Positions 1 through 9,110 of a stretch of 9,110 nt of DNA are shown here, piece after piece (within the stretch, counting starts at the first letter, position 1; each line of letters opens with the position of its first letter). A program made the position numbers and the translations under genes. The notes under the pieces are model-generated. The model did not search any database, had not been told where the DNA came from, and saw only the letters and a list, made by a program, of their open reading frames with translations. Where the stretch lies: IMG/VR virus record IMGVR_UViG_2537562017_000014, one strand, 5' to 3'. This stretch comes from a virus. Lineage: Duplodnaviria > Heunggongvirae > Uroviricota > Caudoviricetes.

Positions 1-562
1 TCAACTCGCTGAATTCTTTTCTCATTTGGGAAAGTAACTGCCGACGTACTGATTCAATTTCTGCTGTTTGAGCTCTCAAATATCTTGAGAAATCAAGTAG
101 TTCATCAGCTGTTTTGTTTTGGCTATTTATAAACGTAACAGGTTGCCCTGGCTTAGATATGAGAAAGAATTGATCAATTTTATCAAGTAATGGTGGAATT
201 ATTTGTTTCCATTCAGCCCATTCTTTTTCACGATGAAACTCCAGGCTGTGCTGACATGCTCTGAGTTGCTGTATATCAATCGCCCAGACCTCACTCTCAT
301 CGAGGCAATCTTTCCATTTGCTAATTACATTAATGTCAAATTTTTTGTTCGGTCGATAATCTTCTTTGGCGCGCGCTTCCAGTATAGAGGCAAGGCTACC
401 TGTATATTGCATCAAATTGGTAGATGCTCGGTTTACTAGCTCAGATATTCGATCTAGTTGAGTTGTTCTAATCTCAAGTGCTTTCTTTTTACGTTCATTT
501 CGTAAAGCAAAATATGCAGCAAGGCAGACTGCAGCAACTGTGGCTGCTGGTTGCATATTCAT
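1..562 (-). CDS. Hypothetical protein with N-terminal hydrophobic anchor; partial, 3' end runs off the left edge; AT-rich accessory (cargo) gene downstream of gpD
   Basis: Minus-strand frame is open from the ATG (complement of 560-562) to position 2; I checked every in-frame triplet by hand and found no stop. AGAGGA Shine-Dalgarno lies 8 nt upstream of that ATG. Translation starts MNMQPAATVAAVCLAAYFALRNERKKK, a 16-residue hydrophobic stretch followed by a basic cluster. Absent from the supplied ORF track, apparently because it has no stop inside the window. An alternative in-frame ATG at 584-586 lacks an SD. No family recognised. Confidence 0.6.
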   Translation of the reverse strand, partial: MNMQPAATVAAVCLAAYFALRNERKKKALEIRTTQLDRISELVNRASTNLMQYTGSLASILEARAKEDYRPNKKFDINVISKWKDCLDESEVWAIDIQQLRACQHSLEFHREKEWAEWKQIIPPLLDKIDQFFLISKPGQPVTFINSQNKTADELLDFSRYLRAQTAEIESVRRQLLSQMRKEFSEL

Positions 563-624
563 AACATGGATCCTCTGACATGGCATTTATGGGCGCTATT
601 TCAGCAGTAATCATTTGTGTGTAA

Positions 625-643
625 ATTTGTTTGCTACAAATTA
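625..643. promoter_or_regulatory. Candidate operator: perfect 7-bp inverted repeat AATTTGT-N5-ACAAATT, with a further direct ATTTGT copy at 613-618, in the 5' leader of the cargo ORF
   Basis: Read directly: 625-631 aatttgt, 632-636 ttgct, 637-643 acaaatt. Lies 60-80 bp upstream of the minus-strand ORF start at 562. A minus-strand -10-like hexamer TAGAAT (complement of 648-653) is adjacent, but the -35 is weak. Confidence 0.25.
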
Positions 644-756
644 ACATATTCTAATGTAAGGTACTTCTGATTTTGACACTTGGTAGGCTGTCAGATTGGT
701 TATGATTCTTGCTGTAGGCGCGTTAACAAATGTCAGGGCTAATGCATCTAAGTTGT

Positions 757-1857
757 TTACTCTGTTTCTGCTATCCATTCCGGGATTTTTGCTTCAAGCT
801 CAAGCTGAGTGGTAAAGCCGCTGTTGTCAATGGTGTGCTCGGCTTTTGCAATAATCCAGTCCTGATTGTCAATGTCACTTTTGAAGCCTGTCACCGTGCC
901 ATGCATTTCGGGATAGAGTTCTGCACGTCCACACGCCAGCGTGATGGAGAACGCTGCGGCTCCGCGTTGTAGCTGCTGCCACTTTGCCGCCGCTGCACGT
1001 CTTGCTGCCTGCTCGTTCTGATAAGTCTTGCGTAACACAAACACGTTGCCTTCCGCGCCTTCCATATAGTCGCCTTCCCGGCTGCTGCTTTTCTCCTTTT
1101 TCGGTTTGCGGCGTTTCACGTTGACTTTTTTCTTTTTCCCGTAATTAAGATCAAGCCAGTAGGCGCGTACACCCGTATACGCCTCGCGGTCAGCAATGCG
1201 AAACTGATGGCGATCGCCGCTGCTGCGTGTGATGGCAAACGATGGCAATGGTTTTCCCTGTGCGTTCACGCCACCGCCTGGCATGATGAATAACAGATTA
1301 CCGCTTTTTACCGTGGTGATTGCGCCCAGCATTTCCGCCATGCGCGTAAGGAAGGACATGTCGCTTTCTTCGGTCTGGTCGGCGTGGTCGATTTCGATAT
1401 CCATCAGCATTTCGCTGATTTGCGGTTTCAGGCCGTACCGGTGAGCGATAGCAGATACCACGCGCTCAACGGTCACATCATGCCAGGACACTTCACGTTT
1501 AACGTTAAATTCATCCCGAAAATCTGCGCTTCTGGCTGAAACAGTCAGCCTGTCCGGCGGACCTTCGTGAGCGATTTCATCAACAATGTAAGTGCCTTTT
1601 TCTGTCAGCGGTTCTCCTTTCCAGCCAATGAGAACCGTCAGGCGCGCGCCCCGTGGCGGTAGCTGCAACTGACCATCCGCATCATCCAGCGTGATGGTGA
1701 GCTGGTCCGCCTCAAATCCCCGGTTGTCGGTCAGTGACAGGCTCATCAGGCGCTCGGCCACGCCTGACAGCGTTTTACCCTCCGCGAGAATATCAAAATC
1801 CGGCATTTTCACGGGGTCTGTGCCCTGACTGAGCAATTGCATGGTGGTATCGGTCAT
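757..1857 (-). CDS. P2 gpD-like tail protein (late control gene D family)
   Basis: Translation carries the gpD-type organisation: LMSLSLTDNRGFEADQL, SWHD, a Lys/Arg-rich linker KKKKVNVKRRKPKKEK, EGDY...NVFVLRKTY and WQQLQRG...FSITLACGR. Start chosen at the ATG on the complement of 1855-1857 (MTDTTMQLL) because a GGGAGGG Shine-Dalgarno sits 5 nt upstream. The track's longer ORF to 1989 has no comparable signal. Stop is TAA on the complement of 757-759. Confidence 0.85.
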   Translation of the reverse strand: MTDTTMQLLSQGTDPVKMPDFDILAEGKTLSGVAERLMSLSLTDNRGFEADQLTITLDDADGQLQLPPRGARLTVLIGWKGEPLTEKGTYIVDEIAHEGPPDRLTVSARSADFRDEFNVKREVSWHDVTVERVVSAIAHRYGLKPQISEMLMDIEIDHADQTEESDMSFLTRMAEMLGAITTVKSGNLLFIMPGGGVNAQGKPLPSFAITRSSGDRHQFRIADREAYTGVRAYWLDLNYGKKKKVNVKRRKPKKEKSSSREGDYMEGAEGNVFVLRKTYQNEQAARRAAAAKWQQLQRGAAAFSITLACGRAELYPEMHGTVTGFKSDIDNQDWIIAKAEHTIDNSGFTTQLELEAKIPEWIAETE

Positions 1858-2014
1858 CTGTTCCCTCCCTGTGCGGCATGGTCGCATGTGCGTGCGGAGG
1901 GGGTTACTGCTTTTTGTTGTCGCCGTGGCGGGAGAACGGCGCAGGGGTGAGATTACGCGCGTGGTGGGTGATGATTGTTGCCGAATCATTTAACGGATAC
2001 AAGGGGCTGAAGCT

Positions 2015-3193
2015 ATGAGTGAAACTCGTTTTCATGGTGCCCGTGTTACGGAAAATACCGACCTGGTAACAGCGATTAAGATGTTGATTCCAGGTTATCG
2101 GTATCGTGGCAACGGCGGATGATGCGGAGCGAGCTGTTCCCGCTGAACAAGCCCACACTGCTGACCCGCGTCAATGACGTGCTGGGAAAATGCGGACAAC
2201 GGGACGCTTTATCGTGCGCTTAAGGCCATCGCAGACCAGGTGAGCACAAAGGTGATCGTCGTTCGCGTGGCTGAACACAAAGAAGAAGACGGAAAGACGC
2301 AGGATCAACTGGTTATCGGTGGTTCTGAGGATGACGGCAGCTATACGGGGATGTATGCGCTGCTTGTTGCAGAGCAGGATGAAAGCATCGGATACCGTCC
2401 GCGTATTCTGGCCGCGCCGGAGCTGGACACGGAGGCGGTAACAAAATCCCTGTGCGTGATTGCGGGTAAACTGCGCGCGTTTGTGTATGCCTCATGTCAC
2501 GGCTGTAACACGATGGCTGAGGCGATTACCTACCGCCAGAAATTCAACGAACGTGAGGTGATGCTCTTATGGCCGGACTTCATCGCCTACAACCCGAAAA
2601 GTGGCAAAAACGAAACGTTCCCCGCGCCTGCCTATGCGTGCGGCCTTCGTGCGTACATTGACCATGAGCAGGGCTGGCACAAATCGCTGTCCAACGTTCC
2701 GGTTAAAAATGTGCTGGGGATGTCCAGGCATGTGTTCTGGTCGTTGCAGGCCGAAGACAGTGATGCCAACAGCCTCAACAACAAAGAAATCACGACCATT
2801 ATTCGTCGCAATGGGTTCCGCTTCTGGGGCAACCGCACACCGGAAACGAACGCCTACATCTTTGAGGTGTATACCCGAACCGCACAGGTGCTGGCTGATT
2901 CAATTGCGGAAGCGCAGTTTGAAACCATCGACAGTCCACTGACGCCTGCGAACGTGAAAGATGTTATCAGTGCCATCAGGGCAAAACTGGATTCACTGGT
3001 TACTGCCGGGAAACTGATTGGGGCGTCGTGCTGGTATGACGTGGTGGATAACGGCACCACGAATTTACGTCAGGGGCGCGTGCGTATTCGCTACAAATAT
3101 ACGCCTGTTCCCCCGCTGGAAGACATGGAGCTTTACCAGTCGTTTACTGATGAATTCTTTGGTCCCGCATTTGCGGTGCTGGGAGGTGCCTGA
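2015..3193 (+). pseudogene. P2 FI-like contractile tail sheath; 5' ~180 nt disrupted by three frame changes, reading frame intact from about 2192 to the stop
   Basis: ATG at 2015 with AAGGGG SD 8 nt upstream gives MSETRFHGARVTE, then a stop at 2120-2122. Sheath-like N-terminal motifs continue in other frames: VIGIVATADDAE (frame of 2094-2129), FPLNKPTLLT (from 2137), then GTLYRALKAIADQ in the long ORF 2174-3193. The long ORF has clear sheath motifs (WPDFIAYN, IRRNGFRFWGNRT, YKYTPVPPLED). Stop TGA at 3191-3193 overlaps the FII start. Confidence 0.75.
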
Positions 3194-3705
3194 TGGCTGT
3201 ACCAAAACATCTTCGCTTTTTTACGCTGTTTGTGGATGGTGAAAACGAAGTGGGTAAGGTGACGTCCGTCACTCTGCCTAAGCTGACGCGCAAAACCGAC
3301 AGCTACCGGGGTGGTGGCATGATGGGTGCGGTAAGTATTGATCTCGGTCTGGACGACTCCGCGCTTGATGCGAGCTTTGTCATGGGGGGCGCAGTTCGTG
3401 AGCTGTTCCTTAAGTATGGCGGCACGATTGACGGCACGCTGCTGCGTTTTGCGGGTGAATACTACACCGATGCAGAAAGCGACCTGTATGAAGTCGAAAT
3501 GCGCGGACGTGTGACGGAAATTGATATGGGGGAAGCCAAACAGGGCGAAGCCACATCACACACTTACGCCATTAAAAACACCTACTACAAGCTGAGTGTT
3601 AACGATCGCCCGTTGTGGGAGATTGACCTGCTGAACTTCATTTACCGGAAGGACGGCAAGGACATTGTGCCCGATCGCATCCGTTCCGCGCTTGGGCTTG
3701 GCTGA
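3193..3705 (+). CDS. P2 FII-like tail tube protein
   Basis: 170-aa ORF. ATG overlaps the FI stop (TGATG), suggesting translational coupling; GGGAGG SD 6 nt upstream. Translation MAVPKHLRFFTLFVDGEN...TLPKLTRKTDSYRGGGM matches the remembered P2 tube N-terminus pattern (PKLTRKTxxYRGGGM). Confidence 0.9.
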   Translation: MAVPKHLRFFTLFVDGENEVGKVTSVTLPKLTRKTDSYRGGGMMGAVSIDLGLDDSALDASFVMGGAVRELFLKYGGTIDGTLLRFAGEYYTDAESDLYEVEMRGRVTEIDMGEAKQGEATSHTYAIKNTYYKLSVNDRPLWEIDLLNFIYRKDGKDIVPDRIRSALGLG

Positions 3706-3759
3706 TAAGTAATATGCAGGCGGCGCAGTGCGTCGCCTCTGACTGAAAGGAGTTTCCTG

Positions 3760-4125
3760 ATGAAAGAGACGAAAAACATCGATACCGAAAACACGGTAGT
3801 TACTGACACTGTGAAAGAAACCAGTGAGCGTGGCGTAAAACTTACCCAACCAATTGAGCGAGGCGGCGAAAAAATCACGTATGTGGAGATCACCGGGGCT
3901 ATTGAGCAGGCTGGATCTCTGCGAGATTTGTCGCTGTCTGATGTGCTGAATCTGAAAGCGGAATCCATGTTTACGCTGCTGTCACGCGTGACATCACCGC
4001 GACTGGATGAAGTGACGATCAAAAAAATGGCATCCCGTGACTTTATTCAGTTATGTGTGGTTGCCGTAAATTTTTTGAGCGGTGCGGACTCTGGCGGGAA
4101 GAACGAACAGGCGACGGAAGCCTGA
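3760..4125 (+). CDS. gpE-like tail assembly chaperone (zero-frame product)
   Basis: ATG at 3760 with AAGGAG SD (3747-3752) 7 nt upstream. Sits between tube and tape measure as in P2/lambda G-GT. Contains the slippery heptamer near its 3' end. Confidence 0.8.
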   Translation: MKETKNIDTENTVVTDTVKETSERGVKLTQPIERGGEKITYVEITGAIEQAGSLRDLSLSDVLNLKAESMFTLLSRVTSPRLDEVTIKKMASRDFIQLCVVAVNFLSGADSGGKNEQATEA

Positions 4126-4289
4126 TCACGGTTGTGTGCTTTGAGCACATAGAAGACTTTGTGGCGGATATTGCCGCCATTTTTAACTGGTCGCCCGCCG
4201 AAATCTTCATGATGACGCCCGGCGAAGTGGTTAGCTGGCGTGAGCGGGCGGCACTTCGCAGCGGGAATGCAGACAATGAAGACTCTTGA
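3760..4289 (+). CDS. gpE+E' fusion chaperone produced by programmed -1 frameshift (3760-4077 joined to 4077-4289)
   Basis: Slippery heptamer T TTT TTG at 4071-4077 is positioned X.XXY.YYZ in the E frame (codons AAT TTT TTG). The -1 frame is open from there to TGA at 4287-4289 and encodes FEHIEDFVADIAAIFNWSPAEIFMMTPGEVVSWRERAALRSGNA (track ORF 4053-4289), the conserved E' extension. Confidence 0.65.
4071..4077 (+). other. Programmed -1 ribosomal frameshift slippery site (TTTTTTG) of the E/E' chaperone pair
   Basis: Heptamer read directly from the sequence and in the correct register with the upstream ORF; the -1 frame downstream is open and conserved-looking. Confidence 0.7.
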
Positions 4290-7082
4290 TATCCGGGTCG
4301 CTTTCAGCGCCGTTGACAGGCTGACCCGGCCTGCCGAAAACGCCCGCCGCCTGATGGGGCAGTTTGGTGACTCCATCCAGCGAACGCAGGGGGCGATCAA
4401 AAATCTCGAGCGTCAGGCGCGATCATTTGAGCGCGCCCGTGACGCTGTCAGTAAAGCGGATGCGGGCATCGTGAAAGCACGACGCCAGCTTAACGCCCTT
4501 AATCAGTTACAACGCACGGGTACAGTGCTCAGCGAAAAACAACAAAAGCTGATGCAGCAGTTAAGCACCCGGCTTGAACGCCTGAATGAATCGCGCACAC
4601 GGGAAATTCAGAAAATGCGGGAACTTGGCGGAGAACTGAAACGCCACGGCATTTCCCTGACAGGCAGCGATAACACCATCCAGCAGGCCATCAGACGCAC
4701 CGAACAGTACAACAACCAGCTTGAACGCGAACGGCAGGCGCTTGCGCGTGTAACGCGGGCGCGTGAGCGGTATTCGCGCGCGCAGGAAACCGCGGGAAAA
4801 CTGAAAACAGGTGGTGCGCTGGCAATTGGTGCGGCAGCGGCTGGCGGCTATGCTGCCGGGCGTTTTTTGCAGCCTGCGATCGGGTTCGGCAAAGAGATGT
4901 CCCGCGTTCAGGCACTGACGAGAATCGACAAAAACAGCCCGCAGTTTAAGGCGCTGCGTGAGCAGGCGTTAAAACTTGGCTCTGAAACACAGTTTACTGC
5001 GAGTGATGCCGCCAGTGGGCAGAGCTTTCTGGCAATGGCTGGTTTTACTCCGCAGGCCATTCAGGCCGCATTGCCCGGTGTTCTTAATATGGCGCTGGCA
5101 GGTGGCGTCGAACTCGGCGAGACGGCTGATATAGGCTCCAATATCCTCACACAGTTCAATCTGACAGCCGATCAAATGGACCGGGTTGGCGATACGCTGA
5201 CAGCGGCATTCACCCGGACCAATACTGATTTACGCGCGCTGGGCGAAACCATGAAGTATACCGGTCCGGTTGCCGCAAAACTTGGTATCAGTCTTGAAGA
5301 AGCGACGGCCATGGCCGGGATGCTTGCCAATAATGGTCTTCGCGGAAGCGATGCTGGTACGGCCATGCGCGCAAGTCTGTCCCGCCTAGCATCACCGCCA
5401 AAAGCTGCGGCTGATGCGCTGAAAGAGCTGGGGGTGTCAGTTGCTGACGCCAGAGGCAAAATGCGCCCGATGGAGGATGTGCTGCTTGATCTCTATAAGG
5501 CGACACAAAAATACGGACAGGTGGACCAGGTTTCCTTCTTCAAGGACATCGCCGGAGAAGAGGCGTTCGTTGGTTTGCAGACGCTTGTTGCGGCGGCTGG
5601 TTCAGGAGAGCTGCAAAAACTGACCAGAGAATTGCAGGGGGCAAGGGGAGAGGCCGATCGCGTCGCAAAAGTAATGGCCGATAATCTTGATGGGGACCTG
5701 AAAAATCTCGACAGCGCATGGGAAGGTCTTCGTATTCGCATCAGTGATCTGGTTGACGGTCCGCTGCGTTCTGTCACCAGTGGCTCACGCGGGTGCTTGA
5801 AAAAATCACCTCGCTGGCGCAGGCCCATCCGGTACTGACACGCCAGCTACTGATAGCAGGCGGTGCGTTGCTGGCAATGACTGCAACGATTGGCTCGTTG
5901 TCGCTGGTTATTGGGGTGCTTTACGGAAAGCTGGCCACCCTGCGTCTTGGTTTTGACATTCTTACCCGGTCAATGAATGTCGTCAGGGTGTTGCCTGCGC
6001 TGTGGGGAATGCTGACGGGTTCCGTTTCTTTGCTGGGAGGCGCTATCGGAGCGCTGTTCAGTCCGGTTGGTCTTATCGTGGCTGCGCTTGCCGGAGCTGC
6101 CGTTCTTATCTGGAAATACTGGGATCCCATCAGGGCATTTTTTGCCGGGGTGTTCAGCGGGATTATGGAAAGGCTGACCCCGTTGCGCGAAACCTTTGAA
6201 CGGTTTGGTCCTGTTTTTGACGCAATCGGAAGCGGGATCAGCCAGGTGTTTAACTGGTTTAAATCGCTGTTGTCACCGATGGAGTCCAGCAAGGAAACGC
6301 TGGATAAATGTACCAGTGCTGGCGAGATATTCGGTAACGTTCTTGGTGGTGCGTTACAACTTGTTCTGACACCTGCAAAAATGCTACTGGATACGCTGGC
6401 GTGGATACTTGAAAAACTTGGCGTCCTTCCGGATGAAGCGGAAAGGGCGCGCAAGAAAATCGAAGACGCACAGCGTGCGGCCATTCTTCAGGACAAGGTT
6501 GCCTTACTTCAGGGGGACCTGGCGAAAATCAATCCGCCGAAGCCTGTGGAAAATGGCAATGGCACCGGAGGTGATAAACCCAAAGACAACAAACCGCTCA
6601 CAGACAGCAATACCGGGACGCTACGCAGACTCAGCAAAATTGCTGATAACACAGGTAAGCTGGTTGATGAGACGAAAAAACGCATTGGCCCCGGCGATAT
6701 TGTCTTTAAGAACCTGCCCCGCGCACTTGCTGTTCGTGGGGAGTGGCAGGAGCGGAAGATTGCGCAGGTCAGTAAGCCTGCCCCCGCAATTAATATCACC
6801 CCCGTGGTCCCGGCTCCGCTGCCTCCGGCGCTGGTCCCTGTTGTTGCGGCCAGCTCCCGCCCGGTGGCGGAGGCCATACGATCTCCAGTGGCATCAGTTC
6901 CTGTAACTTCCCGTAACCGGGAGCCTGTTGCCTCCGGATTTGGTGGTGAAATTCATGTTCATCTGCATAACGTTGTTACGCAGAATCCCCGCGAACTGGC
7001 GAAACTGGTCGGTGAAATGGTCAGGGCAGAAATGGAACGGCGCGCTCGTGCCGGGCGTGGCAGTTTTTACGATAAAGATTGA
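4267..7082 (+). pseudogene. gpT-like tail tape measure protein, split into two overlapping ORFs by a frame change near 5757-5800
   Basis: Track ORFs 4240-5838 and 5793-7082 are in different frames and overlap by 45 nt. The first is coiled-coil/Ala-rich and the second has hydrophobic glycine-rich helices, both typical of tape measure proteins. The second frame opens only at 5757 and its apparent start is GTG. First in-frame ATG after the E' overlap is 4267 (alternative 4276). Confidence 0.7.
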
Positions 7083-7094
7083 GGAGTCATGGCC

Positions 7095-7583
7095 ATGATG
7101 ATGATCTACGGCATGTTTGTTTTTGAGCTGCGCACGTTGCCGCATCAGCAGTTACAGCAAAACAAAAGCTGGCGGCATGTGAAAAATGAACGCGTTAACC
7201 GTTCAGCAAGCTGGCAGTATATCGGTGCAGGTGATGATCGCATCGTTCTTTCTGGTGTGCTTTATCCTGAAATTACAGGTGGCGAAGTGTCGCTGTCGCT
7301 GCTGACCACGCAGGCGTATACAGGACGCCCCTGGCCTCTGATTGATAGTGTCGGGCAGATTTACGGCATGTATGTGCTGACTGAAACGAATACGACCCGT
7401 TCCGAGTTTGATCGCTACGGTAAGGCGAAAAAGATAGAATTTTCACTGACCCTTGAACGCTGTGATGAGGATTTGCGGGAGCGCCTGCAATCCTCATCAT
7501 TCAGCGATATGCTGTCCGGCTTCAAAGATAAGGTGACATCATCTCTTAACAGCGCGGCCAGTTCAGTTAAAGGGCTGTTCTGA
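7095..7583 (+). CDS. P2 gpU-like tail protein
   Basis: GAGGAG SD at 7081-7086 is 8 nt before the ATG at 7095 (MMMIYGMFVFEL); the ATG at 7089 is only 2 nt from the SD. Position directly after T. Stop TGA at 7581-7583. Confidence 0.85.
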   Translation: MMMIYGMFVFELRTLPHQQLQQNKSWRHVKNERVNRSASWQYIGAGDDRIVLSGVLYPEITGGEVSLSLLTTQAYTGRPWPLIDSVGQIYGMYVLTETNTTRSEFDRYGKAKKIEFSLTLERCDEDLRERLQSSSFSDMLSGFKDKVTSSLNSAASSVKGLF

Positions 7584-7594
7584 TTTAACACAAA

Positions 7595-7630
7595 AACCGC
7601 TAATGGCCAGATTAGCGGTTATTTTGTTTT
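7595..7630. terminator. Bidirectional rho-independent terminator shared by convergent gpU and invertase genes
   Basis: Perfect 10-bp stem AACCGCTAAT (7595-7604) / ATTAGCGGTT (7611-7620) with 6-nt loop GGCCAG. Followed on the plus strand by ATTTTGTTTT and on the minus strand by TTTTTGTGTT. Confidence 0.6.
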
Positions 7631-8206
7631 CTGACTCTTCTCTATTGTTCCGCTTGATTCTCCTGCGGGGTGGTAACGATAAATCGTCGATGTACCAATG
7701 CCGTAAATTATTGCCAGTTGTTTTCTGTCGTGACCGTTTTTAATCAGCCTTGCTATTTGCTCATGCTGTTCTTTTGTCAGCTTCGGTCGACGTCCGCCTG
7801 TGCGCCCCCGTGCGCGCGCTGCCGCCAGTCCGGCCAGTGTACGTTCAACAATTAATTCACGTTCCATTTCAGCCAGGGCACCCATCACGTGGAAGAAAAA
7901 ACGCCCCATTGGAGAAGATGTATCTATGCTGTCGGTCAGACTGCGAAAATTAATCCCTCGCTCCCGTAGTTCCCCGACGAGAGAAATCAGATGTTTCATG
8001 CTTCGCCCGAGGCGATCCAGTTTCCAGACAACCAGCGTGTCACCTTTTTGAAGACGCTTTAAAGCGCGTTTTAATCCCGGTCGGTCTGTCTTTGTCCCGC
8101 TTAATTTATCTTCAAATATTTGTTCACATCCTGCACAAACAAGAGCGTTTCGTTGCAGGTCTGTATTCTGGTCATTTGTTGATACCCTTACATAGCCAAT
8201 CAGCAC
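7619..8206 (-). CDS. Serine DNA invertase (Gin/Pin/Hin/Cin family resolvase-invertase)
   Basis: Translation LIGYVRVSTNDQNTDLQRNAL...DTLVVWKLDRLGRSMKHLI...FFFHVMGALAEMERELI has the catalytic Ser motif (VRVSTNDQ) and a C-terminal HTH (GTSTIYRY), as in Gin/Pin. The track start at 8224 is a TTG; I prefer the GTG on the complement of 8204-8206, with GGGAGA SD 6 nt upstream, which gives the family's usual MLIGYVRVS N-terminus. Confidence 0.9.
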   Translation of the reverse strand: MLIGYVRVSTNDQNTDLQRNALVCAGCEQIFEDKLSGTKTDRPGLKRALKRLQKGDTLVVWKLDRLGRSMKHLISLVGELRERGINFRSLTDSIDTSSPMGRFFFHVMGALAEMERELIVERTLAGLAAARARGRTGGRRPKLTKEQHEQIARLIKNGHDRKQLAIIYGIGTSTIYRYHPAGESSGTIEKSQKTK

Positions 8207-8260
8207 GCTGAATCTCCCGTCCAAAAGCGTAAATCATGCCATGCAGGTCAGAAACAGCCA

Positions 8261-8286
8261 TTATCTAAAACCTCGGTTTACAAGAA
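8261..8286. other. Invertase crossover site (gix/pix/hix-like, 26 bp)
   Basis: TTATCTAAAACCTCGGTTTACAAGAA; differs at two positions from the Mu gixL sequence as I remember it (TTATCCAAAACCTCGGTTTACAGGAA). Lies 55 bp upstream of the invertase start and at the 5' end of the fibre cassette reading frame. Confidence 0.8.
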
Positions 8287-9110
8287 ACGGTAAATCAGGC
8301 TTCTGGCGCATTACAGAAAAACCAGAACGGCGCAGATATTCCCGATAAAAAACTATTCCTGCGTAATATCGGCACAACAAATTCAACAACCATGTCTTTT
8401 AGTGGTGGTGCTGGATGGTTCAAACTGGCAACTGTAACAATGCCACAAGCCAGTTCCGTGGTTTACATAAGTCTGATTGGTGGTGCTGGATATAATGTTA
8501 ATCCCCATACGGCAATAATAAAATTATTACCGATACTGGCTGTGGAACTATTCATCTTGCAGGTTGCGTTATTGAGGTTATGGGTAATAAAGGTGCCATG
8601 ACCATCCGTGTAACCACCCCGAGCACTTCCAGCGGTGGCGGAACTACTAATGCACAATTTACTTATATAAACCACGGTGGAGATTATGCGCCAGGCTGGC
8701 GGCGTGACTACAGTACCAAAAATCAGCAGCCTGCATTTGCTTTAGGGCAGACAGGAAGCACTGTTGGAAATGACAAAGCTGTTGGATGGAACTCAAATAG
8801 CGGCGTTTATAATGCGACTATTAGTGGAGCGTCAACATTGATTCTTCACTTTAATATGAATGCGGGGAGTTGCCCGGCGGTTCAGTTCCGTGTGAATTAT
8901 AAGAACGGCGGTATTTATTATCGTTCAGCGCGAGATGGTTATGGATTTGAGGCTGACTGGTCAGAGTTTTATACCACAACACGCAAGCCATCAGCAGGAG
9001 ATGTTGGTGCATATACCAAAGCCGAATCAGATTCTCGCTATGTACGAGATATTCGCCTGGGCACACGTGTTGTTCAGACTATGCAAAAAGGCGTGATGTA
9101 TGAGAAATCA
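8269..9110 (+). CDS. Alternative tail-fibre C-terminal variable cassette (promoterless; partial, continues past right edge); frame change near 8500
   Basis: The frame opens at 8269 inside the crossover site and has no plausible start or SD, as expected for a cassette expressed only after inversion fuses it to a constant fibre N-terminus. Translation NLGLQETVNQ...GADIPDKKLFLRNIG...SGGAGWFKLATVTMPQASSVVYISLIGGAGYNVN, then in another frame from 8502: PYGNNKIITDTG...GWRRDYSTKNQQ...AYTKAESDSRYV, which is fibre-like. A 14-bp codon-aligned direct repeat (8403-8416, 8478-8491) encodes GGAGW/GGAGY. Confidence 0.6.

Follow-up and report, generated by a model that had tools for sequence, protein, structure and literature searches.

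What does the AT-rich stretch beside tail gene D encode, and why does it lie there? The locus sits at the left end of the window, by which we mean the whole stretch of 9,110 nucleotides that was analysed (IMG/VR record IMGVR_UViG_2537562017_000014). On the minus strand, an ORF (hereafter the cargo gene) is open from an ATG at 562–560 to the window edge, a translated length of 187 codons; it is missing from the mechanical ORF list only because ORFs running to an edge go unlisted. Given the base composition of this region, 187 codons would stay free of stops by chance with a probability of about 2e-6. The DNA of the window is E. coli chromosomal, and positions 1–900 are 99.9% identical to strains 510016 and EC130. 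Strain 510016 has the whole ORF, 217 aa long (WP_096954265.1, annotated as “hypothetical protein”); the complete ORF was read in NZ_CP025851.1 (99.9% identical). The window (1–562, minus strand) holds codons 1–187 of these 217, or 86%, and the missing 30 codons and stop lie 1–91 nt beyond its left edge.

The preliminary description had taken the minus-strand frame of at least 187 codons as a real gene, which it is, and had allowed that it might prove a fragment; it is intact over 217 codons in strain 510016. The leftward extension it had proposed, made through near-identical genomes, recovered the full ORF, ogr and hok/gef. Its expectation that most of the gene and any partners would lie outside the window was wrong, as only 30 of 217 codons are absent, and in the complete locus of near-identical E. 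coli genomes the gene is monocistronic, with no partner. Comparison with the Kluyvera orthologue gave a dN/dS of 0.25–0.26, and comparison with the E. coli E2348/69 allele 0.52. Over the long range (dN/dS 0.25), the gene is under purifying selection.

The base composition of the segment is foreign to its surroundings. The preliminary description had called the ORF more AT-rich than the tail genes, and on recount its figures were exact (44 G+C in positions 1–120, 33 of 60 in 3241–3300). The cargo ORF has 37.9% GC (GC3 30%), versus 53.7% (GC3 59%) for D. GC content stays near 39% up to about position 750 and is 52–60% across the tail genes. The foreign segment is about 0.9 kb long with 38.6% GC, against about 54% in the tail genes and backbone.

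Upstream of the ORF, a Shine-Dalgarno sequence of its own, GAGGA, was read at 575–571 (minus strand), 8 nt before the ATG, as had been noted earlier; a block at this site, GCCATGnCAGAGGAT, is kept in Kluyvera. It belongs to a 142-nt leader (563–704, minus strand) that travels with the ORF: the leader shares conserved blocks with, and is homologous to, the region preceding the orthologue of a lambdoid prophage in Kluyvera, and blastn of that locus (L018) against the strain 510016 locus (L001) covers window 704 to −98. The leader presumably houses the gene's own promoter; a sigma-70 consensus scan of the leader strand gave no match. A terminator-like hairpin lies 3′ of the ORF stop. Predicted folding of the leader RNA is unremarkable (z = −1.26), and a structured leader was discarded. 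So was the idea that a P2 late-promoter element (TGT-N12-ACA) precedes the gene, since the spacing, judged by eye, does not fit. Rfam models matched only an unrelated tmRNA in the window and six related loci.

The leader had also been credited with operator-like repeats. One imperfect inverted repeat does exist at 620–646, with arms TGTAAATTTGT (620–630) and ACAAATTAACA (636–646) pairing at 10 of 11 bases around a 5-nt loop; an equally good one arose in 25 of 2000 shuffles (1.25%), so that it is uncommon by chance. However, no direct repeats were found. The Kluyvera orthologue does not preserve the right arm, and on that ground a conserved operator palindrome was rejected. A 50-codon upstream ORF (495–647, minus strand) starts at a conserved ATG in the leader and overlaps the start of the cargo gene in another frame. 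It is probably not a gene, because the Kluyvera version stops after 23 codons.

The position of the gene is best understood from the complete locus of strain 510016, where D, the cargo gene, a hairpin, ogr/Delta, hok/gef, a 93-aa ORF, tRNA-Leu/Cys/Gly and pgsA follow one another on one strand. The 93-aa ORF (L001 13695–13976, plus strand) is cysteine-rich and belongs to phrog_27544; together with the hok/gef toxin gene it sits between ogr and tRNA-Leu, at the prophage end. As the preliminary description had remarked, no ogr is present in the 194 bp between D and the ORF, but ogr is displaced rather than missing: it lies 150 bp past the cargo ORF, outside the window, shifted about 1 kb away from D. 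In P2 itself the D–ogr gap is 81 bp and holds no cargo, only the ogr promoter. The region after D and ogr had been said to hold old in P2; old and tin actually lie between A/orf91 and cosR.

Homology to related prophages ends just after the D stop, at about window position 741 by megablast and about 687 at lower identity. It resumes some 60–70 bp before ogr, at a promoter-like sequence (TTGGAG-17-TAGAAT), and the jump in composition coincides with these breakpoints. The D end was matched in 779 E. coli genomes, only 53 of which also have the cargo ORF. Ten related prophage loci were then sampled for the content of the slot, and eight states were found, the cargo ORF accounting for two loci. 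One state is empty, with a gap of 42 bp. The six other cargo types (D–ogr intervals L004, L005, L006, L025, L027 and L028) are a 379-aa SEC-C/YecA-family protein, a ComF-type PRTase with a 185-aa protein and, on the opposite strand, a 340-aa protein weakly matching HEPN_RiboL-PSP, a 465-aa hypothetical protein, a ParA-like 352-aa protein and a 384-aa hypothetical protein. Counts of cargo types in 5,426 complete genomes were comparable (53 for the cargo ORF, then 89, 65, 17 and 8). The comparison across prophages that had been proposed thus found a true variable slot, its content changing between conserved D and ogr, with homology breaking on both sides. Judged by replacement in its slot and by distinct composition, the gene is phage moron, or hotspot, cargo, and it may be expressed independently in the lysogen.

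PADLOC recognised no complete known system in the slot cargo of any sampled locus, its sole signals being a PRTase weakly matched to PsyrT and a PDC-M28B match; the six other cargo types are therefore candidates as well. Defence-type domains do occur in the other cargo, namely the PRTase resembling PsyrT and the HEPN-like domain.

How cargo is exchanged can be approached from the flank between D and the ORF. A MAFFT alignment of eight loci and the junction sequences delimit a flank common to all occupied slots at 687–756 (minus strand), AACTTAGATGCATTAG...TTACAGCA.AGAA...AATCTGACAG, which on this evidence belongs to the phage backbone or the border of the slot and is not specific to the cargo. 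In a comparison of the window with the D-proximal flanks of L004–L006, L025 and L018, these ~70 nt past the D stop were common to slots whose cargo is unrelated and may point either way. In several slots the flank is followed by a GTCCGC...GCGGAC hairpin, and part of the flank also precedes the orthologue in the Kluyvera lambdoid prophage. Transposon- or integron-like cassette ends were rejected, the alignment showing no flanking inverted repeats. Recombination within the conserved flanks would be the simplest mechanism of cargo exchange.

Which family the protein belongs to was asked of several libraries. Profile searches of Pfam, PHROGs, NCBIfam and PADLOC assigned no family to the query or to 17–24 relatives, in line with the earlier impression that none could be recognised, and a match to a known housekeeping or structural family, which would have spoken against accessory cargo, did not appear among them. 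None of 24 family members matched any of the 5,027 models of PADLOC-DB 2.0.0 at E ≤ 0.01; the cargo protein had one stray match at E = 0.012, over a 33-residue stretch only. At the same threshold, Pfam and PHROG models gave nothing for the query and 17 relatives, superinfection exclusion families (e.g. SieB) included. A sequence-profile search of the PDB had no match, and a literature search by accession and topic found no paper or experiment on the protein.

The seven matches returned by a search of 5.8 billion proteins came exclusively from E. coli and Kluyvera. Of two profile searches, the first, of 1.84 billion representatives, gave 23 clusters and the second 29 matches, in Klebsiella, Citrobacter, Salmonella and Pseudescherichia, and tblastn on plasmids extended the family to Pantoea, Erwinia and Winslowiella. 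Because protein, profile and plasmid searches gave only such matches, the family is, as far as they reach, small (about 25–30 clusters) and restricted to Enterobacterales. It includes truncated clusters (P0005–P0007). No isolated phage was found to carry the gene; the sole record in a phage collection, “phage 520873” (strain 520873), is a prophage with a frameshifted copy.

Alignments, hydropathy and structure prediction were combined to describe the protein. Codons 5–21 (500–550, minus strand; PAATVAAVCLAAYFALR) form a marginally hydrophobic N-terminal helix, which carries a small-xxx-small face (A11/A15/A19) and is the most conserved segment of the family. It is a putative inner-membrane anchor. 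The hydrophobic anchor of the preliminary description is therefore present as a helix but marginal as an anchor: the Kyte-Doolittle 19-residue mean is 1.33 for the window allele and 1.4–2.15 for relatives (usual cut-off 1.6), and a crude Hessa sum of +2 to +6 is unfavourable compared with −3 to 0 for the Tsr and LepB controls. Hydropathy revealed no second hydrophobic segment. The helix is followed by a basic stretch, RNERKKK (codons 21–27; 482–502, minus strand), in which N22, K26 and K27 are invariant and which, by the positive-inside rule, would place the rest of the protein, the bundle described below, in the cytoplasm.

AlphaFold gave a poor model with four close sequences (pLDDT 45), whereas with 24 sequences pLDDT reached 83 and pTM 0.69. 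The predicted fold is an N-terminal helix running into a generic four-helix bundle: a long helix (residues 5–67), a kinked return (77–110), helices at 112–132 and 152–188, and an amphipathic C-terminal helix (195–215, hydrophobic moment 0.49). Segment 133–151 is less confident (pLDDT 65–70 at residues 131–150); it contains FFLISKPG (codons 132–139; 146–169, minus strand; consensus FFxIxxPG), a conserved hydrophobic motif whose Pro-Gly turn closes helix 3. An F-H-R motif (codons 109–111; 230–238, minus strand) puts an invariant His-Arg at the predicted turn between helices 2 and 3. The family-invariant residues are T8, A16, L20, N22, K26, K27, Q104, H110, R111, W118, L125, L162, R173, L176 and F209. 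Conservation is highest in the N-terminal hydrophobic segment and residues 22–45, and variation, with indels, in residues 46–96. Since a plain anchor is not expected to be the best-conserved segment, we infer that the N-terminal module has a specific function beyond anchoring. A fold search matched generic helical bundles only.

The window allele alone, among all relatives, is without four residues (IFIA/IFIG) of the N-terminal helix, which raises the question of whether this copy is still functional. The state of its host bears on the answer. The element appears to be a decaying P88-like (Xuanwuvirus) P2-family prophage of E. coli. Gene D, the conserved upstream anchor of the slot, encodes 366 aa at 757–1857 (minus strand; Phage_GPD, Pfam PF05954), and the 366-aa D protein of L004 matches window 1857–760 at 97.8% in tblastn. 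The mechanical D ORF (757–1989, minus strand) has 410 codons, and its start was set at 1857 by this comparison; RefSeq gives D only 263 aa in strain 510016, plus an overlapping pseudo “hypothetical protein”. The tail-sheath gene FI (2015–3190) becomes garbled at about 2078 and has three stops in frame (2120, 2144 and 2162), and the tape-measure gene T (4276–7079) changes frame near 5778. Judged by these breaks the prophage looks defective, unless they are sequencing errors.

D is divergent from FI-FII-E-T-U (2015–7583, plus strand), whereas in P2 the genes from FI to D to ogr are co-directional; since every related E. coli locus has this arrangement, as does “phage 520873” (Xuanwuvirus), it is a trait of the lineage. 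A Hin/Gin-type invertase lies next to U (recombinase at 7619–8224, minus strand). The left 3 kb of the window are 99.2% identical to strain 510016, the remainder only 92% (window 2973–8299 versus L001 19938–25279), and the IS100 in FI of strain 510016 is absent from the window. Both prophages are thus mosaics that have the D/cargo end in common.

That the window allele is a decaying remnant of this defective prophage, released from selection while the family may function elsewhere, would agree with the broken sheath and tape-measure genes, the unique four-residue deletion and the higher dN/dS against E2348/69. Decay among its relatives points the same way, with the frameshifted copy in 520873, the truncated clusters, and an IS1 in or next to the matched region (window 3–900, which includes the D end) in AR_0128 and AR_0118. 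However, all 217 codons of the ORF read through without interruption, and every residue invariant in the family is retained. Domestication is usually marked by an intact cargo gene within a decaying prophage. We consider the remnant explanation improbable.

The contexts in which homologues occur show how the gene moves. When loci were compared in pairs, homology extended no further than the ORF, 140–270 bp on its 5′ side and less than 60 bp on its 3′ side; the unit that moves is therefore this one gene together with its leader. Homologues are carried by lambdoid prophages of Kluyvera and Citrobacter braakii, Rep3 plasmids, Pantoea and Erwinia plasmids, ICEs and chromosomal islands. A second subfamily has a conserved upstream region of about 170 nt across different mobile elements (L009, L013, L014, L021 and L023; about 5780–6000), with a promoter-like TTTAC...GCTATAGT, and a leader of about 95 nt holding a hairpin and a duplicated CAGGAAAT; Rfam had no match to this region.

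Defence-type neighbours, immediate or within a few genes, were present in 5 of about 12 distinct contexts, a small sample. They are CBASS SMODS with S_4TM (in two species); KAP NTPase, TIR and RES; nSTAND; DUF4238 with DUF4145; and AAA_15. Such recurrence in unrelated contexts suggests, within the limits of that sample, that the gene resides in defence islands. The CBASS case could mean that the protein is not autonomous but an accessory that senses for, or regulates, a neighbouring system. The family gene lies about 0.5 kb upstream of SMODS and S_4TM in Pseudescherichia and Klebsiella michiganensis, in the same orientation and with differing outer flanks (L009 6001–9199; L011 6001–9233). Yet the two family genes are 76% identical and the CBASS genes 86%, the spacer is non-homologous, and the gene stands alone in at least nine other contexts, the window among them. 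Membership in a CBASS operon was rejected on the first two grounds, and an accessory role of this kind appears very unlikely.

Plasmids suggest another role. On four of them the family gene has rep/par genes for neighbours and converges on a tyrosine recombinase gene of about 245–260 aa (Klebsiella, Pantoea and Erwinia; L007, L029, L030 and hit H72). This arrangement speaks most strongly for an accessory or maintenance factor unrelated to defence, for instance a membrane-associated one acting in stability, partition or host physiology, that the slot carries passively (the recombinase there being about 245 aa); that no defence model matches the family and that the fold resembles sensor-type four-helix bundles would fit as well. 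On the other hand, the gene is also found in phage and ICE cargo slots and in chromosomal defence islands without replicon functions, it has no conserved partner, and the D–ogr slot is not a maintenance region. A maintenance role is, in our estimate, rather unlikely.

The reading that we tentatively favour, at somewhat less than even chances, is that the cargo gene, by itself, provides exclusion or abortive infection through a protein tethered at the inner membrane. We counted for it the variability of the slot, the composition jump, the unit of transfer, the mobile contexts and defence neighbours, the defence-type domains in other slot cargo, the dN/dS of 0.25, the N-terminal conservation and the confident AlphaFold model. 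Counted against it were the lack of a PADLOC or family match, the generic fold, the marginal anchor, the lack of an isolated phage carrier, the E. coli dN/dS of 0.52, the truncated copies, the position in plasmid backbones and the failure to locate a promoter.

Consider a horizontally acquired, self-expressed single-gene moron in the swappable D–ogr slot. It would be expressed constitutively in the lysogen, and its product would sit at the inner membrane, where the weakly hydrophobic N-terminal helix would tether it to the cytoplasmic face (N-out, C-in) and the C-terminal amphipathic helix may add to the attachment. The cytoplasmic four-helix bundle, with its variable tip exposed, would recognise a component of an incoming phage or element. 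The membrane-proximal module (N-terminal helix, N22/K26/K27 and H110/R111) would then act at the membrane, so that either entry of the genome would be blocked or the membrane compromised, as in abortive infection.

A bolder version is possible but doubtful: that the family forms an undescribed class of single-gene immune proteins, with the N-terminal helix as effector and the variable bundle as sensor, on a self-promoted cassette of about 0.85 kb that spreads among the phages, plasmids and ICEs of Enterobacterales. If that were true, P88-like prophages would have, between D and ogr, a defence hotspot that is still unmined. If the exclusion protein proved active, it would be a new membrane-tethered, non-enzymatic type; if inactive, one of many orphan prophage morons. 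The gene is compact (217 aa, one gene), which makes it a cheap candidate to test.

Several known proteins were compared with the cargo product. Four-helix-bundle sensors (Tar/Tsr, NarX/NarQ, QseE and the NIT domain of NasR) share 8–14% identity with it, Foldseek E-values were 0.4 or worse, and neither Pfam 4HB_MCP nor NIT matched. This fold match is generic, because designed bundles score equally well. Unlike these sensors, the cargo protein is without a second transmembrane helix or an output domain, and its bundle is predicted to be cytoplasmic rather than periplasmic. A 4HB_MCP/NIT-type identity was set aside, with no profile match and no TM1-bundle-TM2 topology. ClyA/NheA-type alpha-helical pore-forming toxins scored no better than unrelated bundles and have no sequence similarity to it; they are at most a lead. 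T4 holin T is of similar length with a single N-terminal TM; a relationship was rejected, with no Pfam match and a different predicted fold.

Membrane exclusion proteins offer a further comparison. HK97 gp15 and T4 Imm are prophage or phage membrane exclusion or abortive-infection proteins of a comparable kind. Like P22 SieA (PMC10883804) and the membrane-anchored PdpSau of S. aureus (PMC10127798), the cargo gene is a small single prophage gene whose product is predicted to be membrane-associated and non-enzymatic. It has no detectable sequence or fold relationship to any of these four, and its bulk is predicted to be cytoplasmic.

Variable accessory cargo in P2-like prophages is well known, and their variable slots have already been the source of many new anti-phage systems; the libraries and papers searched contain no description of the cargo family or of D–ogr cargo. 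Rousset et al. 2022 (PMC9122126) described the cargo of the gpA–gpQ hotspot in P2-like phages, and another report (10.1101/2024.10.15.618418) mentions a “third hotspot between a tail protein and CI”, to which the D–ogr slot may correspond. The slot is not among the two classical P2 hotspots, and none of its seven cargo types in ten loci was recognised by PADLOC as a known system. It differs from P2 cargo sites in lying at D–ogr, not at gpA–gpQ or at the Z/fun site, and in sequence the cargo gene is not similar to old, tin or fun(Z). Like these genes and the hotspot cargo, however, the cargo gene is non-essential, AT-rich and horizontally swapped between conserved phage genes, and, as in the P2 hotspots, the alternatives at one position differ between close relatives.

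Follow-up and report, generated by a model that had tools for sequence, protein, structure and literature searches.

Frameshifts at the start of a prophage tail sheath gene in an E. coli draft contig very probably reflect the collapse of two prophage copies during assembly

The closest described counterparts of the gene considered here are the P2-like tail sheaths (gpFI of P2, and the 394-aa sheath of the P88/Xuanwuvirus type), with which it shares the synteny D (minus strand), sheath, tube, E/E', tape measure and U. The annotated sheath genes of P88, PhiR44_2 and many E. coli prophages show 97.7–99.4% nucleotide identity to it, and the sole difference that sets it apart from the P2-like sheath genes is the lack of six bases. 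Two other kinds of described system bear on how that lack should be read. Pseudogenes of cryptic or defective prophages have the same look in an annotation, with an ORF that is split, an N-terminal domain that is missing and another tail gene that is broken, but the lesions of real prophage decay are unrelated to SNP sites, are usually accompanied by substitutions and larger deletions, and recur in independent high-quality assemblies, none of which is the case here. Consensus errors in collapsed repeats share with the present locus a short, repeat-only contig, errors at inter-copy variant sites and recurrence in sister assemblies; they differ in that a mixed column usually ends as a majority or ambiguous base, whereas here the column was dropped, giving frameshifts. 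Dense polymorphism among the reads of an assembly is an accepted warning sign of collapsed repeats (PMC2847712).

The window, i.e., the whole stretch of DNA that was analysed (9,110 nt), corresponds from end to end (1–9110) to one stand-alone draft contig, APWY01000074.1 of GCA_000358895.1, and locus L007 is identical to it. It contains a prophage tail module only, with both ends lying inside genes and without chromosomal flank. Genes were assigned from ORFs, annotated relatives and Pfam matches (Table 1), and the window is the tail module of an E. coli P88-like prophage (Xuanwuvirus, Peduoviridae, P2 family), with AH20J067 as its overall nearest relative. Being short, confined to prophage sequence and devoid of unique flank, the contig looks like a collapsed two-copy repeat.

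Table 1. Genes and single-base deletions of the window, and short gpD annotations in related loci. Positions refer to the window unless a locus is named; CDS numbers refer to the sheath coding sequence.
Feature	Position	Strand	Details
gpD	757–1857	minus	366-aa ORF
Tail sheath gene (P2 FI-like, P88/Xuanwuvirus type)	2015–3193	+	1179 nt
Missing base 1	2079/2080	+	CDS 66; C/T; AAC/AAT, Asn22, synonymous; panel of 132: C 80, T 52
Missing base 2	2093/2094	+	CDS 81; C/T; AGC/AGT, Ser27, synonymous; panel of 132: C 82, T 50
Missing base 3	2128/2129	+	CDS 117; C/T; GAC/GAT, Asp39, synonymous; panel of 132: C 110, T 22
Missing base 4	2131/2132	+	CDS 121; A/G; AAG Lys / GAG Glu, codon 41; panel of 132: A 84, G 48
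Missing base 5	2195/2196	+	CDS 186; G/A; GGG/GGA, Gly62, synonymous; panel of 132: G 70, A 62
Missing base 6	2203/2204	+	CDS 195; G/T; GGG/GGT, Gly65, synonymous; panel of 132: G 131, T 1 (AH20J067)
Tube gene	3193–3705
gpE/E'	3760–4289
Tape-measure gene	4276–7082	+	split ORFs
Seventh window-specific 1-nt deletion	5777/5778	+	tape-measure gene; ORFs 4276–5838 and 5793–7082
gpU	7095–7583
DNA invertase	7619–8206	minus	Resolvase/HTH_7 domains
Tail-fibre fragment	after invertase		runs off window end
gpD short-CDS annotations	L001 4799–5652; L003 2991–3832; L004 3011–3864; L008 967–1820; L010 209–1062

Sheath identity was judged by Pfam matches above cut-offs (PF04984, PF17482 and PF22671) together with location between gpD and the tube gene. 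The intact relative of 394 aa matches Gp18_domIII_N, Phage_sheath_1 and Phage_sheath_1C (scores in descending order: 71.6, 45.0 and 36.9 bits), while the 339-aa remnant encoded in the window retains only Phage_sheath_1 and Phage_sheath_1C (72.1 and 38.8 bits in descending order). With these domains, and with its place in a P2-type tail operon, the gene at nt 2015–3193 is a genuine tail sheath gene, although it is six bases shorter than the 1185 nt found in every intact relative. The original prediction, made from the sequence of the window, had reported sheath motifs in three frames near the start of this gene, and translation of nt 2015–2300 in three frames bears this out: within nt 2015–2230, MSETRFHGARVTE is read in the frame of the ATG at 2015, VIGIVATADDAE in the +1 frame and FPLNKPTLLT in the +2 frame, while GTLYRALKAIADQ is again in the frame of 2015. 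The start-frame stops that it had listed at 2120 and 2162 are both present, and a third occurs at 2144 (all TGA). A long ORF restarts at the ATG at 2174 and ends at 3193, encoding 339 aa; the remaining 1 kb of the gene had been described as intact.

Alignment at the nucleotide level to intact sheath genes, which had been proposed as a check, placed each indel and settled most of the question. Where three shifts had been predicted, the alignment gives six single-base deletions arranged in three pairs (Table 1), with no substitutions in the stretch relative to the GB089/P88 allele. The last shift had been put at an A4 run, but that run occupies nt 2188–2191 and the final two deletions follow nt 2195 and nt 2203, the placement of the latter being ambiguous within the GGG at 2201–2203. 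Re-insertion of the six bases gives a gene of 1185 nt with 2/1185 mismatches to the GB089 allele. The net change of −6 leaves the start and the 3' kilobase in one frame with the three stops between them, and this restoration of frame is the one point in favour of programmed recoding, by which several ribosomal frameshifts would produce a full-length sheath. Six shifts would be required, across stops in the intervening frames; no slippery heptamer was seen at the shift points, and every relative encodes the same protein in a single open frame. The probability of recoding is practically negligible.

The positions of the missing bases coincide with allelic variation. In an alignment of seven sequences, every column with a gap in the window is one at which the intact alleles disagree, GB089 and P88 carrying C, C, C, A, G and G at the six sites and AH20J067 carrying T, T, T, G, A and T. 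A larger panel comprised 132 intact sequences from complete genomes, phages and IMG/VR contigs; within CDS 1–216, its SNPs with a minor-allele frequency of at least 0.1 are confined to positions 41, 66, 81, 117, 121 and 186. Five deletions lie on these common SNPs, and the sixth (195) is a rare G/T site, the T being found in AH20J067 (1/132). All but one of the deleted sites are synonymous third-codon positions, the exception being a Lys/Glu polymorphism, and synonymous sites without accompanying substitutions are the pattern of standing allelic variation. When all differences between GB089 and AH20J067 are removed from CDS 61–200, the result is exactly the sequence of the window and of a second draft contig (locus L006); when they are removed from CDS 1–280, it is exactly that of a third (locus L005), including a seventh deletion, at site 41, that this contig carries. 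All six sheath deletions (6/6) are therefore at variant sites, as would be expected of errors at inter-allele positions, and the lesions lack the independence from standing variation that would be expected of a pseudogene. The bases that are missing match the inter-allele differences exactly, none being present where one of two alleles is expected.

A choice had originally been offered between a sheath pseudogene and localised indel errors. The lesions are indeed errors in kind, but they are not of the random base-calling or homopolymer type, and the pseudogene found no support (see below). Random errors, in the form of bases missed through homopolymers or compression in a local patch of low coverage or low quality, would fit with the lesions being all deletions, with their clustering within 125 nt, and with the shortening of G runs by two of them (GGG to GG, GGGG to GGG). 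Three of the six, however, remove a lone C/T base that is not in a homopolymer and a fourth lies at a variant A/G site, and errors that arose independently would not recur identically in three assemblies. A rough calculation with the panel of 132 indicates that five of six random positions in ~200 nt would fall on the six common SNP columns with a probability of the order of 1e-7. Random local error is thus a very improbable source of the deletions.

The explanation that very probably applies is that the sheath frameshifts are errors of the deposited draft, introduced by the collapse of two prophage copies into a single contig. The sequenced E. coli would carry two nearly identical copies of the P88-like tail module, and the assembler would have piled the reads from both into a single contig. 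At a column with an approximately 50/50 mix, each allele may have been aligned against a gap, or may have supplied about half of the signal, so that neither would pass the calling threshold; the column would then be dropped, leaving a 1-nt deletion at each such site. The drop could have come about through the setting out of a mismatch as two half-gapped columns or, alternatively, through flow-space averaging that rounded a half signal to zero, and the changes of GGG/GGA to GG+A and of GGGG/GGGT to GGG fit either version. Each mixed column would emerge in the consensus as allele 1, allele 2 or nothing. The six clustered sites at the 5' end of the sheath gene would give the three apparent frame changes, and one more would give a frameshift in the tape-measure gene; the clustering of six differences within 130 nt probably marks a short tract of recombination between the copies. 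This genome would have a double copy number and an allele mix at the seven sites, and both real sheath genes would be expected to be intact ORFs of 1185 nt. The rare site at CDS 195 (1/132) would require that all three drafts share an AH20J067-like copy, which would fit if the drafts are from related isolates. The feature is almost certainly not real biology, and the broken sheath start says nothing about the biology of the phage. The further statement in the original prediction, that the element lacks a sheath and could not make contractile tails, is left without support, as the lesions sit in the deposited sequence and are systematic at inter-copy variant sites.

In an index of 153 billion genes, the truncated 339-aa product occurs on only three contigs, all of them NCBI drafts: APWY01000074 (the window), AQEG01000113 (L005) and AQAO01000033 (L006). 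It belongs to a protein cluster of 5003 members, in which 10 of the 15 members listed are 394 aa in length. Both sister drafts carry the same six sheath deletions as the window, and their chromosomal flanks differ (uvrC/pgsA for L005, raiA/bamD for L006). In L005 there is a seventh sheath gap at site 41 (window 2055), where the window has A and L006 has G, and three polymorphic sites are dropped in gpD. No pair of panel sequences reproduced this gpD stretch of L005 exactly; the dropped sites are polymorphic, but the haplotype of the second copy there is absent from the panel. In L006, eight bases are missing from a 125-nt stretch of gpD, which corresponds exactly to deletion of all eight allele differences between the window and L005, and one polymorphic site is dropped in the tape-measure gene. 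At seven sites dropped in one draft only (1237, 1249, 1279, 1372, 1462, 1470 and 2055), each of the two alternative alleles is found in one of the remaining drafts, while at 1860, 5777 and 5922 the remaining two drafts agree with each other. Errors of this type thus recur at further variant sites and in the sister assemblies, the set of sites differing from one assembly to the next.

A genuine pseudogene would mean a defective prophage with six real 1-nt deletions in the sheath gene and one in the tape-measure gene, and without a contractile tail. The presence of the same six deletions in three assemblies with different chromosomal flanks could resemble an inherited allele, and further ORFs of these contigs are broken, as happens in decaying prophages. 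Mutation, however, has no reason to strike exactly the sites at which alleles differ, five of the six synonymous and with zero substitutions, and the further deleted sites differ among the three contigs, with a gap in one and usually both alleles in the others. The rest of the module, moreover, is 99% identical to intact prophages, and of 1370 complete E. coli genomes with the gene, not one (0/1370) has the deletions, nor does any IMG/VR contig. The best identity in complete genomes, 97.0%, is accounted for by the six gaps alone, the stretch having its full length of 197 nt among the matches listed, against 191 nt in the window. Neither IMG/VR nor the GTDB species representatives contain the 30-mer that covers the first two deletions, while its intact 32-mer equivalent is present in at least 120 IMG/VR contigs. 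The broken form is therefore absent from finished and independent assemblies, and the recurrence in high-quality sequences that a pseudogene should show was not seen. A pseudogene is very improbable on this evidence. Real deletions might also have arisen by gene conversion between two resident prophage copies, through a heteroduplex across the sheath 5' end and aberrant excision of each mismatched base without correction to either allele, so that every SNP would become a 1-nt deletion; this is extremely unlikely but, if true, recombination between diverged repeats would have a mutational signature not described before.

The collapse of two copies presupposes genomes that carry the module twice. 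The stretch is found at 1516 places in the 1370 genomes, with a maximum of three per genome and more than one in a minority of carriers, and in RM8988-C1 (O145), a complete genome, a tail module of this kind is present twice, once at the tRNA-Leu/pgsA/uvrC site. These counts and the RM8988-C1 example make a two-copy genome realistic. Over 7.6 kb the two RM8988-C1 modules share 93.5% identity, with sheath genes that differ at 41, 66, 81 and 117 as well as at other sites. They were considered as the source of the window pattern and rejected: dropping their SNPs fails to reproduce it, as, of the six sites deleted in the window, just 66, 81 and 117 differ between them, in addition to 41. RM8988-C1 serves solely as proof that two-copy genomes exist, and the copies in the genome of the window would have to be much more alike than its modules for an assembler to merge them.

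The tape-measure gene carries the seventh deletion specific to the window (Table 1), and restoring a G after nt 5777 joins its two ORFs into a single one of 935 aa. At this site all 12 full-length references (12/12) have G, as do L005 and L006, while an A allele occurs in one IMG/VR contig (L016). The site lies where, compared with L005 and L006, the window consensus passes from one haplotype to another. Judged from these alleles, the frameshift is probably the same consensus artefact, less firmly shown than the sheath deletions.

The value of these findings is one of caution only. An annotation that trusted the contig as it stands would describe a defective prophage without sheath or tape measure, and the truncated 339-aa 'sheath' is already present in public protein collections. 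Single-base gaps that sit on inter-copy SNPs are a simple, reference-based signature, which could be used to flag false pseudogenes in older draft assemblies, especially those of multi-copy prophages. Split genes are also seen in the sister drafts, where single-base gaps at polymorphic sites interrupt gpD (L005 4589–5686, L006 4583–5684) and the tape-measure gene (L006 8103–10909), and pseudogene counts for these assemblies will be inflated.

Several other features of the module were observed. The left flank (nt 1–760) shows 93.9% identity to the references with 12 gaps, and is too diverged for artefactual indels to be scored. It includes a truncated ORF of 187 aa (nt 1–562, minus strand) that has no Pfam hit; its homologue in TW10590 and JNE120393 is a hypothetical gene of 666 nt located upstream of gpD. 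The left boundary of the module is mosaic, since GB089, SCU-111 and P88 carry other genes, e.g., ogr, in place of this ORF. The adjacent gpD gene is annotated in several complete RefSeq genomes as a short CDS (~265 aa) of the 'VgrG/Pvc8 family' (Table 1) together with an overlapping partial 'hypothetical protein' pseudo-CDS, and in other records the same gene is given as a 369-aa 'late control D' protein, which looks like start-site inconsistency rather than biology. Within the gpE reading frame (nt 3760–4125) there is a T_TTT_TTG heptamer (nt 4071–4077), apparently intact here, and downstream of it a GpE-family (PF06528) ORF in the −1 frame, the E' frame ORF spanning nt 4053–4289. The heptamer matches the known programmed −1 frameshift that yields gpE+E' in P2 tail chaperone genes.

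Between the convergent gpU and invertase genes there is an 18-nt inverted repeat (nt 7587–7628, 89% complementary, 6-nt loop) that is probably a bidirectional terminator. The region from nt 7619 to 9110 holds the DNA invertase followed by C-terminal segments of tail-fibre genes, and the window ends within it. Part of this region (nt 8257–8506; see also L003 13315–13565) matches AH20J067 and SCU-111 in reverse orientation only, and from this the window appears to hold an invertible fibre segment in its alternative orientation. An inverted repeat of 17 nt is found at nt 8456–8472 and 8661–8677.

Follow-up and report, generated by a model that had tools for sequence, protein, structure and literature searches.

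A close counterpart of the locus analysed here is the E/E' gene pair of phage P2. PMC3091744, citing Christie 2002 and Xu 2004, reports that P2 obtains two proteins, a 91-aa E and a 142-aa E+E', through a -1 shift at TTTTTTG. For phage lambda, the work on G/GT (Levin et al. 1993; Xu, Hendrix & Duda 2004, 2013, 2014) is summarised in PMC5009743, according to which the shorter lambda product forms a coat on the tape measure while the tail shaft protein is brought in by the extension, the two products being made at a ratio of about 30:1. Sites homologous to that of P2 are annotated in Wphi, in 186 (orf51/orf52) and in the Burkholderia phages KS5, KS14, KL3 and Milagro, and the frameshift itself is already entered in the records of Wphi, 186 and Milagro.

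The window, by which we mean the whole stretch of DNA that was analysed (9,110 nucleotides, 9.1 kb), corresponds to the tail module of an E. coli prophage that is P2-like and of the phage P88 type (Peduoviridae, genus Xuanwuvirus). At 99% or better, the window as a whole had no full-length match in any complete E. coli genome. Positions 3193-4400 are 100% identical to prophages of E. coli H22 and AH20J067, in which the neighbouring genes are intact, and about 99% identical to the isolated phages PhiR44_2, 500465-2 and P88. The order of the genes for sheath, tube, E, E', T and U is that of P2 (Table 1). The baseplate hub gene D, which probably begins in reality at ATG 1857, is located upstream of the sheath gene on the opposite strand and not after U, and U is followed by a DNA invertase gene. 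Because P88 is arranged likewise, this placement of D and the invertase is, as judged by gene order, native to the genus and not a rearrangement of the window.

We propose that the feature between the tube gene and T is an E/E+E' programmed -1 ribosomal frameshift in a P2-like (P88-like, Xuanwuvirus) tail module, a reading to which the sequence comparisons described below give a probability of roughly 0.93. On this proposal, all ribosomes would start at ATG 3760, and the majority would stop at TGA 4123-4125 to give a 121-aa E. A minority would slip back by one base on A_AAU_UUU_UUG, where the P- and A-site tRNAs could re-pair on AAA-UUU or UUU-UUU, and would then read the -1 frame as far as TGA 4287-4289, to give a 176-aa E+E' that consists of the E domain and a 70-aa E'. 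By analogy with lambda and P2, we infer that the two proteins would play the chaperone roles described there for T and FII: the 121-aa E, present in many copies, would form a coat on the tape-measure protein T, and the 176-aa E+E', which would be rare, would recruit the tube protein FII by means of its extra domain. The ratio of the products would be fixed at translation, and it is this ratio that would matter for tail assembly. The shift presumably does occur in this element, given the layout of the two frames and their conservation.

Table 1 Features of the window. Positions are numbered from the first nucleotide of the window.
Feature	Position	Strand	Basis and remarks
D, baseplate hub gene	757-1989	-	ORF list and Pfam; intact
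Sheath gene, open frame	2174-3193		ORF list and Pfam
Tube gene FII	3193-3705		PF04985, E=7.5e-47
Shine-Dalgarno sequence GGAG	3749-3752	+	Read from the sequence; 7 nt 5' of the E start codon; common to E and E+E'
Gene E, zero-frame tail assembly chaperone, 121 aa	3760-4125	+	ATG 3760; stop TGA 4123-4125
TGA of the -1 frame	4038-4040	+	Translation; closes the -1 frame upstream
A_AAT_TTT, upstream heptamer	4068-4074	+	Overlaps T_TTT_TTG; in register with E
T_TTT_TTG, P2-type heptamer	4071-4077	+	In register with E (codons TTT 4072-4074, TTG 4075-4077)
E' extension, 70 codons in the -1 frame	4077-4289	+	Stop TGA 4287-4289
Zero-frame tail of E, SGADSGGKNEQATEA then stop	4078-4125	+	Overlaps with the beginning of E'
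51-aa 'GpE family phage tail protein' ORF of annotation pipelines	4134-4289	+	GTG start; identical or near-identical records
E' conserved core IEDFVADIAAIFNWSPAEIFMMTPGEVVSWRERAAL	4161-4268	+	Extension residues 29-64; PF06528 positions 1-36 of 37
Tape-measure gene T	From ATG 4276		PF10145; start from annotated genome; split near 5790
E'/T overlap	4276-4289	+	E' stops 14 nt inside T
U	7089-7583		ORF list and Pfam
DNA invertase, Hin/Gin-type, after U	7619-8224	-	ORF list and Pfam

The protein encoded by gene E is related to P2 gpE. BLASTP aligns it end to end with the P2 protein (residues 1-85; 31% identity, E=3e-11), and the alignment is colinear up to the slip site, where it terminates ('...VNFL' in the window, '...VGFL' in P2). 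E also matches PHROG 103 'tail protein' (E=2e-35) and is annotated as 'tail protein' in identical E. coli prophages; the exact protein occurs in at least 1000 public contigs. Its match to the Pfam family PF10109 Phage_TAC_7 is sub-threshold, at 17.2 bits for a cutoff of 25. No model matching E, E' or the fusion was found in NCBIfam, and a sequence search of the PDB found no relative with a solved structure.

The spacer between the tube gene and E contains a GC-rich 9-bp hairpin at 3718-3738, AGGCGGCGC-AGU-GCGUCGCCU, which is part of a -18 kcal/mol fold and has no U-tract. Its position is that of the annotated partial terminator tI in phage 186, and as a result of the hairpin E, T, U and the downstream genes might be transcribed less than the sheath and tube genes.

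Upstream of the slip site the -1 frame opens at 4041, which is 27 nt before the slippery decamer described below and 30 nt before TTTTTTG. The original prediction gave the second ORF as 4053-4289; an ATG-delimited ORF with these ends does exist, but the frame itself is already open from 4041. At the other end, the start of T was transferred to window position 4276 from the T coding sequence that starts at 6084 in an annotated genome (locus L001) identical over this segment. An E'/T overlap of the same kind is present in P2, Wphi and 186.

The -1 extension has matches in two collections, Pfam PF06528 'Phage P2 GpE' with 46.9 bits (cutoff 23; E=1.9e-12) and PHROG 1756 with E=2e-38. The predicted fusion protein of 176 aa would have the junction ...AVNFL|ERCGLW..., or ...AVNFF|ERCGLW... 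if the shift took place on the upstream heptamer. The extension aligns with those of the P2, 186, Burkholderia, Ralstonia, Shewanella, Mannheimia and Zymomonas elements, and in an alignment of 13 phages there are six invariant columns (D, D, E, W, A and R). When the conceptual fusion was used as a tblastn query, the E' core turned up in 288 phage records, and in closer relatives the E and E' halves were recovered as two pieces in different frames. These results bear out the earlier expectation that the -1 frame encodes a conserved E' ending inside the start of T, and the proposed comparison with P2 gave the predicted outcome in both halves, gpE aligning with E and P2 E' with the extension, with the slip at the same '...FL' position.

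At 4161-4180, in the best conserved stretch of E' (codons for VADIAAIF), there is a hairpin that resembles a terminator and has TTTTT after it. This hairpin was considered as a terminator and rejected, being broken in P88 and absent in other relatives, and is probably a coincidence of codon choice for the ADIAAIF motif.

As originally predicted, TTTTTTG is in register with E when counted from ATG 3760, its codons being TTT at 4072 and TTG at 4075. That description of the slippery signal was correct as far as it went, but it overlooked a second in-register heptamer, A_AAT_TTT. The slippery element is in fact a decamer of 10 nt, A_AAT_TTT_TTG (4068-4077), which is made up of two overlapping heptamers, both in register. 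The corresponding codons of the window are AAATTTTTTG, for which the synonymous non-slippery counterpart would be AAC TTC CTG. A run of seven A at 4021-4027 was also considered as a slip site and rejected: it is out of the X_XXY_YYZ register, and ribosomes slipping back by one base there would run into the TGA at 4038-4040.

The abundance of the heptamer was dropped as evidence. The window has five copies of TTTTTTG against 3.2 expected, and one of these, at 4863-4869 inside T, is also a T_TTT_TTG in register. It serves as a control, the -1 frame closing after 26 codons, and is taken as a chance occurrence. Counting this copy, in-register sequences of the form X_XXY_YYZ occur six times in the approximately 2240 other codons, which corresponds to about 0.08 expected in the 28-codon E/E' overlap. 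It is by its position and its conservation across relatives, and not by the number of heptamers, that the site at 4071-4077 is non-random.

This conservation was examined in two sets of loci. The first is a reference set of 18, comprising the window, P88 and 16 further loci that range from P2, Wphi and 186 to Burkholderia, Ralstonia, Acidovorax, Shewanella and Mannheimia phages and a Zymomonas element. An in-register slippery heptamer is present where both frames are open in all 18 of these Peduoviridae loci. It is TTTTTTG in 13, with T_TTT_TTG at the homologous position in P2, Wphi, 186 and 10 other reference phages, and TTTTTTT, GGGAAAG (in Mannheimia), CCCTTTC or AAATTTT in the rest. When the conceptual fusions are placed in one multiple alignment, their junctions fall in a single column. 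The second set was obtained by scanning IMG/VR with the E' alignment, which gave 80 loci, 73 of them non-redundant. Here a heptamer is found in the E/E' overlap of 71 of the 73: TTTTTTG in 46, CCCTTTC in 14, AAATTTT only in six and TTTTTTA in five. The site may therefore be described, as the original prediction had it, as an intact site of the P2 E/E' type, lying in the same column as those of P2, 186 and Wphi.

The two loci without a heptamer are also the only ones that emerged when homologs were searched for an E' in the zero frame, an arrangement that would have spoken against a frameshift. Locus L040 has a run of seven T (its positions 685-691), which puts E' in the zero frame, and L043 has a run of eight (684-691), which puts E' in the +1 frame. 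Both are near-identical to a contig with the canonical six T (L042), and L043 has a second frame error inside E; because of this, the run lengths in both are most likely homopolymer sequencing errors. If the T7 form of L040 were real, it would be a natural allele making E+E' only.

The question of where translation of the -1 frame starts can be approached from the pattern of variation. Variable sites were counted by codon position in an alignment of 19 distinct close relatives. In the region read as E only (3826-4040), 24 of the 39 variable sites fall at E-frame position 3 and 6 at -1-frame position 3, and immediately before the slip site (4041-4076) the corresponding figures are 6 and 2 of 10. 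Between the slip site and the annotated GTG (4077-4133) they become 5 and 9 of 15, with one further site at -1-frame position 2, and in the annotated E' ORF (4134-4275) 3 and 11 of 15. The test in the short overlap thus has small counts, with 15 variable sites and a chi-square p of 0.04; a smaller set of relatives gave the same codon-position pattern. Because variable sites move to -1-frame position 3 from 4077, the switch in constraint, as read from codon positions, coincides with the heptamer and not with the annotated GTG at 4134. In terms of selection, the alignment shows purifying selection on the -1 frame beginning at the slip site. In the zero-frame tail of E (4078-4125), changes among relatives are mostly at E-frame position 2, which is -1-frame position 3; by the same measure, the zero-frame tail is the less constrained of the two readings there.

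These observations bear on the alternative that E' is a separate gene with a start of its own, either GTG 4134, as annotated by PGAP, or ATG 4053, and that its overlap with E is incidental. Public records do annotate a 51-aa 'GpE family phage tail protein', and there is an ATG-started ORF at 4053-4289. However, inspection of the sequence found no Shine-Dalgarno at a usable distance before 4053 or 4134. Moreover, the 19 codons that separate 4134 from the slip site are conserved in the -1 frame: their variation is at the -1-frame third position, and they include the motif W..ER.GDG..I, which is common to Klebsiella and Serratia phages. The annotated starts vary from phage to phage, whereas the position of the heptamer is constant, and PMC3091744 reports the P2 product as a frameshift fusion. 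A separate E' gene is on these grounds very unlikely, and from the codon-position pattern the 51-aa ORF at 4134 is judged to stand in for the frameshift product in the annotation. The conservation of the heptamer, together with the -1-frame constraint from 4077, instead agrees with the original view that the two overlapping ORFs are one unit rather than an error. A lack of conservation in the -1 frame would have counted against that view, and here the PF06528 match, the six invariant columns and the variation at -1-frame position 3 all point in the same direction.

It had also been suggested that the frameshift signal survived despite frame damage elsewhere in the window. There is apparent damage in two genes. 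Six bases that are present in AH20J067 and P88 are missing from the sheath gene between about 2080 and 2204, each as a 1-base deletion; as they total 6 nt, the frame is restored after the last. These deletions fall at six of the seven positions at which AH20J067 and P88 differ in 1990-2270, the alleles at the six sites being T, T, T, G, A and T in AH20J067 and C, C, C, A, G and G in P88. Because the deletions match the sites at which the relatives differ, which would be very unlikely for independent mutations, they look like a consensus or assembly artefact derived from two mixed alleles and not like pseudogenisation. In T, one G is missing near 5778 (GTCAC-CAGTGG, compared with GTCACGCAGTGG in two relatives), which results in two ORFs, 4276-5838 and 5793-7082. 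The damaged 30-mers of T and of the sheath gene are absent from the GTDB species representative genomes. An extra base at 1860 is non-coding, lying 3 nt 5' of the D start codon, and D itself is intact. Survival of the site in a damaged neighbourhood is therefore not established.

The same observations decide how seriously to take the alternative that the site is an inert relic of a decaying prophage, whose sheath and tape-measure genes are broken and in which the slip site is intact merely for lack of time. In its favour, the sheath frame is broken at about 2080-2204 and T is split by the 1-base deletion near 5778, in comparison with close relatives. Six sheath deletions at six of seven differing sites are, however, what would be expected from a consensus that drops ambiguous bases, and the segment 3193-4400 is shared without change with prophages that have intact neighbours and nearly so with isolated phages. 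We regard a relic as extremely unlikely, and in any case it would bear on current expression only and not on the identity of the element. Because neighbouring genes in the window carry frame errors, it might be that the source element is not expressed at all.

The identity of the heptamer differs among close relatives. The sister Xuanwuvirus clade (Citrobacter phage Shae_phiSM, P88_4B11, Escherichia phage 520873 and loci L029-L038) has AAATTTTATG and keeps A_AAT_TTT alone. Throughout the genus it is the upstream A_AAT_TTT, and not TTTTTTG, that is retained. A parallel change is seen in the Klebsiella clade, where CCCTTTTTTG has become CCCTTTCTTG and C_CCT_TTC, one codon upstream, alone remains. 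The remaining alternative, that RNA polymerase slips on the T6 run and adds one U to the mRNA, so that no ribosomal shift is involved, is hardly credible: a homopolymer is present, and the T6, T7 and T8 forms in public contigs indicate a run that is slippage-prone for polymerases of some kind, but T6 is a short run for productive transcriptional slippage, the sister clade has T4 only, both it and the Klebsiella clade keep an in-register heptamer, and with GGGAAAG in Mannheimia it is the X_XXY_YYZ register that is conserved and not the length of the run.

Within the preferred reading, a ribosomal -1 shift, it is of interest which of the two overlapping heptamers is used. Sharma et al. 2014 (PMC4066793) count H_HH.U_UU.Y, which covers A_AAU_UUU and C_CCU_UUC, as one of the most efficient -1 motifs in E. 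coli. Their list of such motifs does not include U_UUU_UUG, which they name for a eukaryotic system only, and because of this absence the efficiency of shifting at U_UUU_UUG may be low. Given the retention of the upstream heptamer across the clade and the efficiency class to which it belongs, A_AAU_UUU may carry part or most of the shifting here. We therefore raise, tentatively and at somewhat less than even odds, the hypothesis that the operative slip site in this lineage is A_AAU_UUU, or both heptamers of the tandem decamer, rather than the P2 heptamer. If this is true, the slip site would turn over between neighbouring codons in the Peduoviridae (T_TTT_TTG, A_AAT_TTT, C_CCT_TTC and T_TTT_TTA), and the turnover would perhaps re-tune the E:E+E' ratio to the tRNA pool of the host. 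The window would then be a two-site intermediate, with 176-aa products that differ in one residue at the junction (NFF|ER or NFL|ER).

Possible RNA stimulators of the shift were sought on both sides of the site. Downstream, the segments 4078-4160 and 4078-4125 fold no better than shuffled sequences (z = -0.34 and +0.65, respectively), and RNAalifold run on eight relatives found no consensus pairs after the site. Upstream, no Shine-Dalgarno-like stimulator was found on inspection of the sequence. In sites of the dnaX/IS type, the heptamer is followed at a distance of 5-9 nt by a hairpin or pseudoknot and/or preceded by a Shine-Dalgarno-like stimulator, and neither was seen here. For P2 and three Burkholderia phages, PMC3091744 reports no downstream structure either. 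Since no stimulator was found on either side, the site is, by analogy, of the unstimulated, low-level type represented by P2 and lambda G/GT.

In the P2/186 clade (Wphi, P2 and 186, loci L003 to L005, and loci L085-L096), the coding region of E' has a potential long-range stem of 9-10 bp, CUGAUGGCGG...CCGCCAUCAG, about 50 nt past the slip site. Folds over 45 nt give raw energies of -20 to -25 kcal/mol, and the stem is absent or weak in the clade of the window. It is too distant from the heptamer for a classical stimulator.

The device described here is thus a known one, at an orthologous position in the same phage family. What is mildly new is that the fusion is missing from public protein collections, the 176-aa frameshift product being absent from a collection of 15 billion proteins, and that the slip site has moved by one codon in some lineages. 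There is also some value for annotation: this is a very common family of E. coli prophages, in which E' is filed as a separate 51-aa 'GpE family' gene, and recognition of the site should prevent the overlap from being mistaken for an error or a pseudogene. In addition, the lineage-specific heptamer swaps provide a small natural series on the choice of slippery site in enterobacteria.

Comparison can be made with three known systems. The sister Xuanwuvirus phages and the Klebsiella Reipivirus clade (Kp4847-1) have orthologous E and E', with 55-91% identity in E', and an equal overlap layout; in them the T6 run is interrupted and one heptamer is left, whereas the window has both. Lambda G/GT, in the summary cited at the outset, shares the logic of two products from one start and a low-level -1 shift near the end of a gene that lies between the major tail and tape-measure genes. 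Lambda has a non-contractile tail and a G_GGA_AAG site, and the likeness drawn here is one of logic; the partner of the extension in the present case would be the P2-type tube protein FII.

The third system is P2. As in P2, the site is located between the tube gene FII and the tape-measure gene T, the -1 frame becomes open shortly before the site, E' reaches a few codons into T, and a downstream stimulatory structure was not found. E (31% identity) and E' (PF06528) are homologous to those of P2, and the two T_TTT_TTG heptamers fall in one alignment column ('...FL'). The E of the window is longer than that of P2, at 121 aa compared with 91, with an N-terminal extension of about 22 aa; its E' has 70 codons compared with 57, with an inserted W..ER.GDG..I segment; and the zero-frame tail after the site has 15 codons compared with 6 in P2. 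The module of the window is also rearranged relative to P2 in the manner of P88, with D on the opposite strand 5' of the sheath gene and the DNA invertase after U, and at the slip site itself it has the extra, overlapping A_AAT_TTT that extends the P2 heptamer to a decamer.

Follow-up and report, generated by a model that had tools for sequence, protein, structure and literature searches.

The stretch of DNA analysed here (the window; 9,110 nucleotides) covers the tail module of a P2-like prophage (Peduoviridae, Gemsvirus-like) and, by exact protein match, is the entire contig APWY01000074.1 of GCA_000358895.1, a 2013 draft assembly of the ETEC Escherichia coli isolate 178200. On the reverse strand, positions 757 to 1857 encode a gpD-like late control/tail protein (PF05954) of the 366-aa type, which marks the window as belonging to the pgsA-linked prophage type. 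The genes that follow lie on the forward strand, beginning with a tail sheath gene (2015 to 3193) that appears split into a 35-aa ORF (2015-2122) and a 339-aa ORF (2174-3193), and a tail tube gene (3193 to 3705; PF04985), annotated in relatives as "major tail tube protein". Next comes a tail assembly chaperone pair analogous to P2 E/E+E' (3760 to 4289), in which an ORF at 3760-4125 (phrog_103, tail) is continued in the -1 frame to 4289, where the PF06528 (Phage_P2_GpE) domain is found. A slippery heptamer, T TTT TTG, lies within the first of these ORFs at 4071-4077 and, from its motif and its position just upstream of the tape measure gene, would be the programmed -1 frameshift expected of such a module. 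The tail tape measure gene T itself (4276 to 7082; the analogue of P2 gpT, with a TP901-type core) is annotated in relatives at the same position as a single 2,808-nt gene, and is followed by a gpU-like tail protein gene (7095 to 7583; PF06995).

At 7619 to 8206, on the reverse strand, lies a DNA invertase gene (PF00239 and PF02796; annotated as DNA invertase in phage 500465-2), which adjoins an invertible tail-fibre segment, and the end of the window (the 7619-9110 region) falls inside that segment. The corresponding contig of E. coli P0304777.12 (AQAI01000033.1, hereafter L003) runs through the segment at its positions 13338-17748 into a second, inverted copy of the invertase and the 3' end of gpU, which resembles assembly via both orientations of the invertible segment. 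At the other end, between ogr and D, a 217-aa ORF on the reverse strand (window 1-562; complete at 2778-3431 of the draft contig AQAS01000044.1, hereafter L086) found no match in the PADLOC, PHROGs or Pfam scans; the pgsA-side prophage type has it and the raiA-linked type lacks it. In other prophages this locus is occupied by an unrelated 384-aa ORF (231-1385 in NZ_CP196259.1, hereafter L001), and the ogr-D interval looks like a variable cargo spot. L001 is a complete genome and served as the reference; its gpD-like gene (1516-2357) lacks one base that is present both in the window (1860) and in phage 500465-2, and the annotation there gives a shorter CDS of 789 nt and a pseudogene fragment. 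The base at window position 1860 is also missing from L003.

Within T, the reading frame of the deposited sequence switches between 5757 and 5838, as a first-pass annotation made from the letters alone had stated, and both frames could be located there. The upstream frame (positions equal to 1 modulo 3) runs from the T start to a TGA at 5836-5838, ending in DLVDGPLRSVTSGSRGCLKKSPRWRRPIRY and the stop codon, and the second frame (0 modulo 3) opens at 5757, after a TGA that ends at 5756, reads QWLTRVLEKITSLAQAHPVL and continues to 7082, so that both frames are open throughout 5757 to 5838 on the forward strand. As deposited, T thus consists of two ORFs, 4276-5838 (520 aa) and 5793-7082 (429 aa), the latter being the mechanical ORF that had been counted as a further 429 codons of tape-measure-like sequence. 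The same annotation had pictured an intact T as one continuous ORF from about 4267 to 7082; relatives do carry T in one frame, but in the annotated ones it begins at the ATG at 4276 and not at 4267.

Alignment to intact relatives maps the missing base to the junction 5777/5778, inside the ACCAG motif (5776-5780) near which a single-base deletion had been suspected. This junction is the third position of Thr codon 501, for which most relatives have ACG and related drafts ACA; the window reads GTCAC-CAGTGG where relatives read GTCACGCAGTGG (GTCAC-G-CAGTGG), and the site without the base has the sequence GTCACCAGTGG. When the window was aligned over its full length with L001 and a second relative (L002), the comparison with intact T genes that the first-pass annotation had proposed as a check, this one base was the lone gap in T. 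The overlap also contains a run of six A residues at 5799-5804, phased as TTG AAA AAA TCA in the upstream frame.

Inserting one base at the junction restores a T ORF of 2,808 nt and 935 codons without an internal stop. The repaired protein differs from WP_001739535.1, the T protein of E. coli AH20J067, by two substitutions (A344T and N768K). It matches the tape measure core model TIGR01760 over residues 190-537 (6.9e-86, 288.4 bits; curated cut-off, 28.8 bits), a match that spans the break at residue 501, and PF10145 over residues 228-427 (2.5e-56, 191.2 bits; curated cut-off, 33.2 bits), the latter domain having also been matched on the 520-aa N-terminal part in the precomputed annotation. 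These profile scores, together with a location flanked by the chaperone pair and the gpU-like gene that is collinear with intact relatives, assign T to the tape measure family, and the gene is an ordinary example from a prophage family that is very common. None of three repaired full-length T variants had an exact match in a collection of 15 billion proteins; therefore, no clean assembly of the window's exact combination of T alleles is on record, which fits a chimeric consensus but is no proof of it alone.

The intact form of the gene is widespread. Homologous T genes occur in 1,375 of 5,426 complete E. coli genomes, and the two window ORFs are jointly collinear with one protein present at more than 1,300 places in these genomes, which is far beyond chance. 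An intact in-frame 31-mer across the site was found at 1,376 places in 1,259 of the 5,426 genomes, and the deletion-bearing 30-mer had zero occurrences in the same set (n = 5,426); a deletion-bearing 28-mer was likewise found nowhere in IMG/VR, the GTDB representative genomes or the JGI metagenomes. In the fetched set, the T site is G in 82 of 82 other relatives, with invariant neighbours, and the base is missing only in the window and in L003. Three further sequences read A there: L086, the draft contig AQAR01000083.1 (hereafter L087) and L088. The A allele also occurs in 4 of the 5,426 complete genomes, every time inside an annotated tape measure gene, and in the one of these that was fetched, E. 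coli M8, T is an intact 2,802-nt ORF. Since ACA still specifies Thr, the change is synonymous, and A is a natural variant, albeit a rare one. Both L086 and L087 read GTCACACAGTGG at this site, and their T ORFs (697 and 772 aa, respectively) cross it unbroken, so that the site is variable within the lineage. We had also considered the T site as the odd one out among the dropped bases, invariant in 82 relatives and on that ground favouring a real mutation, and this view was overturned by the A allele in the related drafts.

The history of the assemblies bears on how such a gap is to be read. The 520-aa shortened T product was found in one other assembly only, that of P0304777.12 (L003), and a shortened 148-aa gpU, arising from a dropped base in P0304777.12, is common to two further assemblies, AQAR01000083.1 (L087) and AQAS01000044.1 (L086). 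The Bangladeshi ETEC series that includes the P0304777 isolates was sequenced at IGS (paired-end Illumina HiSeq2000, >200x), with Celera Assembler as the assembler (PMC4462620); in a sister study, the same centre combined 100-bp HiSeq reads with this assembler, again for ETEC from Bangladesh (PMC5469772). The strain series is listed in PMC4309559, and isolates with all-number names of the 178200 kind belong to the same hospital collection (PMC4462620; PMC5469772; PMC4309559). The P0304777 isolates have been reported to be clonal (PMC4462620). From their identical junction sequence and neighbouring accession numbers, AQAR and AQAS are probably sibling isolates of the P0304777 series.

Two prophage types can be told apart in these drafts. 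L003 and L087 share the same junction between raiA/bamD and the prophage, identical over 4,068 bp, and in both a methylase and a D of 369 aa accompany the raiA flank. This junction identity is the basis for treating L087 and L003 as assemblies of the same clone, a sibling status taken from sequence and not from strain names. L086 represents the other type: its chromosomal flank is that of the pgsA side, its D is 366 aa long, and the additional 217-aa ORF separates ogr from D. Window positions 1-1120 are identical to L086. Markers of both types are present in 178200, namely the pgsA-side window and, on another contig, the raiA-type methylase ENG81972.1, with one tail module seen; this isolate appears to carry two closely related P2-like prophages, as P0304777-type isolates do. 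A true pseudogene should be reproducible among assemblies of the same clone, but at the T site L087 and L086 read A and keep T open.

The missing base in T is one of many. The sheath gene of the window lacks a further six single bases, after 2079, 2093, 2128, 2130/1, 2195/6 and 2200/3, with a net change of -6 that restores the frame, and all six coincide with differences between L086 (C, C, C, A) and L087 (T, T, T, G, A, T). The split of the sheath gene is the same class of artefact as that of T. In P0304777.12 (L003), the sheath gene is intact and six other bases are missing, in T and U. Altogether, the window, L003, L086 and L087 have 7, 7, 12 and 11 single-base drops, respectively, which overlap partially and amount to 37 drops at 26 sites in 5.6 kb. 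The drops are confined to variable columns: apart from the T site, 22 of the 25 dropped sites fall exactly on columns that are polymorphic in the population (defined against 82 relatives), and the remaining three lie beside such a column, where the alignment is ambiguous. With polymorphic columns making up 25.8% of the background, this enrichment has P = 1.1e-10. The T site fits the same class of dropped bases because related drafts carry A there, as against G elsewhere. Single-base losses thus fall where the repeat copies differ, which is the pattern of a collapsed repeat.

A collapsed repeat would also give different errors in different assemblies of related isolates, and the drops are indeed not reproduced from one draft to the next. 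At 79 variable sites, the four contigs show two alleles and gaps in finely interleaved mixes, and L003 and L087 have lost different bases and call different alleles at dozens of sites, despite their shared 4,068-bp junction. Since the isolates are reported to be clonal (PMC4462620), this interleaved pattern of alleles and gaps could not be their real sequence. The T site is ordered in one respect, with the gap tracking an X-type haplotype patch at 5831-6054 (two contigs) and A tracking the Y-type patch (two contigs), and within this patch the window has no mixed calls. A contig from another draft, IMGVR_UViG_2529293067_000016 (L005), has ten single-base deletions, all on polymorphic columns (L001 2128-2248 and 3054); therefore, the artefact may be widespread in that generation of draft assemblies.

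The first-pass annotation had left the choice between a pseudogenising indel and a sequencing error, and the evidence favours error, more precisely one made by the assembly consensus where two prophage copies differ (G/A). We consider it very probable that the frame change in T arose in this way in the draft assembly and is not a property of the DNA. On this reading, 178200 would have two prophages, one beside raiA/bamD and the other on the pgsA side with the extra 217-aa ORF between ogr and D, whose tail modules would be about 99% identical, so that 100-bp reads of both copies would have been assembled together as a single contig. Wherever the copies differ, the Celera consensus would then contain either of the two alleles or lack the base altogether. 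In the T column, one copy would carry G, as in nearly all relatives, and the other the rare synonymous A, and loss of the base from the consensus would make an intact 935-codon T read as a pair of 520 and 429 codons. The likely route of the loss is that the mismatch was laid out as two half-gapped columns, both of which were voted out. The clean patch at 5831-6054 may have escaped through the error thresholds for read overlaps, which would exclude divergent reads; reads covering only the isolated difference at 5778 would have been merged, and reads entering the dense patch would have been too different. In the four related drafts, the T site reads gap, gap, A and A, with G directly observed in none of the four, and the other copy in 178200 presumably carries G, giving a mixed G/A column in this isolate. 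We had also considered that ambiguity codes were stripped from the record, an idea that is unnecessary because the window is the deposited contig, and which is indistinguishable from gap-voting without the assembler's output.

The alternative in which the DNA itself has changed is that a real 1-bp deletion inactivates T in the X-type copy, was inherited by 178200 and the P0304777 lineage, and is accompanied by a second copy with A. Such a deletion would explain why the gap is common to two independent assemblies (the window and L003), why it follows the X-type haplotype at 5831-6054 while Y-type contigs read A, and why the T column is an invariant G in the wider population, unlike most dropped sites. 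However, it would have to strike precisely where the other copy has a rare SNP (A in 4 of 5,426 genomes); with about 60 of the 2,808 T positions differing between the copies, this coincidence amounts to about 2% or less, and the same contigs have 36 other drops at inter-copy differences. Single-base deletions outside homopolymer runs are rare mutations, and the k-mer with the deletion was found in no other collection searched. We regard a real deletion as decidedly unlikely. In another version, one copy would truly have lost the base and would survive through trans complementation by the other T or through low-level slippage on the A6 run, which we consider very unlikely; -1 slippage at 5799-5804 would give a near-normal T with only 9 residues different. 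A deletion arising from the local repeats (CTGCGT/ACGCAG as a quasi-palindrome, or TCACGC, which occurs twice, as a direct repeat) found no support, since the missing base destroys the palindrome instead of perfecting it.

The same repeat could be invoked at the level of the reads, as a systematic Illumina error near the inverted repeat CTGCGT...ACGCAG that involves no difference between copies. A 6-bp inverted repeat does surround the intact site, CTGCGTTCTGTCACGCAG, and the gap is common to two assemblies of one centre. However, Illumina errors are overwhelmingly substitutions, L086 and L087, with the same local sequence, call the base, as do the 80 IMG/VR relatives retrieved, and the A allele makes a heterogeneous column that is already a sufficient cause; a read-level error is hardly credible. 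Least probable of all, to the point of being negligible, is a functional T in two frames, whether through a programmed -1 frameshift, through slippage on the six A residues at 5799-5804 or through synthesis of two polypeptides. The required shift is -1 and an A6 run (TTG AAA AAA TCA) lies in the overlap, but the upstream-frame codons of 5757-5838 contain no canonical X XXY YYZ heptamer, T is in a single frame at 1,376 places, where the A6 run is read in frame as GAA AAA, and the break lies inside the conserved TIGR01760 core (residues 190-537). The programmed frameshift known for this module maps to the chaperone gene, at 4071-4077, upstream of T. Nor is a two-frame layout conserved, as the 82 other fetched relatives all carry the base and the deletion-bearing 30-mer occurs nowhere in the complete E. 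coli genomes. The earlier view that tape measure genes have no known programmed frameshift agrees with the relatives, which use one continuous T ORF, and with an overlap free of canonical slippery heptamers.

If the frame change is a consensus error at a merged G/A column, it is biologically without consequence, and T of this prophage is most likely ordinary and intact. Its significance is as a warning on data quality, since bases dropped from merged repeats have produced falsely split genes (T, sheath and U) in GenBank, among them ENG87234.1 with ENG87237.1, ENE63439.1 with ENE63440.1 and the 148-aa gpU entries. The four related Celera-assembled ETEC drafts of 178200, P0304777.12, AQAR and AQAS, as well as at least one IMG/VR contig (L005), have drops wherever merged copies differ. 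Surveys of prophage decay, pseudogenes or recoding that use these assemblies would score such false splits as real.

Comparison with known systems places both the gene and the error. Phage 500465-2 (Peduoviridae, Gemsvirus; T = YP_009949284.1) has T-gene DNA 97.4% identical to the window, and the AH20J067 prophage (WP_001739535.1), with 99.3% identity, is the closest among E. coli prophages; both share the gene order of the window, D (reverse), sheath, tube, chaperone pair, T, U and invertase (reverse). T of 500465-2 and WP_001739535.1 is 935 aa long, equal to the repaired T, and the deposited window differs by having one base less at codon 501. Relative to the TP901 core (TIGR01760) and PF10145 (PhageMin_Tail), the repaired T shows no difference, whereas the deposited sequence is cut at residue 501, inside the 190-537 core match. 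The -1 frameshift of tail assembly chaperones, as in lambda G/GT and P2 E/E+E', is found in the window at its expected place upstream of T, but it concerns another gene and another site, and the T junction has neither a heptamer nor a conserved two-frame layout. The closest parallel to the junction is the class of consensus errors at collapsed repeats in short-read drafts, in which, likewise, a multi-copy element is merged, errors fall at differences between the copies and false frameshifts result; the present case differs from that class in general in that the base is omitted instead of being miscalled or ambiguous.

What the first reader, a model, noticed from the sequence alone, without database searches (positions are those of the whole stretch)
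7619..9110. Invertible tail-fibre host-range switch: invertase, gix-like site and silent fibre cassette
An invertase gene, a 26-bp crossover site 55 bp upstream of it, and a promoterless fibre reading frame that begins inside the site and reads away from the invertase together match the gin-proximal end of the Mu G segment (the S'v side). The partner site, the second variable cassette and the constant fibre gene should lie just beyond the right edge. This is a known class of system, but its pairing with a P2-type tail module and the state of the cassette are worth documenting.
Basis: partly seen in the sequence, partly recalled or inferred. Interest (0 to 1): 0.55.

Follow-up and report, generated by a model that had tools for sequence, protein, structure and literature searches.

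The report
Known invertible phage tail-fibre switch
This is the invertase-side end of a well-known Gin/PinB-type DNA-flipping switch that lets a P2-family (P88-like) E. coli prophage alternate between two tail-fibre tips; it is ordinary, apart from a broken hybrid fibre cassette that may be an error in a draft assembly.

Summary
The window holds an intact 195-aa serine invertase (7619-8206, minus strand). A single 26-bp crossover site lies 54 bp upstream of it (8261-8286). A fibre reading frame with no start codon and no promoter-like site opens just after a TAA inside that site.

The site is bixR of Shigella boydii PinB, and the D108 gin-proximal repeat, with one synonymous change. The first 120 invertase residues match D108 Gin at 118 of 120.

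The window is a complete 9110-bp draft contig (APWY01000074.1), so the partner site cannot be seen here. All 13 related loci examined carry an inverted partner site about 3 kb to the right, followed by tfa, tfa' and the full fibre gene. L013 and L015 carry a 100%-identical 2927-bp segment in opposite orientations, so inversion does occur in this lineage.

The element is a P88-like (Xuanwuvirus) prophage. The exact invertase occurs on at least 1000 contigs, and inversion in P2-like E. coli prophages has been shown experimentally.

One oddity remains. The silent cassette is an out-of-frame A-type/B-type hybrid (junction 8506/8507) found nowhere else. The contig also has private 1-2 nt deletions in the sheath and tape-measure genes, so misassembly is at least as likely as biology.

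Verdict: already known, low interest.

The parts
7595..7620 (.). Bidirectional intrinsic terminator hairpin between the convergent gpU and invertase genes
   Evidence: The terminator scan finds a 10-bp stem with T-runs on both strands. It is also inverted repeat I7.
7619..8206 (-). Din-family (Gin/PinB-type) serine DNA invertase, 195 aa, GTG start
   Evidence: Pfam Resolvase and HTH_7. E 1e-100 to Mu Gin structures. 118 of 120 residues identical to D108 Gin in the catalytic domain, about 60% in the DNA-binding domain. S9 and M114 are present, as are the residues conserved in Fis/enhancer-dependent invertases: K46, R47, K50, Q150, R153, L154. The exact protein occurs on at least 1000 contigs.
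8053..8113 (-). Candidate recombinational enhancer (Fis sites) inside the invertase 5' coding region; inferred by homology
   Evidence: Fis-type 15-mers lie at gene nt 94-108 and 140-154, at the same positions in D108 gin; the first is identical and the second differs at 2 bases. Gene nt 1-330 are 96-100% identical to D108 gin. Three Fis sites lie within the Mu gin coding region according to PMC3378877. Binding was not tested.
8207..8260 (-). 54-bp spacer between crossover site and invertase start (presumed invertase promoter and leader)
   Evidence: Nearly invariant in D108, P88 and SCU-111. No consensus promoter was called by the strict scan, so the promoter role is inferred.
8261..8286 (+). 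26-bp crossover site (bixR/gixR type), central dinucleotide TC at 8273-8274; outer half 8261-8272, inner half 8275-8286
   Evidence: Single occurrence, none expected by chance. The reverse complement, TTCTTGTAAACC GA GGTTTTAGATAA, is bixR with one C>T (Table 3 of PMC3241671). The same variant is present in L009 and L017. CAG>CAA is synonymous in the fibre frame.
8269..8601 (+). Fibre cassette frame as it would be fused to the constant fibre gene after inversion: 110 codons, then TGA
   Evidence: Translation. Codons 1-80 are fibre sequence; codons 81-110 are an out-of-frame reading of the B-type part.
8287..8342 (+). Part of the inverted repeat shared by both cassettes (conserved start of the variable fibre part)
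   Evidence: The 93-nt inverted repeat between the two segment ends in SCU-111 and the alignment.
8343..8506 (+). A-type cassette patch (GGAGWFKLATVTMPQASS... type)
   Evidence: Identical to the fibre-proximal cassette of SCU-111 and the invertase-proximal cassette of L017.
8507..9110 (+). B-type (Mu S'-like) cassette, open in a different frame from 8502 to the contig end; the last 81 nt lie in the C-terminal inverted repeat shared by the two cassettes
   Evidence: 100% identical to the opposite strand of L017's fibre-proximal cassette and 99.4% to SCU-111's silent cassette. Pfam gp37_C at 1.6e-8. Positions 9030-9110 match both arms of the 199-nt repeat.

Best explanation
The region is the invertase-proximal end of a Din-family (Gin/PinB-type) invertible tail-fibre segment in a P88-like (Xuanwuvirus, P2-family) prophage of E. 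coli.

How it works:
- The invertase binds as dimers to two inverted 26-bp sites about 3 kb apart. Together with Fis bound to an enhancer inside the 5' end of its own gene, it cuts both sites at the central 2-bp core, rotates half of the complex and religates. This flips the segment.
- The constant part of the fibre gene (P2 H type) lies outside the segment and reads through the distal site. Each flip therefore fuses it in frame, at the Leu codon CTC that contains the core, to one of two alternative C-terminal receptor-binding cassettes, and brings the matching assembly chaperone (tfa) gene downstream.
- The cassette next to the invertase is silent. It has no promoter-like site and no start codon, and the invertase-side half of the site supplies an in-frame TAA.

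What is shown and what is inferred: the identity of the invertase, the site, the frame arrangement and natural inversion in relatives are shown. Fis/enhancer dependence, the promoter and the host-range effect are inferred from the Mu, Hin and PinB systems.

In this contig the silent cassette is an out-of-frame hybrid (A-type to 8506, B-type after). As written, it could only yield a truncated fibre. This state is more likely an error of the draft assembly than real.
For: Invertase:
- Family and catalytic residues.
- Residues conserved in Fis-dependent invertases are present.

Site:
- Unique in the window and equal to D108 gixR / S. boydii bixR with one synonymous change.
- The frame opens after a TAA inside the site, with no + strand promoter-like site.

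Architecture in relatives:
- SCU-111, P88, ten chromosomal loci and the sister draft L017 all have inv / site / cassette(+) tfa(+) tfa(-) cassette(-) / site / H, with a segment of 2953-3097 bp.

Inversion in nature:
- L013 versus L015: a 2927-bp segment, 100% identical, in opposite orientation, with collinear flanks.
- L011 versus L014: 99.7% identical, flipped. L006 is flipped relative to P88, L008 and L010.
- Inner half-site variants travel with the segment, which places the crossover at the core.

Literature:
- Both orientations coexist in P2-like prophages of EPEC, by sequencing and PCR (PMC4272514).
- Fis sites lie in the gin coding region (PMC3378877).
Against: - The partner site, second cassette and constant fibre gene of this genome are not in the window. 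The contig ends at 9110, so an intact switch in this strain is inferred from relatives only.
- The cassette as sequenced is out of frame.
- The sheath and tape-measure genes carry frameshifts. If these are real, the prophage is defective and the switch has no phage-level function here.
- The enhancer is supported only by homology. The two clearest Fis-like 15-mers are 46 bp apart, not the 48 bp I recall for Hin (from memory, not checked).
Confidence: 0.9

Rival explanations
1. The locus is an ordinary intact P88-type switch. The hybrid cassette junction (8506/8507), its 1-nt loss and the small deletions in the sheath and tape-measure genes are errors of a 2013 draft assembly. A likely cause is a culture containing both orientations plus repeat-induced mis-threading through the 82-93-nt repeat shared by the cassettes.
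For: - The window is a whole 9110-bp draft contig that ends inside a repeat.
- The junction lies only 605 nt from the contig end and has at most 1 nt of shared sequence.
- The junction is absent from 5426 finished E. coli genomes, the phage collection and viral, genome and metagenome contigs, even with a tolerant pattern.
- Every small indel in the sheath and tape-measure genes relative to relatives is a deletion. None of about 1370 finished genomes shares the sheath ones and none of 907 shares the tape-measure one.
- The left boundary of the A-type patch falls in the repeat shared by both cassettes, where assemblers mis-thread.
- Both orientations are known to coexist in clonal cultures.
- Adding back the single base makes the hybrid read in frame.
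Against: - No shared k-mer explains a switch back to B-type at 8506.
- The truncated 339-aa sheath product is identical in two other drafts with different prophage contexts, which could mean the sheath lesions are real alleles.
- No reads were available.
Confidence: 0.55
2. The hybrid is real. A patch of the A-type cassette was copied into the invertase-proximal B-type cassette by template switching or illegitimate recombination between the inverted cassettes. It entered in the shared repeat and exited without homology. This left a dead (or, with one base restored, chimeric) cassette in a decaying prophage whose sheath and tape-measure genes are also frameshifted.
For: - The inner half-site carries the B-linked variant (CAAGAA, as in L009 and L017) while 8343-8506 is A-type and 8507 onward is B-type. 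That B/A/B pattern is what patch conversion predicts.
- Tail-fibre cassettes are known to be mosaic.
- The sheath lesions are shared with two other drafts.
Against: - The junction was found in no other sequence.
- The exit point has no microhomology.
- The junction cuts inside the A-type domain rather than at a module boundary.
- The contig's quality is doubtful.
Confidence: 0.35
3. The hybrid arose by invertase action at a cryptic third site inside the cassettes, a shufflon-like multi-site system as in one EPEC P2-like prophage.
For: A three-site shufflon exists in a P2-like prophage of EPEC (PMC4272514). The window's join equals an inversion joint of L017 coordinates 16334(+) and 18911(-).
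Against: - A half-site matrix scores the two real sites at 30-32. The best 26-mers at the two junction points score -9.4 and -13.3, and nothing else in the segment exceeds 1.0.
- The inner half-site marker does not fit a simple internal inversion.
Confidence: 0.03
4. The fibre-like frame is a conventional gene with its own start, and the invertase is unrelated to it. Alternatively, the invertase flips the whole sheath-to-gpU block, which is inverted relative to the canonical P2 gene order.
For: P88's record annotates a 744-bp 'tail fiber protein' CDS at this position. The sheath-to-gpU block is divergent from gpD.
Against: - RefSeq marks the equivalent as a partial gene lacking its N-terminus.
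- The frame is closed by a TAA inside the site and has no start with a ribosome-binding site.
- The block orientation is the same in P88 and all other loci with this architecture.
- No second site exists near gpD or the sheath gene.
Confidence: 0.02

Closest known systems
PinB / invertible B segment of Shigella boydii (bixL, bixR)
   Same: The invertase-proximal site of the relatives is bixR exactly, and the window's site is bixR with one change. P88's fibre-proximal site is bixL exactly. Both have the GA/TC core and a segment of about 3 kb.
   Different: The window has C>T in the inner half-site.
Gin / G segment of phages Mu and D108
   Same: The catalytic domain is 118/120 identical. Gene nt 1-330, the 54-bp spacer and the site are 96-100% identical. 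The order is the same: invertase, site, S'-type cassette, tfa, tfa, cassette, site, constant fibre. The B-type cassette is about 89% identical to D108 S'.
   Different: The DNA-binding domain is only about 60% identical and has a Hin-like recognition helix. The host element is a P2-family phage, not a transposable Mu-type phage. There is no com/mom downstream; the invertase instead converges on gpU.
Escherichia phage P88 and other Xuanwuvirus (Peduoviridae) prophages
   Same: Same gene order from gpD to the baseplate genes, including invertase, cassettes and sites, at 94-95% nucleotide identity. SCU-111 and metagenome contig L003 are 98-99.5% identical.
   Different: The window has the hybrid out-of-frame cassette and small deletions in the sheath and tape-measure genes. 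The P88 papers read here do not discuss the inversion.
Invertible fibre loci in P2-like prophages of EPEC E2348/69 (Goldberg et al. 2014, PMC4272514)
   Same: A P2-like prophage with an invertase plus inverted repeats that switch the fibre C-terminus. Coexistence of both orientations was shown by sequencing and PCR.
   Different: Sequence relationship to this locus was not tested. One EPEC locus has three repeats (a shufflon), whereas two sites are seen in relatives here.
Hin/H segment (Salmonella), Cin/C segment (P1), Pin/P segment (e14)
   Same: Same Din family: 26-bp sites with a 2-bp core, and conserved Fis/enhancer-contact residues. The recognition helix here is Hin-like.
   Different: The hix, cix and pix cores are AA rather than GA. 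Hin flips a promoter, not fibre cassettes.

Membership tests
Din-family DNA invertase system (Gin/Hin/Cin/Pin/PinB) | Small serine recombinase: N-terminal resolvase catalytic domain with the nucleophilic Ser9, and a C-terminal HTH DNA-binding domain | tested here: met
   Pfam Resolvase 1.3e-50 and HTH_7 9e-14. E 1e-100 to Gin structures. S9 is present in VRVSTND.
Din-family DNA invertase system (Gin/Hin/Cin/Pin/PinB) | [quoted passage not shown] | tested here: met
   Site at 8261-8286. Its reverse complement is TTCTTGTAAACC GA GGTTTTAGATAA, which is bixR with one change. None expected by chance.
Din-family DNA invertase system (Gin/Hin/Cin/Pin/PinB) | Second site in inverted orientation with the same core dinucleotide, bounding the invertible segment | not testable with these tools
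   The window is an entire contig that ends inside the segment. In all 13 related loci examined an inverted partner with a GA/TC core bounds a 2953-3097 bp segment.
Din-family DNA invertase system (Gin/Hin/Cin/Pin/PinB) | Fis-bound recombinational enhancer in cis, within the 5' part of the invertase gene, and invertase residues that contact Fis/enhancer | tested here: inconclusive
   Gene nt 1-330 are 96-100% identical to D108 gin, and Fis-type 15-mers lie at nt 94-108 and 140-154 in both. K46, R47, K50, Q150, R153 and L154 are conserved. Fis sites in the gin coding region per PMC3378877. The exact published enhancer coordinates could not be retrieved and no binding data exist.
Din-family DNA invertase system (Gin/Hin/Cin/Pin/PinB) | Both orientations of the segment actually occur | tested here: met
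   Shown for the lineage, not for this strain. L013/L015 are 100% identical over 2927 bp but flipped. L011/L014 are 99.7% identical and flipped. L006 is flipped relative to P88, L008 and L010.
Mu-G-type fibre switch (constant fibre part plus alternative C-terminal cassettes with cognate tfa genes) | The cassette frame continues through the site so that inversion gives an in-frame fusion; the silent copy lacks a start and promoter | tested here: met
   The window reads TAA then NLGLQETVNQ... The fibre-proximal copies read ...YLGLQETVNQ... in frame with H. No + strand promoter-like site.
Mu-G-type fibre switch (constant fibre part plus alternative C-terminal cassettes with cognate tfa genes) | An intact alternative cassette able to encode a functional fibre tip | tested here: not met
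   As sequenced, the frame breaks at 8506/8507 and stops at 8599-8601 after 110 codons. This may be an assembly error.
Xuanwuvirus (P88-like Peduoviridae) | Collinear P88 gene order and high nucleotide identity across the tail module | tested here: met
   95.3% identity over window 747-8342 to P88, with the same order gpD(-), sheath-to-gpU(+), invertase(-), cassette(+).

The most novel reading that the evidence does not exclude
The hybrid A/B cassette is real. It would record a non-site-specific exchange between the two inverted fibre cassettes of an invertible segment: template switching that enters through the shared repeat. With the single lost base restored, the result is an in-frame chimeric fibre tip. 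That would show that the inverted-repeat geometry of these switches itself drives cassette shuffling and the creation of new receptor-binding domains.
Probability: 0.3. Interest if true: 0.3.

Novelty: already known. Interest (0 to 1): 0.12.

Why it matters
It matters little beyond annotation. Gin/PinB-type invertible fibre segments have been described since the 1980s-90s. The sites here are the published bix/gix sites, the host phage genus (P88-like) is described and annotated with a DNA invertase, and inversion in P2-like E. coli prophages has been shown experimentally.

The practical points are these:
- Such loci break short-read assemblies exactly at their repeats. Both this contig and metagenome contig L003 end there.
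- They can yield chimeric or frameshifted cassette sequences in draft genomes, and these should not be read as biology without read support.

If the hybrid were real, it would be a small illustration of how fibre cassettes become mosaic.

Tried and rejected
- Searched for the exact hybrid junction and for a tolerant A-end/gap/B-start pattern in finished E. coli genomes, the phage collection and viral, genome and metagenome contigs. There were no hits.
- Tested a cryptic third gix-like site at the junction as the origin of the hybrid. Rejected, with matrix scores of -9 and -13 against about +30 for real sites.
- Considered that the divergent sheath-to-gpU block was a large invertase-mediated inversion. 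Rejected, because it is the fixed arrangement in P88 and every related locus, and no site lies near gpD or the sheath gene.
- Considered that the G>A in the site was a private, inactivating mutation. Rejected: it also occurs in L009 and L017, is synonymous, and gives the TTCTTG found in hixL.
- Tried to retrieve the published Gin enhancer coordinates (Koch et al. 1991). The paper is not held. The Fis-site spacing test is therefore inconclusive.
- Looked up the tape-measure N-terminal fragment to find more copies of the contig. It is not on record.
- Searched for a description of the inversion in the P88 papers. None was found.
- Ran Pfam on the A-type patch, the left-end partial ORF and the 35-aa sheath stub. 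No families were found.

Full report
**What is in the sequence**

The minus strand of 7619-8206 encodes a 195-aa protein starting at a GTG (MLIGYVRVSTNDQ...). It has a resolvase catalytic domain (1.3e-50) and an HTH_7 domain (9e-14). Its best solved relative is the Mu Gin invertase, at E 1e-100.

A 26-bp sequence, TTATCTAAAACC-TC-GGTTTACAAGAA, lies 54 bp upstream at 8261-8286. It is the only match in the window to the corresponding D108/P88 site at up to 3 mismatches, and none of 200 shuffles gave a match.

On the + strand a TAA at 8266-8268, inside the site, closes the frame. From 8269 the frame reads NLGLQETVNQASGALQKNQNGADIP..., a tail-fibre sequence running away from the invertase. No sigma-70-like site lies on that strand, and the first in-frame ATG has no ribosome-binding site. 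A bidirectional terminator at 7595-7620 separates the invertase from the convergent gpU gene.

**What the element is**

The window is a P2-family tail module:
- gpD, 757-1857, minus strand
- sheath gene
- tube gene, 3193-3705
- E/E'
- tape-measure gene
- gpU, 7089-7583

It is 98-99.6% identical to a prophage of E. coli SCU-111, 99.5% to a metagenome contig and 95% to the isolated phage P88, genus Xuanwuvirus, family Peduoviridae. P88 has the same order: gpD(-), sheath-to-gpU(+), invertase(-), fibre fragment(+), tfa(+), tfa(-), full fibre(-), then baseplate genes(-). Pairing of the invertase with a P2-type tail is therefore a feature of the genus. The exact invertase protein is recorded on at least 1000 contigs from Enterobacteriaceae.

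**Comparison with the classical systems**

- Invertase residues 1-120 match D108 Gin at 118 of 120, while residues 121-181 are only about 60% identical.
- The recognition helix (GIGTSTIYRY) resembles Hin (GIGVSTLYRY) rather than Gin (DVALSTLYKK).
- Nucleotides 1-330 of the gene, the 54-bp spacer and the site are 96-100% identical to D108.
- Read on the other strand, the site is TTCTTGTAAACC GA GGTTTTAGATAA. The relatives carry TTCCTGTAAACC GA GGTTTTAGATAA, which is exactly bixR of the Shigella boydii PinB system. P88's fibre-proximal site is exactly bixL.
- The window's single C>T also occurs in L009 and L017, is synonymous (CAG>CAA) and gives the TTCTTG of hixL.

**Enhancer**

Three Fis sites lie in the Mu gin coding region according to PMC3378877. 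The window shares that stretch almost base for base with D108 gin. Fis-type 15-mers occur at gene nt 94-108 and 140-154 (window 8099-8113 and 8053-8067) in both. The residues that PMC3798978 reports as conserved only in Fis/enhancer-dependent invertases are all present: K46, R47, K50, Q150, R153 and L154 in this protein's numbering. M114 is also present. This amounts to homology, not a demonstration of binding.

**The right-hand side**

The window is the entire contig APWY01000074.1 (9110 bp) of draft assembly GCA_000358895.1. The right edge is an assembly break, 81 nt into a 199-nt inverted repeat formed by the conserved C-terminal ends of the two cassettes. The partner site of this strain cannot be seen.

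All 13 related loci examined have an inverted partner site with the same GA/TC core, giving a segment of 2953-3097 bp, followed by the constant fibre gene. These loci are SCU-111, P88, ten chromosomal loci carrying the identical invertase, and the sister draft L017.

Inversion has really happened in this lineage:
- L013 and L015 carry a 2927-bp segment that is 100% identical but in opposite orientations, between collinear flanks.
- L011 and L014 do the same at 99.7% identity.
- L006 is flipped relative to P88, L008 and L010.
- Inner half-site variants move with the segment, which places the crossover at the core.

Coexistence of both orientations in clonal cultures has been shown by sequencing and PCR for P2-like prophages of EPEC (PMC4272514).

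**State of the cassette**

The cassette is a hybrid:
- 8261-8342 is the repeat shared by both cassettes.
- 8343-8506 is identical to the A-type cassette, which is fibre-proximal in SCU-111 and invertase-proximal in L017.
- 8507-9110 is 100% identical to the B-type cassette (Mu S'-like, gp37_C domain), which lies on the opposite strand in L017.

The join has at most 1 nt of shared sequence and one base fewer than the A-type (AACTCCCC to AATCCCC). This puts the two parts out of frame. The fused product would stop at 8599-8601 after 110 codons, and the B-type part is open in another frame from 8502. Restoring that base gives an in-frame chimera...GYNVNSP/YGNNKIITD....

The inner half-site carries the variant that L009 and L017 link to the B-type, so the order reads B marker, A patch, B.

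The junction was not found in 5426 finished E. coli genomes, the phage collection or the viral, genome and metagenome contig collections, even with a tolerant pattern. There is no gix-like sequence at either junction point.

**Real or artefact?**

The contig has other private lesions. There are five deletions of 1-2 nt within 125 nt of the sheath gene's 5' end (2080-2204), which split it into 35-aa and 339-aa ORFs. There is also a 1-nt deletion at 5778 that splits the tape-measure gene. None of about 1370 finished genomes with that sheath region shares the deletions (best identity 97.8%), and none of 907 shares the tape-measure one. The identical truncated sheath product does recur in two other drafts.

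The junction sits 605 nt from a contig end, and its left boundary falls in a repeat where assemblers mis-thread. Mixed orientations are expected in cultures. I therefore rate an assembly or sequencing artefact at about 0.55 and a real patch conversion at about 0.35. Only the reads or PCR can decide.

**Verdict**

The hybrid cassette is the only unusual feature and is of doubtful reality. Interest is low.

Noticed in passing
window 8343-8601 (junction 8506/8507): The silent fibre cassette is an out-of-frame hybrid of two cassette types (A-type patch, then B-type) with at most 1 nt of shared sequence at the join. Adding back one base makes it in frame. It was found in no other sequence searched.
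   Followed up: yes
window 2015-2210 and 5778: Five deletions of 1-2 nt within 125 nt split the sheath gene into 35-aa and 339-aa ORFs, and a 1-nt deletion splits the tape-measure gene. None occurs in finished E. coli genomes, but the same 339-aa sheath fragment is encoded in two other draft assemblies (L016, L017). Either draft-specific errors or a defective prophage lineage.
   Followed up: partly
window 1 and 9110 (whole window = contig APWY01000074.1): The window is a complete draft contig. Its right end falls 81 nt into the 199-nt inverted repeat formed by the conserved C-terminal ends of the two cassettes. Metagenome contig L003 likewise ends inside the crossover site. Invertible segments break short-read assemblies.
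   Followed up: yes
window 757-7583; L002 (P88) 1382-8215: The sheath-tube-E-T-U block is transcribed divergently from gpD/ogr, that is, inverted relative to the canonical P2 order (FI FII E T U D in one direction, from my knowledge of P2). It is the fixed arrangement in P88 and every related locus with this architecture.
   Followed up: partly
window 7619-8206 (minus strand): The invertase is a mosaic. Residues 1-120 are nearly identical to Mu/D108 Gin, with nucleotide identity dropping sharply after about gene nt 350. The HTH recognition helix is Hin-like.
   Followed up: partly
L016 15411-15533 versus window about 7624: A sister prophage is 99.3% identical to the window up to the gpU/invertase terminator. 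It then lacks the invertase and invertible segment, going straight to a tfa and a fibre gene. The switch therefore behaves as a present/absent module bounded by the terminator.
   Followed up: no
L011/L013 versus L014/L015 sites; L001, L007, L017 sites: Single-base variants in the inner half-sites (ACTGGAA, GCAGGAA, ACAAGAA) travel with their cassette when the segment is flipped. They act as natural markers that exchange occurs at the central dinucleotide.
   Followed up: yes
window 1-562 (minus strand): Partial ORF (187 aa here, 217 aa in L003) between ogr and gpD with no Pfam match; function unknown.
   Followed up: partly
window 8456-8472 and 8661-8677: A 17-nt inverted repeat (16 of 17 complementary) containing a GGTTTA motif, one arm in the A-type patch and one in the B-type part. 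It scores near background as a crossover site and is probably chance.
   Followed up: partly
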